A stretch of DNA of 64,000 nucleotides from Bacteroidales bacterium (GTDB taxonomy: Bacteria > Bacteroidota > Bacteroidia > Bacteroidales > UBA3663): the NCBI GenBank assembly GCA_017561935.1, contig JAFZBE010000041.1, forward strand, positions 26,487-90,486. Reading direction: 5' to 3'. The notes below the pieces were generated by a model, which worked only from the letters and a program-made list of their open reading frames with translations, was not told the DNA's origin and did not search any database. Both the position numbers and the translations under genes were made by a program. Below, in pieces: positions 1-64,000 of this stretch (position 1 is its first letter; every line of letters starts with the position of its first letter).

Positions 1-1093
1 TCTGTGTGTTGCCGTATTGGATGTAGTAGATGCCGGGTTCGGTGACGCTCGAGAAGTCGAACTTCACATATTTATATTTAAAGTAATCACCCCAGATCGC
101 CACTGTGTCGCGATAAGCGTTTTCAGTACTTCCATCGGGTTTGATGCGGATGATCGAAGCCTCGCTCTGAACCTTGTCGAGCTTGTCGAGTTCGATCACG
201 GCCACCTTGGGCTGCTCGGGCAGGTATCCCACCTGACTAAAGCCGATGTTTGGTTCACGTATCCATCCGGGGACGGCATGTGGCTCGACGCGCCAGCTCA
301 CCACCTTGCCCGTCTTTCCGGCAGGCAGCACGCTGCGAAGCACATACCAGCCGTTCTGTGCCAGCACACGTCCGTCATACAGACTGAGTTCGGCATCGTT
401 GCTCGTCACCTTGATCATCCTTTCGGGAGCATCTGGTGCCAGGATGATTTCGTGTCCGCTTTCGAGAGGCTTTGGATCGACGAAGCGATCGGTACCACGG
501 TCATCGTAAGTCTTGAATCCCTTGAACTGACGTGGCTTCTCGGAATTGGGGCGAGTTTCTGTCTCGCTGGCGGCATAACGCGGGAAGCGATTCAATCGGC
601 CATCCATCAGGAAGGTCTTGAGCCAGTATTGCGAAGGCAGGAACTCGATGTTCAGTCCCGCCTCGCCTGCGATGGCATCGGGCACAGGTTTGTCGAGCCA
701 TACGGCAATCTCGACGGCTTCGCCTTGACCAGTCACAACGATGCGGCTGTCGAAGTCGTAGTCATCAAAGCGCAGACCCACTTCAATCTGTCCGGCTTCG
801 CGATTCACGGTGCGGCTGGTGGTCTTCGGCACAAGGTCCCATTGTTCGGGAGTCTTGTTCAGACGCACGGCTCCACCTTGCACGGTGCGCACGCCATGAT
901 GGATGATTTCAATGCCGGAGTTCTTCTCGTCATTGAAGCCACCATTGAAATGGTTGCTATAGACCAGTACATTGACACCCTGACGCTCGAAGTATTCGAG
1001 GTCGTTGAGTACCAGATCCTGTCTCACTTCCTGTTTGCTGTTGCATGCCGCGAGCAAGAGGAGCGAGGAGAGTAGTAGAAGGGATTTTTTCAT
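1..1093 (-). CDS. Glycoside hydrolase family 9 lipoprotein, 5' part (runs off window start)
   Basis: Not in the ORF track because it is truncated. Manual translation from ATG 1093 gives MKKSLLLLSSLLLLAAC (lipobox) and later EPNIGFSQVGYLPEQPKVAVIE, matching the N-terminal Ig-like domain motif of GH9 enzymes. The frame stays open to position 1. Confidence 0.8.
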   Translation of the reverse strand, partial: MKKSLLLLSSLLLLAACNSKQEVRQDLVLNDLEYFERQGVNVLVYSNHFNGGFNDEKNSGIEIIHHGVRTVQGGAVRLNKTPEQWDLVPKTTSRTVNREAGQIEVGLRFDDYDFDSRIVVTGQGEAVEIAVWLDKPVPDAIAGEAGLNIEFLPSQYWLKTFLMDGRLNRFPRYAASETETRPNSEKPRQFKGFKTYDDRGTDRFVDPKPLESGHEIILAPDAPERMIKVTSNDAELSLYDGRVLAQNGWYVLRSVLPAGKTGKVVSWRVEPHAVPGWIREPNIGFSQVGYLPEQPKVAVIELDKLDKVQSEASIIRIKPDGSTENAYRDTVAIWGDYFKYKYVKFDFSSVTEPGIYYIQYGNTQ

Positions 1094-1276
1094 AGCTTAT
1101 AAATATTTATAAAATGAACTGTCTTTCGATGGACTATATGTCGCCGACAAAGGTACTTATTTTTTTTCAAAGAGACAAATAATTTTGCACAAATGAACAT
1201 ATTAGGTAGATTTTTGTTACAATAATACCACGAATAATTTGGAGAAATTGCAGATTATTTGTATCTTTGCCCCGCT

Positions 1277-1999
1277 ATGAAGAAATACAAGGATCTTTTC
1301 ATCGACTTCGACGACACGCTTTACGACACCCACGGCAATGCCAAGCTTGCCTTGGCAGAACTGTACGAGGATTTCAATCTGGGACGATATTTCGAGCGAC
1401 TCGAGGATTTCACCGTTCCCTATTGGCAGACCAATGTCGAACTGTGGGGGCAGTATGCGCGTGGAGAGATCGATCGCCCCTATCTCATCGTCGAACGATT
1501 CCGCAGACCCCTTTCGCGTGGTTTTGTAAGTCCTGGCGTGCCTTTCGCTCCCACTGCAGAATATTGTCTGGAGGTGAGCGATCACTTCCTCGACCTTTGT
1601 GCCGACAAGCCCGGTGTCGTCGCGGGTGCACATGAACTGATGAAGTATCTGCGTGCGAAGGGCTATGGACTGCACCTTTGCAGCAATGGTTTCCATGAGG
1701 TACAGTATCGCAAATTGCGGGCCTCGAAGATGGAGGAATTCTTCGATACCGTCATACTGAGCGAAGATGCCGGAGCCAACAAGCCCCTTCGTGCCTACTT
1801 CGACTATGCCATGGAAAAGACGGGTGCCAAGGTCGAAACCACTTTGATGATTGGTGACACCTTCGACACCGATATCCTCGGTGCCAAGGCATACGGCCTC
1901 GATGTAATGTTCTTCAATCGCAATCCCCGAACGTTCCATCCGTCCGAGCCCGTCAACTTCGAGGTGCACTCGTTGCGCGAGATAATGGGAATCCTATAA
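1277..1999 (+). CDS. yjjG: YjjG-family HAD noncanonical pyrimidine nucleotidase
   Basis: HAD motifs [15 protein letters not shown] and [13 protein letters not shown]; TATCTTTG promoter element at 1262. Confidence 0.85.
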
Positions 2000-2147
2000 A
2001 AAACAAACAATTTAACCGTCCCGAAGGATTTTCTGCACGAAGTGCAATTTTCTGCTGTCATTGGGACAGCACATTTTCCGGCCAAGTCTCCGCTATTGGA
2101 GCGAGAGACGAGGCCATTTTCACCAAATAATCAATGAAAACATTTCT

Positions 2148-2861
2148 ATGACACAATACGACATACAACAAATCTTCGATTTCCTTCGTGAAATCAAGTA
2201 TAATAACACCGTGGAGTGGATGCACGCCAATCGGGCGAAGTATGAACGGGCGCGCGACACGTTCTACGCGCTCAGCGTAGATATCATGGGCCGGATGGCA
2301 CAGATTGACCCCTTGTTGCGCGGGCTTGACCCCAAGCAGTGCATATTCCGTTTTGCACGCGACACGCGTTTCTCGTGGGACAAGAGCCCGTACAAGACGC
2401 ATTTCGGCCTCTATCTTGTCCCCGGTGGCAAGAAGTGTGTGGGTGGAGGCTATTACTTTCATCTGCAGCCCAGGAACGAGGATGGCGAATACTCCGAAAA
2501 CTCGATGATCGATGTTGGCGTGCATTGTCCTCCTACAGCGGCTGCGAAGATTATCCGTCAGGCCATCTTTGACGAAGGACAGGAGCTGCGCGATGCAGTC
2601 GAGGCTGAGGAGGTACGCCGTTTCGGATACGTGTTTTGGTCGGAGGAGCATCTCAAGGTTTTGCCGAAGGAGTGGAGAAACAGCCCCTATGAAGACCTGA
2701 TACGCATGAAGGATTGGGACCTCTATCGAGATTTGTCCGAGGCCGAAGTCTTGGCTCCCGACCTTGTGGAACGTGTTGTCGAAGGCTTCCGCATCGGAAA
2801 GCCCGTCAATGATTTCTTCAATCGTGTGCTCGACAACACGAAAATTAAGTCCATTTTCTAA
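2148..2861 (+). CDS. DUF2461 (TIGR02453) family protein
   Basis: FLREIKYNNTVEW, IFRFARDTRFSWDKSPYKTHFG and GYYFHLQP motifs. Confidence 0.85.
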   Translation: MTQYDIQQIFDFLREIKYNNTVEWMHANRAKYERARDTFYALSVDIMGRMAQIDPLLRGLDPKQCIFRFARDTRFSWDKSPYKTHFGLYLVPGGKKCVGGGYYFHLQPRNEDGEYSENSMIDVGVHCPPTAAAKIIRQAIFDEGQELRDAVEAEEVRRFGYVFWSEEHLKVLPKEWRNSPYEDLIRMKDWDLYRDLSEAEVLAPDLVERVVEGFRIGKPVNDFFNRVLDNTKIKSIF

Positions 2862-3017
2862 ACATCTTTTTTGAGATTCTTTGCTCAAATAATGGTGTTA
2901 TAAAGATGCTTTTCGTATAAAGGTGGATGATAATAGCACATTTTTCCCTTCTTTTCTTGCATAATTGGATGAAATATCCTATCTTTGCGGCACAATAAAC
3001 CACAAAACAATTAAATT

Positions 3018-3704
3018 ATGAAAAACTATGTTTGGGCATTGATCCTGGGTATCGGAGTGGCACTGTCAGGCTACTTCATCTATCTTGGCATCGAACATTT
3101 TGCCAACAAGGATCGTCATGTTACTGTCAAGGGCCTTTCCGAGCGCGAAGTGATAGCCGACAAAGTGACCTGGTCGCTGTCGTTCAACGTCACCGGTAAT
3201 GCACTCGAGTTCCTCTACGAGAGTCTTGAGCCAAAGCAGGAGAAGCTCATCCGCTTCCTCAAGGCCAATGGCGTGCAGGAGGAAGAGATCTTCCGTGATG
3301 TGCCTTCTGCTGAAGACCGTTCGTCGTGGTACAACTGGAACGAGAAGAAGGGTCTCATTGACCGCTTTGTCGTTACAGGCCGACTGACCATCGTTTCCTC
3401 TGATGTCGAGAAGATCATGAACCTCCGCATGAAGCAGCTCGACCTGCTGAAGCAAGGTGTCATCCTCGACAACAGCTATTGCAGCTATGAATACACGGGA
3501 CTGAATGGCCTGAAGCCCGAGATGGTGGAGGAGGCCACGAAGAACGCCCGCATCGTGGCACAGAAGTTTGCCGAAGATGCCGGAGCAAAGCTCGGCAGCA
3601 TCTGCACCGCCCGTCAGGGCCAGTTCGAGATTGAAAGCGACGACGTTATGCCCCACAAGCGCAAAGTTCGCGTCGTTACCACCATCGATTACTATCTGAA
3701 GTAA
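3018..3704 (+). CDS. SIMPL (DUF541) domain protein
   Basis: N-terminal TM helix, VTVKGLSEREVIAD, ARQGQFEI and KVRVVTTIDYYL. Confidence 0.9.
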   Translation: MKNYVWALILGIGVALSGYFIYLGIEHFANKDRHVTVKGLSEREVIADKVTWSLSFNVTGNALEFLYESLEPKQEKLIRFLKANGVQEEEIFRDVPSAEDRSSWYNWNEKKGLIDRFVVTGRLTIVSSDVEKIMNLRMKQLDLLKQGVILDNSYCSYEYTGLNGLKPEMVEEATKNARIVAQKFAEDAGAKLGSICTARQGQFEIESDDVMPHKRKVRVVTTIDYYLK

Positions 3705-3728
3705 TCCCTTCCAATTTCTTCGAAACAG

Positions 3729-3780
3729 AAGTATCGCAAGTGAAGCACCTGAAATGGCGTCATCACTTGCGATACTTTTT
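3729..3780 (+). terminator. Intrinsic terminator after SIMPL gene
   Basis: 15-bp perfect inverted repeat AAGTATCGCAAGTGA / TCACTTGCGATACTT followed by a T run. Confidence 0.75.
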
Positions 3781-3794
3781 ATTCTCCCTTTGGC

Positions 3795-3869
3795 GCAGCG
3801 TCCATTTCGGCAAGTCGAAAACAAAAAGGGATAATAACATGAGAGGTCGCTTCGCTCAAAATCTCTCAA
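3795..3869 (+). repeat. About 75-bp dispersed element; second copy inverted at 43442-43514
   Basis: GCAGCGTCCATTTCGGCAA...ATAACAT..AGGTCGCTTCGCTCAAAAT.TCTCAA aligns with the reverse complement of 43442-43514. Confidence 0.85.
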
Positions 3870-4012
3870 CATCTTATCATAAAAATTGCTTATTTAAGTA
3901 ATTAGGAGGAGGAATCGGCTCAAAATTGGTGTGATTTATTCATTTTTAAGTTCACGATGAGCCGATAATTGGAAAATAATTACTATATTTGCACCGATTA
4001 AACACTCAAAGT

Positions 4013-4126
4013 GATTCCATTGACTACAAAAAGGCTATGCTTATTTTCTACGAACAAAATAATCTTTATGCCTTCAAGCAGATATTCATCGACCAGTTTG
4101 AGTTTGCGGTAAGAGAGTATTTTTGA
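4013..4126 (+). pseudogene. 3' remnant of a Fic/DOC-family gene
   Basis: Translates DSIDYKKAMLIFYEQNNLYAFKQIFIDQFEFAVREYF*, which I recognise as the C-terminus of Bacteroidales Fic proteins. The rest of the gene is absent. Confidence 0.6.
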
Positions 4127-4128
4127 AT

Positions 4129-4233
4129 TTAACGTTCCAAGACGATGGGCAGATGGTCGCTCAGGTTCAGCCGTTTGTATAGGGTATCGACCTTGAAGTC
4201 CTTGATGTTTGATTCTTCGGGAAACGCAATGCG
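4129..4233 (-). pseudogene. 3' remnant of an endonuclease/exonuclease/phosphatase-family gene
   Basis: Translates RIAFPEESNIKDFKVDTLYKRLNLSDHLPIVLER*; SDHxP is the EEP C-terminal motif. An in-frame stop lies immediately upstream. Confidence 0.6.
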
Positions 4234-4362
4234 TCATGCCACTGAAATGATCTAATGATTGTTAGATCAAAGGAGCAAGATCTAAAGATTGTTGTGGGAA
4301 GTTGTGAGGGATGGAGAAATAGATTATCTTTGCGGCAATGAATATCAAAAATAATAGCAAAG

Positions 4363-4815
4363 ATGAAAAGACTAAAGAAGAAAGAGATGGAGCAGATGTT
4401 GCTCGCAAACCATTGGGTGCGACATGAAGACTGTGACAACCGGGATTTGGGGTGGCAGGAACTCACGGAAGCATTACTGCATAGTGAACAGCTGGAAGCA
4501 TTATATCTGCACTATGTTTCACCAACACCCTCCCAATTGAAGGCATTGCTCTCCATGCGTCCCACTTACCGCAAGCGGTTCATGGTCTGTCATCTCATTA
4601 TGAACACTATACGCAAAGGACAGCTTGAAGAACTCGCCTCCGAACTCGAAGATGATAACTTCCGAATTTGCGACCAGTGCGGACTCCCGCATATCCATGG
4701 CTACATTATAGGCGACTGCGAACATTACTGCACGCAATATTGCCTCGTAGAAGCAGGCTTCAGCGAAGCAGACATCGATGGTGAGGATAATTACTTTACG
4801 GAGTATGGGAGGTGA
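4363..4815 (+). CDS. Hypothetical protein with C-terminal Cys cluster (possible Zn-binding)
   Basis: 150-aa ORF with CDQC...YCTQYC motif; TATCTTTG at 4325. Confidence 0.65.
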   Translation: MKRLKKKEMEQMLLANHWVRHEDCDNRDLGWQELTEALLHSEQLEALYLHYVSPTPSQLKALLSMRPTYRKRFMVCHLIMNTIRKGQLEELASELEDDNFRICDQCGLPHIHGYIIGDCEHYCTQYCLVEAGFSEADIDGEDNYFTEYGR

Positions 4816-4818
4816 GAA

Positions 4819-5055
4819 TCAATCGAACCTAAGCCAACGGCAACCTGCATAATCTTCAAGGAATTCTGTTTCAGTGTACCAGTCATATTCATTGTTTCGA
4901 GTGTGACCTATCAATTGGCTTTTCGAGTCGAACACAAGCCAATGAGTTGAAGTAAGGAACCCACCAGCAAGCCACAGGTTATATTCATGTACATGATTGG
5001 CGTCATTCTTTAGGTTTTCGAGCATCTGCTCAGTAGTAATCCATTTCTTTTCCAT
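4819..5055 (-). CDS. Small hypothetical protein
   Basis: 78-aa ORF convergent with the previous gene, A-rich sequence before the ATG, promoter-like TATATTTG just upstream on the minus strand. Confidence 0.6.
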   Translation of the reverse strand: MEKKWITTEQMLENLKNDANHVHEYNLWLAGGFLTSTHWLVFDSKSQLIGHTRNNEYDWYTETEFLEDYAGCRWLRFD

Positions 5056-5183
5056 AGTTTTTTCGGCAAATATAAGCGAATTAGTCGAGACTAAAAAATA
5101 TATTTGATCTATTTAGATCAGTTTTAGAATCTTTAGATCTCAATTCGATCTATTTTAACTCATGGGGCACTTTTAATGTACAC

Positions 5184-5220
5184 AAGCAAGCCATCTGAAA
5201 AGTATCGGCTTGCTTTTTTT
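5184..5220 (+). terminator. Terminator-like hairpin upstream of the 5250 promoter
   Basis: AAGCAAGCC...GGCTTGCTT followed by a T run. Confidence 0.6.
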
Positions 5221-5249
5221 CGTCCAAATTAGAAAAAAGAGGGAAAAGA

Positions 5250-5281
5250 TTTGGTGGTTTCAAAGAAAAGACCTATATTTG
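5250..5281 (+). promoter_or_regulatory. Bacteroidetes primary-sigma promoter
   Basis: TTTG (5250-5253), 20-nt spacer, TATATTTG (5274-5281): the canonical -33/-7 consensus. Confidence 0.75.
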
Positions 5282-5286
5282 CACCG

Positions 5287-5943
5287 GATAATTTATTTCC
5301 AATGCCCCTAAGGGAGTGCAGTATGACTGCCAGCGGGACATGACTTTGGAATCAGATTCCTCATAGTCGAACGACATAACATACTGGCCGCATTGACTAT
5401 TATTTTACGTTCACCGGAAAAGCCTAGGAAACTCATTCGGAATAATCGACGCCAAGAATAATGGTTGGTAGCCTTGGAAAGACGACTTTGCCCTAAAGAG
5501 TGAAGTCTGTCGTACGGTTGCCTTCTCGTTGCTAAAATAAAAGTTGATGCCCATCCTCCTCTGTGGAGTATGGGTTTTCAATTTTTTATTGCAACGAAGG
5601 GTTCCGTCCTAGGCTGCCTGGGTGGGCGAATAAAAAGTTGGAGATTCATGCTTCACTTTTATTATGTCCGTACTAGAGCTATTCTATCGATACTATGTAT
5701 TTTCATAGTCCTTGAAGAACATGTGATAAGGTTGATGCATTGCTAGAATTACATATAAGATGTAACATCGACCTATGTATATAGAAACACATTGTGCCAA
5801 GGTGGCACTACGCTATCTGGATTATCGAGTAGATGACATTGTCCAACTACTCAATGATCTTGATCCGATCAAACGAGAAACAAAATACTTCGAGCCTCAA
5901 ATAGGTTTTAGATCATAGATCTGCCTGTTTGAGGCTTTTTTTT
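5287..5943 (+). ncRNA. Putative large structured RNA or long cis-regulatory leader
   Basis: No ORF of 60 aa or more; about ten nested or serial inverted repeats; bounded by a consensus promoter and an intrinsic terminator. Confidence 0.55.
5893..5943 (+). terminator. Intrinsic terminator 25 nt upstream of the methyltransferase start
   Basis: AGCCTCAAATAGG / CCTGTTTGAGGCT stem followed by T8. Confidence 0.75.
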
Positions 5944-5968
5944 GTTCTTATAATACCAAAAGAAGGAA

Positions 5969-6895
5969 ATGGCAAAACCGTTTATAAAGTGGGTAGGTGG
6001 AAAAAGCCAGCTCATCCCTCAACTTGAGGCATTGCTTCCATCAAATTTCACTTCATGGCAGAATGTAACTTACATAGAACCATTCATAGGAGGTGGGGCA
6101 ATGTTGTTCTATATGCTTAAAACGCATTCAAACATTACCCGTGCAGTAATCAACGATATAAATGCGGACTTGACAACTTGCTATCTCACTGTGCGTGACC
6201 ATCCCAATGAACTTATCAAGTTATTAAAGCAAATACAAATGCAGTACCATGCATTGCTCGATGAAGATGCGCGTCGTGATTACTATATGGCCATGCGCGA
6301 CCGTTTCAATACCAACTCTCTTGATTCCATCGAGAATACCTGTCTATTCATCTTCCTTAACCGCACTTGCTTCAATGGACTTTATCGTGTGAATCGAAAA
6401 GGGTTGTTCAATGTGCCTTTTGGAAGATATGACAACCCAATGATTTGTGATACAGAAACAATCCTCAGTGATAGTTTGTTACTTCAAAACGTTGAAATAC
6501 TCACTGGAGATTTCCGTCAAACGATAAACTATGCACAAACTTCCTCACTTTTCTATTTTGACCCTCCCTACAGACCATTGAGCGACACATCAAGCTTTAA
6601 CGATTATTCAAAAGAGGCTTTTGATGATGCAGCTCAAATACGGTTAAAAGAATTCTGTGATGAGGTAAATGCTGCTGGGCATTCTTTCATGCTTAGTAAT
6701 TCCGATCCAAAAGGCAAAAATGGTGACACCTTCTTCGACGACCTCTATTCAGAGTATATTATCGACAGAGTTTGGGCATCAAGGAATGTCAATGCAAATG
6801 CCTCTAAACGAGGAAAGTTAACAGAGATTTTAGTACATAACTATGTAGTTCATCCTACATTCAGTGAAGATTTATTTCCAGATTTAAATATTTAA
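5969..6895 (+). CDS. dam: Dam-family (D12) adenine methyltransferase, DpnM/M.MboIA-like, GATC-specific
   Basis: KWVGGKSQL, EPFIGGGA, FNGLYRVN.KG.FNVPFGRY and DPPY motifs. Confidence 0.95.
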   Translation: MAKPFIKWVGGKSQLIPQLEALLPSNFTSWQNVTYIEPFIGGGAMLFYMLKTHSNITRAVINDINADLTTCYLTVRDHPNELIKLLKQIQMQYHALLDEDARRDYYMAMRDRFNTNSLDSIENTCLFIFLNRTCFNGLYRVNRKGLFNVPFGRYDNPMICDTETILSDSLLLQNVEILTGDFRQTINYAQTSSLFYFDPPYRPLSDTSSFNDYSKEAFDDAAQIRLKEFCDEVNAAGHSFMLSNSDPKGKNGDTFFDDLYSEYIIDRVWASRNVNANASKRGKLTEILVHNYVVHPTFSEDLFPDLNI

Positions 6896-6908
6896 TAATC
6901 GATATAAA

Positions 6909-7757
6909 ATGAGTGCACACACACAACAGGAATTCAAGACTTTTATGTCTCAATTGCAAACCACAAATCAGTCATTAGATTTCTTTTGTGATTTTGATAA
7001 GATTAGTCAGAATGTACAAGAAATCAAATTAAGTCTATGCACACTTAATAGCCTTATTGGCGCTCAAGATATGCGTGCTGCAGTAGAGGCGATTTGGCGC
7101 CGTGACAAATCTGCATTCAGCGTAATGGATATTCTTATTGCAGTAAGAAGCGAAGGTAAGAAGGCTGTCCTTAATTCCTTGAATAAATGTGTCATCTTAG
7201 ATTCTTTGTTCGCATCTGTTGATGGCGTTATGGAATTTCTTGAAAACACGGGCCTTAAGGAAATCTTTCAAAAGCAAAAGATTAAGAATCTTGTCGATTA
7301 TGTTTTTGGCATAGAAACAGGTTTAGATTCTAATGCTCGCAAGAATCGTAGTGGGCACGTCATGGAAAATGTAATCGATAATTTATTAACACAAAATGGC
7401 ATCATACACAGAAAGGAAATTTTTTCTAGTGAATGGCCTAAATTATCTCACGAACTGGGCAGTGACGAAAAAAGATTTGACTTCGTAGTAGAAACGAAAC
7501 AAAAGGTATATTTAATAGAAGTAAATTTTTATAGTGGTGGAGGTTCTAAGTTGAACGAAGTCGCACGTTCTTATTCTGATTTAGCACCTAAAATTAATTC
7601 AGTTGCAGGATTTGAATTTGTTTGGATTACAGATGGTATTGGATGGCTATCAGCTAAGAATAAGTTGGAAGAGGCATATTATAACATACCAAAGGTCTAT
7701 AACCTTACCGATATTAAAGAATTCATTCAAATAGTTAAAACTGAAGGGCAGAACTAA
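6909..7757 (+). CDS. DpnII/MboI-family type II restriction endonuclease
   Basis: DYVFGIETGLDSNARKNRSG, EVNFYSGGGSKLNEVAR and FVWITDG.GW motifs. Confidence 0.92.
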   Translation: MSAHTQQEFKTFMSQLQTTNQSLDFFCDFDKISQNVQEIKLSLCTLNSLIGAQDMRAAVEAIWRRDKSAFSVMDILIAVRSEGKKAVLNSLNKCVILDSLFASVDGVMEFLENTGLKEIFQKQKIKNLVDYVFGIETGLDSNARKNRSGHVMENVIDNLLTQNGIIHRKEIFSSEWPKLSHELGSDEKRFDFVVETKQKVYLIEVNFYSGGGSKLNEVARSYSDLAPKINSVAGFEFVWITDGIGWLSAKNKLEEAYYNIPKVYNLTDIKEFIQIVKTEGQN

Positions 7758-7881
7758 AGATTAAAAGACAAAGCATAAAATGTTGATTGGGAAAGTAATT
7801 TCCAAAATACAGTTATTGATTTAGATAAATACAATAGCATAGAATTAGCAAAAACTTGTCGATACAGAATAATAACATAAT

Positions 7882-8772
7882 ATGATAACCTCAGTATATA
7901 AATCTTCAAACCGAGACTTCACATTGCTGCAAGGCGACTGCACTGAACTCATGCCTCAAATAAAGAACGTGAACTTCAAATTCGACATGATTTTTGCAGA
8001 CCCTCCTTATTTCCTTTCTAACGGAGGCATCTCCGTTCAGTCAGGAAAAGTGGTTTGTGTAGATAAGGGAGATTGGGATAAGGGCGGCTCTCCTGAATAC
8101 ATGAAGGAGTTCAATCATAAATGGCTAAGTTGTTGCAGAGACCTACTTAAAGATAATGGAACCATTTGGATTAGTGGCACCTACCACAATATCTTTAGTG
8201 TAGCTACAGAGCTAACTGAACTTGGATTTAGGATTTTGAATTGTGTTACATGGGCAAAGACCAATCCACCACCAAACATTTCCTGTCGTTTCTTTACTTA
8301 TAGCACAGAGTTCGTTCTTTGGGCACGTAAGAGTCCAAAGAAACCGCATTATTTCAATTATGAACTAATGCGTGCTATCAATGAGGGAAAGCAAATGACG
8401 GACGTTTGGAGCCTACCAGCTATTGCCCCATGGGAAAAATCTTGTGGTAAACATCCAACACAAAAGCCATTATCATTACTAACACGCATTATCCTTGCTT
8501 CAACCAAGGATAATGCCTGGATTCTCGATCCATTCAGTGGAAGCAGTACAACAGGTATAGCAGCAAATTTAACAAATCGTCGTTTCCTGGGCATTGAGCA
8601 AGAACAAGAGTTCATCGACATTAGCATCAAACGTCGAGAGGAACTAGAAGACAACAAAATACGCGGCAACTATCGAAAGAAACTGAATGACCTACAGATC
8701 GCAAAGAAGTTTATTTCCCAAGAAGCCGACATTTCATTTGTCGAGGATGAAGAAATAGATTTGCCTTTCTAA
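7882..8772 (+). CDS. Beta-class DNA methyltransferase, DpnA/M.MboIB-like
   Basis: IFADPPYFLSNGG, GKHPTQKP and LDPFSGSSTTG motifs. Confidence 0.92.
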   Translation: MITSVYKSSNRDFTLLQGDCTELMPQIKNVNFKFDMIFADPPYFLSNGGISVQSGKVVCVDKGDWDKGGSPEYMKEFNHKWLSCCRDLLKDNGTIWISGTYHNIFSVATELTELGFRILNCVTWAKTNPPPNISCRFFTYSTEFVLWARKSPKKPHYFNYELMRAINEGKQMTDVWSLPAIAPWEKSCGKHPTQKPLSLLTRIILASTKDNAWILDPFSGSSTTGIAANLTNRRFLGIEQEQEFIDISIKRREELEDNKIRGNYRKKLNDLQIAKKFISQEADISFVEDEEIDLPF

Positions 8773-8905
8773 TAGTTATAATAAAACGAATTAGGCAGAC
8801 TTGCCATTGAGTGAGGCTGCCTTTCGTATATTTAATCGAATTATAATGTTAAATAATGATAAAAGGTTCTATCTTCCAATTATTCTTTGTATCTTCGCAC
8901 CCGAT

Positions 8906-9082
8906 ATGAAATACAAAGTTACAATACGTGAAACATTAGAGCGCACATTGGATGTAGAGGCAAACTCTGCTCAAGAAGCAGAGTTGTCTGTTCGTCAGGA
9001 CTACCACAATAGTATCATCGTGCTCGACGATGGCGACTTTATTGATACAATAATCATGGTTCAACAATTAACCTGCAAATAA
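8906..9082 (+). CDS. DpnD/PcfM-like small protein
   Basis: MKYKVTIRETLERTLDVEANSAQEA...Y...IVLDDGDF fits the DpnD/PcfM pattern; promoter-like TATCTTCG at about 8890. Confidence 0.7.
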   Translation: MKYKVTIRETLERTLDVEANSAQEAELSVRQDYHNSIIVLDDGDFIDTIIMVQQLTCK

Positions 9083-9204
9083 CTGAAATAACTTTTGAAA
9101 GCGAACAAGTTAATTTTCGAAGATGCTCATCTATTTCTATTAGAAAAGAAGGGTGTTGTTTTTCATATACTATACAATGTTTTTTCATTTAAATATAATA
9201 AGTT

Positions 9205-9612
9205 ATGTTTTGTAAATATTGTGGCAAACAAATAGCTGATGATTCTAATTATTGTCAGCATTGCGGAGGTAAAATAAAAGGTATTGATTTACAACAATCC
9301 GAATGCAAATTGAATATCAAACCTGAACTATCAAAGGTAAATGGAAAGCATTTGTATAAATGGGGTATCATCTATTCTATTTATTTTATAATCAATTTAA
9401 TTTTGTTATTGAGTGGATACGAAGATGCTCACTCTTTTAAATATCTATGGCCTTTTGGAAACTCTTACTCAAGGTGGAATAAGCCCTTTAGCCCCACCAA
9501 TTACGATGTAACAGACTTTTTATTTTACGCGTTTTTAATTCCGACATGTATATATGGATTGATGAGATTCAGTCGTAATCATATAGAAGAGAAGAGACAA
9601 ACTGATAAATAA
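9205..9612 (+). CDS. Zinc-ribbon domain membrane protein
   Basis: MFCKYCG...YCQHCG plus two hydrophobic helices. Confidence 0.75.
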   Translation: MFCKYCGKQIADDSNYCQHCGGKIKGIDLQQSECKLNIKPELSKVNGKHLYKWGIIYSIYFIINLILLLSGYEDAHSFKYLWPFGNSYSRWNKPFSPTNYDVTDFLFYAFLIPTCIYGLMRFSRNHIEEKRQTDK

Positions 9613-9815
9613 AATGCGATTAAACCGGATATAAGTTGGGATTCCCAAAGTATAAACATACTATATTTTTGACAATAACTACCAAATTAACGCGACAACC
9701 AAGTTCTTCCAACATTGTAACATCTTGATTAGAAACAGTTCAGTCCATACTTGTCCTACTCGCTATATGTCACTTTTATATCTTTCGTTGTATTATTGAT
9801 TAATTTGCTACTATT

Positions 9816-10892
9816 ATGGAAAAGATTACAGCTGAAAACTTCATCACAGAAGAAAAGATAATCAAAGACTTTATTGACGGCGAAAAGACAAATCACAAAA
9901 AGACAAATAAAGTCTATATCTCCAGTCTTATAGATTCGTCATTGGGAGGACTTGACATACAGACCCGCAGCGATCTTAAAGCTTGTATCGAGGCACATTG
10001 TCCCAACCTTGAACTCCTGATAAACACCAGGGATGTTTGGGCACGTGACTATATGCCTATACAGTTGACAAAAGATATTTTCCTTGGATATACCTACGAT
10101 CCAGATTACCTTGTTGAGGAACATCAAAATTGCATTACTGACTGGAAACAGCATAATGTTCATACCTCAAAAGATAATTTCAAAGACCTATCAATCGTTC
10201 AAATACCATTAATCCTCGATGGTGGAAATGTGGTGAAAGCTGTCTTAGGTGGCAAACCATATATGATCATGTGTGAAAAGGTGCTGACTGAGAACAATAT
10301 CAACAGGAATAATAGAACCGAAGTTGAAAACTTCAAAAAATGGTGGGACCAATGGTGGAAAAACAATTTTGAGGGTACTGAAATGGGACTGGTTCTCCTA
10401 CCATGGGAGGGAAAGGACTTTAATCCAATAGGCCATGCTGATGGTATGATAAGATATATCGGTAACGGACATGTACTGATGACAAACTATCTGGATTTTG
10501 ACAAGAAATATAAGGATGATAAGGTTGATGAGGGCAGCTTCGGCAAGAAGTTGTGGACTGCTCTCTTTGAGGCTGGTTTTGATGTTGTGACCTTGGACTT
10601 CTGGAATGAGTTTGCCGATGATTACACATTCCAACTGCTCTTTGACGAGTCTTGGTGCTACATCAATTATTTGCAAGTAAATAATACAATACTTGTTCCC
10701 AGCCTTGGTTATCGCAAATTGGATAAAGCCGCACGAAGACAAATTAAGGCAGCATTTAAGAAAGCGAATCAGCAGGTGATTGTCCAAACAATAGATTGTA
10801 ACATGTCACCTATCGTGAAGGACATGAATGATAAAATGAATTCTGGTGGTGCCCTCAACTGTCTGACCTGGACAATACAAACTGACAATTAA
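9816..10892 (+). CDS. Agmatine/peptidylarginine deiminase family protein
   Basis: WARDYMP, LDGGN, GHADG and GGALNCLTW (catalytic Cys) motifs. Confidence 0.85.
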   Translation: MEKITAENFITEEKIIKDFIDGEKTNHKKTNKVYISSLIDSSLGGLDIQTRSDLKACIEAHCPNLELLINTRDVWARDYMPIQLTKDIFLGYTYDPDYLVEEHQNCITDWKQHNVHTSKDNFKDLSIVQIPLILDGGNVVKAVLGGKPYMIMCEKVLTENNINRNNRTEVENFKKWWDQWWKNNFEGTEMGLVLLPWEGKDFNPIGHADGMIRYIGNGHVLMTNYLDFDKKYKDDKVDEGSFGKKLWTALFEAGFDVVTLDFWNEFADDYTFQLLFDESWCYINYLQVNNTILVPSLGYRKLDKAARRQIKAAFKKANQQVIVQTIDCNMSPIVKDMNDKMNSGGALNCLTWTIQTDN

Positions 10893-10899
10893 GACATCA

Positions 10900-11226
10900 A
10901 TGCCCAACCAAGATCTACTCACCCTCTGCCACTATTATCACGGCGAGGACAAATGTCCGTTTGATAGCGAGAAGGAGCGTGTCCAGGGTTTGTTCTGGAT
11001 GTTCGAGGAGATGTTTGTGCGCCATACGCTGCATGATCCTACCTTCATGGAGGGCTATCTGAAGCGCGTCGATAATTACAAGAAGAATCATCCCGATGTC
11101 GTGAATGATCTTACTTCCGACCGATGGGCAAAAGGAACCAAGGCCATCATCATGTATAGCGAGGACATGCTGCAGAAGTGGTGTCCCAATGAGGTCGATC
11201 TGATTTTTCAATATGGAAATGTGTGA
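10900..11226 (+). CDS. Hypothetical protein
   Basis: 108-aa ORF starting 7 nt after the deiminase stop; N-terminal CHYYHGE..CPF. Confidence 0.65.
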   Translation: MPNQDLLTLCHYYHGEDKCPFDSEKERVQGLFWMFEEMFVRHTLHDPTFMEGYLKRVDNYKKNHPDVVNDLTSDRWAKGTKAIIMYSEDMLQKWCPNEVDLIFQYGNV

Positions 11227-11377
11227 GTATTGTAAAGGATGAAAAATGTTTGTTTTATCCGTAAGCATTCGGTAACCCCCGTCTCGCAAATGTCATGAAG
11301 TATTCTCCCTCATATATCAGGTTAATCTTTAAGGCAACCGATTGGAACAACCAAAATGCAAGGAAATGTATGTTATA

Positions 11378-11446
11378 TTTGGTTAAATGGCCAAAAATCG
11401 TTTGGTCATTTGGCCAAAAATCGTTTGGTCATTTGGCCAAAAATCG
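11378..11446. repeat. Three tandem 23-bp quasi-palindromic repeats
   Basis: TTTGGTCATTTGGCCAAAAATCG twice exactly, plus one variant at 11378. Confidence 0.9.
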
Positions 11447-11652
11447 AAAGTAGCATCCATTTCGAAACTGGAGGTGGCTGATGGTTTGGAAGATTAGGGA
11501 AAGATGATGGCATCGGTATAATTGTGCCACCCAAGCGGGAAACAAATGTGCCACCTTCAGTGGCCACCTCAAGGGCGTTTTTCAGGAATCATGATTGTTG
11601 TGGTGGCGTGATGCTTGGAGGCGAGTGTCTTCTTTCTCAAAACCCAGAATAA

Positions 11653-12025
11653 CCAATCTTGGCCGAAAAAGGTCATGCTTTGATTGGAACAAGCATTATC
11701 TCGGCCGTCAGAGTGCTCCATCCAATAGTTCCATACCCAATCTTGGCCAAAAAAGGTCATGCTGCAATCGAAGGATAACCAATCTTGGCCGAGATTGGTC
11801 ATGCAGAGATCAAAGAATACCCAATCTTGGCTGAAAATGGTCATGCTGCAATCGAAGAATACCCAGTCTTGGCCAAGGTTGGTCATACTTCGATTGGAAC
11901 AAGCACTATCTCGGCCGTCAGAGTGCCCCATCCAAGTGACGCATACCCAATCTTGGCCAAAAAAGGTCATACTTGAATCGAAGAATGACCAATCCTGGCC
12001 AAAAATGGTCATGCTCTAATCGGAG
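11653..12025. repeat. 42-bp-period palindromic repeat array (7 cores)
   Basis: CCAATCTTGGCC-N6-GGTCAT cores start at 11653, 11737, 11779, 11821, 11863, 11947 and 11989. Confidence 0.9.
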
Positions 12026-12108
12026 CAGGTATTCACACGACCAAAATGGTTCTTTAACGCGAATTACCGCGAATTGACATTAATTTTTTTAGAAGATAAT
12101 TTGAGTGA

Positions 12109-12318
12109 GTGGAGGCTGTAGCGAGGAGGGATGAGGAATCGGATATGTATAACGGGACATTCTACCAGCTGCAGACCCGCGCTGAGGGTTGGGACACACA
12201 AGAGCGTGGCGTTCAGGTTTTCAAGCAATTTGACGGCGAGCTATACCGGGTGAACAGCTGTCCTGCCACCTATACCTCCTGCAAGCCCATCCGTGGTACA
12301 TGGCCAGGTCTTGAGTAA
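12109..12318 (+). pseudogene. Short ORF, probably the 3' remnant of an unknown gene
   Basis: 69-aa GTG-start ORF with protein-like composition, convergent with the lipoprotein gene; in-frame stop directly upstream. Confidence 0.3.
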
Positions 12319-12329
12319 TTGATAAATTA

Positions 12330-13244
12330 TCATTCACGATTGGGATTCCACTCCCTCACGTGCTTGGTCAGGAGCTTGAGGAGCCTGACCTTGTGTGCGG
12401 TGGCATCGAGCATCCATTCTTCGAATTTGTCATCATCCATGACAGATACTTTTCTCCCTGCATTTAGGTCTTCGATCAATGGCTTTGATCGAAAATCGAA
12501 GTGCAGGGCTGCATTATCTATCACAACCATATTCGAATTGTATTTCTCCTTTGACCCTGCAAAGAGCTTCAGCAATGGACAAATCATCTGGAAATATGAG
12601 GTGGATTCCATGATGGCCGAAATCTTATAGATGTCCTTGTCGGAATAGTCCTCGATCCGAGAGAGGCTATCGACAACACTGAGCGCATACATCGAGTAAT
12701 TGATTTCCTTGTCCATCTCCAGATCATTGTTGATGCGGGTGAGAGTGGTGAATAGCTGCATGTTCTGTATGGACAGGATGTTGAAGAGGGACAGCAATGT
12801 CACGTTCTGAAACTTCGTTTCCCTCAACCTTGTGTAGATTGAATCGCAGTGAGGGATGATGCGAAGTGCATAATCGGCCACATCGGGGTCCTTGGCTTTT
12901 GCCATAGTTGCGGTACGATATGCCATTCCGTATCCGAGGTAGTTCTGCATCTGGCTGATGGTGGCATATTTTTTCGTGAATAGGGAATGACTCATTTTTA
13001 CTGTTTTTGCCATTGCATGAACGGTGTCGGCTACCCACAGTGCTTCGGTGTCTTGCCCGAATATTGGCATAATTGAGGCAAACTCGTCGAGAGCAGCAGC
13101 ATAGTCGTTCACGATGCTTTCCTCTGCGTCTTGCGATAGCGGCACCCAGGGCGTGGATGGTCGCTTGCCTTCGTCCTTTACATCGAAGCAGCTACACAAC
13201 AAACTGCATATAAGACAGATGAACACTAATGATTTAGCTTTCAT
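12330..13244 (-). CDS. Hypothetical helical lipoprotein
   Basis: MKAKSLVFICLICSLLCSC lipobox; alternative start at 13268. Confidence 0.75.
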   Translation of the reverse strand: MKAKSLVFICLICSLLCSCFDVKDEGKRPSTPWVPLSQDAEESIVNDYAAALDEFASIMPIFGQDTEALWVADTVHAMAKTVKMSHSLFTKKYATISQMQNYLGYGMAYRTATMAKAKDPDVADYALRIIPHCDSIYTRLRETKFQNVTLLSLFNILSIQNMQLFTTLTRINNDLEMDKEINYSMYALSVVDSLSRIEDYSDKDIYKISAIMESTSYFQMICPLLKLFAGSKEKYNSNMVVIDNAALHFDFRSKPLIEDLNAGRKVSVMDDDKFEEWMLDATAHKVRLLKLLTKHVREWNPNRE

Positions 13245-13382
13245 ATTTCTGTTTTTGTTATTGTTCATAGATCTTTCGTTTTGCTCTATTTGTCTAAACC
13301 AAGTGCAAAGATATAGAGTTTTCAATAATTCACCAAATCTTTTGAGAAAAATTTTTGTATTATTGGAGGAAATAGAGTACTC

Positions 13383-13438
13383 TGACGGCCGACATTGTGC
13401 TTGTTACGATTGACGGCCGACATGATGCTTGCTACGGT
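13383..13438. repeat. 28-bp imperfect tandem duplication at the island's right edge
   Basis: TGACGGCCGACATTGTGCTTGTTACGAT / TGACGGCCGACATGATGCTTGCTACGGT. Confidence 0.8.
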
Positions 13439-13459
13439 TTTCAATAGGGGATTTCTGTT

Positions 13460-15961
13460 CTACAACGAGGTGATGGCGCGACTGAGCTGTTCACCCAGGC
13501 CGATGGTGTAGCCTTCGGAGAGGAAGACGATGCGGTTGAAGGTGTCGGCGATGATGAAGATGGGCGGAGTGCCTTTCAGGTGCATCTCGGTGCATAGCTC
13601 GCTGAGGATCTTTCCGTCGATATCGGTGCCAATAACTGTTTTGTTGGGGAGGAGGGGATAATCAGCGAGATTGAATCTGTTGGCCTCCTGTTCGTTGCGG
13701 AAGAGGAGGATGAGGGTGCCACCCCATTTGTCGAAAGCTTCCTTGTATTGTGCGATGTCGCGCAGCGCGTGATTGGTCGGCTCGTTGCTTGGTGCGATGA
13801 TACCGAGTATGTAATAGCCGCGTCCTGTAGTAGAAAGTAGGGTTTTGATACCTCGCTCACGGTCGTTATAGAGATTCTCACTATTGAAGTTGCCGATGAC
13901 TTGCAGTCCCGTTTCGGCTTGACGGAGTGCGAGGGGAAGTCGAGTGGTTTGCCCCTGTTCGATAGGAGCCACTTCGACATGAGCGAGTACGGAACCATTG
14001 GCCATGCGTGTGCCTGTAATGAGGAGGTAGTCTCCGCAGTCGAGTTGCTGCATTTTGCGGCCACCAAAGAGCGTTTGGAAGGTATCGTCCTCTCCATAGT
14101 TGAGTAGGGAGGCTATGCCATCCTTGATTTGAGAAAGTGTGAAATGGATGTAATACTTGGGGTTGAGCTGGTATTTTGTGGGTTGCCATTGGAGCGCCAG
14201 GTTGCCTTTGGATGAGGCTTCGGATTGGGATTGGTGGAACGTCACATCTTTCCAGTCATGATTGTCGATCGAGGCCATCTGCACCTTGTGTGTTACTGGG
14301 TCGATGCGTGCAGGGATCTTGCAACTGCGTGCCAGGGCAACGAAGAGGATTTCGCGCGATACTGCATCGCAGCATTTGTATATCCAGGCTCCGACAGGAC
14401 TCATGCGCAGGTTCTGCGGGTTGCGGAGGGTGTCGAGCTGGATGTTCTGATTCATCCAGGCGACGAGTTCCGACGGATTGTCCCGCCAAGCAGCTTGCAG
14501 TTCTACGGGTATCTTATGGGCGAAGAATGCCTTGTAGGGACGGAGCCCTTCGTTGGCGACGCGCGGATTGAGGACATATTGGACGTAGAAGCCATCGATG
14601 ACTTCTTGATTAACTGCGTCCAGACCGAAGAAGGCATCGTGGAGCACATCGGGGGTGATGTCGCGAAGGTCCTTGTCGGAAAGTGCAGTGAGCAGTTGGC
14701 GGCGCAATGTGACAGGAATGACTTGTCCCGCAATATCGGGTGCTTCAAGGAATTGACGTATCACTTCATGGTTGCCGCGAGAGGCGAGGATGAGCGGGTC
14801 GTCGGTGGTTGGGAAGGTAGCGATGTAGGCATTGCGGAGTGAATCCTCGTAAGCGAGGCGAAGGGCGTTGAACTCTCGTTGCTCGGCTGTAACTTCGGGT
14901 AACGTGTTTCGTTCGACAGGAGGCACAATTTCGATATCGAGACTGTATCGTTCGCCAGAATGATGACTGAGTGCCAATCGAAGCGTATCGGTGTCACCGA
15001 TGTGTATCTTGTCGAAGCCGTAGGCTCCATCCTTGCAGGCCCAGCAGATGAGATCGCCTAGACCTGCCTGCATAGAGGTTATGCCGTTGTGGTCGGTATG
15101 ATGACGGGCGACGGTATAGAACTCGGCATAGTTGTAGATCTTGAATTCCACCGTGGCATCGGCTACGGGATGGCCCTTGGTGTCGAGCACCTGTACGTAA
15201 CTGCGTGCTACGGGTGCATAGCCGTTGGTGACATCGATTTCAGTGAAACAGGGGTTGCGCTGCATGACTTCTTCAGGACCGTCGTATTGGCCGAAGACCT
15301 TGGTGTGCATCAGCATCGCGCGGGAGGCTGGGGCATTGAACCAACCGAGGTCGAGGACGGGTTCGGGTTCGCAGGCTCCGAGGAAGTGCCAACGTCCATC
15401 GGCCCATGCTTCGACCCAGGCATGGTTGTCGTCGGTATGTGCCCAGCGTGGCGTATATACCTGGCGTGCGGGGATGCCGACGCTGCGCAGGGCGGCTACG
15501 AGGAAGGTTGATTCCTCACCGCAGCGACCGTAAGCCGTGCGGATGGTGGCCAAAGGCGACGAGGTGCGTTCGTCGGTAGGCTGGTAGGTGACGCGCTCGT
15601 GGCACCAATGGTTCACTTCGAGGATGGCATCAGCCATCGAGAGGTCTTTGACGCGTTCTTTTAGTTGATCGTAGAAAACCATGCGACTGCTGTCGAGATT
15701 CTCGTTGTTGACGCGCACGGGGAGGACGAAGTGTCGCCATTCGCGTTCGGGGATGGTCTTGCCCCACGGCATCTCGCGGCGGGCTTGGAGGGAACAGTCG
15801 ATGTTCCGAAGCCAGAAGTCGCGGCTGTAATCGACACTGTCGGGCAAGGGCATGGCGGCATAGAGGAAGTCGAGGGCTTCGTCGCGGGTGGTCTGATGGG
15901 GAATGGTACTGCAGGCAGAAAGGGCCAGCAGGGCGGTGGCTATGAGGAGGTGGGTTTTCAT
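13460..15961 (-). CDS. Transglutaminase-like domain lipoprotein
   Basis: Lipobox ALSAC; GRCGEES, HTDDNHAWVEAWADG and LGACEPEP motifs; ATG overlaps the cutC stop (ATGA). Confidence 0.9.
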   Translation of the reverse strand: MKTHLLIATALLALSACSTIPHQTTRDEALDFLYAAMPLPDSVDYSRDFWLRNIDCSLQARREMPWGKTIPEREWRHFVLPVRVNNENLDSSRMVFYDQLKERVKDLSMADAILEVNHWCHERVTYQPTDERTSSPLATIRTAYGRCGEESTFLVAALRSVGIPARQVYTPRWAHTDDNHAWVEAWADGRWHFLGACEPEPVLDLGWFNAPASRAMLMHTKVFGQYDGPEEVMQRNPCFTEIDVTNGYAPVARSYVQVLDTKGHPVADATVEFKIYNYAEFYTVARHHTDHNGITSMQAGLGDLICWACKDGAYGFDKIHIGDTDTLRLALSHHSGERYSLDIEIVPPVERNTLPEVTAEQREFNALRLAYEDSLRNAYIATFPTTDDPLILASRGNHEVIRQFLEAPDIAGQVIPVTLRRQLLTALSDKDLRDITPDVLHDAFFGLDAVNQEVIDGFYVQYVLNPRVANEGLRPYKAFFAHKIPVELQAAWRDNPSELVAWMNQNIQLDTLRNPQNLRMSPVGAWIYKCCDAVSREILFVALARSCKIPARIDPVTHKVQMASIDNHDWKDVTFHQSQSEASSKGNLALQWQPTKYQLNPKYYIHFTLSQIKDGIASLLNYGEDDTFQTLFGGRKMQQLDCGDYLLITGTRMANGSVLAHVEVAPIEQGQTTRLPLALRQAETGLQVIGNFNSENLYNDRERGIKTLLSTTGRGYYILGIIAPSNEPTNHALRDIAQYKEAFDKWGGTLILLFRNEQEANRFNLADYPLLPNKTVIGTDIDGKILSELCTEMHLKGTPPIFIIADTFNRIVFLSEGYTIGLGEQLSRAITSL

Positions 15962-16626
15962 TGGGTGATGGAGACAACTTGGCGAACCAGATGGGGATCG
16001 GTGTAGGAAGAGTGCGACAAACGGAAGGAGCCGTGGATCTCGGTGGCACCGGTCGCGTCGAGGATGAGGCGGGCATTGGCGGGAGTGACGCCGGCACCGG
16101 GCATGATGATGATACGGCCGTTGGCCTGGTGGACAAGTTCGCGCAACAGCGGGATGCCCGCTTGGGCTGTGGGAGCTTGTCCCGAAGTGAGGAGGCGAGT
16201 GCAGCCGAGGGCGATGATTTCTTCGAGGGCCAGATGCGGATCGGTGCATCGGTCGAAGGCACGGTGAAAGGTCACTTGCATACCCTCGGCGGCTTCGATC
16301 AAGCGACTACAAGTCGGGACGTCGATGTTTCCATCGGGGGTCAATGCGCCAATCACCACACCATCGGCACCATATTGTTTGGCAAGGCTGATGTCGTGGA
16401 GCATGATTTCGGTTTCGGTGGCATCATAGACAAAATCCCCTTCACGTGGACGGATGAGGACGTGGAGTTTGATGCCCTCCAGACTGCGCGCTAACTTGAT
16501 GAGTCCTGCGGAGGGAGTGAGCCCATCGAGGGGAAGGGCCGAACATAATTCGATGCGTTGGGCACCTCCCAACACAGCAGCTTGGGCGCTCTGGATGTCG
16601 CCCGCACAGATTTCAACTATTCTCAT
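15958..16626 (-). CDS. cutC: Copper homeostasis protein CutC
   Basis: RIELCSAL..GLTPS, LIRPREGDF, TFHRAFD and LLTSG motifs. Confidence 0.95.
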   Translation of the reverse strand: MRIVEICAGDIQSAQAAVLGGAQRIELCSALPLDGLTPSAGLIKLARSLEGIKLHVLIRPREGDFVYDATETEIMLHDISLAKQYGADGVVIGALTPDGNIDVPTCSRLIEAAEGMQVTFHRAFDRCTDPHLALEEIIALGCTRLLTSGQAPTAQAGIPLLRELVHQANGRIIIMPGAGVTPANARLILDATGATEIHGSFRLSHSSYTDPHLVRQVVSITQ

Positions 16627-16749
16627 GCGGCAAAGATACACTTTTCTTGAGGCATCTCCAAATATTTGCTCTCTTTTTTTGCACAACATTTGGATATATT
16701 GGGAAAAACACTTATTTTTGCAGCGAACATTTCGATAGAATAACATCTT

Positions 16750-18396
16750 ATGAAAACCACAGCTTTCTTAATCGTTGGTGTCATGTCATCGATGATGGCA
16801 TACGACGCAATCGCCGATGAGGGTACACAGCGCGACGACACGTTGACCGTTGTGGCATCACAGTTCACGGCGGGTGACAACATGAGTGTATGCGACCCCG
16901 CTGGAAACAGAATCACATTTCAGTTGAAAGAGCGCGCATTCGTGCCGCAAACGCAGCAGCATGTGCGTCAGGACAATGCCTTGGCTTTGTTAGGTCCGAG
17001 CCTCGACAAACCTTATTATCAGATTCGCATGGCCTTACCTGTCCCTTCGGCCTATACACCTACAGAACAGGGCGCGTTGGTGGGGTTGGATGAAGGTGTG
17101 TATCATCACATGCATTCAGCAGCGCTTGAAGCGTTGCCTAACGGTGACCTGTTGGCTATCTATTTCAGCACTCCAATGGGAAAGGCTGAGGCCGACACTT
17201 CGACGACTTTCGTGCAATGTCGAAGAAGGGCGGGCAATAACTATTGGGATATGCCTGAGCTCCTTTTCGACACGAAGGGTGGTAATGACCAGTCGGCCCT
17301 GCTCTATCGTGACGGCCAACGCATCTGGTTCTTTGGCGGTGGACGAGGAATGACCGATATGGTGCCGTTCCGCGTGTGCTACAGCGATGACAATGGAGCC
17401 ACGTGGACATATAATGTACCCCGATTAGACAAACCTGCCGAGGACTACACGGCCCAGCCCATCAGTAATGCCTTCCGCGATCCGGAGGGCAACCTCTATA
17501 TCGCTATGGATGCAAAGGGTTCGCAGAGCTTCCTATGGCGCAGCAGCGACAATGGGGTGACCTGGCACGACATGGGTGGACGTACCGACAGCCGTCATTC
17601 AAGCATCGTGCCGCTCGACGAACTTGGGACTTTGCTGAGCATCGGCGGCAAGAACAACGACGTCGAGGGTTGGAACCCGCAGAACATCTCGCGCGACTGG
17701 GGTGCCACATGGGAGAAGGCCACGCCGGGAGTGATACCTCCACTGGGCACAGCGCAACGACCGAACATGATTCGCCTGCTGAGCGGCGACCTGCTGGTGG
17801 TGACCGATTCGTATATGCACAAGAAGAAGATTGCGCCACCTGCAGGCTGGAAACAGGGCAACGAGTGCGTGGCAGGTGTTTCGAAGGACAATGGCAAGAC
17901 GTGGACCTTCAAAATATTGCCGGGCACCTTGCCGCAGCATCATCGCGTGGAACATCCCTCGTTGGGATACGTCACCGTGCGCCAGTCGGACAATGGGATG
18001 ATACATGTGCTTACCACAACCAATTACCCAGGGTTGGAGATTGAGTTCAACGAGGCATGGTTCTGGAGCGCAGAGGGAGACTTGACATCCGACACGTTCA
18101 GACCTGAAAATTTCGGAGAAGGGTGGACGGTGGATCCCGCTACGCATACAGCCGTGTGGACACAGTATTGGCCGAATGGACAGAAGCGTGTGGAGAGCAC
18201 ATGGAACATCTGGGCCACGCCACGTGACGGACATCGCCCCTTGTGCGGACGCATCGCAGAAGGCCCTGCCCGTCATTATGACGAACAGGGCCAGCTGGTG
18301 GGCGAATATATGTTCCACAATGGAGTGCTGGTGGGACAGCCAAATCCAGCTGCCGAAGGGAGCACCGAAGGTGGAATCAAAAACGAGGGACTATAG
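16750..18396 (+). CDS. BNR/Asp-box beta-propeller (exo-alpha-sialidase-like) exported protein
   Basis: Asp boxes [24 protein letters not shown] and SKDNGKTW. Confidence 0.8.
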
Positions 18397-19206
18397 GCCG
18401 CGGGCAGCCCAGATGAGTTCTTTGGCGGCGTTTATTTCCTTGAACTTCTTTTCGGCAGCGGCCTTGACGTCGTCGCCGAGTGTAGCTACCTTGTCGGGGT
18501 GATACTGTAAGGCCATCTGGCGATAGGCCTTCTTCACTTCGTCGTCGGTGGCTGTGGGTGCTACGCCCAATACCTTGTAGGCATCTTCGAGCTTGTTTGA
18601 ACCGAGGTGGAGGAGTTTGTCCACCTCGTCGGTGCTGATCCCGAGCCATCGGGCGATGTCGCGGATGCGATCGACCTCGACTTGGGCCACCGTGCCGTCG
18701 GCCTTGGCGATCTCGCAGAGGAAGGCAATCAGTTGCAGCCGTTCTTCGACCGACATGGCCCCTGCCATCTGATTACAGCATTGGAGTATCTGCTGGTTCC
18801 ACATCGTCGTGCCTATCGACTTGTGTTTTTCAAATAGTCGGAGCAGGATCTCGTTGCCCTGTGTTTCAGCGGCAGTTCCGAAGTTGTTGCGCAGGGTGCG
18901 ACGCACGTATTCCATCTCGGAATGCATGATCTTCTGGTCGGCCATGATGATGTGCGACGACAGAAGGAGCAGCGAGAAGAGGTAGCTGTTGCGTTCGCCT
19001 TCCTGCTGCGTGCCACGCTGCGTGTAGGTGGTTCGGTAAGTGCGGTTGCTGCTTGTGCGACCTTGTTCGAATTCCTTTGTTGTGAGATCGGTGCGGTTGC
19101 TGATAAGGTCGTCAAAGACGTAGCCAAGTGCGTATCCGGCGATGGCTCCAAAGGGGCCTCCAGAGAGCAAGCCGAGGAAGGCGCCTATCCATTTTGCGAA
19201 TGCCAT
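18391..19206 (-). CDS. DjlA-like co-chaperone (TerB-like domain plus C-terminal J domain)
   Basis: N-terminal Gly-rich TM segment, IAKADG, and C-terminal YHPDK. Confidence 0.88.
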
Positions 19207-19218
19207 GGGGGAATCTTT

Positions 19219-22200
19219 TTACTCAATAATCAGTTTCTTGCCACCCTTGATGTAGATGCCAGCGGGTAATGTGCTGATGTCGTCGCCGACATACTTGCCG
19301 TCGATGGTATAAACCTTCTGGCTGAGTGATGGGTCGTCGGCACGAATGACATGGATGCCGTTGGTGTACGGGATGGCATCGGGGATGACCACTTCGGCAT
19401 TGCCCACACGGTCGATGGCGAGAACGTAGAAGCTATAGGTGGCACCATCGCCGCGAGGTACGTTATAGAATACCAGATCGGGGAACTGTCCTGCGCAGGT
19501 GTAGTCGCCACCGTCCTTCGAGACGAAGAGCTGGTAGCTATCGACACCTGAAGCTGCATCGTAGGAGTTGCAGTCGATGGCGATGAGCTCGTTGGCTGTG
19601 TCGTAGTGTGCCTGTGACATGCTGGTGACGGGCGGCGTGAGGTCGAGTGTGTTGATGTACTCGTTGGTCTCGATCGGGGTGTTCTTGTCGAAGATGATCT
19701 CGGCCTTGTTGCGGATGACAGTGCCATCGCGCAGATCGGGCTTCAGGCTGACAGTGAAGGTGACGAAGCCCTCACCCTCGGGAGCATTTACGTTGGGTGG
19801 CAGCTCGATACCTTCGATGTCCCATGACAGGCGGTTGCCTTCGCGAGCCATCTTCCAGTTGTAGCCCACTCCATCGTGGCTTGTGCCGCCGAACTTCACT
19901 GAGTTCACGTCGAAAACTTCCTCGTCGAGAACATCGCTGATACGCACACGATAGGCTGCATCGCCAGCTTCGGCCTTGTTTTCGAACATGATGGTGTAGC
20001 TGATGATCTGATCGCCTGCGATGTAGTGCTGGTCGCCCACGCCCTGTGGACCCAGTATCTCGTTGGGATCCCACGAGGAAACAATACCGTTGATGGGCTG
20101 CTTGCCATCTCTCACTTCGAGGTCGTCCTTGATGTAGCCCAGATCCTTGTAGATCCAGTACCACAGGCGGCGTCGCAGGTTGGGCACGATGTTCTGCATG
20201 ATTTCGATTGCGCTACCTACAGCCTTGATTGCTGTGCCGATGACGGGTATCTTGCCGATGCCCTTGACGCATGCCGTCTTGATGACCGACTTGGCGGTGT
20301 AAGCTGCCACGCCAGGCTTTTCGCCATGATACTGTTCGTAGGTGAGGTTCATGAACTGACGATATTGCCGCTCCTCCTGATCGTTGAGGGCAAGTACCTC
20401 GCCTGCGGTGCGCGAGACGAAGTGGTCGATGCCAAGCTGGTCCTGGACAATGTCCCAGGCGCAATCGACGACGAAGCCTATGACGACGGCCGTGGAGATA
20501 GGTTCGAAGGCACGAATCCTCTCGGCAACATCTTCGCCAGGACGGACGGGAATGAAGTTGATGTCACCCACACCTTCGCTGATAAGGTTGAACGTATAGA
20601 ACTGCCAGGGGTCGAGACCCGGCACGATGAAGACGGCTGTACCCTCACAGTCCTCGCCCTCGACGAGTACGCTGTCGGCGGGAAGATAGGTGGTGCCCAA
20701 GTCGCCTGGCATCTCGAATCCGATGATGCTGATGTCGTTCGATGCAGAGATGACCAATGCTGCCGGCATGGTGCGCACATCGCTCGTATTGCAGATGGTG
20801 ATCGGGTTGTAGCAAGCCACGCCCTTGCGCACGGTGTTGCGTCCACCGGCAATGACGTGCAGGCCAAGATAATTGGCATAGATGGGGCCACGTGCTGCCA
20901 CTTCGGCTTCATCTTCGCCCATTACGATGCTGTAGCCGCCCTGACCGGTATAACGGTTCACCTTTAAGATAAGGTGGGTGGATTCATCGGTGTTATTGTA
21001 GTACGATGTGGTGATACGGCTGCGCTCGACGCGATCGTTCTTGATCCACGAGAGCTTCGGTGAGCCGTTGTCGTTGTAGGTGCCATCCCAACGATACCAA
21101 TCGACTGTGCCCATGTTGAGCGAATGGGTAGTGTCGGGACAGATGGTGATGTCGATGATGTCGCGTGTGTATGTGCCCAGATCGTACCAGTCTTCGGTAT
21201 TGCGGTCGTTATAATAGAGGAATCCCAAGGTGGTATAGATGGTCTTGCCCTTCTTCAGATCCAGACGGCCGTCGAACGTGTTGTTGTCGTATTTCTCATG
21301 CCAGTAGGGGTTCTTGTTGAAGTGATAGGTGAGGGCATATCCACCTTGTCCGTTGTAGCGGTCCTGACGGATGAAGTAGGTGCCTGGAGCAAGGTCGGAA
21401 ATTGTGAAGATGACGGTGGTGTCCTTGTTGTAGCCGTCCATATCCTTTGCCGTGCGCCACGATATATCGGTGCGGTCGTTCTTGAAGGTGTAGAGGTTGA
21501 GGCTACCCAGACGCAGCGTGGTCTCGGTGGTGGTAGTGAATACAGCCTCGCCATCGGCAGGTACTTCGAAACGGTACCAATCGACACCGTCGGTGTTGTT
21601 GTAATAATTGTACCCCAGTCGGCCCGGCTGTGTGACGCCAGAAACAATCTCGGTGGCTTTGCTCCAATCATTATTGTCGAACGAATCGGGGCCATAAGGA
21701 CTAGGCGTGAATTCGACCTTCAGTTTATAGCCACCCTGACCGTTGTAGCGGTCTTGACGGATGTAGTAGGTGCCAGGCGCAACATTGGCAATTGAGAAGA
21801 CGACAGTGGTATCCTTGTTGTAGCCGTCCATATCCTTTGCCGTGCGCCACGAGACGTCGGTCAGGTCATCGCCCTTGTAGGTATGGAGGTTGAGGCTGCC
21901 CAAACGCAACGTAGTCTCGGTAGTGGTGGAGAATGTCAGGGTTCCCTCATCGGGGATTACGACCTTGAACCAGTCTGCACCATCAAGATCATTGTAATAG
22001 GTATATCCCAAACGGCCTTGCTGGGTTGTGCCAAGCTTGATTTCGGGAGCCTCCTTCCAATCGTTGTTGGGCTCTGGGTCCTTCTGATGACTGTTGGCAT
22101 TGAAGGTGTATTTCAATGTGTAAGTGCCGTAGCCATTGTAGCGATCGAGGCGCAGGAAATATGTGCCGGCAGCGCAATTGACGATAGTGAATGTGACAGT

Positions 22201-23268
22201 GGTGTCCTTGCCGTATCCGTCCATGTCCTTGGCGGTGCGCCATGAAATGTCGGTCTGGTCGTTCTTGTAGGTATGGAGGTTAAGGCTGCCCAGGCGCAGG
22301 GTGGTTTCGGACGAAGTGGTGAAAATCACCGTTCCTTCGTCGGGCACTACGATCTTGTACCAATCGACAACATCGGTCGAGTTCTGGTAGTCATAGCCCA
22401 GCTGTCCGCTTACCGAGGGTCCGGCATTCAGTTCGATGGCCTCCTGCCATGTGCCATTGGGCTCGGGATCGGCGGTGAGGCTATGCGAGGTGAAGTAATA
22501 GGTCAGCTGGTAGCCGCCCACGCCGTTGTAACGATCCTGACGGAGGAAGTATGTGCCCGCCGACACATTGGGGATCTCGAAGACGATTGTGGTATCCTTG
22601 CCGTATCCGTCCATGTCCTTGGCGGTGCGCCACGAGACGTCGGAGCCGTCGGCCTTGAGTGTGAAGAGGTTAATGCTGCCCAGACGCAAGGCTGGGTCAC
22701 TCTTGGTCTCGATGGTCAGTTTGCCATCTTCGGGCACTTCGAGCTTGAACCAATCGACATTGTCGCGGTCGTTGTAAAAGAGGTAGCCCATACGTCCCGG
22801 CATGGTCACGCCGTCGGTCAACGAGGCGGCTTGTTTCCATGTGTTGTTGGGCTCAGGATCGCTCAAGCGAGAAGGCTGGTTCAGTACGCAGATGATTTGG
22901 AACGTGCCACTTGTGGCATTGTTGGTGGGACTGCCTTTCACCCTCACCTTATAGGTGCCGATACCCATGTCGGTGCAGATGAGGATGTAACCGTTATCAA
23001 CCCACGATGAACCGGTGCGCCAATGGGTTTCACCATCGACCTCGGCATAGAGGTCGAGACCGTCAAGGCGCACGTTGCTGACAGGAGTGACTGTGATGGT
23101 AGCATCGCCCTCAGTCTGCAGGGTAAGGGTGTACCATACTTCCCGCTGTGTTTCTGTGAAACGGGCAGTCTTCACATCCCCGTTCTCCAGCGTCTGTGCG
23201 TTGGATCTGCCAGGCAATGTGAGCGTCAATAGCGCCAGCAATAAAAGGTAGATGTTTCTGGTTTTCAT
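19219..23268 (-). CDS. Large T9SS-secreted protein with about five PPC-like repeats
   Basis: Signal peptide; repeated DPEPNN.W..A...G.LGY...DW(F/Y); SWDPNE...YTIMFEN domain; CTD-like end YTIDGK...GIYIKGGKKLII. Confidence 0.85.
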   Translation of the reverse strand: MKTRNIYLLLLALLTLTLPGRSNAQTLENGDVKTARFTETQREVWYTLTLQTEGDATITVTPVSNVRLDGLDLYAEVDGETHWRTGSSWVDNGYILICTDMGIGTYKVRVKGSPTNNATSGTFQIICVLNQPSRLSDPEPNNTWKQAASLTDGVTMPGRMGYLFYNDRDNVDWFKLEVPEDGKLTIETKSDPALRLGSINLFTLKADGSDVSWRTAKDMDGYGKDTTIVFEIPNVSAGTYFLRQDRYNGVGGYQLTYYFTSHSLTADPEPNGTWQEAIELNAGPSVSGQLGYDYQNSTDVVDWYKIVVPDEGTVIFTTSSETTLRLGSLNLHTYKNDQTDISWRTAKDMDGYGKDTTVTFTIVNCAAGTYFLRLDRYNGYGTYTLKYTFNANSHQKDPEPNNDWKEAPEIKLGTTQQGRLGYTYYNDLDGADWFKVVIPDEGTLTFSTTTETTLRLGSLNLHTYKGDDLTDVSWRTAKDMDGYNKDTTVVFSIANVAPGTYYIRQDRYNGQGGYKLKVEFTPSPYGPDSFDNNDWSKATEIVSGVTQPGRLGYNYYNNTDGVDWYRFEVPADGEAVFTTTTETTLRLGSLNLYTFKNDRTDISWRTAKDMDGYNKDTTVIFTISDLAPGTYFIRQDRYNGQGGYALTYHFNKNPYWHEKYDNNTFDGRLDLKKGKTIYTTLGFLYYNDRNTEDWYDLGTYTRDIIDITICPDTTHSLNMGTVDWYRWDGTYNDNGSPKLSWIKNDRVERSRITTSYYNNTDESTHLILKVNRYTGQGGYSIVMGEDEAEVAARGPIYANYLGLHVIAGGRNTVRKGVACYNPITICNTSDVRTMPAALVISASNDISIIGFEMPGDLGTTYLPADSVLVEGEDCEGTAVFIVPGLDPWQFYTFNLISEGVGDINFIPVRPGEDVAERIRAFEPISTAVVIGFVVDCAWDIVQDQLGIDHFVSRTAGEVLALNDQEERQYRQFMNLTYEQYHGEKPGVAAYTAKSVIKTACVKGIGKIPVIGTAIKAVGSAIEIMQNIVPNLRRRLWYWIYKDLGYIKDDLEVRDGKQPINGIVSSWDPNEILGPQGVGDQHYIAGDQIISYTIMFENKAEAGDAAYRVRISDVLDEEVFDVNSVKFGGTSHDGVGYNWKMAREGNRLSWDIEGIELPPNVNAPEGEGFVTFTVSLKPDLRDGTVIRNKAEIIFDKNTPIETNEYINTLDLTPPVTSMSQAHYDTANELIAIDCNSYDAASGVDSYQLFVSKDGGDYTCAGQFPDLVFYNVPRGDGATYSFYVLAIDRVGNAEVVIPDAIPYTNGIHVIRADDPSLSQKVYTIDGKYVGDDISTLPAGIYIKGGKKLIIE

Positions 23269-23445
23269 AATTGTGTTTTTTTTGGTGAAAAGGAATCAAA
23301 GATAAAGATGCCGCAAATATAATGAATTTTTTGGAAAAAGGGCGGACTACAAATGAAAAAAGACTAACAAATTTTGTTTTGTTAGTCTTTTTAGGAATAA
23401 ACTGCTTTAAAAAGGACGTTTTGACACGTACACTGAGCAGTTCCG

Positions 23446-25062
23446 TTATGCCTTCACATTGGGCAGTTCGAGGCCGAGGCCCTTCTTGCGATCGACAGCC
23501 TTGAGGATGAGGCCGATGACAAGGGCGGCAACACCGAGGCAGGCGAGCATGATGAGCGGCCATGTATAGTCGTACTTGGTGGGGTCGGTCACTCCCTCGT
23601 TGGTCATATCAAGAATCTTGCCGATGAGGAGGGGGAAGAGCCACAGGCCGATGTTCTGAATCCAGAAGATAAGCGCGTAGGCCGAACCGATGATCTTGGG
23701 CTCAACAAGCTTGGGTACCGAAGGCCAGAGGGAGGCAGGAACCAGCGAGAACGATGAGCCGAGGACGAGGATGGTGAGATAGGCTACGATAACGCCGCCT
23801 ACCTGATTACCTTTGAACTGTGGAAGGATGAAGGCGAAGGTGAGGTGGCAGGCGATGAGGAGCAGCGAGCCGAGGACGAGCATCGAGGCTGCCTTGCCCT
23901 TGTAATCGACATATTTGCCGAGGATGGGGGTGATACCCACGGCAAGAAGCGGGAACACGGCAAAGATGGACTCGGCCGACTGGCGCATATAGCCCATGTA
24001 GCAATAGGTGATGAGGGCAACGATGGAGATGCAGAGGACTCCGTACTTCGTGTTCTTATTCTTCAGGAAGTTGAACATGAAGGCTGTGACAGCAACGACA
24101 AGCATGATGATGTACTGCACGATGGTGACGGAGGTGGAGGCCCAGAACGAGTCGGCAGGCACCTCGGTGAAGGTCAGATTGCACTGCAGCATGTTGACCG
24201 CATACTTCTGGAACGGGAAGATGGCGGAGTAGTAGAGCACACAGAGCAGGGAGACGAGCCAGAAGCCCATACTGCTGAGGATCTTGCCGATGTCGCTCAC
24301 CTTGAATGGATCATCCTTCTCTTCGGCTTCACCAGTCTGTGCGTCGAGTTTCTTGTCCATGAAGAAATAGACGACGAACATGATGAGGGCGATGCAGAGG
24401 AGCACTACGCCAAATGCTACCGAACGTGACACGTCGATGTGTCCGCCCAGTTTGGCAAAGAAAGGTGAGAAGATCATGCAGGTGGCAACGCCCAGACGGG
24501 CGAGAGCCATCTCGGAACCCATGGCGAGGGCCATCTCACGACCCTTGAACCACTTGACGATACCACGCGACACGGTGATGCCGCCCATCTCGGCACCGCA
24601 GCCGAAGAGCATGAAGCCGCAGGCAGCAACTTTGGCCGATGCCGGCATACCCTCGTAGAAAGGTGACACACCCAACTGCTCGAAGATGGGGATGTGGTTG
24701 AGATGGTTGGTGAACCACGTCTCAATGCCGCTGCCCATGAAGCTTTGGCTGACGGCGTAGTATTTGATGAGGGCTCCCGTCAGCATGACAGCACCCGAGA
24801 GGACAGCAGTGAATCGTACGCCCATCTTGTCGAGGATGATGCCTGCAAAGATGAGGAAGAAGACAAAGACGTTGAGGAAGGTTTCGGAACCTTGCATGGT
24901 GCCGAATGCTGTCGAGTCCCAACCACGCTCGGAGAGCATGAGGTCCTTGATGGGCGAAAGGATGTCCATGAAGATGTAGGCACAGAACATGGCCAGTGCC
25001 AGCAGGAGCAATGCCGTCCAACGTAGGGCGGCAGAGTCGCGAAGTGTCTTGAATTGAGTCAT
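23446..25062 (-). CDS. MFS transporter
   Basis: Many TM helices; GIILDKMGVR motif A. Confidence 0.9.
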   Translation of the reverse strand: MTQFKTLRDSAALRWTALLLLALAMFCAYIFMDILSPIKDLMLSERGWDSTAFGTMQGSETFLNVFVFFLIFAGIILDKMGVRFTAVLSGAVMLTGALIKYYAVSQSFMGSGIETWFTNHLNHIPIFEQLGVSPFYEGMPASAKVAACGFMLFGCGAEMGGITVSRGIVKWFKGREMALAMGSEMALARLGVATCMIFSPFFAKLGGHIDVSRSVAFGVVLLCIALIMFVVYFFMDKKLDAQTGEAEEKDDPFKVSDIGKILSSMGFWLVSLLCVLYYSAIFPFQKYAVNMLQCNLTFTEVPADSFWASTSVTIVQYIIMLVVAVTAFMFNFLKNKNTKYGVLCISIVALITYCYMGYMRQSAESIFAVFPLLAVGITPILGKYVDYKGKAASMLVLGSLLLIACHLTFAFILPQFKGNQVGGVIVAYLTILVLGSSFSLVPASLWPSVPKLVEPKIIGSAYALIFWIQNIGLWLFPLLIGKILDMTNEGVTDPTKYDYTWPLIMLACLGVAALVIGLILKAVDRKKGLGLELPNVKA

Positions 25063-25105
25063 AGTTTATTTATGGGAATGATGTGGCTAATGAGAATAAT
25101 GGGGC

Positions 25106-26455
25106 TCACCTTCTTCGACGTGCGGAATGTGCCTTGCCTGTCGATTCGATGCGGCTGTCGATGGCATCCTCCTTGGCATCCTTGGCTTCCTCGACGGCCG
25201 CCATATCGACCTCGGCCTTGGTTCGACGATTCTTCTTGCCGTCGCCAGTCGAGGCGGTTGCTGGTTCACCACGCTTAGCGCGACGTTCGGCTCGGCGGGC
25301 AGCTCGGATGCTGTCCTGGGCAGCGAGGTCGGCTTCGTCTTCTTCATCGACCCAGATGCTGCCACCGAATCCACGAAGCTCTGCTTCAATCTTGGCACGC
25401 ATCATCTTGAGGGTGTCGGCATCGGGATATTGCTGCATCAACGATAGTCCGCGAGTGTTCTGCACCTTGTAGATGTCGCCCTTGTACTGTTCGAGGGTGA
25501 AGAACTCCTCCATGGTGAATCGCGGAGTGTTGTTCATGCCGTCGCTCATAATAAGATGGTCGCGAAGCAGTGGACGAAGGTCCTCGTAGTTAAGCCAGAA
25601 CATGGGATACTTGACCACTTGTCCTACGCCGTAATCACCGATACGGTGCATTACAGGGCAGATGGCGAGAATGCGAGGGCCATATTTCGAGGTCTTCTGA
25701 TTGAATTCCCAGCGTTCCTTGATGAAGTAGCTCAACACTTCGTTACAGGGCACATCCATCTCCTCAACGATGTATGTGGGTTTGCCGTTTTGTCCCACAG
25801 CCGGTTTCTCCTGATAAAGGATCTGGAACTTGTCAAGAATGTCCTTGGTCTTCACCTCGAATTTCTCGTTGAAGATTTCACGTCCATCCAGGTATTCATA
25901 GGCCTTCAGTCGATTGGTGCAGATGCCGTCGAGGATGACGCGGAAAAGGTTGGTCAGCCCGTCCATCGGCTCCTCGGGATAATAGAGAGAGGCGTTGATG
26001 GGGTTCTCCATGTCCAATTCGCGATAAACTACATGTTGCCAGGGCATGAAGCCATCCTCTTTGCGCTGATAATCGGCAAAGGATTGTTGACGCTGGCTGT
26101 TGCCATCGACGATGGGAGCTGCTTCCTTCTTCTGCACTTTGCGGGTGGGAGTTACTCGTGCAGCGGGAGTGGCAACCTCCTGTACGGTGCCTTCAGTAGG
26201 ACGTGCCGGCTTGGATACCTGACCATTGTTCGTTGCTGTAGGAGTGGTGGGCATTGTTGTCCCCTTCACTTCGGTGGGTTTGGCTGTCGCGTCCTTGTCA
26301 CGTTTCTTTTCGGTAGCCTTGTCCTTTTTCTTAGTTGTTGAAGTGGATGAACTACGCGAACTGCTGGAGCGACGCACACTGACCTGTGCCGTGGCCTCTG
26401 GTATGACGATGCCCAGCATGAGTGTGAGCATGATCAGTCGGATGATATGTTTCAT
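25106..26455 (-). CDS. porN: T9SS protein PorN/GldN
   Basis: W...VYRELD...N..LYYP, KERWEF and KYPMFW motifs; operon position. Confidence 0.9.
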   Translation of the reverse strand: MKHIIRLIMLTLMLGIVIPEATAQVSVRRSSSSRSSSTSTTKKKDKATEKKRDKDATAKPTEVKGTTMPTTPTATNNGQVSKPARPTEGTVQEVATPAARVTPTRKVQKKEAAPIVDGNSQRQQSFADYQRKEDGFMPWQHVVYRELDMENPINASLYYPEEPMDGLTNLFRVILDGICTNRLKAYEYLDGREIFNEKFEVKTKDILDKFQILYQEKPAVGQNGKPTYIVEEMDVPCNEVLSYFIKERWEFNQKTSKYGPRILAICPVMHRIGDYGVGQVVKYPMFWLNYEDLRPLLRDHLIMSDGMNNTPRFTMEEFFTLEQYKGDIYKVQNTRGLSLMQQYPDADTLKMMRAKIEAELRGFGGSIWVDEEDEADLAAQDSIRAARRAERRAKRGEPATASTGDGKKNRRTKAEVDMAAVEEAKDAKEDAIDSRIESTGKAHSARRRR

Positions 26456-26461
26456 TTTCTT

Positions 26462-28015
26462 TTAGTTTACGATAACTTCGATGGGTGAAAGCGTGCGTTC
26501 GATACCGTCGGGACCGACAGCCTTGACGCGGGTGATAAAGAACTTCTTGCCACGTTGCAAGCGACTGATGGCCGTGCGCTGACGATCGGAGTAAGCTGAG
26601 GTCTGGCTATCCTCGGGAATGTCGTTACCCATTGAGTCGAAGATGTCGATACGGAACGACTTGACGGTGAACTCGACGTTGAGCAATCCGTCGTCGATCG
26701 CTGCACGGATGCCACCGGCATTGAGTAGCGCCTGCTTTGAGATGGGCGATCCGCCTTTGTATCGCACTGAATTGCCTGCTGCATCCTTACATAACAGATA
26801 AGGTGTTGGGTCGGGCAGACGACGTACGCGGAACGATGTCTGGCTTACCGTCATGGTGCGACCATTCTGATTGGCTGTCACGGTGATGACGGCATCCTGA
26901 TCGACGGTCTTTGGTTTGGCCACCCATCCGGAAGCGGTGCGGGTGAGTGTACCATTGGTCATCGACGCACTGACCTGTCCGGCAGCTACGCCAGGGACAG
27001 AGATCGACAGCGGGTTGTCGATGCCGGCATACATCACGTTCATCATCGTGTTCGAAACCGTGGCCACAGGTTCGCTGACGAAATAGGTTGACTCGAAAGG
27101 CAGTTTCTCGGTCGTTCCATCAGGTTTATCGACTTCGAGGTAGCCCTGCAACGTTTGTATGCCTTCGCGTCCGGCTGTGACACTGTAGTAGCCCTGCTTG
27201 GCAGGATTGTAAAGCTTGTCACCGATGTAGATGTTGGGAGTCTGGGTTGTATCGACGGCTGCCATGACAATCTGTGCCTCATAAACCGAACCACGCATCA
27301 CATTGCGAGAAGTGGGGATCACGAAGGCACTGACTTGGTTGACACGTACATCACCACGATCGACGCTTTGCATAAGGCTTTCGACAGCCTGTCCTTCGGC
27401 ATTGCGCACATCGCCTTGTATCTTGGCGAGGATGGTGACGGCTGCTGCGACGGGGATATTCTCGAACATCTGGTCTTCCCAACTGGCAAAGGTCGCGCCC
27501 GTCTTGGCTGTGTTGAGGTAGTTGGCTACCACACGAGCATCAGCTTCAGGAAGGAAGGCCACAAGTTGCTCCTTGTAGGCTTCGAGTCGCTTGCGAAGTA
27601 TCGCACCCTCACCTTTGATGGGGGAAAGCATGACTTGGTTGACTGCTTCCAGGTTCTCGCGGTTCTCGATATTGTTGGGGTCGCCATCCTTGCCATCGGC
27701 ATAGCGGACAATCTCGAGCTTTAGTGAGTCGATGAAAGTGACAAGCTGTTCGGCACTTGTGCGAACCTCCTGAGCATGGTTGTACCAGCGGGACACCTTC
27801 TCAGGGTTCTTCTCACGGGCGAGGTCGAACTCTTGGTATAGTTTTTGGTTGCGAGACTGCGCTCCGGCATTACTGGCATCCAACGCATCCTCGACGTGCT
27901 TGAAGCCTTCGAGGACATCGCCTGATACGTTCATGGCCACCATGGCCAGAAAGACGATGTACATCAGGTTGATCATCTTCTGACGGGGCGACAGTTTGCT
28001 GTTATTGGCACTCAT
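26462..28015 (-). CDS. porM: T9SS motor protein PorM/GldM
   Basis: SPRQKMINLMYIVFLAM and MNVMYAGIDNP motifs. Confidence 0.95.
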   Translation of the reverse strand: MSANNSKLSPRQKMINLMYIVFLAMVAMNVSGDVLEGFKHVEDALDASNAGAQSRNQKLYQEFDLAREKNPEKVSRWYNHAQEVRTSAEQLVTFIDSLKLEIVRYADGKDGDPNNIENRENLEAVNQVMLSPIKGEGAILRKRLEAYKEQLVAFLPEADARVVANYLNTAKTGATFASWEDQMFENIPVAAAVTILAKIQGDVRNAEGQAVESLMQSVDRGDVRVNQVSAFVIPTSRNVMRGSVYEAQIVMAAVDTTQTPNIYIGDKLYNPAKQGYYSVTAGREGIQTLQGYLEVDKPDGTTEKLPFESTYFVSEPVATVSNTMMNVMYAGIDNPLSISVPGVAAGQVSASMTNGTLTRTASGWVAKPKTVDQDAVITVTANQNGRTMTVSQTSFRVRRLPDPTPYLLCKDAAGNSVRYKGGSPISKQALLNAGGIRAAIDDGLLNVEFTVKSFRIDIFDSMGNDIPEDSQTSAYSDRQRTAISRLQRGKKFFITRVKAVGPDGIERTLSPIEVIVN

Positions 28016-28019
28016 TTAT

Positions 28020-28101
28020 GAGGGGGTTAAGAGGGGTTAAGAGGGGTTAAGAGGGGTTAAGAGGGGGTTAAGAGGGGTTAAGAGGGGTTAAGAGGGGTTA
28101 A
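28020..28101. repeat. (GAGGGGTTAA)x8 tandem repeat filling the porL-porM spacer
   Basis: Read directly; units 1 and 5 carry an extra G, giving a 41-bp higher-order duplication. Confidence 0.95.
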
Positions 28102-29072
28102 CGCTGCTGATTGAATCCTGGCTGAGGGGGCTGCTGACCATAGAGCGGTTGCTGTGGCTGATATGGCATTGTGGGCTGCTGCATGGGTTGCTGAGCTTGT
28201 GCTTGCAGACCGTAGCCTACGGTCATAGCCTGCAACATGCGGGCATAGACCTCGTTGAGTTGCTGCAGGTTGCGTGTCATCTGATCGGTCTCCTGACGGA
28301 TGCGGAACGAATCGTTCTGACCGTTTTCGTAAAGCGCGCGGATGTTGTTGAGACCCTGGTTGACCATCTCGATGGTTCCGAGCTGCGAGCTGACGCTCTT
28401 GAGCTGTATCTCGTAGATGGTGTTGAGCCCTTGGATGTTGCGATTGAGTGTAGCCATCTGCTCGGCATAATTTGTCGTGGTATCGAGGGCAGCCATCGTC
28501 TCCTGCAGTTTGCTGAGGGCCACACTGATTTCGTTGAGTTGCTTCACATACTTCTCGGTGGCTTCGGTGACCTGATCGGCTTGTTCGGGCGTCACACCGA
28601 CATTGCCTGAGGCAACGAGGGGAGCTGATGTGCCTCCTGTTGCTGGCGAACCACCACCTACGACGATGGTTCCACCTGCAGGCATGCCACCACCGATGAT
28701 GGTGACGTTGCCGCCAGTTCCACTGCCGGTGTTTGTTTCGCTGCTACGACGACGAGACTCGTTAGTTCCATCTTTCATGCGGTCGAGGCGTTCGCGAGCA
28801 GCCTCCTCCTTGTTTGGGATGTCGAGTTCTGGATAAACCTTCTCCCACTTATAATCACGTGCAGGAGTGTCGAATGCAGAAAGGAAGAAGATGACGGCCT
28901 CGGTACCCATGCCGATGATGAGCATGAGGTCGGCACCGGGAACGTGGGTCAACTTGAAGAGTGCGCCAAGGATGACGATAGAGGCACCGATGGAGTAGAG
29001 ATAGTTGAATCGTTTCTGTCCCTTCTCACCCTTGAAGACCTGGAGAATATGAAGAATATTACGGAAGTTCAT
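28098..29072 (-). CDS. porL: T9SS motor protein PorL/GldL
   Basis: YSIGASIVILGALFKLTH...GMGTEA and LN.VY..ML.AM motifs. Confidence 0.95.
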   Translation of the reverse strand: MNFRNILHILQVFKGEKGQKRFNYLYSIGASIVILGALFKLTHVPGADLMLIIGMGTEAVIFFLSAFDTPARDYKWEKVYPELDIPNKEEAARERLDRMKDGTNESRRRSSETNTGSGTGGNVTIIGGGMPAGGTIVVGGGSPATGGTSAPLVASGNVGVTPEQADQVTEATEKYVKQLNEISVALSKLQETMAALDTTTNYAEQMATLNRNIQGLNTIYEIQLKSVSSQLGTIEMVNQGLNNIRALYENGQNDSFRIRQETDQMTRNLQQLNEVYARMLQAMTVGYGLQAQAQQPMQQPTMPYQPQQPLYGQQPPQPGFNQQR

Positions 29073-29094
29073 ATTGGTTGGTTTTTATTTGGTT

Positions 29095-30615
29095 TTATCT
29101 TCTTCTTACTGAGCGGCTGCCGCTGCCACCGCCGCGTTCTTTCTTTTGTTTGGGTTGTTTGGCTGCTTTGCTCTTGCTGCTGGACTTGACGTTGGTCTTG
29201 TTGTTGCCGAGATAGGTGCGGACACAACGGAAGCCGATGAAAGAGCGTTGTTCGTTCTGATATTCCCATGAACGGACATCACCGCGAACGTAGTGCTCAG
29301 CATCCTTCCACGAGCCGCCACGTATCACCTTGCGCTTCATGCGGTAGGGATCTTCCTTCGCAGCGTTGTAATGGTAGTCGGGGTTGATGTCGCTGGCGCT
29401 GTGAACACCCGATTCGGTCCAGGCCGTCGAAGTCCATTCGGCCACGTTGCCCGACATGTCGTAAAGGCCGAAGTCATTGCTCGGATAAGCACCGACGGGT
29501 GAGGTGATGATGTATCCATCGCGACTGTAGTCACCGTTGCCTGGTTTGAAGTTCCCATTGTAGCAACCCTTGTCGGTATGGGGCACGTCGGTCCTCCAGG
29601 AGAATGTCTGGTCGTTGTTGCCGGCGCGTGCGGCATACTCCCATTCGGCCTCGGTGGGCAAACGGTAAGGTTCGATCTGGATGCTGCGCATACCGTGGCT
29701 CGACACGAGATATTCGGTACGCCAACGGCAGAAGGCATTGGCCTGTTCCCAGCTCACGCCAACAACGGGATAATCGTCGTAGATAGGCGATGAGAAGTAA
29801 TAGCGTGCGTACTGATCGGTGAAAGCATTGGCAAAGTCATTAACCCAGACAGTGGTGTCGGGGTAGATGTTGACGATGTAGGTGTTGAGGAAGTCCCACT
29901 CGGAAGAGAGCGGACGTACGATGGTGGAACGCACGATATTGCCGTCATCATCGATGAAGGCGGTGTCTTTCGAAATGAGGACTTCGGCGTCATAATCTAC
30001 TGCGTGGTCGGTGTTGAGGTCACGCAGTTCAGGGTTGAGACGATAGCGACGCTGGGCGTATGAGTTGTAGTCGAACACCTCGTAGCGATAGTTCATCTGA
30101 CGCGCGTCGAGCATCTTCCTGCCCGTGATGGGATCGATGCGATAAACGCTCTCGATGGCACGCTCCTCGTCCTCGTTGGGTTTGCGCCAGGGGATGGGCT
30201 TCGACCAGTTGAGGTGTGGCGTTACGGGCTCGCCATATTTGTCTTCTTCGATCTTGTATTCCTCATTGCCTCCGTAGGCAGGGTCGGCCAGACGCTCACG
30301 GATGATGGAGTCGCGCACATAGTGTACGAACTGTCGATACATGGCATTCGAAACCTCCTTCTCGTCCATCCAGAAAGCGTCAACCGATATGCCCTTGGCA
30401 TCTAAAAGATCACCCCAAAGCGAGTCTTGACTTTGTGCACCCACTTCCATCGAGCCACGCTTCACGAGTACCATGCCATAAGGCTGTGGTTCATTCCATG
30501 AACGTCCGCGCACACCAGTGACCTCGCCGCCTTGTCCGCCCATCGACTTCATGCAGCTGGTCAGCATTGTGCAGCCGAAGACGGCCACGATGATTGCCAG
30601 AAAGATTTTTTTCAT
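29095..30615 (-). CDS. porK: T9SS lipoprotein PorK/GldK
   Basis: Lipobox; FGE-sulfatase motifs RLPTEAEWEYAAR, GLYDMSGNVAEW and IGFRCV. Confidence 0.95.
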   Translation of the reverse strand: MKKIFLAIIVAVFGCTMLTSCMKSMGGQGGEVTGVRGRSWNEPQPYGMVLVKRGSMEVGAQSQDSLWGDLLDAKGISVDAFWMDEKEVSNAMYRQFVHYVRDSIIRERLADPAYGGNEEYKIEEDKYGEPVTPHLNWSKPIPWRKPNEDEERAIESVYRIDPITGRKMLDARQMNYRYEVFDYNSYAQRRYRLNPELRDLNTDHAVDYDAEVLISKDTAFIDDDGNIVRSTIVRPLSSEWDFLNTYIVNIYPDTTVWVNDFANAFTDQYARYYFSSPIYDDYPVVGVSWEQANAFCRWRTEYLVSSHGMRSIQIEPYRLPTEAEWEYAARAGNNDQTFSWRTDVPHTDKGCYNGNFKPGNGDYSRDGYIITSPVGAYPSNDFGLYDMSGNVAEWTSTAWTESGVHSASDINPDYHYNAAKEDPYRMKRKVIRGGSWKDAEHYVRGDVRSWEYQNEQRSFIGFRCVRTYLGNNKTNVKSSSKSKAAKQPKQKKERGGGSGSRSVRRR

Positions 30616-30669
30616 ATAGTTGTATTTTTTGTTTTTGCGTTACGTAGTCCAATCCGCAGATCGAAGCAT

Positions 30670-31650
30670 CTATAGAATTCTAATAGACTTGGTACCTCTC
30701 GATTTGGTCTTGTCGAGGTCGATGTGCATCGTGTAGGTTGCCAGAATCTCATGCGATCCGCCGCCTGCAAAGCCTATCTGCGAGATGGGAATGTCGTAGG
30801 CATATCCCAATCGCACATGGTTGACATCGGCACCCACCATGACGACGACGGCATCGCCCGGACGGTAGGAGAGTCCTCCCCAGAATTTCTCGTTGTAGGT
30901 GGTACGAACCGTGAAGTCGTACTGCGTGAACTGGAACGTTGACTTCACCAGCAGCGAGGGTTGCAATATGAATAACGTATGTTTTAAAGGAATATTGCCT
31001 CCCGCATGAAAATAAAAAGTTGGTGAGAGCTCATAATAGGCATAATCGGCCAATTCTATCTCACTTCCAAGGAGGTGCAGTCCACTGAATCCGCCATAAA
31101 ACCAGCCTCGTTCGTAAAAAACGCCTGCCGAGGGATCGAATGTCATGCCCGACACGTCACCAGTCGGAATGGCATCGTCGGCTGCATCCCAGGCTTCACC
31201 TGAGGGGATATAGACTTCGCCACCAGCAAAGGTCTGGTTTACGAAACCGGGTTGAAGGCCTACTGCCAGTCGTCCGCCCCACATCTTGAAGCTGTAGTTC
31301 ATCTGCAGGTTGACAAATGTCGTGGTGAAAAGGCCTGCCTGGTCATTCAGGATGGTGGCACCAAGGCCCGTCCGTTTTCGTCCCAACATGATGGGGATGT
31401 CTGCCGAGACGAAGAAAGTCTGAGGAGCATCCTTGACCCCCACCCATTGCATACGATCGAAGGCCGTGATGTGGAGTGCTGAGTCGCAGCCTGCAGTAGC
31501 TGGGTTGTAGAGCGTGGGCGTGGCCCAGTACATACTCTCGTTGGTGTCCTGCTGTGCAAAGAGCGAAGAAGCAGAAAATAGCATGACGATGGCACACATC
31601 ATGCCCACGGTATTCTGCCATATATATGTCCTTTGCAAAGCTTTCCGCAT
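30670..31650 (-). CDS. porP: PorP/SprF family T9SS outer-membrane barrel
   Basis: YNPATAG, R.QWVG...APQT, GYAYD and GSHE motifs; ends SIRIL. Start is approximate. Confidence 0.9.
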   Translation of the reverse strand: MRKALQRTYIWQNTVGMMCAIVMLFSASSLFAQQDTNESMYWATPTLYNPATAGCDSALHITAFDRMQWVGVKDAPQTFFVSADIPIMLGRKRTGLGATILNDQAGLFTTTFVNLQMNYSFKMWGGRLAVGLQPGFVNQTFAGGEVYIPSGEAWDAADDAIPTGDVSGMTFDPSAGVFYERGWFYGGFSGLHLLGSEIELADYAYYELSPTFYFHAGGNIPLKHTLFILQPSLLVKSTFQFTQYDFTVRTTYNEKFWGGLSYRPGDAVVVMVGADVNHVRLGYAYDIPISQIGFAGGGSHEILATYTMHIDLDKTKSRGTKSIRIL

Positions 31651-31757
31651 GTCCTTTTGTCGTTTTTCGAAATAAACGCTAACCATTAAACGTAGTTTTC
31701 CGCATTTTATTGCATAAAATTGTCCAAGGGAATAAAAAAAGTAGTATCTTTGTGCCC

Positions 31758-32672
31758 ATGAAAGGAAGATTTGCTCCTTCACCGACGGGTAGGATGCATC
31801 TTGGCAATGTTTATTCTGCCTTGCTCTCCTGGCTATCGGTCAGGAGCCAAGGTGGTGCATGGGTGCTGCGCATCGAAGATCTCGACCCCCAACGTTCTCG
31901 CCGTTCGTTTGCTGAGCAAATCGAGGATGATTTGAAGTGGCTGGGTCTGGAATGGGATGAATATTTCGTCCAGAGTGAGCGTGGCGCAATTTATACACAT
32001 TATTTAAATATATTAAAGGGGAAGTATTTGACCTATCCCTGCTATTGCACTCGTGCCGACATCATGGCGACGCAGGCCCCACATGAGTCAGATGGCCGCA
32101 TCGTTTATGCTGGTACGTGTCGTCCGGCGAATTTGGAACATGCATGGCTCAATGCCGATTCACATCCATTGGGCCGAAAACCTGCCACGCGACTCATTGT
32201 TCCCGACAAAGAGATCAGTTTCGTTGATGCGCATTATGGCCCGCAGTCGGTCAATCTGGCTCGACACTGTGGAGATTTCGTTTTGCGGCGTGCCGATGGA
32301 GCTTGGGCTTACCAGCTGGCAGTGGTGGTCGATGATGCCTTGATGGGCATCACCGAGGTAGTGCGCGGACGCGACCTGCTGCTTTCCGCTCCTCAGCAGA
32401 TCTATCTGTATCGACTGCTTGGTTTCGAGGTTCCCACATTCTGCCATCTGCCACTCCTCTGCAACGAAGCCGGACAACGTCTCTGCAAGCGCGACAAGAG
32501 TCTTGATCTGGGAGAGATTCGCAAATCGGCACACTCTTCCAACTCGGTACTTGGGCAACTGGCTTTCTATGCAGGTCTTATCGACCGTCCGGAACCGGTA
32601 TCTGCTCTTGATCTCGTGCCTGAATTTTCTTGGACGAAGGTCCCCATCGAAGACATTTATGTCAGCAAATGA
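31758..32672 (+). CDS. gluQ: tRNA glutamyl-Q(34) synthetase GluQRS
   Basis: GRFAPSPTG.MHLGN, YQLAVVVDD and RLCKRD motifs; no anticodon-binding domain. Confidence 0.9.
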   Translation: MKGRFAPSPTGRMHLGNVYSALLSWLSVRSQGGAWVLRIEDLDPQRSRRSFAEQIEDDLKWLGLEWDEYFVQSERGAIYTHYLNILKGKYLTYPCYCTRADIMATQAPHESDGRIVYAGTCRPANLEHAWLNADSHPLGRKPATRLIVPDKEISFVDAHYGPQSVNLARHCGDFVLRRADGAWAYQLAVVVDDALMGITEVVRGRDLLLSAPQQIYLYRLLGFEVPTFCHLPLLCNEAGQRLCKRDKSLDLGEIRKSAHSSNSVLGQLAFYAGLIDRPEPVSALDLVPEFSWTKVPIEDIYVSK

Positions 32673-32799
32673 TATCTTCGATGAAAGAAAAGGCTAAATT
32701 ATGCTCGATTTCTATCAATTTTCTACTAAAAACTTGCATATCGACGTTTTTTTCAGTAATTTTGCGCCCATATTTGCGCCGTTTTTTAATATTATTATA

Positions 32800-35700
32800 A
32801 TGTTTAGAAGATATCTTATTATTTCTGCACTTTTGCTCGCTCTTCCTCTGATGGTAAGTGCAGCACCAGTGACACGCTCGCAGGCACAGGAAGTGGCTCG
32901 CCAATTTATGAATAAAAAGGGCATGTCATCGCAGATAGCCGAGATGGCCTATAAGTCGCCCCGCCGTGGACAGGTTTCCGAAGAGGATGCGTATTATTTT
33001 GTGTTCAACGCTCCCAATAAACAGGGATTCGTTGTCGTGTCGGGTGATGACCGCACGGCCGAAGTCCTTGGATATGCTTATAGGGGTTCATTCGATGAGA
33101 CTCAATTGCCTCAGCATGTAAAGGCTTTCCTCCAGACTTATGCCGACGAAATCCAGTATCTTGAAGATGCGGGTATTACTGAGGTTCAGCGCGCTCCACG
33201 TCGTGCTGGTGAAGAGGATTATCAGGCCATCGCGCCTTTGATCTGCACTCGTTGGGACCAGGGTTCGCCTTACAATGCTCTCTGCCCTAATAATTGTCCC
33301 ACAGGTTGTGCCGCTACATCCACGGCTCAGGTCATGAATTATCATAAGTGGCCGGCTGCAACGACAGCCGAAATACCTTCTTATCGCACTGGCTCAAGGA
33401 ATTTCTATCTGGAAGCTGTTCCCGAAGGTACCGTATTCAACTGGGATGCGATGCTCGACACTTACAATCACACGTCGAGCTCCGAGTCGCGTCAAGCTGT
33501 GGCCGAATTGATGAGTTATGTAGGTCGGGGCATCAAGATGGACTATGACTTCATGGGTTCAGGTGCTTACAGTTCCGATATGGGGCCTGCTCTTAACAAT
33601 TATTTCGACTATCAGGTCACCCAACTCTATCGCAAGAACTATCCACTGGTAGCTTTCGAGGATTCCATCTATCAGCAGCTTGCTATGGGCTATCCCGTGA
33701 TTTTCAATGGCATGTCAACGGGAGGTGGACACAGCTTCGTGGTCGATGGATATGACAGCAATCACTTTTTCCATGTCAATTGGGGATGGGGAGGCCAAGA
33801 TGACAATTATTTCCTTCTTTCTGTGCTCAATCCCTATAACAATACCAGCATTGGTTCCAGCAGTTCGGAGGACGGCTTCAGTTACGATCAGGATGTTCTT
33901 TTCCTTAAGCCAGGACTGCAGACCCCTTTGGTTAACAAACCTCTTGAAATGAATATTGTCGGGGTAACCGAACAGGGGGTGCTCGTCGAGTATTACAGCT
34001 TGGTTACAGGCACTAAGGAATACGAACTCGGATTGGGAGAAGTCATTGATGGCGACATGTCTCCACTTGACAAAACGTTGCACAAGGAAAAAATACGTCA
34101 GTTCTGGGGCGAGGAGGATATGGAGTTCCGCGTATCTGGTGTTGATGCCGGCCTCCATCGCCTTGTGCCTATCTCTCGCATGGAAGGCGACAGCACATGG
34201 CGTTACGACCTCTATCCTTATGCCGAGGTGATGGTGGGAGAGGATGGCTCTCTGGAGTTCAATACCGTTTGGAATAAGATGCAGACGGTTAATTACGAAT
34301 TTGAGGGCAGCCTGTTCATCGGCCAGACGCAGCCATTCAAGGTCACTTTCCTTAACGATACCGATCAGGAGTATTATGGCCCCATCTATCTGTTCTCTAA
34401 TCGAGGGGAAGGTAAGACTCCTAATATGAGATATTCTTCCTTTGAAGGTTTCACGGTACCTGCTCACGATAGTCTTCGTGTGTCGTTCTCGTTCCGTCCC
34501 TCTTCGAGCGGCAAATGGACGGTCAGCTTCGGATCCGATCCGAGCGGTAAGTGCATCTTTGGTAGTTGTACGGTAGGCATCAATTCCGGAGACGTGGTCA
34601 TCGATGGTCTTCGTTTCAAGCTCAATCCCGAAACACAGGAGGCCAAACTTGTCGGTGGCAGCGAAGATTATGCCGGACATATCGTCATCCCCGACACTAT
34701 TGTTTCCAATGGCAGGAACTATGTTGTTACGAGTCTTGACAATAATGTGTTCAACGGTTGTGCTGATGTTTTGAGCGTCACCCTGCCTGCCACACTGACA
34801 TCGATTGGCGAATATTGCTTTGAGGATTGCAAGGGTCTCACAGCCATTCATCTTCCCGCATTTGTCAAAGCTATTGGACAAGGAGCCTTTGCAGGGTGTA
34901 ATAATCTTGTCGATATCCAAGTGGACGAGAACAATGCCAAATATTCGGCCCATGATGGTATGTTGTTCTCGAATGAAGGCAAAACATTGAACACATATCC
35001 TTCTGCACAAGGAGTGGTCAATAATCTTCCCGACTCTTTGAAGGTAATCGGTGATGGTAGTCTTGCCGGGACCTCTATCACGCGCCTCATTCTTCCTGCA
35101 AGCGTTGTAACCATGGGTATGTCCTGCCTCAGTGGATGTGACGAACTCACGACAATTGTGTCGAAGGCCAGGAAAAATCCTTCTTGTTTCTCGGGCGTTA
35201 GTTCTGGCACCTTCGCAGGATTGAAGGTCAACCAGATTCAGCTCATCATCCCGGTTGGCACAGAGGCCGTCTATTCCAAGGCCGATGGCTGGAGTAAATT
35301 CACTCAGGTCAATTCGTTCAAGGCATTTGGCGCTCATTGTGTACAGGGTTTCTCTTCGTCGAGGAACATTGATCTCGATGGCATCGTTGTTGTCGATGAT
35401 AACTTTGAGGAAATCGAAGCTGCAACACCCAAGGCATATAAGGTCGTTTATTCTGATGATGAGGAACCGAAACTATACGCTTCCATCGTCCAGGGTGTCG
35501 TCGAGGCTGGTAATGGCCTGCTTGTAGAAGGCGAATCGACTTTGGTATTCAAGGCCAGCAACGACCCCGTCTCGGCCGATGTCACTGGCAACCTGCTCAT
35601 GGCTGCTCTTGCCGATACCGACCTTTCTACCATCAGCAATGCCTACACTTATCAGGATGGCACATTCGTAGCCAATAGCACGGATGTTGTTGAGGCTGGT

Positions 35701-35889
35701 GGAGCATATCTTGTCCTCGAAGGAGTGGCCGCTCCATCCTTGCCACTCTATTTCGGAGAGATTCCTGGTGGCATCAGTACCATCAGTGTTGACGCATCGG
35801 AGTATGTCCTCTATGACCTGCAAGGTCGCAGGGTAAAGGCCTCAGAATCGGGCTTCTACATCCTGAATGGCCGGAAGGTTCTACGATAA
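32800..35889 (+). CDS. C10-family (streptopain/interpain-like) cysteine protease with BspA-like LRR and T9SS CTD
   Basis: Prodomain VVSGDD; catalytic motifs W.Q..PYN, PTGCAAT, GGHSFVVDGY and HVNWGW; YDLQGRR at the C-terminus. Confidence 0.92.
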   Translation: MFRRYLIISALLLALPLMVSAAPVTRSQAQEVARQFMNKKGMSSQIAEMAYKSPRRGQVSEEDAYYFVFNAPNKQGFVVVSGDDRTAEVLGYAYRGSFDETQLPQHVKAFLQTYADEIQYLEDAGITEVQRAPRRAGEEDYQAIAPLICTRWDQGSPYNALCPNNCPTGCAATSTAQVMNYHKWPAATTAEIPSYRTGSRNFYLEAVPEGTVFNWDAMLDTYNHTSSSESRQAVAELMSYVGRGIKMDYDFMGSGAYSSDMGPALNNYFDYQVTQLYRKNYPLVAFEDSIYQQLAMGYPVIFNGMSTGGGHSFVVDGYDSNHFFHVNWGWGGQDDNYFLLSVLNPYNNTSIGSSSSEDGFSYDQDVLFLKPGLQTPLVNKPLEMNIVGVTEQGVLVEYYSLVTGTKEYELGLGEVIDGDMSPLDKTLHKEKIRQFWGEEDMEFRVSGVDAGLHRLVPISRMEGDSTWRYDLYPYAEVMVGEDGSLEFNTVWNKMQTVNYEFEGSLFIGQTQPFKVTFLNDTDQEYYGPIYLFSNRGEGKTPNMRYSSFEGFTVPAHDSLRVSFSFRPSSSGKWTVSFGSDPSGKCIFGSCTVGINSGDVVIDGLRFKLNPETQEAKLVGGSEDYAGHIVIPDTIVSNGRNYVVTSLDNNVFNGCADVLSVTLPATLTSIGEYCFEDCKGLTAIHLPAFVKAIGQGAFAGCNNLVDIQVDENNAKYSAHDGMLFSNEGKTLNTYPSAQGVVNNLPDSLKVIGDGSLAGTSITRLILPASVVTMGMSCLSGCDELTTIVSKARKNPSCFSGVSSGTFAGLKVNQIQLIIPVGTEAVYSKADGWSKFTQVNSFKAFGAHCVQGFSSSRNIDLDGIVVVDDNFEEIEAATPKAYKVVYSDDEEPKLYASIVQGVVEAGNGLLVEGESTLVFKASNDPVSADVTGNLLMAALADTDLSTISNAYTYQDGTFVANSTDVVEAGGAYLVLEGVAAPSLPLYFGEIPGGISTISVDASEYVLYDLQGRRVKASESGFYILNGRKVLR

Positions 35890-35903
35890 GCACTCTTTTT
35901 CAA

Positions 35904-36048
35904 GGGGAGTAAACGGGAGTAAACAGGAGTTAGCGGACGTTACTTTCGCCTGTGGGAAACAGGTTCCAACAGTACATTCGTCCGTTAACTCCCGTTAACT
36001 CCACAGGCTAAAAGCCTGTTAACTCCCGATAACTCCCTTATAATTCCT
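35904..36048. repeat. Intergenic palindromic element built of GGAGT(T/A)AAC / GTTAACTCC units
   Basis: Three forward 10-bp units followed by several inverted units. Confidence 0.75.
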
Positions 36049-36111
36049 GTAGATGCGAAACTTGTATCTTTTTTATTCAATTATTTTTTTAATGAAACTA
36101 CTATTTGTATT

Positions 36112-37413
36112 ATGAAGAAATTACTTTTAGTTTTAAGTCTTGCTATGGCCACAATGTCCATGCAAGCTCAAGAGAATCAGTTCAGCATGTCGGCTCAGCT
36201 TCGCACACGTGCCGAATATCGCAATGGTTCCATCTTCCCTCGTGGTGAGGGTGCCGATTTCACATCCTTCATCAATGACCGTACACGGTTGTCAATTAGT
36301 TATGTTCGTGCAAATAACCTCGAATTGAAAATTTCGGGGCAGCAGGTCGGTGTCTGGGGACAGGATCCTCAGGTCAACAAGGACGGACGTTACGATCTGA
36401 ATGAGGCTTGGGCAAAGTTGAAGCACGGCAACGTGTATGCCCAGATTGGCCGACAGCCGTTGGTTTACGATGACGAGCGCCTCCTCGGCGATCTCGATTG
36501 GAATGTGGCGGGCCGTTCACACGATGCCTTCAAGTTGGCGTACGAAAAGAATGCCGACAAGTTGCATCTCATTCTCGCTTTCAACCAGAATGGCGAGAAA
36601 GTAAACAGCGGAACCTATTATGCTGATGGAGGACAACCTTACAAGAGTATGCAGACTCTGTGGTACAATCATCAGTTCGCCAAGCCGATGACACTCTCGC
36701 TCCTCTTCATGAACCTTGGTCAGGAAGGAGGCGTCTGGGGTGATGCCAAGACGCGTTACATGCAGACGATGGGCTTCCACTTCACTGCTCAGCCAACCAA
36801 TTGGGACCTTGTAGCTTCATTCTATTATCAGACAGGCAAGACGGCATCCAATCTTGACATATCGGCTCTCATGGCCAGTGTGAAGGCCGGTTACATCATC
36901 AACCCGAGATGGAAAGCCACCTTCGGTTTCGACTTCATGGACGGTGAGGATTATGAATGGGCGACCCGATCGTTTTCAGGAGATATCGAAGTGCACAAGG
37001 CAGATCCGACAAAGACACGCGCTTTCAATCCACTTTATGGTACCCATCACAAGTTCTATGGCGCCATGGATTATTTCTATGCCTCGAGCTTCATCAACGG
37101 ATTGGCTCCCGGACTTCAGGACATTCAACTCAGTGTGGATTACAAGGCGACGAAGAACACTGCGATGCAACTGGCTTATCACTACTTCCTGACGGCAAGC
37201 GACATTCTCGTCACCGACGGAAAGACCCTCGGTTCAGAAATCGATCTTCAGATCAACATCAACCTGATGAAGAGCGTCACGATGATGATAGGCTACTCCA
37301 CCATGTTTGGCACCGACACGATGGATGCCGTGAAGGGTGGCGATCATTCGAAGTGGCAGGATTGGGCTTGGATATCTCTCAACATCAATCCGCAGTTCAT
37401 TTCGCGTTTGTAA
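36112..37413 (+). CDS. Alginate-export-family outer-membrane porin
   Basis: R.R.E.R.G, IGRQ.L.YDDERL.G..DW and LYGTHHKFYG.MDYF motifs. Confidence 0.85.
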   Translation: MKKLLLVLSLAMATMSMQAQENQFSMSAQLRTRAEYRNGSIFPRGEGADFTSFINDRTRLSISYVRANNLELKISGQQVGVWGQDPQVNKDGRYDLNEAWAKLKHGNVYAQIGRQPLVYDDERLLGDLDWNVAGRSHDAFKLAYEKNADKLHLILAFNQNGEKVNSGTYYADGGQPYKSMQTLWYNHQFAKPMTLSLLFMNLGQEGGVWGDAKTRYMQTMGFHFTAQPTNWDLVASFYYQTGKTASNLDISALMASVKAGYIINPRWKATFGFDFMDGEDYEWATRSFSGDIEVHKADPTKTRAFNPLYGTHHKFYGAMDYFYASSFINGLAPGLQDIQLSVDYKATKNTAMQLAYHYFLTASDILVTDGKTLGSEIDLQININLMKSVTMMIGYSTMFGTDTMDAVKGGDHSKWQDWAWISLNINPQFISRL

Positions 37414-37449
37414 AAATCATCAATCTACACATATTACAACATCCCCTTC

Positions 37450-37483
37450 CTGGTCAGCAGATCCTTTTCTGCTGGCCAGTTTT
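37450..37483 (+). terminator. Intrinsic terminator
   Basis: CTGGTCAGCAGA / TCTGCTGGCCAG followed by TTTT. Confidence 0.7.
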
Positions 37484-37583
37484 GTATGTCCATCCTGATT
37501 GGCATGGTCATGGCGTCGGCTTTCTCGGCCATCCTTGTTTATGCCACCGAAAGATGAAGAAAGAGACAGCATAAAAGTGCCTT

Positions 37584-37600
37584 TGTGTTAAATTTACGCA
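37584..37600. promoter_or_regulatory. Putative NrtR operator upstream of nrtR
   Basis: TGTGT-TAAATTT-ACGCA fits the GT-N7-AC core. Confidence 0.55.
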
Positions 37601-37679
37601 TTTTTTGTAAGAAAAAGTTCCAAAGACTTGCTTTTGTCTAAGAAATCCCGTATCTTTGCACAAACAAACGCTAAAAGTT

Positions 37680-38450
37680 ATGGAGAATCACGAAAAACCG
37701 AATTTCGGATATGTCTATCCACGTCCCGCAGTCACGACCGATTGTGTCATTTTTGGCTTCGATCTCAACGATGAACTTCTAAAGGTACTCCTCATTGAGC
37801 GTGGCATCGAGCCATTCAAGGGACGTTATGCCTTGCCGGGTGGCTTCATTAAAATTCAAGCGAAGACCAATGAGTATGGTCTTGTGGTCGAGGAGACCAA
37901 CGAAAGTCTGCTCGACTGTGCCAAGCGCGAACTCAAGGAGGAGACGGGTTTCGACGTTCAGAACATTTACGAACTTGGCACATGGAGCACACCAGGTCGT
38001 GATCCTCGATGCATCACCATCACCGATGCCTATTATGCCTTGGTGGGCATCCAACCTGTCCGTGGCGGTGACGATGCAGCCGATGCAAAGTGGGTGCCTC
38101 TCTATCAGGTGCTCAATGCCATCAAGAATATGCCTGATGACATGCATTTCCTTGCTTTCGACCATGATGAGATAGTTGCTTCAGCTCATATTCGCTTGCA
38201 GCAACAGTTGTGTTTCGAGCCATTGGCTTTCAAACTCCTGCCCAAGCGGTTCTCGATGACTACTTTGCAGAAACTCTATGAATCCATCCTCGAAAAGAAC
38301 TTCGACCGTCGTAACTTCGCCCGCAAGATGCTCGACAGCGGCATCCTTGATGCTTTCCCCACTGAAAGCAGAAGTATCAACTATGAACTGAATCTTGAGA
38401 AGTACGAGGAATTCAAGAGGATCGGAAAATTGTCGAACCTTATTTTCTGA
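37680..38450 (+). CDS. nrtR: NrtR-family regulator (Nudix plus wHTH)
   Basis: YPRPAVTTD, ALPGGF, RELKEETG, RDPR, LAFDH and DRRNFARK motifs. Confidence 0.9.
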   Translation: MENHEKPNFGYVYPRPAVTTDCVIFGFDLNDELLKVLLIERGIEPFKGRYALPGGFIKIQAKTNEYGLVVEETNESLLDCAKRELKEETGFDVQNIYELGTWSTPGRDPRCITITDAYYALVGIQPVRGGDDAADAKWVPLYQVLNAIKNMPDDMHFLAFDHDEIVASAHIRLQQQLCFEPLAFKLLPKRFSMTTLQKLYESILEKNFDRRNFARKMLDSGILDAFPTESRSINYELNLEKYEEFKRIGKLSNLIF

Positions 38451-38538
38451 TGTTTCCTTGTCGGCTTTCTCTATAGAGTATGACAGATTTGCAGCATCCA
38501 CTTTGACAGAATTAATCCATATTTGTGCATAAACAAAG

Positions 38539-38563
38539 AAAGTGTGTCATTTTGACGCACTTT
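38539..38563. promoter_or_regulatory. Putative NrtR operator
   Basis: Palindrome AAAGTGTGTCATTTTGACGCACTTT with GT-N7-AC core. Confidence 0.7.
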
Positions 38564-38749
38564 TATTTTGGCATATACTTTGCATTAATAATTTATGAAA
38601 GGGTAGATTTCCTTGAATTAGGTGGCTCGGAAGTATATTTTATACAATTCTACTCCTAATTGAAGTATTTTGTTTACCTTTTCGTCTTTTTGACATATTA
38701 TAATGTGGGACGAAAGAACCGCAAACGTTTAACCAAATTTTTTTACTTT

Positions 38750-39349
38750 ATGCACAACACAGGAAAAGAAAAGCAGACAGTTCGTAACACGGATGAGATG
38801 GCAGCCAATGGCCTGTCTTTTTCGGAGATCCGCAAAGTGGTTTCTGATCAGATAGGTGGTTATGGTGAATCGGACGGAATGAGCGTCATGAAACTCGTTC
38901 AACTTCTCGGCAGCGCCATAACGAGCAAGAAGGAGGAATACAGGCTGTCGTTCGATCGTGAAGAAGAGGACCGCTGGTATATTGATCTTCCCAATTGGCC
39001 TTGGAAGAAAGCCAACCTCGAGATGGTCGCTGGAGCCGATAAGCTTCTCGACATCTTGAGCCAGGGAAAGGATCGGGTGACACTTCTGGTGAAGCCATCT
39101 TCCAAGCCCATGGATGAGACAGAATTCCAGGAATTGATGCAAGATGGTTGGCTTGAACTGACGCAGACCCAGTCATCATTGACAGGCGGTGCTACTTACA
39201 CGGCGCGAGGAAACAATATGGAAAGTTTTGTTCGCAGGCATCCTCTCACCGGCGAAGTGTCCCAGCGCACCCTTTGGCTTTGCCCGGTCACCCTCTTCGT
39301 CTTCGGTCATTATCCCAAGTATTTCTACGGAAAGGTCGTCGAAGAATAA
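38750..39349 (+). CDS. DUF6717-like protein
   Basis: WYIDLP.W, MVAGAD.LLD and LWLCPVTLFVFG.YP motifs; start 38750 or 38798. Confidence 0.65.
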   Translation: MHNTGKEKQTVRNTDEMAANGLSFSEIRKVVSDQIGGYGESDGMSVMKLVQLLGSAITSKKEEYRLSFDREEEDRWYIDLPNWPWKKANLEMVAGADKLLDILSQGKDRVTLLVKPSSKPMDETEFQELMQDGWLELTQTQSSLTGGATYTARGNNMESFVRRHPLTGEVSQRTLWLCPVTLFVFGHYPKYFYGKVVEE

Positions 39350-39444
39350 CCACTCGCATTCATCATCCAAGTGGCGGCCATCTATCTATGGCCGCCCCCT
39401 TTTCCCCTATTAATAATATCATTTTCCAATAAACAAACACCACT

Positions 39445-40287
39445 ATGTTAGGAGCAATCATTGGCGATATCGCCGGATCAACATTTGAGTTCAATAACAC
39501 GCACGACTACTACTTCCCGCTCTTCGCCGAAGAGAGCAATTTCACCGACGACAGCATCTGCAGCGTCGCTGTTGCCGAGTGGCTTCTCGACGACCCTAAT
39601 CTCTCGCACGAGGTTTTGGAACAGAAACTGGTAGAGTTTGCCAAGGACTTTCCTTGCCCGATGGGAGGATATGGTGGAGGCTTCCGCACCTGGCTCTTCC
39701 ATCCCGAACGCCTCAAGGACTATCGTGGTTTCTATACGGGCGGCGAACGTGTACCCTATAATTCCTGGGGCAACGGATCGGCTATGCGCGTTTCTGCAGT
39801 TGGATGGATGTTCGATTCGCTTCGGCAGACTGAGAATGCAGCCGAGATTTCGGCATCCATCACCCACAATCACCCCGAGGGCATCAAGGGTGCGCAAGCC
39901 ACGGCCGCAGCTATCTTCATGGCGCGGACAGGTAGCACCAAGGAGGAAATACGCAAGTACATCGAAGAGAAATATGGCTATGACCTGCATCGTACCTGCG
40001 ATGACATTCGTCCGACTTACTATTTCAATGGTAGCTGCCAAGGAACCGTTCCCGAAGCCATCATCGCTTTTCTCGACAGCCATGACTTCGTCGATGCCAT
40101 CCGTCTGGCCGTTAGCCTGGGTGGCGACAGCGACACGCTTGCCTGCATCACTGGAGGCATAGCTGAGGCCTTCTACAAGGAAATTCCGTCTGACCTTGCC
40201 GGTGATGCACTCGACAAGCTGCCACCACGTTTTATCGAGGTCATCGGTCGGCTGCAGGAGAAAGGCCATTACATCAAGACGTTCTAA
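39445..40287 (+). CDS. ADP-ribosylglycohydrolase
   Basis: MLGAIIGDIAGS, FTDD, GNGSAMR, THNHPEG and GGDSDT motifs. Confidence 0.95.
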   Translation: MLGAIIGDIAGSTFEFNNTHDYYFPLFAEESNFTDDSICSVAVAEWLLDDPNLSHEVLEQKLVEFAKDFPCPMGGYGGGFRTWLFHPERLKDYRGFYTGGERVPYNSWGNGSAMRVSAVGWMFDSLRQTENAAEISASITHNHPEGIKGAQATAAAIFMARTGSTKEEIRKYIEEKYGYDLHRTCDDIRPTYYFNGSCQGTVPEAIIAFLDSHDFVDAIRLAVSLGGDSDTLACITGGIAEAFYKEIPSDLAGDALDKLPPRFIEVIGRLQEKGHYIKTF

Positions 40288-40360
40288 TGGCCAATGCCAT
40301 CTTATTCAAGCAACACACTTTTTAAATAAATATTACAGTCAAACTTAAAAAACATTTGTT

Positions 40361-41425
40361 ATGGAGAAAAAAGCTAGAATCTACAACCTGATTATCGTTG
40401 ACGAAAGTGGTTCCATGGGCCACCTTCGCGAATCCACCCTCTCAGGTATCAACGAGACAATTGGAACCATCCGCAATGCACAGAATGAGTTCAAGGACAC
40501 GCAGGAGCATACCCTGACGCTGGTCACTTTCGACACTGGCAACAAGCCCTATGTGCGGACGATGATTGATAACAAGCCCATCACCGAGGTCAAGGAGTTC
40601 TCGGATTATAAGCCCAATGGCTGCACTCCTCTCTACGATGCGATGGGACAGTCGCTGACACGCCTGCACGACCGCATCAAGGATGACCCCGATGCAGCAG
40701 CTGTAGTCACGATCCTGACCGATGGATTGGAGAATGCCTCACGCGAATGGAATGCACGATCCTTGCGCACCCTGATTGAGAAACTGAAGGCCGAAGGCTG
40801 GTCGTTCTCTTACATGGGTTCGGCACACAATGTGAAGGAGGTGACCGATCTGCTTGCTATCGACAATGTGGTAGAGTTCAGTCATGACGATCGTGGAACC
40901 CGCAGCAGCTGGCGGCGTGAGTCGTCGTCGAAGTGCGCCTTCTTCAGGAAGATGAATGACGTTTATAGTTCGCCCATGATGGATGCATCAGAGATTCTGG
41001 ACCGCAAACGTCAGTTCGCTCGCGAATACTACGGAAACAGGGTAAGTCCAGACCAGATTTCTCATCTTGAAGCTGGCGAAATCTTCGTCTTCGGCAGCAA
41101 CATCCGGGGATATCACGCAGGTGGAGCTGCTGCAGCTGCAATGGATCACTTCGGTGCCATCTGGGGCCAGGGCGAAGGCTTGCAGGGACAGAGCTATGCT
41201 ATCCCGACGATGGAAGGCATCGAAAGCCTGGAGAATGCCGTAAATAGGTTTACGCAATTTGCAGCCGAACATCCCGATATGCGCTTCCTCGTGACTCGCA
41301 TCGGTTGTGGCATCGCCGGCTATACTCCCGACACGATTGCCCCCTTGTTCCGCGACTGCATCAACCTTGAGAACGTCGCCCTTCCCGCCGATTTCTGGAA
41401 AGTATTGGGTCTCACGATGTATTAA
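40361..41425 (+). CDS. vWA domain fused to an A1S_2505-like (Macro-related) domain
   Basis: MIDAS motifs DESGSM, TPLYDA and TDG.EN; C-terminal EIFVFGSN..G.H.GGAA, GQSYAIPT and VTRIGCGIAG. Confidence 0.8.
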   Translation: MEKKARIYNLIIVDESGSMGHLRESTLSGINETIGTIRNAQNEFKDTQEHTLTLVTFDTGNKPYVRTMIDNKPITEVKEFSDYKPNGCTPLYDAMGQSLTRLHDRIKDDPDAAAVVTILTDGLENASREWNARSLRTLIEKLKAEGWSFSYMGSAHNVKEVTDLLAIDNVVEFSHDDRGTRSSWRRESSSKCAFFRKMNDVYSSPMMDASEILDRKRQFAREYYGNRVSPDQISHLEAGEIFVFGSNIRGYHAGGAAAAAMDHFGAIWGQGEGLQGQSYAIPTMEGIESLENAVNRFTQFAAEHPDMRFLVTRIGCGIAGYTPDTIAPLFRDCINLENVALPADFWKVLGLTMY

Positions 41426-42034
41426 GAAATGCTTTAAAAAGGCAGCAGGGGAGAGCCTGCTTCGGTTGGCTCTCTCCTGCTGTTTGATTGTTGTACGAAT
41501 CGAATTCATGATTCGGTTCTTGGTGCTCTTGGCGACATCCTCGTTGCTGTACCCCAGTCGCTCGGCCAGTTCCCTCATCGTCTTGTGGTTGTAGTAGTAA
41601 CCTTCAAGCAAGGCCCTTTGTCGAGGATTCAGCATCTTGATCGCTCGTTCGATGGCTTTCATCTTGCGTTCCTTCTCCCGTTCGCTCTCTTCGATGAAAT
41701 CGACCCACGATTGGATCTCCTTCTGAATGCCGTCCAGTCGGTCGGCGGTTAAGTTTTCATCGTCGAGCGATGTCTCCAGGTTTTCATACGTCCGCTTGCG
41801 CAGATACTCATGTGCCTTCTTGTCACATACACTCAGCATGTACGCCAACAGTTTGTTCGGCATCTCAGGCAGTGTTCCGTCCGTCAGCTTTTCCAAAAGG
41901 AGCAGCCAAGCGTCTTGCAGAATGTCTTTGGCATCGTATTCAGGAATCCTGAAACGTTGCGTCAACATAATCATCACTTTCGATCGAGTTTTCTCCTCCA
42001 ACTCATTCATGATTTCCAAATACTCTCTCTTCAT
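40988..42034 (-). CDS. Sigma-70/ECF-like RNA polymerase sigma factor; 3' end uncertain
   Basis: Region 2 DAKDILQDAW; region 4 L..RQR.LL..YY....TM.ELA..LGY. The recognisable part ends near 41440 but no stop occurs until 40988. Confidence 0.75.
   Translation of the reverse strand: MKREYLEIMNELEEKTRSKVMIMLTQRFRIPEYDAKDILQDAWLLLLEKLTDGTLPEMPNKLLAYMLSVCDKKAHEYLRKRTYENLETSLDDENLTADRLDGIQKEIQSWVDFIEESEREKERKMKAIERAIKMLNPRQRALLEGYYYNHKTMRELAERLGYSNEDVAKSTKNRIMNSIRTTIKQQERANRSRLSPAAFLKHFLIHRETQYFPEIGGKGDVLKVDAVAEQGGNRVGSIAGDATTDASHEEAHIGMFGCKLRKPIYGILQAFDAFHRRDSIALSLQAFALAPDGTEVIHCSCSSSTCVISPDVAAEDEDFASFKMRNLVWTYPVSVVFASELTFAVQNL
41436..41486. terminator. Bidirectional terminator-like hairpin
   Basis: AAAAAGGCAGCAGGGGAGAGCC...GGCTCTCTCCTGCTGTTT. 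Confidence 0.7.
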
Positions 42035-42173
42035 AATCGCTAAAAGTTTGTCGAATTGCAGCGCGAAGATAGGAAAAATTTTTAAATCCTCCAAATTTTT
42101 TCGCGACTTTTTGCATTTTTCGACTCACTTTTTCTCACAAATCACTTTTTTTACTCAAAAACGACGTTGTTTC

Positions 42174-42299
42174 TGCGTCATTTTTACGCAAAATAATATT
42201 CCCTTCCTTCATATTCCCTCATTATCGGCCAAATATCGCTGAATTATCCAATATATTCATAGAAATGTGTTCTCGTTGTAGTAGTGTAAAACTGACGCG
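42174..42299. promoter_or_regulatory. Two putative NrtR operators upstream of the sigma gene
   Basis: TGCGT-CATTTTT-ACGCA (42174-42190) and AGTGT-AAAACTG-ACGCG (42283-42299). Confidence 0.5.
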
Positions 42300-42324
42300 G
42301 ACTTGGTTGATGATGATTTGGTTC

Positions 42325-43266
42325 TTATTTGGAAGGTTCGACCTTAAGTCGTTTCATTTCCATCATACAGCTGGTGGCCCACCACGAACGCAGGTCGTTC
42401 GAATAATCCTGCTCCACCATGAAGTAATGCGTATAGAGGTAATGCTGGCTGTTGGTTGTGTTCCAGCTTACCTCAATCTCCCCTTTCTTCGGGATTGACA
42501 GTTCAAAACGGAAATCCACCGTCTTGCCATCGCCTGCCATCACAAGTGGCGTGGTGACCTTCGCGAGTTCGACGATGAACTCTTTGTATTTTTGATTCAG
42601 TTCCGGATCATAGCCTTTGCCCAACGTGCCCTTTTCCCCTGTGGCCACCTCCTTGATTGTCTCTTCGAGGAAGGTGGCCTTGTTGCCTAACATCGAACAG
42701 GAGAAACTGCGCTGCAACCGTCGGCGGTTGAGCCTCTTCTTGTTGGTCAGCGACTCCTGAAGGGCATTCTGCATCCGCTCGATAGTGCGACGTTCTTCGG
42801 CTTCGCGTGCCTCACGTTTCACGCGCTGCATTCTCACGGCTTCGATGATACATTCCTCGACACCTTCACGCGTATAAACTAGTCGCACATTATCGGTGTC
42901 GTCACCGTAATGCAGACAGACGTAATCTCTTCCGGCCAGATAGACCCACGCATGATATTGGTATTGGGGTGGGAAGGATTGGCGACGCACTTCCTCGTCG
43001 AGCCTTTGCAGCGTTGAGGCCACAAACTCCGTGTCTATCCGATGCTGGTCCGATGCCGCCCAGTCGGTTAGCTGACGGATGAGTGCCTTGCCTTCCGCCA
43101 AATAATCTTCGGCCATTGCCTCGTCTTCCTCCAAATAGTTTTGGTATTCCGACATCAGTTGCGCTTCGAGCCTGCCGACGCAGTCTTCGCCGGTAGTTTC
43201 GCAGTGCATGTATTCACTTCGCAGGTTGTCAAACTCCGTCACTTTGACTGTCAGTCCCTTTCCCAT
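42325..43266 (-). CDS. Hypothetical protein
   Basis: 313-aa ORF with a central charged coiled-coil; no family recognised. Confidence 0.75.
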   Translation of the reverse strand: MGKGLTVKVTEFDNLRSEYMHCETTGEDCVGRLEAQLMSEYQNYLEEDEAMAEDYLAEGKALIRQLTDWAASDQHRIDTEFVASTLQRLDEEVRRQSFPPQYQYHAWVYLAGRDYVCLHYGDDTDNVRLVYTREGVEECIIEAVRMQRVKREAREAEERRTIERMQNALQESLTNKKRLNRRRLQRSFSCSMLGNKATFLEETIKEVATGEKGTLGKGYDPELNQKYKEFIVELAKVTTPLVMAGDGKTVDFRFELSIPKKGEIEVSWNTTNSQHYLYTHYFMVEQDYSNDLRSWWATSCMMEMKRLKVEPSK

Positions 43267-43311
43267 CTTGTTAATGCTCTTGTTTTCGCTTCTTGTATTA
43301 TGCTTGTTTTG

Positions 43312-43466
43312 GGTCGCTTCGCTCAAAATCAAAAGAAAATCATTTACAAAATCTTCTACGGACTATAGGGACTTTAAGGAGAGTGTGGCTCAAAGAGAAT
43401 AGTCCATTATGTCCGATGAGTCCGTAGATTTTTATCAGATTTTGAGAAATTTTGAGCGAAGCGACC
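43312..43466. repeat. MITE/REP-like long palindromic element
   Basis: 18-bp perfect inverted repeat GGTCGCTTCGCTCAAAAT / ATTTTGAGCGAAGCGACC with an inner TCTACGGACT / AGTCCGTAGA stem. Confidence 0.85.
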
Positions 43467-43635
43467 TTATGTTATCATCCGCTTGTGTTTTCAATTTGCC
43501 GAAATGGATGCTGCAAAAATAGGAATTATTCTGCATTCTTCCAATTTTTGACCTCAAAATCCAAAAAAGTCACTCGATTTTTTGGATTCTTCCCCGATTT
43601 CTTTTATCTTTGTGCCCAGAAAAACACCCAACATC

Positions 43636-45696
43636 ATGATTAACCGACAACTTCTTCATCCCGAAAGCATCGTAGTTATAGGTGGCTCGAACAACGTCCA
43701 CAAACCGGGCGGAGCCATCGTGCGCAACCTCATTCAAGGTGGATACCAGGGCATCCTCCGCATTGTCAATCCCAAGGAAGACGAGATCCAGGGCATCAAG
43801 GCTTTCCACGATGCCAAGGAGATACCGCCCACCGAAATGGCCATCCTCGTTGTTGCAGCTAAGTATTGTCCCGATTACGCCGAATACCTTGCAGCTGAAA
43901 AAGGAGTGCGTGCCTTCATCATCATCTCGGCAGGTTTTGGCGAAGAGACAGCCGAAGGCGCCAAACGCGAACAGCGCATCCTCGACACGTGCGAGAAGTA
44001 CGGCTGTGCGCTCATCGGTCCCAACTGCATCGGTATGATGAACGCCTGGTATCACGGTGTCTTCACCAAGCCAATTCCACAACTCACCGCCAAGGGCGCC
44101 GACTTCATCTCGGGCAGTGGTGCTACGGCCGTATTCATTCTCGAGTCGGCGGTCAGCAAGGGATTGCCGTTCTGCTCGGTATGGAGCATCGGCAACGGGA
44201 AGCAGATTGGCATCGAGGACGTGCTTCAGTACATGGACGAAAACTTCGATGCCGAACGGGACTCGCACATCAAGTTGCTCTATATCGAGAATATCTCCGA
44301 CCCCGACAAGTTGCTCTATCATGCAGGCTCGCTCATCCGCAAGGGCTGTCGCATCGCAGCCATCAAGGCAGGAAGCAGCGAGAGTGGTTCACGTGCGGCC
44401 AGTTCTCATACGGGAGCCATTGCCAGCAGCGATTCGGCTGTCGAGGCACTCTTCCGCAAAGCTGGTATCGTGCGTTGCTTCTCGCGCGAAGAGCTCACCA
44501 CAGTGGGTTGCATCTTCACCCTTCCTGCGTTGAACGGAAGGAACTTTGCCATCGTTACCCATGCTGGAGGTCCTGGTGTGATGCTGACCGATGCCTTGTC
44601 GAAAGGCGGTCTGCAGGTGCCTCATCTCTCGGGCCCCGACACCGAGGAACTGAAGACGAAGCTCTTTCAGGGTGCTGCCGTGAGCAATCCCATCGACATC
44701 CTGGCTACGGGCACACCCGAGCAATTGGGCATCGCCATCGACTATTGCGAAAAACGTTTCGACACCATCGATGCCATCTTCGTCATCTTCGGGTCCCCAG
44801 GTCTAGTACAGCTCTATGAGGCTTACGATGTGCTTCACAAGAAGATACTCGAATGCCACAAGCCCATCTTCCCCATCTTGCCGTCGATGAACACCGCAGG
44901 TCCCGAGGTGGCCGAATTCCTGGCCAAGGGACATGTCAACTTCTCCGACGAGGTGACGGTGGCCAACTGTCTCGTCCGCGTGATGAACACACCCAAGCCG
45001 GCGCCGGCCGAAGTCACACTCTTTGGTGTCGATGTAATTAAGATTCGCGACATCGTGAGCTCCATCAAACAGAGCGGTTATATCTCGCCCGACCTTGTGC
45101 GCCAGATATTCAGCTGTGCCGGTATCCCCATGGTGCCCGAGATGGTGAGCGAACGTAAGGAAGATTTGCTTGCCTTCGCCGAGAAGATTGGCTATCCCGT
45201 GGTTGCCAAGGTCGTTGGACCCATCCACAAGAGCGATGTGGGAGGTGTGACATTGAATATCCGCGATGCCGAACACCTTGCCTGGGAGTTCGACCACAAA
45301 ATGAAGATCGAGGGTGCTACCGCCGTGATGGTTCAAAAGATGCTGCGTGGCACCGAGCTATTCATCGGTGCCAAGTACGAGCCGCGTTTCGGCCATGTTG
45401 TGCTCTGCGGTTTGGGCGGCATCTTTGTCGAAGTGCTCAAGGATGTGTCCAGTGGTCTCGCTCCCTTGTCGGTTTCCGAAGCCGAATCGATGATCCACAG
45501 TCTCCGTGGCTACAAGATTATCAAGGGCACACGTGGACAAAAGGGCATCAACGAGCACAAGTATATGGAGATCATCGTGCGTCTTTCCACTCTGCTTCGT
45601 TTCGCTACCGAAATAAAGGAAATGGACATCAACCCGCTCATCGCTGATGACAACGATGTAGTCGCTGTTGATGCCCGTATCCGAATCGAAAAATAA
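43636..45696 (+). CDS. Acetate/acyl-CoA ligase (ADP-forming), fused subunits
   Basis: ISAGFGE, IGPNCIG, SHTG (phospho-His), HKSDVGGV and EMDINPL motifs. Confidence 0.93.
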   Translation: MINRQLLHPESIVVIGGSNNVHKPGGAIVRNLIQGGYQGILRIVNPKEDEIQGIKAFHDAKEIPPTEMAILVVAAKYCPDYAEYLAAEKGVRAFIIISAGFGEETAEGAKREQRILDTCEKYGCALIGPNCIGMMNAWYHGVFTKPIPQLTAKGADFISGSGATAVFILESAVSKGLPFCSVWSIGNGKQIGIEDVLQYMDENFDAERDSHIKLLYIENISDPDKLLYHAGSLIRKGCRIAAIKAGSSESGSRAASSHTGAIASSDSAVEALFRKAGIVRCFSREELTTVGCIFTLPALNGRNFAIVTHAGGPGVMLTDALSKGGLQVPHLSGPDTEELKTKLFQGAAVSNPIDILATGTPEQLGIAIDYCEKRFDTIDAIFVIFGSPGLVQLYEAYDVLHKKILECHKPIFPILPSMNTAGPEVAEFLAKGHVNFSDEVTVANCLVRVMNTPKPAPAEVTLFGVDVIKIRDIVSSIKQSGYISPDLVRQIFSCAGIPMVPEMVSERKEDLLAFAEKIGYPVVAKVVGPIHKSDVGGVTLNIRDAEHLAWEFDHKMKIEGATAVMVQKMLRGTELFIGAKYEPRFGHVVLCGLGGIFVEVLKDVSSGLAPLSVSEAESMIHSLRGYKIIKGTRGQKGINEHKYMEIIVRLSTLLRFATEIKEMDINPLIADDNDVVAVDARIRIEK

Positions 45697-45725
45697 AGTG
45701 ATCGGGGTGTAGTTTCAAGGATGGA

Positions 45726-46373
45726 CTATGCCTCGTATTCCGTGGGGTCGAAGCCTTCGAGGGCTTCCTTGCGTTCGATGCAGGTGCCGCACTTGCCGCA
45801 GTGGCGGTCATGGCCCTTGTAGCAGGAGTAGGTGTGGGCGTAATCGACACCGAGTTCACGACCACGTAGCGCGATGTCGCGTTTGGAAAGTGGAGTGTAG
45901 GGGGTGAGGAGCGTCACACCGTTGGTGGTGCCTGCCTCGATGGCGCGGCTCATGGCAACGACGAAGTCGGGACGGCAATCGGGATAGACGAAGTGGTCGC
46001 CCGAATGGTTGGCCATGAGCACGTACTGCAAACCCTGGCTTTCGGCGATGCCGGCAGCGATGCTGAGCATGACACCGTTGCGAAAAGGTACGATGGTCGA
46101 TTTCATGTTCGTCTCGTCATAATGTCCGTCGGGTATCTCCTCGTATCCGTTCTTGAGAAGACTGGAACGGAAGTACTGCTCCATGAAGTCGAATGAGATG
46201 ACGAGGTGAGGTATGCCGAGTTTATGACACTGCCAGCGGGCACAGGCAATCTCGTGCTCAGCGTGGCGTGAATGATAGTCGAAGGTGAGGGCCAGGGCGA
46301 TGCGCTCCTGGAATTCGTGGAGCAGCGTCACGCTGTCCATGCCGCCGCTCAGGATAATAATACTGTCTTTCAT
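45726..46373 (-). CDS. queC: 7-cyano-7-deazaguanine synthase QueC
   Basis: SGGMDS, VPFRN, YPDCR and SCY...CG.C.TC motifs. Confidence 0.95.
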   Translation of the reverse strand: MKDSIIILSGGMDSVTLLHEFQERIALALTFDYHSRHAEHEIACARWQCHKLGIPHLVISFDFMEQYFRSSLLKNGYEEIPDGHYDETNMKSTIVPFRNGVMLSIAAGIAESQGLQYVLMANHSGDHFVYPDCRPDFVVAMSRAIEAGTTNGVTLLTPYTPLSKRDIALRGRELGVDYAHTYSCYKGHDRHCGKCGTCIERKEALEGFDPTEYEA

Positions 46374-46525
46374 TTGTTTCTTTTTCCTTAAACTGCGGCA
46401 AAATTACGGCTTTTTGAGCATTTTTCCAAGGATTTCAGTTTTTTTTAGAATAAAAATTTGCTTTCTACGGATTTGTTGCGTAAATTTGCCCCCAAAATTG
46501 ACATATCTACTTAACCCAAATAAAT

Positions 46526-47017
46526 ATGAAGAAGACACTCTTGATGGCTTTTGCCATTGTTGCAGCTGTCGCACTGACTGGCTGCAAAAGTAAGAAAACC
46601 CTTTCCGAGGCTGCTACCGTTGCATCTCCTACCGAGGAGGTAAAGGAAGTGGAGCCAATCACCTACACCACGCCTACGCGTACCACGACTCGTACCCAGC
46701 CTGTTGCCCAGGCCGGTGATCGTCAGGAGAAGGTATCAGTGGTGAACAGTGGTGATGCAGGACTCTTGAAGGACTACAATGTTGTGGTTGGCGCATTCAG
46801 CAACAAGGCCAACGCTGATAACTTCAAGGCCAAGATGGTGAGCCGTGGCTACAACGCATTCCTGGTACAGAACGAGGCTGGCCTCTATCGTGTAGTGGCT
46901 GGCGGTTATGACACCCGCGCCCAGGCTGTGAGTGTGCGTGACAATATCCGTTCGACCTACGCCAACGATGATCCGGGCACATGTCCAGCCGCATGGTTGC
47001 TCATCCCAGCATATTAA
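46526..47017 (+). CDS. SPOR-domain lipoprotein
   Basis: Lipobox LTGC; YNVVVGAFSNKANA and YRV motifs. Confidence 0.88.
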   Translation: MKKTLLMAFAIVAAVALTGCKSKKTLSEAATVASPTEEVKEVEPITYTTPTRTTTRTQPVAQAGDRQEKVSVVNSGDAGLLKDYNVVVGAFSNKANADNFKAKMVSRGYNAFLVQNEAGLYRVVAGGYDTRAQAVSVRDNIRSTYANDDPGTCPAAWLLIPAY

Positions 47018-47039
47018 TACGTTTTTTTCACGTTTATTG

Positions 47040-47080
47040 AAGCCAGATACTTGGGGCATTGCTCCAAGTGTTTGGCTTTC
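47040..47080 (+). terminator. Terminator-like hairpin
   Basis: GAAGCCAGATACTTGGGGCA-T-TGCTCCAAGTGTTTGGCTTT. Confidence 0.6.
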
Positions 47081-47122
47081 TGCGCTTATTTAGCTGATAC
47101 AACGGGACCGATTGCAACACTC

Positions 47123-48934
47123 ATGTTGAAATACTTATTACTCACCTCACTGTTTCTTTGCCTTCTTTTTCCAAGCAGGGCCCAGACCAACTACGAGCAG
47201 ACCATCTGCTCGCACGGATACACTCCTGGTCAGACACATGACTGGAGCCTTGAGTCGGACATCAATCTGCCCCGGCCTCGCTTGGCCTTTATCAATCTGC
47301 ACTCCAAATACGGAATCCCCTACACCAGGACTTCCAACTTACGCGATACCATCGAATATTTCGATGCTTTGGGCAATTACTTCATGAAGCGCGCCATCGT
47401 CAACGTGCAGGGTGCCACTTCTACCTCATTTCCCAAGCGCAATGTCAAGTTGCAGCTCATCGACGATGACTGGAAGGGCGAAGTCGTGCCCACTGTTGAC
47501 TTTGACGGGTGGGTAAAACAAGATCATTTCCACCTCAAGGCATTCTATACCGACTGGTTGCGCGGTGTCGGAATCGTAGGCTACCAGCTCTTCGACCAGA
47601 TGGAACAGAAGATGCCTGCTTCGAGCAATCGCATCTGGAAGCGTGCAGGCGTGGAGGGACACAAGAACGCACGTTGCTACCCCGACGGCTTCCCTTGCAT
47701 GATGTTCCTCAACGGCGAGTTCTGGGGCATCTGCACCTGGCAGCTTGCCAAGCATCGCCGCAACATGGCACAAGAGAAGTACAATGCCCTCCATATCCAT
47801 CTGGACGGTAATATGAACGAAACAAACTTCTGGTTCGACAACGTGAAGTGGAGTGCAATCGAGGTGCGCAATCCCAGAGGACTTTACGACATGGATGGCA
47901 ATGTCTACGATGGAGCCACCGAACTCATCGACAGCAGTTCGCCCTACTATGCGCTGTCCGACGATCCGCAGGACGTGCGCCAGGCCAAACAACGCTCTGC
48001 CCAAGTCAAGCAGGCCGTCATCAGCCTCACACGACGAGTGGGAGAGGTGGCCGACTTGAAGCGAAACGGAGCCTCGGCCGAAGAGATTCGCCAAGCCATT
48101 GCCCGCCACTTCGATGTAGAGTCGATGGTCAACTACCTCGTGTTCAGCATCGTGACAAGCAATTACGACGGCTTCGCCAAAAACTGGCAATGGCTCACCT
48201 ACGATGGTGGCGAAACGTGGCACGTGGCACCCTACGACCTCGACTGCACCTTCGGCAACTATCATGAGGGCACTTTCGTCTTCCCTGCTCGATTCTCGTA
48301 TAGCGACAGCGACTACCGCTTCCAGATTTCGCGGCGTGGCATCGCCACGTGGTTCTGGGATTACTACTTTGACGAAATCCAGGCACGCTACACCGAATTG
48401 CGCGACAGCGGTGTCATCAGCCTGAAGAACATCTCGGATCTCATACACGCATGGCACGACCACATCGGCAGCGACCTCTACGACATGGAGTGGACACGCT
48501 GGCCCAACGCCCTCTGCATCAGCCAGACTATCACTAATCCCGGATGGACAGTCTCTGATGACTGGACCGACCAATTCAACTATTTGCCCGAGTGGAAAGA
48601 TGATGTCACTTATCAGCCTGGCGATGTCTGTCGTCTGGCTAGACGTGTCTGGATTGCCTCTTCCGTCACCCAGGGCGTGCGTCCCTATCAGCAACTTGGC
48701 TACACCGACAGCCTCGACCGCCTGGATGACTGGATCGATGAACGTATCGCGCTCGAAGACTCCTACTTCAGTTATACTGCCCCTCCCGAAAGTCTCGAAC
48801 AGGTCTCTCACTCTGATGCGACTCACGCCATCGCTGTCCTTGCCCCCGATGGCACTCCGCGCACCCGTCTCGCTCGTGGCATCAACATCGTGCGCTACGA
48901 TGACGGATCCTCGCGCATCGTCTATTTACGTTAA
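47123..48934 (+). CDS. CotH-family kinase with CBM5/12-like insert, likely T9SS cargo
   Basis: VQGATS..FPKRN, HLKA, NYDGFAKN and PYDLDCTFG motifs; W....TY.PGD insert; GINIVR CTD-like tail. Confidence 0.8.
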   Translation: MLKYLLLTSLFLCLLFPSRAQTNYEQTICSHGYTPGQTHDWSLESDINLPRPRLAFINLHSKYGIPYTRTSNLRDTIEYFDALGNYFMKRAIVNVQGATSTSFPKRNVKLQLIDDDWKGEVVPTVDFDGWVKQDHFHLKAFYTDWLRGVGIVGYQLFDQMEQKMPASSNRIWKRAGVEGHKNARCYPDGFPCMMFLNGEFWGICTWQLAKHRRNMAQEKYNALHIHLDGNMNETNFWFDNVKWSAIEVRNPRGLYDMDGNVYDGATELIDSSSPYYALSDDPQDVRQAKQRSAQVKQAVISLTRRVGEVADLKRNGASAEEIRQAIARHFDVESMVNYLVFSIVTSNYDGFAKNWQWLTYDGGETWHVAPYDLDCTFGNYHEGTFVFPARFSYSDSDYRFQISRRGIATWFWDYYFDEIQARYTELRDSGVISLKNISDLIHAWHDHIGSDLYDMEWTRWPNALCISQTITNPGWTVSDDWTDQFNYLPEWKDDVTYQPGDVCRLARRVWIASSVTQGVRPYQQLGYTDSLDRLDDWIDERIALEDSYFSYTAPPESLEQVSHSDATHAIAVLAPDGTPRTRLARGINIVRYDDGSSRIVYLR

Positions 48935-48942
48935 ATAACTCT

Positions 48943-51342
48943 ATGAAACGCCTTTTTGCCACCCTCGCGGGTCTTCTTGCCGCATCTTTCATGATCGCAG
49001 TGTCGCAAAACGTTGTGATCAATGAGATTATGCAGAGCAACGTAAATGGTATCATGTATAAAGGTGATTTCCCCGACTCATGGGTTGAACTCTATAACGA
49101 CAGCAGGAAGGCAACCAATATACAGGGTTGGCGCATAGGCTTGGAGCGCAATTTCGACACCGCATGGGAGTTCAGCCACTCGATGTTCATCAGTGCTGCC
49201 AGTCACCTGTTGGTCTATTGCGACAAGATCGATAATGGCTACCAGCATACCAACTTTCACCTCGATGCCCATGAATGCACCATCTATCTGTGGGATGCCA
49301 GTGGCACGATAGCCGATTCGTTGCGTCATTCCCAGCAGCCTGCACCCGGGGTGGCCTACGGACGAACTGAAGATGGCGGCGACCACTGGAACTACGAAGT
49401 CACTCCCACACCAGGCACGTCAAACCAGGGCGTCTTCACCCACTTTCTGATGCCTGAACCCAAATTCAGTCTCACGGGCCGGTTGCTCGACTGCCCCGGA
49501 CAGGAGCTCGTCGTATCTATTCCAGACACTCCCGACCTGCCTGTCGACACACGGCTATATGTCACCACCGATGGCTCGTTCCCAACACATGATTCACCCT
49601 GCTACTCACGCGACAATCCTTTCATCATCACTCTCGACAGCACCACAGTTGTGCGCGCACGCCTCCTTTCCTCCCAAGGCCTCACCAATGTGCCCTCCAC
49701 TCATAGCTACATCCTCCACCCGCGTGCCACTAAGTTGCCGGTCTTCTCGCTCTCGTGCGACAGCCTGCTTCTTTGGGGCGACAGCCTCGGTATGCTGATC
49801 GGTTCAGACTACCACTCAAACTGCTACAAGGGCTGGCGTCGCCCCATCCACTTCGAAATGTACGAGCAGGACCAACCCGACCGTGCCATCCTCAACCAGT
49901 TGGGCGAAGCCGGCATGCACGGCGCAGGGTCCATGCTCCACAATCAGAAGGCCATGAACCTCTACACCAACAAACGATGGCAGCGAAAACGCTTCGATGC
50001 ATCACGCTTTTGGCTTCATAAGCCACACATTACTCAAACCAAGACCTTCTGCCTGCGCAACGGCGGCAGCCGCTGTGCCGACTCGCGGTTTGAAGATGCT
50101 TTCGTGCAGCTTCTTTTTGCCGAACACATCGACACGCTGGAATACCTCGACTATCGCCCCGTCATCGTCTATATCAATGGACGTTATCGCGGCCTGTACG
50201 ACCTGCGCGAACGTGCCAACAGCACTTTTGCAGCCAATAACTATGGTATCGACGAGGACGAAGTGACCGAAATCGAGGATATGGACAGCACCGATCCTAT
50301 CTACAAGCCAGTTCGCGACCTGATATGGAGCGACAACCCAACCTACGAGGCTCTTTGCCAATACTTCGACATGCCTTTGCTGCTCGACTACACGTGCTGC
50401 CAGGCTTTCGCCACCAACACGCTCTTCCCTTCGGCCAATGTCTTCATGTGGGTGCATGGCGACACGCTTCGTCCCGACGACCCCGATAGCCGCATTCACC
50501 CTGTTCTGAAAGACCTTGATGAATTGGCCTCCACGGCTCCTACTACCAATTGGTACAACTTCATCACCCTGCAAGGCCCTGAGGGCACATGGGGGTCGAA
50601 CTACAACTGCCGTCGCCTCTATGCAGTTTTATTCGGTTTGAAGGAATTCGAAGACGCATTTCTCGACCGCATGCAGACCTATTTGGGCGACTTCTGCAAG
50701 CCCAGTGTCACAGTGCCCATGGCTCAGCGATTACGTACTGAGATAGAAGACGAGATTCCAGCCACCTTTGAAGTGCTCGACGAGGGTGTGACGTACGCAG
50801 ATTTTGCCGATCGCATCGAACATAAGCTCATCCCTTATCTGGAGCAGCGCCCGTTGATACACTATCAGCATCTGGCTGCCTATTACGGATTAGGAGAAGT
50901 TGTGCAAATGAGTGTCAGCACACGATGCAGTGATGACGACGAGCTGAGCAACGAGCAACTTTGCATAAAGGTCAATAACATCCGCCTTACTGAGGGCGAT
51001 TTCGACGGAGTCCTGTTTTCGAACCGTCCCGTTCGTCTCGACACCGGCAATGACGACCTGGGTTGGCGCATCACACTCATAGATGCCGTAGGCCGTATTC
51101 AGACCCTTGAACAGCGTCATTCCTCACTCTCGTTCTGTCTCGTCGACTATGGCACGGGCTTCTCAAGCGTACGCTTCGATCCCATGCCTATTGTTCAAAT
51201 GGGAATTGAAAGCGTCACGACCGACTATGCGGCACCTCAGCAATGTTATGACCTCGTTGGCCGCCCAACCCGGTCAACATTGAGAGGCCTCGGCATCATA
51301 CGTGACGCGAATGGAAATACCCGAAAAACATTTTGTCCATGA
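48943..51342 (+). CDS. Lamin-tail plus CotH-family protein (possible pseudokinase)
   Basis: VINEIM, WVELYN, PTPG.SN, YVTTDGS.P, LRNGG, YING.Y.GLY.LRER and YDLVGR motifs. Confidence 0.85.
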   Translation: MKRLFATLAGLLAASFMIAVSQNVVINEIMQSNVNGIMYKGDFPDSWVELYNDSRKATNIQGWRIGLERNFDTAWEFSHSMFISAASHLLVYCDKIDNGYQHTNFHLDAHECTIYLWDASGTIADSLRHSQQPAPGVAYGRTEDGGDHWNYEVTPTPGTSNQGVFTHFLMPEPKFSLTGRLLDCPGQELVVSIPDTPDLPVDTRLYVTTDGSFPTHDSPCYSRDNPFIITLDSTTVVRARLLSSQGLTNVPSTHSYILHPRATKLPVFSLSCDSLLLWGDSLGMLIGSDYHSNCYKGWRRPIHFEMYEQDQPDRAILNQLGEAGMHGAGSMLHNQKAMNLYTNKRWQRKRFDASRFWLHKPHITQTKTFCLRNGGSRCADSRFEDAFVQLLFAEHIDTLEYLDYRPVIVYINGRYRGLYDLRERANSTFAANNYGIDEDEVTEIEDMDSTDPIYKPVRDLIWSDNPTYEALCQYFDMPLLLDYTCCQAFATNTLFPSANVFMWVHGDTLRPDDPDSRIHPVLKDLDELASTAPTTNWYNFITLQGPEGTWGSNYNCRRLYAVLFGLKEFEDAFLDRMQTYLGDFCKPSVTVPMAQRLRTEIEDEIPATFEVLDEGVTYADFADRIEHKLIPYLEQRPLIHYQHLAAYYGLGEVVQMSVSTRCSDDDELSNEQLCIKVNNIRLTEGDFDGVLFSNRPVRLDTGNDDLGWRITLIDAVGRIQTLEQRHSSLSFCLVDYGTGFSSVRFDPMPIVQMGIESVTTDYAAPQQCYDLVGRPTRSTLRGLGIIRDANGNTRKTFCP

Positions 51343-52901
51343 CTCTCCCTCTGCTCCTCCCTCTTGCGGCTACAGCCCTTCAGCTCCATTTGGGTGCACA
51401 GTGCATCCAGACGGACATCAGCAGCATCGACAGCCTGACCTTCGATGCAGCTCAGCAGCAGCTCGTCGTATATCGCGCTGAGACCTCTGGCTATTATGTT
51501 CCTATTTCCAGCATTGACAGCATCTCTTTTCCCCAACTCCAGTCGTACGTATCCATACGTTTCGGTGCTGACATTGTGTCATCGGTCAATCCCTACTATT
51601 TCGACGGACTGACGATTGAGTGCAGCGGAAATAATGTCAAGGTGGTGAGCCATTGTGACTTCGTGACAGATATCATAATCGAAGGACAAGCTTCCGATGC
51701 GTCGATTCTCATCGAAGCCGACCAACCCATTCGTCTTCACCTCAATGGTCTGGAGCTCTCCAGCAGCCGACCTTCAATCATCAAACTGGCGAAGGCATCG
51801 GCTGCCACCATCCTCATCGAAGGCGAAAACACGCTCAGACATACGGCAAGCGAATTCGATCGTGATTCGCCCGAGGCTGCTATTTTTGCAGCTGGGCAAC
51901 TCACTCTCTCGGGTTCAGGAGCCCTTACTGTCCTGACAGAAGGAAAGGTCGGGCATTCGCTACATGCCGGTTCTCTCAGTATCGAGGGCGGTTCCTTCAC
52001 GATTGACAATTGTAGCCGAGGCATCAAGGACATAGGTGTCATCTACTCGCCCATTGCAATTCTGGCTGATGAGACATTCGAAATGAGTCGAGGTCGGTTG
52101 TCGATTCATGCCACACGCGAGGCGTGCAAGGGAATCGTATGTCAGGGTCCTGTCACTATCGGCCCATATCAGGATACCTCCCTTGAACTCGATATCCATT
52201 GCATCGGTAAGACGCTCTACACCCCTGGCTCCGACGGTCACACTTTGACCGAGGGCTGTCCAGCCATACTGACGACGCGCTCCATCAGCATCCGAGGCGG
52301 TATCATCAACATTGAGACAGCCGACAACGCATCGCAGGGCTGTAAGGCCGGTGAGCGCATCGACATCAGTGGCGGGCAGCTCTTCATGCAATGCTACGAC
52401 GACTGCCTGAACAGCGCCGGACCCATCACCTTAGCAGGTGGCACCACAGTCTGTTACAGCACAGGCGACGATGCCATCGACAGTGATTATGCCCAGCCGG
52501 GTGCCATCGTCATCGAAGGAGGCAACCTGTTCGCCTACACGACACAAGGCCCTTCGGAAGAAGCGCTCGACTGCGATGACAACAGTCGTATTCTACTCCG
52601 CAGCGGCATCGTCGTCACCTTCGGCGGCGCGCAGCACCCCGAACTGCGCAACCTCGGTTCTAACCAGCAGCCCTATTATTTGGGACCCGCTCTTGATGAT
52701 TGCCACAGTGGATGTTATTATTCGCTCACAGACCCTCAAGGCAACCCGATCTGTTCTTTCCGCTTCGACCACGACTTCCAAAGCATGCAGTCACTCTTTT
52801 CTTCCCCTGGATTCGACCCCGAAAACTGGAGCATCGTCGAATCATCCGAACCGCCTTCATGCTTCTCGGAAAGTGTAGCTGGAAGATTCTTCCTCTATTA
52901 G
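51339..52901 (+). CDS. Cthe_2159/DUF4353-like beta-helix carbohydrate-binding domain protein
   Basis: LTLSGSGALTV, I.I.GG repeats, DDCLNS, DAIDSD and EALDCD motifs; ATGA overlap with the upstream gene. Confidence 0.75.
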   Translation: MTLPLLLPLAATALQLHLGAQCIQTDISSIDSLTFDAAQQQLVVYRAETSGYYVPISSIDSISFPQLQSYVSIRFGADIVSSVNPYYFDGLTIECSGNNVKVVSHCDFVTDIIIEGQASDASILIEADQPIRLHLNGLELSSSRPSIIKLAKASAATILIEGENTLRHTASEFDRDSPEAAIFAAGQLTLSGSGALTVLTEGKVGHSLHAGSLSIEGGSFTIDNCSRGIKDIGVIYSPIAILADETFEMSRGRLSIHATREACKGIVCQGPVTIGPYQDTSLELDIHCIGKTLYTPGSDGHTLTEGCPAILTTRSISIRGGIINIETADNASQGCKAGERIDISGGQLFMQCYDDCLNSAGPITLAGGTTVCYSTGDDAIDSDYAQPGAIVIEGGNLFAYTTQGPSEEALDCDDNSRILLRSGIVVTFGGAQHPELRNLGSNQQPYYLGPALDDCHSGCYYSLTDPQGNPICSFRFDHDFQSMQSLFSSPGFDPENWSIVESSEPPSCFSESVAGRFFLY

Positions 52902-52946
52902 TCGTTAATTATTCGAAAATAATAGGCGCGATTGCACCAAAATTGT

Positions 52947-53029
52947 TGGAAAAACGGACAAAAATACTCATTTTTGCAATGGAAAAACGGACAAAATCGA
53001 CCGATTTTATGTTGGAAAAACGGACAAAG
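52947..53029. repeat. Three 16-bp direct repeats at an exact 33-bp period
   Basis: TGGAAAAACGGACAAA at 52947, 52980 and 53013. Confidence 0.9.
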
Positions 53030-55372
53030 CTCTTCTTGGCAAGCCTTGCGCTTGGTGTGCTGACAGCGACGGCCTCGGCTGATGCTCTCGGTTCAAATGA
53101 ATCGGGGCACCTTGTCATCAACGAGATAATGCAGTCGAATGTAGAGTGCTTGATGGTCGATAATGACTATCCAGATTCGTGGGTGGAACTCTACAACCCC
53201 AGCGAAGTGGAAGTGAGTCTTGGAGGTTATTCCATCGGAGAACATGCCGATGGAACGGATGCTTGGCCATTGGAAAATAGTGCGTCGATTCCTGCTTGGG
53301 GGCATTTGGTTATCTATTGCGACAAGAAAGCGGAAGGACTGAATACCGATTTCCGATTGGATTCGGGCAAGGGAGAGCTGTATTTGTTTGATGCTGGAGG
53401 AAGGATCATTGACCAGCTTATTTATGAGAAGATGCCTGCTCCGAACATTGCGTTCGGTCGCATGAATGATGGGAGTGAAGCTTGGCACTATGAATTGCAG
53501 CCAACTCCTGGTACTGCGAATGTAGGACAAGGAACGTCGGACGTTGCACTCGACCCCGTTTTTAGCTTGGAGGGTGGCATCATGTCCAATCCATTCACGC
53601 TTATTGTGACTTTACCCGATGAGGATTGTCCAAGTGACGCTTCGATTTATTGGACTACCGATGGTAGCGAACCTGGCATACAATCGGCGCATGCCAAGGA
53701 GGTGACTCTCAATATCGATCACTCGATGGTCGTTCGTGCCAAGATTCTTTCTCAGGAGTATCTGCCAGCACGCTCGGTCACTCATTCCTATATCTTTCCC
53801 CCCCGTGAATTGAAGATGCCCGTTTTTTCGTTGGCTACTGACAACGATTATCTATATGACGATATAATCGGTATTTTGGCAGGAGCGGAAGATGACCCGA
53901 ATGCAAACTACATGCAGAGTTGGAGACGGCCGCTCAACGTGGAGTGTTTCGTTTCTGATAGTACTGCCTTGAATCAACTGTGTGAAACTTCTGTTGGCGG
54001 TAAGACATCGCGCGTCTATAGGCAGAAATCGTTGAGGCTCTATGCTCACAAACGCTTCGGCACAAAACGTTTCAAATATCCTTTTTGGTTCGAAAAGCCA
54101 GATGTAGAAAAGAACTCTTCACTGATGCTTCGCAATGGAGGCTCGCGGAGTTTCGGTTCGAGGACGAACGATGCCTTTGTGCAACAGTTGTTCGGTACCC
54201 ATGTCACCGACTTGGATTGGCAGGCCTATCGCCCCGTGATTGTGTATATCAATGGGGAATACAAAGGTGTCTTCGAATTGAGGGAACGATCGGACGAACA
54301 TTATGTCGAAGCAAATTTTGGCATTGATGACAACGATATCTATCAAACTGATAATCTCTTCTACGGAGAGGGTACGTTCGACAATTTGGTTTCGCTCATT
54401 TGGGACAAATCACCTTCATTTGAAGCTATTGGCAAATTGATGGACATCAGCGAATTTGTCAATTATCTGATTGCTGAGGCATATTGTGGCAATAGGGACT
54501 GGCCGGGGAACAACATCTTCGCATGGGCTCCAAAGTCGGAGGGTGGACGCTGGAGGTGGATTTTGAAAGACTTGGACGAATATAGATTCTATTCGAACGA
54601 AAAGAATTTCTTGAACTATATGTTCGTGAAAGGACAGGAGGGCGAGGATGTCAAGAAAAAGGATAATGAGAAGGGACATAAGTTCTTTACAACTTTGTTT
54701 TCCTTCGAGCAATTCCGCAGTATGTTCGTCAATCGATTCAGTGCGTATCTTGGCGATTTCCTGAAACCATCGGTTGCCTGCGATATGCTGACCGAAATAA
54801 GGAATGAGATTGAAGACGAGATGCGTTATACTTTTGACGCATATTCTTCATCTGGAACCTATAACTGGTATAAATACGAGCAGAATGCGATGTTGGATTA
54901 TACCAAGGAACGTGCTGCTGCGATGTATCGTAATCTGTCAGAAACATTCTCGTTGGGCAAAGTGGTTCCTGCTGTCATTGAGACGAAAGGTGTGAAGGTC
55001 TCGCTCAATGGTGTAATGCTCAAGGCTGGTGATTTCGATGGTGCTTTCTTCCACGACTGGGTCTCGACAGTTGAGTCTGAAGAGATTACAGAAGGTTGGA
55101 TGTTATCATTGTTGTTGCTTGATGGTACGAAAAAGAACTATCATATCCCATCATCTGCCGTGCATATTGATTTGAGGGATTACCCAGAATGTGATTCGGT
55201 ATTCTTGAAACCATTCTCCTCTTCAGATAGCTCTATCTACGTTTTCGAACAAGTGCCCGTTGCAGAGGATGTATATTGCTATGACCTTTGTGGACGACGG
55301 GTAAGTCATCCTGAAACAAGACAAATTACGATATATAAAAGGAAGAAGATTGTAATAACCGAAACACGATGA
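53009..55372 (+). CDS. Lamin-tail plus CotH-family kinase
   Basis: Paralogue of the 48943 gene with intact GNRDWPGNN and WILKDLD; start 52979 or 53009. Confidence 0.85.
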   Translation: MLEKRTKLFLASLALGVLTATASADALGSNESGHLVINEIMQSNVECLMVDNDYPDSWVELYNPSEVEVSLGGYSIGEHADGTDAWPLENSASIPAWGHLVIYCDKKAEGLNTDFRLDSGKGELYLFDAGGRIIDQLIYEKMPAPNIAFGRMNDGSEAWHYELQPTPGTANVGQGTSDVALDPVFSLEGGIMSNPFTLIVTLPDEDCPSDASIYWTTDGSEPGIQSAHAKEVTLNIDHSMVVRAKILSQEYLPARSVTHSYIFPPRELKMPVFSLATDNDYLYDDIIGILAGAEDDPNANYMQSWRRPLNVECFVSDSTALNQLCETSVGGKTSRVYRQKSLRLYAHKRFGTKRFKYPFWFEKPDVEKNSSLMLRNGGSRSFGSRTNDAFVQQLFGTHVTDLDWQAYRPVIVYINGEYKGVFELRERSDEHYVEANFGIDDNDIYQTDNLFYGEGTFDNLVSLIWDKSPSFEAIGKLMDISEFVNYLIAEAYCGNRDWPGNNIFAWAPKSEGGRWRWILKDLDEYRFYSNEKNFLNYMFVKGQEGEDVKKKDNEKGHKFFTTLFSFEQFRSMFVNRFSAYLGDFLKPSVACDMLTEIRNEIEDEMRYTFDAYSSSGTYNWYKYEQNAMLDYTKERAAAMYRNLSETFSLGKVVPAVIETKGVKVSLNGVMLKAGDFDGAFFHDWVSTVESEEITEGWMLSLLLLDGTKKNYHIPSSAVHIDLRDYPECDSVFLKPFSSSDSSIYVFEQVPVAEDVYCYDLCGRRVSHPETRQITIYKRKKIVITETR

Positions 55373-56154
55373 TAAAATATTATTCTGCCGCTTTGCTTAT
55401 CGACCTATTCATGTTGACGGCCTGCCATCATCATGTGGAGGAAGTGATTGAACCTCAGCCTGAACCTATCGATAGTTTACCGGTAATAGACTACACCCTC
55501 TCGCCCAACTATGGCAAGAGTATCGGTATCTTTGGCGGATCGTTTTGCAACATCGCGGAGTCAGATAGCTGCAAGTTTTATTGGCAGGAGAAGCTACAGC
55601 TCAGCCTATTCGGTCATGGCATCAATGGCGCAGGCTACAGCCCCCTTACACAGGAAAATGGAGTCCAGTATGCCGTTGATCGCTGCTGTCGTCGTGATGA
55701 TCCCCACGATATCTACCTGCTTTGGTCGCCGAGCAATGATTTCTCGAAGGGGCGAGCTTCCATTGGTTCACTCAGCGACTTCACCGAGGCCGATGGTTAC
55801 GACACGTCGAAGCTGGGTACGATGCTGGGTGGGATGAACTACTGCTATCACACACTAAAACAGAAGAACCCCGATGCCGAGATTCTTCTGTTTACGACGT
55901 TGCCAATCTTCAATAAAGGAGCAGCGGGATATGACACGCTCTATTCCGAAGGCATCGGCCTCCGTCATTTCGTTGATGCCCAGATTCAGTGGGCCAAGGC
56001 GCACGATGTTCCTTACCTCGACCTCTTCCGTCGTTCGGGCTTCACGCACAGCAACTATAGCCTATACTATCAGAAGGACAAGCTTCACCCGAACGTCGAA
56101 GGATACAAGCATCTCGCCAACATCACCTTGCCTTTTCTCGCTTTCCCTCGCTGA
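55369..56154 (+). CDS. SGNH/GDSL hydrolase lipoprotein
   Basis: Lipobox LTAC; IFGGS, SND and DKLHPN motifs. Confidence 0.82.
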   Translation: MIKYYSAALLIDLFMLTACHHHVEEVIEPQPEPIDSLPVIDYTLSPNYGKSIGIFGGSFCNIAESDSCKFYWQEKLQLSLFGHGINGAGYSPLTQENGVQYAVDRCCRRDDPHDIYLLWSPSNDFSKGRASIGSLSDFTEADGYDTSKLGTMLGGMNYCYHTLKQKNPDAEILLFTTLPIFNKGAAGYDTLYSEGIGLRHFVDAQIQWAKAHDVPYLDLFRRSGFTHSNYSLYYQKDKLHPNVEGYKHLANITLPFLAFPR

Positions 56155-56162
56155 TTTATTTT

Positions 56163-56450
56163 GTCACACAGATTTCCACAGATAGGCACAGATATTCGCT
56201 ACGCGCTCCGAGGGTCGTCCGAATTACTCTACGGAATAGTAATCTCTACGGACTTCTGGGACTTTAGGGACTATTAGCTTGGAGCCACACTGTCCTTTAA
56301 GTCCGAAAACACGAAAAGGCCCTAAAATGTTTTTTCTGCGTGATGTCGTTTTGTCACACAGATTTCACTGATTTTCACAGATCATTTCTTTTTTCGTAAA
56401 TTGCTGACGCGCAAACGATTATCTGTGCTCATCTGTGGCATCTGTGTGAC
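56163..56450. repeat. Composite palindromic (REP/MITE-like) element
   Basis: About 31-bp imperfect terminal inverted repeats made of CACAGAT units, with an internal extra arm at 56353. Confidence 0.85.
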
Positions 56451-56500
56451 CTTATTCCAAGAAATGTGTGCCCTTGTTCCATGAACTCTGTGAGGTCTTC

Positions 56501-57349
56501 TCACTCTTCGGAGTTGTCGAGCAGCTGGATGCCATCTTCAAGTAGCGCGATGCGCTGTTGCTTGTAGAGGGCGCCGATGGCTTTCTTGAAGGTCTTCTTC
56601 GACATCTGCAGCTCAGAGGCGATGAGCTCGGGCGAAGAGTGGTCGGTGAGCGGCAGGAAGCCTTGACGGCGATGCAGCGCCTTAAGGATAGTTGCCTCGG
56701 CTGGATCAATCATCTGGCGATAGCCGATAGGCTGGAGGCTGAGGTCGATCTTGTCATCTTCGCGCACACCTTTGACCCAGGCGCGCAGACGTTCGCCGAT
56801 GTGTATCTCCTGGAAGATCTGGTTCTGATAGAGGAGACCGACATGCTGGTTGTTGATGATGACCTTATAGCCAAGCGGGGTGCGTTGCCAAACGAGGGCT
56901 TCGACCTCCTGTCCTTCTTCGTAGGCGGGTGGCACGTTGCCCAGGTGCTTGCCGACCTTGGCGGTGCCGACTATGCGGCCCGATAGCTGGTCTATATAAA
57001 TATATATAATGTATCGATGGCCTTCCTCCATCTTCTGTGCTTGTTCGCGATGGGGGATGAGCAGTTCTTTCGAGGTGCCCCAGTCGGCGAACGCACCGAC
57101 CTGATTGACGCTGTTGATTTTCAAATAGGCAAATTGCCCCACGGTGGCGTAGGGATGTTCGTTGGTGGCGATGAGTCGTGCCTCGGCATCCTGATAGACG
57201 AAGACCTTCAGTTCATCGCCCACTTTGGCTCCTTCGGGCACGTAGCGCTTCGGCATGAGTATTTCGAGTCCGTCCCCTCCATCGAGGTATAGGCCGAAGT
57301 CAACCATCTTCGCCACCTTCAGCGTATTGTATTGTCCTAATTGTGCCAT
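56501..57349 (-). CDS. cvfB: CvfB-family S1 RNA-binding protein
   Basis: FGLYLD, VGAFADWG..KEL and D.SSPE.I....MSKK.FKKAIGALYK motifs. Confidence 0.9.
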   Translation of the reverse strand: MAQLGQYNTLKVAKMVDFGLYLDGGDGLEILMPKRYVPEGAKVGDELKVFVYQDAEARLIATNEHPYATVGQFAYLKINSVNQVGAFADWGTSKELLIPHREQAQKMEEGHRYIIYIYIDQLSGRIVGTAKVGKHLGNVPPAYEEGQEVEALVWQRTPLGYKVIINNQHVGLLYQNQIFQEIHIGERLRAWVKGVREDDKIDLSLQPIGYRQMIDPAEATILKALHRRQGFLPLTDHSSPELIASELQMSKKTFKKAIGALYKQQRIALLEDGIQLLDNSEE

Positions 57350-57363
57350 TTCCTTGTTCTGTT

Positions 57364-58440
57364 TTAGTGTTTGTTATTGTTATTGTTTTGAATCTCCCAC
57401 CAATAGAAGAACGCTTCTGGATGTGTCTTCTTCAGTTTGTTTAGCTTTGTCGGCAATGGTTGGTGTAACACTGCCGAAGTCAACTCGCTAAACTTTTCAG
57501 GAGAATAATGGTTTACTTTATTTATGCCATTTTCAATAAGATTGCATAAATATGCTACTTTAGATGCATTGATGATGGCGGAGTCGAGCGTGTATCTTTC
57601 GCTATGTATAAAGTTCCCAATGCGACTGATTCCATCTTGAAGAAGTTTGAATTCTTCAGGATTCTGCGATCCTCTCATACAGATACAAAGTGCAGTCTGG
57701 AATATGTCATCAAGTACGGAATGTATATCATTTGATTGTCTATGCCTGTATTGGAGTTCAATCGTAGCGAATTGAATGAATGTTTGTCGGGTAACGGAAA
57801 GATTGCCAGTGATGTCGAACAATGAAGCAACATCAAAGAGTTGTTTGATAATCTCCATGGTGCATATTCTTTCTCCTTTGAAGAAAGGAATACCAGTGGT
57901 GTGTGGAGCAAAAGCGGTCAATTTATCACCCAATAAATCTTCGTGACTGGGTAGATTAACAAAGACAAGAGGCTCCTCGGTAAGTAGAAGAGGACTCTGG
58001 ATGGGAAGTGATACTATGCTCGAATAGTATGTGTCCTCAAAGAGTACATCAAGTAGGATTATGTCTTGTCCTCTTTTGCCAGGATAACTTATCTCGTAAT
58101 AGAATTTGGCATGTTGCTTAGGGACATCTGTGCGTGTAACGCGTTCAATCATTTCCACCCTCTCAAAGCCATACTCTTCTGCATATTGTTTTAGATAGGG
58201 CTCAATATTTGTGCCAGGAGGGCAAATGATATCAATGTCTATGGACAGTCGTTTGCTGGTATTCAGATGGAGCATAAGCGAACTTCCTCCCTTGAATAGG
58301 AAAGGACACCCAGAGCGAGCAAGTGCTTCAAGTAGGGAAAATGCTCTGATGGTTTTTTCAACCAAAGTAGAGTCATGGATCCTCATGCGGTGTGCAGATT
58401 CGGTAATCCATTCTAAGGTTCTACTCTTTGGATTTATCAT
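57364..58440 (-). CDS. AbiEii/AbiGii nucleotidyltransferase toxin (type IV TA)
   Basis: VEK, FKGGSSL, RLSIDID and GDKLTA motifs. Confidence 0.9.
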   Translation of the reverse strand: MINPKSRTLEWITESAHRMRIHDSTLVEKTIRAFSLLEALARSGCPFLFKGGSSLMLHLNTSKRLSIDIDIICPPGTNIEPYLKQYAEEYGFERVEMIERVTRTDVPKQHAKFYYEISYPGKRGQDIILLDVLFEDTYYSSIVSLPIQSPLLLTEEPLVFVNLPSHEDLLGDKLTAFAPHTTGIPFFKGERICTMEIIKQLFDVASLFDITGNLSVTRQTFIQFATIELQYRHRQSNDIHSVLDDIFQTALCICMRGSQNPEEFKLLQDGISRIGNFIHSERYTLDSAIINASKVAYLCNLIENGINKVNHYSPEKFSELTSAVLHQPLPTKLNKLKKTHPEAFFYWWEIQNNNNNKH

Positions 58441-59164
58441 GATTTATGGCATTAACGATCTGTTCTACGGTTTCCTTTCGGTTACGGCGTGAAGCGTATC
58501 TTAATAGTTTCCTCATGTTGAAATTATTACGTTCAAGCACAGATTCAAAGATGTTGTAGATTTCCGATCCACTGGCAAAATGAAGTTCGTTATCATTGAT
58601 GGCATCCACAAGGATTTTCTCTATTCGAGGAACAGTGCAACCCTCAACTTCGGTCAAAGGAGATTGCCCGATTAATTGACGTACTACGATTGCTTTTGAC
58701 CCTGAAAGATAACGCTCACAGTCCAAAGCAGATGGAGTAAGAAATACCTCTCGATTATGGTCTAAGCTTTGTAAAGCGTGAAAGACCGGTTCCATGCCGT
58801 CGCGCTCTACATCAACAAGTGTATAACCTATATTTGGAACATGCAGCATGAATGAAGATAATACCTTTGGACTCCAGATGCATATAGAAAGAAATGGAAA
58901 TTGTTGCCTCAATTGCTTAAAGATATCCTTTTCCCATTCAGTAGGAAGATAAATGAATTCGGGAAGAGTACTTTCGGTTAGGCAATACTCTCCATGTCCA
59001 ATGCGTCGAAGGGTACCCGAAGCAAGAAGTCGCATGATTTGGTTGTCAACAGTTCTTGCGCTGATGTCTGGCAAGCGGTTGGCAATATCATGGAGAAGAC
59101 CCTTTCGTGTGAAAGTCCCCCCTTGCATTGTAGCATAGTTCAATATGGCTTCTGTTGTTGTCAT
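58421..59164 (-). CDS. DUF6577/AbiEi-like antitoxin
   Basis: N-terminal wHTH (L.RIGHGEY), P.IEKILVD and LLRYASRR; overlaps the toxin start. Confidence 0.8.
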   Translation of the reverse strand: MTTTEAILNYATMQGGTFTRKGLLHDIANRLPDISARTVDNQIMRLLASGTLRRIGHGEYCLTESTLPEFIYLPTEWEKDIFKQLRQQFPFLSICIWSPKVLSSFMLHVPNIGYTLVDVERDGMEPVFHALQSLDHNREVFLTPSALDCERYLSGSKAIVVRQLIGQSPLTEVEGCTVPRIEKILVDAINDNELHFASGSEIYNIFESVLERNNFNMRKLLRYASRRNRKETVEQIVNAINHDKSKE

Positions 59165-59181
59165 AGTCTTGAAAACGCTGC

Positions 59182-59238
59182 AAAAATACATCATTTTTGT
59201 CAAATCTCCAAATTATTTGACAAAAATGATGTATTTTT
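59182..59238. promoter_or_regulatory. 24-bp perfect inverted repeat over the TA promoter (operator)
   Basis: AAAAATACATCATTTTTGTCAAAT-N9-ATTTGACAAAAATGATGTATTTTT. Confidence 0.8.
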
Positions 59239-59310
59239 ATTGGCGCTTTATCAAAAGGAATGTCAATTGAGAATCTCTTTATTGCATTTTAAGAGATTAT
59301 TACCTTATAG

Positions 59311-60024
59311 TTATTCTTTATTGACGATGAGTTTGTCGCCCTGGAGCTCGGGGACGACACCGAAGATGCTTTTGCGGAGGCAGTAGTTGATGTCGGCGCG
59401 GAAGCCGTGCTGGATGAGGCGGCGGGCATGCTCGCTCTGCATCAGGATGTTCGAGAAGTCGCGATTAGCCTGATGCCAGAGGGCGACGGCCATGCGTGCG
59501 CCATCGCTGGCAGCTTCTACACCATCTTCAGCGAGCAGCGTGCTGGTGAGGGCACCTGCGAAGAGCGAGTCTTCGAGGCAGATGCGTCCGTTGGCGCCCG
59601 AGCAGACGATGAGCACATCCTTGCCCAATGAGAGAATGCGGTCCGTCAGGGCGCGCAGGTTGACGAACGCACCGATGAGGAGCTGGTAACAGTCGGCGGC
59701 TCCTTTGATGGCCTTGGTGCCGTTGGTGGTCATGAAGACGATGGCCTTGCCGTTGACCTTATCGACCGAATATTCGGAAGGGGAATTGCCGAAGTCGGCG
59801 AACGAACAGCGCTCGGTAGCCTGTTCGGCGCCCACCAGATGCCCGAGCGACTTGTAGGCAAGCGCTTCCTGTTCGGTGGCCACGGGGATGATGTAGGTGG
59901 CTCCGTTGGCAAAGGCCGTACAGATGGTAGTGGTGGCACGGAACACGTCCGTCACCACCACGACACTGTCACGATGCTCGTAGAGATGGATTAGGCTTGG
60001 AGAGAAACAGATCTCGATTTGCAT
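59311..60024 (-). CDS. comB: 2-phosphosulfolactate phosphatase family protein
   Basis: DVFRATTTI, FGNSPSE, TTNGT and LEDSLFAG motifs. Confidence 0.9.
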   Translation of the reverse strand: MQIEICFSPSLIHLYEHRDSVVVVTDVFRATTTICTAFANGATYIIPVATEQEALAYKSLGHLVGAEQATERCSFADFGNSPSEYSVDKVNGKAIVFMTTNGTKAIKGAADCYQLLIGAFVNLRALTDRILSLGKDVLIVCSGANGRICLEDSLFAGALTSTLLAEDGVEAASDGARMAVALWHQANRDFSNILMQSEHARRLIQHGFRADINYCLRKSIFGVVPELQGDKLIVNKE

Positions 60025-60032
60025 TGTTTATC

Positions 60033-60347
60033 TTACAGATTTGCATCAATCAGTTTCTGGAGGTCAGCTTTGGCAGCGAGACCGACCTTCTTGCCTACCA
60101 CTTCGCCATTCTTGATGAGGATGACAACGGGAATGTTACGGATACCGAACTTGGCGGTGAGGTCTTCGCCTTCATCCACATTGTACTTGCAGATTTCAGC
60201 CTTGTCTTCATACTCTTCGGCGAGCTGCTCGATGATAGGAGAGAGACGCTGACAGGGGCCGCACCATGGTGCCCAGAAGTCAATGACTACGAGTTTGTCA
60301 CTTGCCAGGATTTCGTTGGCATTTTGATCTGTGATTTGCTTTGCCAT
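60033..60347 (-). CDS. trxA: Thioredoxin
   Basis: DFWAPWCGPC active site. Confidence 0.95.
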   Translation of the reverse strand: MAKQITDQNANEILASDKLVVIDFWAPWCGPCQRLSPIIEQLAEEYEDKAEICKYNVDEGEDLTAKFGIRNIPVVILIKNGEVVGKKVGLAAKADLQKLIDANL

Positions 60348-60541
60348 AATGTTTTATATTAATTGTTAGTGATACTTCTTAAAAAAACTGACGCCCATCT
60401 CACGACAGTCGTCAGCCCTTTCTCTCATTTTATGAAGTTTTGTGGAATTACTCACGATGCAAAGATAGGGCGTTTTTTGTAATGTTCCAAACATTTCATC
60501 CAAAAAGTCTCTTTTTTTAAGGTTTTTTTACAAATGGAGCC

Positions 60542-63500
60542 CTATTTGAGCCTTATTTGCTGATATTTGATGCCTTGACGACGCCATGTATAGATGGCAT
60601 GAAGCGTATTGTCGCTTCCAAGGATTAGGGAAGGATAGCTGTATTGGCTGATGGGCGACGATTCGAGGGTGAGACGATGCGTCCACGTAATACCATCAGT
60701 ACTGGTGGCTATGCAAGTGGGATTGCGCAGCGGTTTGTCGGGGCCGGGAACGAGCGAGAAGGGATTATAAACGAGGGCGAAGGTGCCGTCGGGCAGTGTC
60801 ACGGCATCGATGCCCGAGTTGTTATTGGGCACGTCGTCGAGCAGTTGCATAGGTCCCCAGGTGAGTCCGCCATCTTCGCTGAACGCGGTGGCAATGCGGG
60901 CCAGATGGCTCTCGGTATCCTTGGGACGATGGGTACGGCAGAGCATCTGTATGCGTCCGTCCTTATGGACAAGCAATGCGGGCTGGATGGTGCCGATTTT
61001 CGGTTCTTCGGGCACAGGGCCATAGAGCGCCCAGGTGTGGCCGTCGTCTTCGCTCATTTCGATGTAGCTTCGCCATTGTCCCGACTTTTCCTTCGAGGCT
61101 GTGCCCGTCTCCTTGCTCGAAGGCGAGAGGATGCGTGCCTTTTGGAGTACCGTACCGTTGGCGCAACGGAAGCCCTTGGGCAGATAGATGGGCTGGTTCT
61201 TGATGGCGCCGAGCAGGCTGTCGCTCGATTGTACGGGCGAAAGCTGCGGGCTGGGTACGGGGTTAGAGGCTACGACGAGCTCCTGACGCGGGTCGCTCCA
61301 CGTATATCCGTTGTCGGACGACCGCATCATGTAGCCCGTCCAGTCGCGCACGTTCTTGCCGATCTTGTAGAAGAGCAGGAGGTCGCCGCCCGGGATCTGG
61401 AAGAGCACGGGGTTGTAGCACGCCTTGCGGTTCACGTTGTCCTCGATGGGCGTGGTGAGTGTGCTGTCGATTTCGGTGCCGTAAGCCTTGGCTCCTTGGC
61501 GCAGGTCTCCGTTGGCGACGAGCTGGAGGGGTTCCCACTGGTCGCTGCCCTTCGGTTTGCGCGACGTATAGATGCAGACGTCGGGCGCTCCTTCGCGCGC
61601 TCCGAGGAAGAAGGTGCAAAGAAGGTCGCCATTGCGCAATTCGGCGATGGAGGCACTGTGGCACGAAGGATGGGCGGCGTTCTGGAAGTCATAGACGAAC
61701 TGGTCGCAGACGATGCCCTGTCGGTCGCGGCTGAGGCTGTCGGCATATTGTCGCTCGTAGGCTCCACCTTTATAATAATCGCGCACGGGAAGGGAGGGAT
61801 CGAGGTCAAAGACAAGATGATGTGTGCCGGAGCCAAGGGTGAGGGTTTGAGGGGTTTGAGGGGTTTGAGGGGTTTGAGCGGTTTGAGGGGTTTGAGGGGT
61901 TTGAGATGTTTGAGCGGTTTGAGATGTAGTGGGCAAGTAGCCTTTCGAACCTCTCGAACCTTTCAAACCTTTCAAACCAACCGCATTATAAGGCGGTTTT
62001 ACCCAGCCCCTTGCATTGCAAGGTATGGTGATATCCCAGATGAGCTGGCGGTCGGTCTTCTGCCAATGACTGGAAGCAAGGCCGTAGGGCGTCTTATAGC
62101 TGGCGGAAGCTTCGTTGAGTTCCTCGACCTCGAAGTTTGGCGCAAAGGAGATGGTCGAGAAACCTGGAGCAGCTGCCTTGATGCCGCCCACGTTTTCCAT
62201 GCACCACGGAATGAGGTCGCCGAGCAGCATGATGTGGTTGCCCGAGTTCATGCGGGGATTGGCGGTGTCGCCGTTCCAAAGCTCCCAGATGGTGGTGGCT
62301 CCATGCATGGCCATATAGCCCCAGCTGGGATAACTCTTCACGGTGGCGAGCATCCAGGCAAGGTCCTGACGACCCATGTCGGCCAATCCGCGCAGGAGCC
62401 ACGACATACCGATGACGCCGCATTGGATGTGTCCGTCGATGCCGCGCAGTTCAGGTGTGTCGCCAGGCAGCAGCAGATGCTTGCGCATGATCCAACGCTC
62501 AACGGTGGCCGCATGTTCGTCGGGAACGATACCAAAGGCCCAGGGCAGGAGGTTGGCCGTGACGCTGTTGTTGCTGTAGAAGACCGAATCGGGGTAGAGG
62601 ATGTGGTTGCCCGGTCCCGTCATCGAGCTGGGTGTGCGTCCTGCCTTAGCGTCGTCAGTGCTTGTCTTGACGTTGAGGAACTCGCCATTGATGGCATCGC
62701 GTAGCGACGTGCGGCAAGCGTGGTACTCGGCCTTGTCGGCTTCGAGCAGCTCGACGGTGAGACCTTCGCGGTTGAGGGCAAGGCGTTCGGCGGTGGAGCA
62801 GTTCTGCAGCTTCTGGATGAGGATGTCGTCGAACTTCATCATGTCCTGGAAGATACGGTAGAGGTAACACGAGCCGATGAGCACGCCATCGGTCACGCGG
62901 TTGGGATCTTGGCTATGGATGAGTTCGGGTGCTTCGGGTGGACAGCACCAGTCGGCATACTTGTCGGCCTTCACGACACCCGTCGTGGGGTCGCGATGAT
63001 TCTCCCAGAAGTGCATCACCCAGCGACGCATGGCGGGATAGTGGCGACGGATGGCCTCGATGTCACCAAACTGCGTGTAGAGCATGTCGGCACCGAAGAT
63101 GAACACCGAAGGCCAGGTGATATCGTCGTTGTAGTAGTTCCAGAATGCGGGAGAGACGCCGGGCAAAGTGCCATCGGGACGCTGCGAATCCTCGAGGTCC
63201 TGCATCCACTTGAGGTAGAGCGCATGATTGTCCATCAAGTAACTCTCGCCCCAGCAACCCATCGAATGATCGCCCACCCAGGGCTGTCGTTCGTCGCGCT
63301 GCGGACAATCGACGGGCATGCCCTTGTAGTTGGAGCGAACGCCCCAGAACGCATTTCGCACCACGCGGTTGAGAACGGGGTTGGGAGTCTCGAAGGTATA
63401 GAGGGTTTCCATCGGGTCGCCAACGACTTCGCCAACGAAGGGGTTTGAAGGGTTCGAGGGGTTAAGAAGGGTTAAGAGGGGAGAAGTATGGCCGTTTCTT

Positions 63501-64000
63501 GGTTTGATGCGTTTCTTGACCGTATAGTCGGGATTGGCATTCCGTAGAACCTCCACCTCGGCGAAACGGAAGCCGTGATAGGTGAAACGCGGGGCCCATG
63601 TCTCGTCTTCATCTTCATTGCCGCTGGCGATGTAGTAGTCGGTGACGAGGGCATTGCGCAGGTTTTCGACATAGAGACGCGACGTGTCGGTGAGACAATA
63701 GCCGGGGCCATTGCTGTTCCACGATTCTTCTTCGGTCCATGGGGCACCGATGGGCGCTTCGAGCTTTTCGGCAAAGCGCAGACGCAGGGTGTCGCCCTTA
63801 TTGAGTTCCATGAGTCCGACGGGCACGCGCATCCATCCGGCGAAGTTCTGTCCGAAGTCGATGAGTATGCGGTTGTCTTCGGCGATGCGTATGTCGTGTG
63901 GCGTAAGCAGTTCCTGCACAACCATCGGGGGCGTGGTGTTGCCGCGCAGTTTGCCGATAGGGAGAGCACTTCGGTCGGGTTGGCTCCACTGGCTGTCGTC
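60542..64000 (-). CDS. GH78 alpha-L-rhamnosidase fused to a C-terminal BNR sialidase-like propeller (5' end outside window)
   Basis: DFGQN, FTYHGFR, DCPQRDER and ATTIWELW motifs, then Asp boxes and YSYPS. The frame is open to 64000. Confidence 0.9.
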   Translation of the reverse strand, partial: DDSQWSQPDRSALPIGKLRGNTTPPMVVQELLTPHDIRIAEDNRILIDFGQNFAGWMRVPVGLMELNKGDTLRLRFAEKLEAPIGAPWTEEESWNSNGPGYCLTDTSRLYVENLRNALVTDYYIASGNEDEDETWAPRFTYHGFRFAEVEVLRNANPDYTVKKRIKPRNGHTSPLLTLLNPSNPSNPFVGEVVGDPMETLYTFETPNPVLNRVVRNAFWGVRSNYKGMPVDCPQRDERQPWVGDHSMGCWGESYLMDNHALYLKWMQDLEDSQRPDGTLPGVSPAFWNYYNDDITWPSVFIFGADMLYTQFGDIEAIRRHYPAMRRWVMHFWENHRDPTTGVVKADKYADWCCPPEAPELIHSQDPNRVTDGVLIGSCYLYRIFQDMMKFDDILIQKLQNCSTAERLALNREGLTVELLEADKAEYHACRTSLRDAINGEFLNVKTSTDDAKAGRTPSSMTGPGNHILYPDSVFYSNNSVTANLLPWAFGIVPDEHAATVERWIMRKHLLLPGDTPELRGIDGHIQCGVIGMSWLLRGLADMGRQDLAWMLATVKSYPSWGYMAMHGATTIWELWNGDTANPRMNSGNHIMLLGDLIPWCMENVGGIKAAAPGFSTISFAPNFEVEELNEASASYKTPYGLASSHWQKTDRQLIWDITIPCNARGWVKPPYNAVGLKGLKGSRGSKGYLPTTSQTAQTSQTPQTPQTAQTPQTPQTPQTLTLGSGTHHLVFDLDPSLPVRDYYKGGAYERQYADSLSRDRQGIVCDQFVYDFQNAAHPSCHSASIAELRNGDLLCTFFLGAREGAPDVCIYTSRKPKGSDQWEPLQLVANGDLRQGAKAYGTEIDSTLTTPIEDNVNRKACYNPVLFQIPGGDLLLFYKIGKNVRDWTGYMMRSSDNGYTWSDPRQELVVASNPVPSPQLSPVQSSDSLLGAIKNQPIYLPKGFRCANGTVLQKARILSPSSKETGTASKEKSGQWRSYIEMSEDDGHTWALYGPVPEEPKIGTIQPALLVHKDGRIQMLCRTHRPKDTESHLARIATAFSEDGGLTWGPMQLLDDVPNNNSGIDAVTLPDGTFALVYNPFSLVPGPDKPLRNPTCIATSTDGITWTHRLTLESSPISQYSYPSLILGSDNTLHAIYTWRRQGIKYQQIRLK

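Follow-up and report, generated by a model that had tools for sequence, protein, structure and literature searches.

The window analysed here is a 64,000-nt stretch of contig JAFZBE010000041.1 (positions 26,487–90,486 of the forward strand) from Bacteroidales bacterium GCA_017561935.1. A DpnII-type GATC restriction-modification (R-M) cassette is preceded in it by a promoter, a long series of RNA helices, a small open reading frame (ORF) and an intrinsic terminator. The features of the locus, in window coordinates, are as follows.

5250–5281, + strand: presumed Bacteroidetes-type promoter, TTTG (−33) at 5250–5253 and TATATTTG (−7) at 5274–5281
5300–5389, + strand: variant-specific 5' accessory domain, with the closing helix CAATGC/GCATTG and the helices CAGTATG/CATACTG and GGAATC/GATTCC
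5390–5406, + strand: S1, conserved 5' segment GCAUUGACUAUUAUUUU; 5399–5405 is the putative pseudoknot strand, and the whole segment is complementary to X (5725–5738)
5408–5415, + strand: P2 5' strand CGUUCACC, partner 5621–5628
5421–5615, + strand: core domain P3–P3', comprising P3, P4, the junction strands AUAAUCGAC..AAUAAUGGUUGG, the P5 region and the long P6 hairpin
5457–5468, + strand: J4/5 strand AAUAAUGGUUGG, of which 5457–5462 is the likely pseudoknot partner of 5399–5405
5621–5628, + strand: P2 3' strand GGUGGGCG, partner 5408–5415
5629–5663, + strand: T hairpin AAUAAAAAGU ... ACUUUUAUU, 5' arm purine-rich, 3' arm U-rich, 89.3% of cells paired
5692–5709, + strand: small linker hairpin, from folding
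5725–5738, + strand: X, GAUAAGGUUGAUGC, complementary to S1 and overlapping the H2 5' arm
5729–5774, + strand: H2 platform hairpin, ending at position −1 of the ATG at 5775 (gap 0)
5775–5918, + strand: 47-codon ORF, placed where family members have the start of the R-M gene; it contains the hairpins 5794–5808 and 5827–5852 and three GATC sites
5892–5943, + strand: intrinsic terminator, −27.3 kcal/mol, then U8; two GATC sites in its apical part
5969–9082, + strand: DpnII-type GATC R-M cassette (Pfam)
5969–6895, + strand: D12 Dam-like methyltransferase (MTase), dpnM (PF02086, 2.6e-62)
6909–7757, + strand: DpnII endonuclease (PF04556, 4e-99)
7882–8772, + strand: second MTase, N6_N4 (PF01555, 5.1e-57)
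8801–9082, + strand: DpnD/PcfM-like gene (1e-14)

An earlier note on this DNA had described a densely paired RNA with its own promoter and terminator directly in front of a GATC R-M operon, and this description stands. The combination of TTTG at 5250 and TATATTTG at 5274–5281 is one which we take to be a Bacteroidetes-type promoter, and its position would place the transcription start near 5288; a sigma-70 promoter scan of the window gave nothing relevant at the leader. Every helix that had been named is found where it was placed: CAATGC 5300–5305/GCATTG 5390–5395, CAGTATG 5319/CATACTG 5380 and GGAATC 5348/GATTCC 5355 in and around the accessory domain, the closing pair AGCCTAGGA 5421/TCCTAGGCT 5607 of the multibranch domain, and TCGTTGC 5526/GCAACGA 5591 in the long hairpin of the core. 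The terminator is separated by 25 nt from the dpnM ATG at 5969, and no consensus promoter was found between 5282 and 5968, both in agreement with the same note. A simple terminator scan missed the hairpin at 5892–5943, which is longer than the scan allows. The stretch 5288–5943 is probably transcribed from its own promoter as a discrete RNA of about 650 nt.

The proposed comparison of folding energy with dinucleotide shuffles gave a clear result. The + strand of 5285–5945 folds at −214.2 kcal/mol, against −162.9 ± 7.3 kcal/mol in 20 shuffles (z −7.03, 0 shuffles as good), and the − strand of the same stretch has a fold z of −4.47. The statement that no known RNA signature could be recognised is borne out by cmscan with the 4227 models of Rfam 15: at gathering thresholds there were 0 matches in the 64-kb window and 0 in 10 typical loci of the family described below, and in E-value mode the best score was 20.4 bits against a threshold of 55, which is chance level. 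The models covered riboswitches, T-box, RNase P, tmRNA, group I/II introns, GOLLD, ROOL, OLE, raiA, HEARO and the Bacteroidales motifs.

A BLAST comparison with relatives found one full-length copy, 93% identical, in a single genome (L002) and partial matches to window positions 5389–5481 in several further genomes. The seemingly partial loci carry both halves of the architecture, with compensating sequence changes. An IUPAC pattern derived from two conserved strands was searched in a set with a single genome for each prokaryotic species and gave 75 loci, two of which (in a Microthrix record and a deltaproteobacterial record) are without any flanking motif and were discarded as chance matches. 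One locus comes from a 2-kb contig that binning assigned to Lachnospiraceae, and all other non-chance loci belong to Bacteroidales. These carriers were obtained from horse, sheep, cattle and human gut and include Prevotella, Alloprevotella, Segatella copri, Mediterranea, Paludibacteraceae, Salinivirgaceae and several Candidatus genera. As judged by sequence, the core of the window RNA (5390–5668) is a member of a family confined almost wholly to Bacteroidales.

A covariance model (R1) of 158 positions was built from 33 sequences for the closed P3–P3' domain; S1, P2, T and H2 lie outside this model and were analysed by scripts and MAFFT columns. R1 matches the window at 5421–5615 (58.8 bits, E 1.2e-11). 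Its matches occupy 83 places in 90 sources, recovering 72 of the 75 pattern loci and 0 of the 2 chance loci. One copy is present in the window's own genome. The family was found in 19 of 39 genomes of the window's genus (at most five copies each), in 4 of 150 other genomes of an order sample with one genome per genus (stricter filters) and once more, within the same order, in a phylum-wide sample; many of these genomes are incomplete metagenome-assembled genomes, and the counts describe what was found in those searched, not absence. No family match was obtained in viral contigs by the pattern scan or in plasmids by blastn. About half of the loci have a TAnnTTTG box 46–125 nt upstream of S1, with an A-rich conserved linker in between. 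Leaders of this family typically measure about 250–330 nt, and the window copy represents a long variant. The idea of a novel large noncoding RNA travelling with defence genes is retained as regards its position outside Rfam and its link to R-M genes; the notion of a unique 650-nt RNA is not.

The conserved parts of the leader would be S1, a stacked P2–P3–P4 stem, a pseudoknot between S1 and the junction, the U-rich T hairpin and the platform H2. The stem is predicted to open into a junction bearing P5 and the long P6, with conserved purine-rich single strands. Covariation among homologues, another check suggested at the outset, was counted over 49 pairs in an alignment of 82 distinct sequences made with the model. 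Standard pairs fill 89.6% of the paired cells (70.0% with shuffled partners, 0/500 as high; 40–45% when slid by 1–3 columns), 41 of the 49 pairs have changed on both sides (30.2 shuffled, 18–26 slid by 1–3 columns) and the covariation score is 0.530 (0.193 shuffled, 0.05–0.08 slid); an alignment fitted to a model favours structure and the sequences are mutually related, and the margin over both controls is still large. Each of the four pairs of P4 shows four to five pair types. P2 strands pair with their own partner at −18.3 kcal/mol and with partners from other subtypes at −9.9 kcal/mol, the own partner being better in 76/76 cases; 200 permutations of the partners gave a mean of −10.7 ± 0.45 kcal/mol. 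The T hairpin follows directly after P2 in the family-wide form (C)GCAUAAGAAGG-loop-CCUUUUURUGC(G). By these comparisons the RNA is structured and has a conserved, covarying, sensor-like domain of the kind generally expected of riboswitches.

The pseudoknot would be formed by the internal loop AUYAUU (window 5399–5405) and the junction strand AAURRU (5457–5462), with 99.8% of cells paired in 76 sequences. One of its pairs is CG in 32 sequences, UA in 32 and UG in 12, with zero mismatches. Since this is a single covarying pair, the pseudoknot is likely but not proven. Two other elements were considered and rejected. A closing helix P1 of S1 with the T loop (GCAUUGAC/GUUCAUGC) has 2 of 7 pairs mismatched in about half of 76 sequences. 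A leader peptide starting from the conserved RUG after the U-run was also discarded: RNAalifold places RUGC at the base of the T hairpin, where its partner is the GCAU of GCAUAAG.

The RNA helices could be only apparent if the inverted repeats belonged to an element acting at the DNA level, for example a site of recombination or integration or a mobile-element end. Such an element would suit the patchy, island-like spread (19/39 genomes in the genus, 4/150 others in the order sample) and the differing R-M cargos behind the same sequence. Against it, G-U pairs are frequent in the core on the + strand only (UG 40/79 and GU 58/81 at single pairs) and the + strand folds better (z −7.0 versus −4.5), which together argue for a + strand RNA and not for a DNA repeat. 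Nested covariation of several helices around a junction is moreover unlike terminal repeats, and viral contigs and plasmids gave no match. A DNA-level origin of the helices is thus considered very improbable.

Gene context was determined for 76 distinct family loci, 73 of which have the first downstream ORF within the DNA examined (Pfam, E ≤ 1e-4). In 49/73 loci this ORF is a DNA methyltransferase or an R-M nuclease/helicase. The 49 comprise D12 Dam-like (6), EcoRI-type (8), MmeI-type (8), HsdM (4), N6_N4/type III Mod (10) and C5 (2) methylases, other N6_Mtase fusions (3) and PLD/SNF2/ResIII helicase-nucleases (8). Another 7/73 loci have a conserved protein of 216–235 aa downstream, whose sole matches are MTase-like, weak and below curated cut-offs. 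The remaining 17/73 downstream ORFs are non-R-M or without a match (sulfatase, GT2, LRR_5 twice, SPFH twice, Sel1, WYL-WCX, MBOAT, DUF805 and seven without match), and many of them begin more than 200 nt from the RNA. Homologues precede R-M genes at most loci, not at every one. At one locus (L035) the RNA is followed by a terminator-like hairpin and no gene is nearby.

The nearest upstream ORF on either strand, used as a control, has an MTase or R-M domain in 0/70 loci. Upstream neighbours are toxin-antitoxin toxins, Abi_2 and housekeeping genes such as RecA, peptidyl-tRNA hydrolase and FabD-like. The association with R-M genes is strong, directional and extends across R-M types. It is also seen in distant members: the model detected seven, spread over four genomes from other genera, and six of them precede R-M genes, namely an EcoRI-type methylase with a GmrSD_N-HNH nuclease (three times), a Tsp45I endonuclease with an MTase, a ResIII-HNH helicase and a small MTase-like protein (once each); the seventh has a broken PLD-SNF2 ORF downstream. 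Judging from these sequences, the best explanation is that the leader family and R-M cassettes move together.

The platform was analysed in 61 leaders. H2 follows T after a linker of 40–100 nt, abuts the AUG and has no U-tract after it; the hairpin ends at most 6 nt from the AUG in 55/61 leaders (median 1 nt). Its arms differ widely among subtypes, and since the loops vary in length, aligning the platform region with MAFFT yielded no consensus hairpin. The element X consists of the H2 5' arm and part of the loop, has the typical form ..GUGAUAGAUUGAUGC... and is complementary to S1 over 14–16 nt. It overlaps the 5' arm by at least 4 nt in 49/61 leaders and covers 9 of the 15 bases of this arm in the window copy.

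The duplex of S1 with the tail has a mean energy of −13.40 kcal/mol. Dinucleotide-shuffled tails gave −8.11 kcal/mol (own better in 57/61), reversed S1 gave −9.28 kcal/mol (own better in 51/61) and S1 from other subtypes gave −12.11 kcal/mol, the own S1 being better in only 42/61. The S1:X complementarity is, on this comparison, conserved with little covariation. The S1:X helix is present in the RNAalifold structure of 14 full leaders and in the unconstrained MFE structure of window 5390–5790.

Because S1 is complementary to the H2 5' arm (X), it could be engaged in one of two ways, by the core through the pseudoknot or by X. Three pairings (S1–junction, S1–X and X–H2 3' arm) would compete, and the choice made by S1 would set whether the first R-M gene has its start region sequestered. 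H2 could act as a riboswitch-like sequestor/anti-sequestor platform at translation initiation. In Bacteroidetes, translation initiation relies on an unstructured mRNA start region, without a Shine-Dalgarno sequence, and sequestration of the start region would fit initiation of this type. Typical leaders run into the start codon without a terminator, so that control of translation initiation is a likelier form of gating than antitermination.

Equilibrium modelling of this scheme was performed with S1 blocked. For positions −14 to +3 the probability of being unpaired falls slightly (mean 0.35 to 0.31), going down in 21/61 leaders, up in 7 and staying unchanged in 33 (Wilcoxon p 0.006). With this small effect, and the low cost of exchanging S1 between subtypes, the alternative-pairing switch itself is a tentative proposal. 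We infer the alternation of the S1 pairings and the control of translation; that the leader controls the expression of the defence genes is probable. The preferred reading is that the family comprises cis-acting, riboswitch-like translational control leaders of R-M cassettes, with a long variant in the window, and a probability of about 0.55 is assigned to it.

A constitutive leader without sensing could also account for much of this. Here a compact 5' UTR would protect the mRNA of horizontally acquired R-M genes from decay; it might also insulate their expression from the insertion site or fix low translation via H2. Units of leader plus R-M genes adjoin unrelated housekeeping genes (RecA, Pth, FabD-like), many have their own promoter, the start region is mostly paired with or without free S1 in the equilibrium modelling, and S1:X shows little covariation, all of which is in keeping with such a function. 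However, protection alone would need neither a conserved junction of about 160 nt nor a pseudoknot, nor complementarity of 14–16 nt between S1 and an arm of the start-codon hairpin, and the constitutive leader is considered rather unlikely.

The preferred reading of translational control could be extended to a riboswitch-like sensor class for innate-immunity genes. A portable promoter-plus-leader would put type I, II, IIG, III and helicase-nuclease R-M systems of gut Bacteroidales under one cellular signal, with the core pseudoknot and the start-codon hairpin competing for S1 at translation initiation. This extension is put forward tentatively, with methyl-donor status or a cue from infection or stress as conceivable common signals.

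Among anti-phage defences, R-M systems are the commonest, and tight control of their expression is needed on entering a new host. Their known regulation, by controller (C) proteins, MTase autoregulation and antisense RNAs, is system-specific. The R-M leader would share the presumed purpose, expression control of R-M genes moving between hosts; it differs in being a sense-strand structured leader common to type I, II, IIG/MmeI, III and helicase-nuclease systems. In contrast to C-protein systems, no HTH or C-protein gene stands beside the window cassette: the ORFs 4363–4815 and 4819–5055 and the 47-codon ORF, which were examined for a C protein, have no match to an HTH family.

Riboswitches with translational platforms resemble the leader in the covarying junction core with a pseudoknot in the 5' UTR, the hairpin before the start codon and the core strand complementary to an arm of this hairpin. 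Location in the 5' UTR on the strand of the gene likewise holds at the family level; in the window the adjoining ORF is the one of 47 codons, not dpnM. Core and platform of the R-M leader are large (about 330 nt), and its genes belong to many R-M types, unlike the metabolic or transporter genes of riboswitches. T-box and ribosomal-protein leaders are similar in size and in the alternative pairing with a platform hairpin that is proposed for the R-M leader. However, no specifier or T-box sequence is recognised in the R-M leader, and T-box leaders act mostly through terminators, which the R-M leader family lacks.

Large bacterial noncoding RNAs linked to mobile DNA include GOLLD, ROOL, HEARO/omega RNA, raiA and OLE. 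The window copy approaches them in size (about 650 nt), and the family does so in complex structure and patchy, island-like distribution, whereas typical R-M leaders measure 250–330 nt, are fused to the start of an ORF and have no transposase, IscB or TnpB neighbours. Bacteroidales-1, Bacteroides-1, Bacteroides-2 and Bacteroid-trp are structured RNA motifs of Bacteroidales/Bacteroidetes described by comparative genomics (Weinberg et al. 2010, PMC2864571). They are alike in being clade-restricted structured RNAs, the R-M leader having no cmscan match to their Rfam models, and the main text of PMC2864571 mentions no restriction or methyltransferase context. No prior description of the leader was found in the open full text of the literature consulted (10.1101/2020.03.31.018887, PMC2864571 and PMC8040213 included) and in part of the PMC8040213 supplement. 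An R-M-linked candidate in the covered part of PMC8040213, HMP2_13141, is a 57-nt Rothia motif and not the R-M leader. We rate the RNA family as new, its general kind as known and its gene association as new; an earlier description is possible.

One structured leader for many unrelated R-M types would constitute a new regulatory layer for defence and for barriers to horizontal transfer, in carriers that are abundant gut and rumen bacteria (Prevotella, Segatella copri, Alloprevotella, Mediterranea). It would also rank as an orphan sensor RNA with good support, open to a direct search for its ligand or partner. The family could also be used as a practical marker for R-M and defence cassettes in Bacteroidales metagenomes.

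In the window, the platform adjoins the 47-codon ORF. This ORF has no Pfam or NCBIfam match, and tblastn found no homologue of it at other family loci. Compared with L039 it has 7 differences, 3 synonymous and 4 non-synonymous, several of which fall in hairpin loops or change U-G to C-G in the terminator stem. Since several of these differences sit in loops or keep the pairing of the terminator stem, its coding function is doubtful on the sequence comparison.

Contigs from four RNA runs of four studies align to the leader with 90–95% identity; they indicate presence in RNA libraries and do not give the strand, the transcript ends or a single transcript. Run X7 gave a contig covering 5364–5891 and run X8 one covering 5364–5738. 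The contigs of run X4 cover 5396–5666 (depth 23) and 5679–5879 (depth 3.3), the depth being one figure per contig and a hint only. Run X2 gave contigs at 5196–5738, 5734–5978 and 5955–6368. Runs X4, X7 and X8 have no contig on 5000–5363 or 5893–6400, and such gaps in cover prove nothing.

The earlier note had offered, as one of two possibilities, a giant transcriptional leader gating the DpnII operon by regulated read-through of the terminator at 5892–5943. Its favourable points are the lack of a consensus promoter in 5282–5968, the 25 nt separating the terminator from the dpnM ATG and the X2 contig 5734–5978, which crosses the terminator (it may derive from DNA and does not imply a single transcript). 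However, the best partner for the terminator 5' arm in 5290–5885 reaches −15.0 kcal/mol, at the level of shuffled arms (−14.9 ± 2.2 kcal/mol), so that no antiterminator above chance was found, and the terminator between leader and gene is limited to the long variant (window, L002 and L039). A terminator together with a competing pairing, which would mark an attenuator or antiterminator, was found neither in the family nor in the window. As the platform abuts the 47-codon ORF and not dpnM, and no antiterminator above chance was found, antitermination of DpnII is unsupported, and we regard it as improbable. The DpnII genes may be transcribed by read-through or from an unrecognised promoter, and the coupling of the window RNA to the DpnII operon is uncertain.

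Another explanation, which suits the window copy best, is a stable stand-alone noncoding RNA, possibly trans-acting: the core would accumulate as a separate species with other targets, and its R-M neighbourhood would reflect co-mobility and not cis control. The −27.3 kcal/mol terminator ends the window RNA ahead of dpnM, the depths of run X4 (23 on 5396–5666, 3.3 on 5679–5879, a per-contig hint) point the same way, and L035 has no nearby gene behind its RNA and terminator-like hairpin. For the family as a whole, most members nevertheless run without a terminator to the next start codon (at most 6 nt in 55/61), and the R-M association is strictly directional (49/73 downstream, 0/70 upstream). 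A stand-alone RNA is accordingly judged unlikely, and translational control in cis is kept as the preferred reading.

The window copy, L002 and L039 have three additions in common, namely the 5' accessory domain, an insertion that enlarges the P5 region and the 3' extension. The accessory domain (5300–5389) is common only to the window, L002/L039 and L004/L085. Its closing helix takes up the first six bases of S1. In L085 this helix is CCATGT/ACATTG, with one compensatory change relative to the window.

In the whole 64-kb window, GATC sites (counted per 100 nt) are packed most densely in two clusters, both at most 900 nt ahead of the DpnII (GATC) restriction-modification operon. Across the window GATC is slightly under-represented (194 sites observed versus 249 expected from base composition). 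The clusters and the features around them are as follows:

4363–4815, plus strand, ORF of 150 aa adjoining the element
4819–5055, minus strand, ORF of 78 aa adjoining the element
5081–5201, first GATC cluster, with 4 sites at 5106–5147
5099–5106, promoter-like TATATTTG, a second such element, upstream of the leader's promoter
about 5187–5222, terminator-like hairpin with a T-run, downstream of TATATTTG
5821–5951, second GATC cluster, with 5 sites at 5856–5918

Two of the five sites at 5856–5918 fall within the apical portion of the leader's terminator, and a GATC cluster lies in the promoter region of the 78-aa ORF. The GATC clusters may be methylation-sensitive regulatory DNA of the DpnII cassette. 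Conservation of the 78-aa ORF extends to L002, the relative's locus with a 93% identical full-length copy of the RNA; no convincing Pfam or NCBIfam family was found for this ORF or for the 150-aa one.

The GATC at 5106 shares the last base of the promoter-like element. Together with the hairpin at about 5187–5222, which is kept in L002 with differences in the loop, this element could specify a small RNA of approximately 105 nt, located immediately upstream of the leader's promoter and containing three additional GATC sites.

Elsewhere in the family, one contig (L114, G157:C7:45600-56500) contains two members of different subtypes 7 kb apart, one upstream of Tsp45I-MTase (Tsp45I endonuclease and a methyltransferase) and the other upstream of a broken PLD-SNF2 ORF, with an AAA_14/DUF4143 ATPase between them. 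This contig looks like a defence island in which the leader is used repeatedly. Genes for toxin-antitoxin toxins (YoeB, ParE, YafQ), DUF4160 or an Abi_2 fragment are often found immediately upstream of the leader (L041, L035, L037, L069, L086, L076), which is consistent with an island context.

At eight loci (L045, L058, L080, L086, L087, L091, L093, L118) the leader is followed by a conserved protein of 216–235 aa with the N-terminus ..QVKSRERVxxHGEVFT..REVNAML... Its sole matches are weak and sub-threshold (MmeI_Mtase, MAD2, N-termini of Alw26I-type methyltransferases); it may be a short methyltransferase-like protein or the product of a split gene.

BLAST matches confined to the first 35–55 nt of the query (promoter region, 5250–5300) were obtained at unrelated loci in relatives (L008–L012, L014–L016), and these probably reflect a shared Bacteroidetes promoter consensus rather than the RNA.
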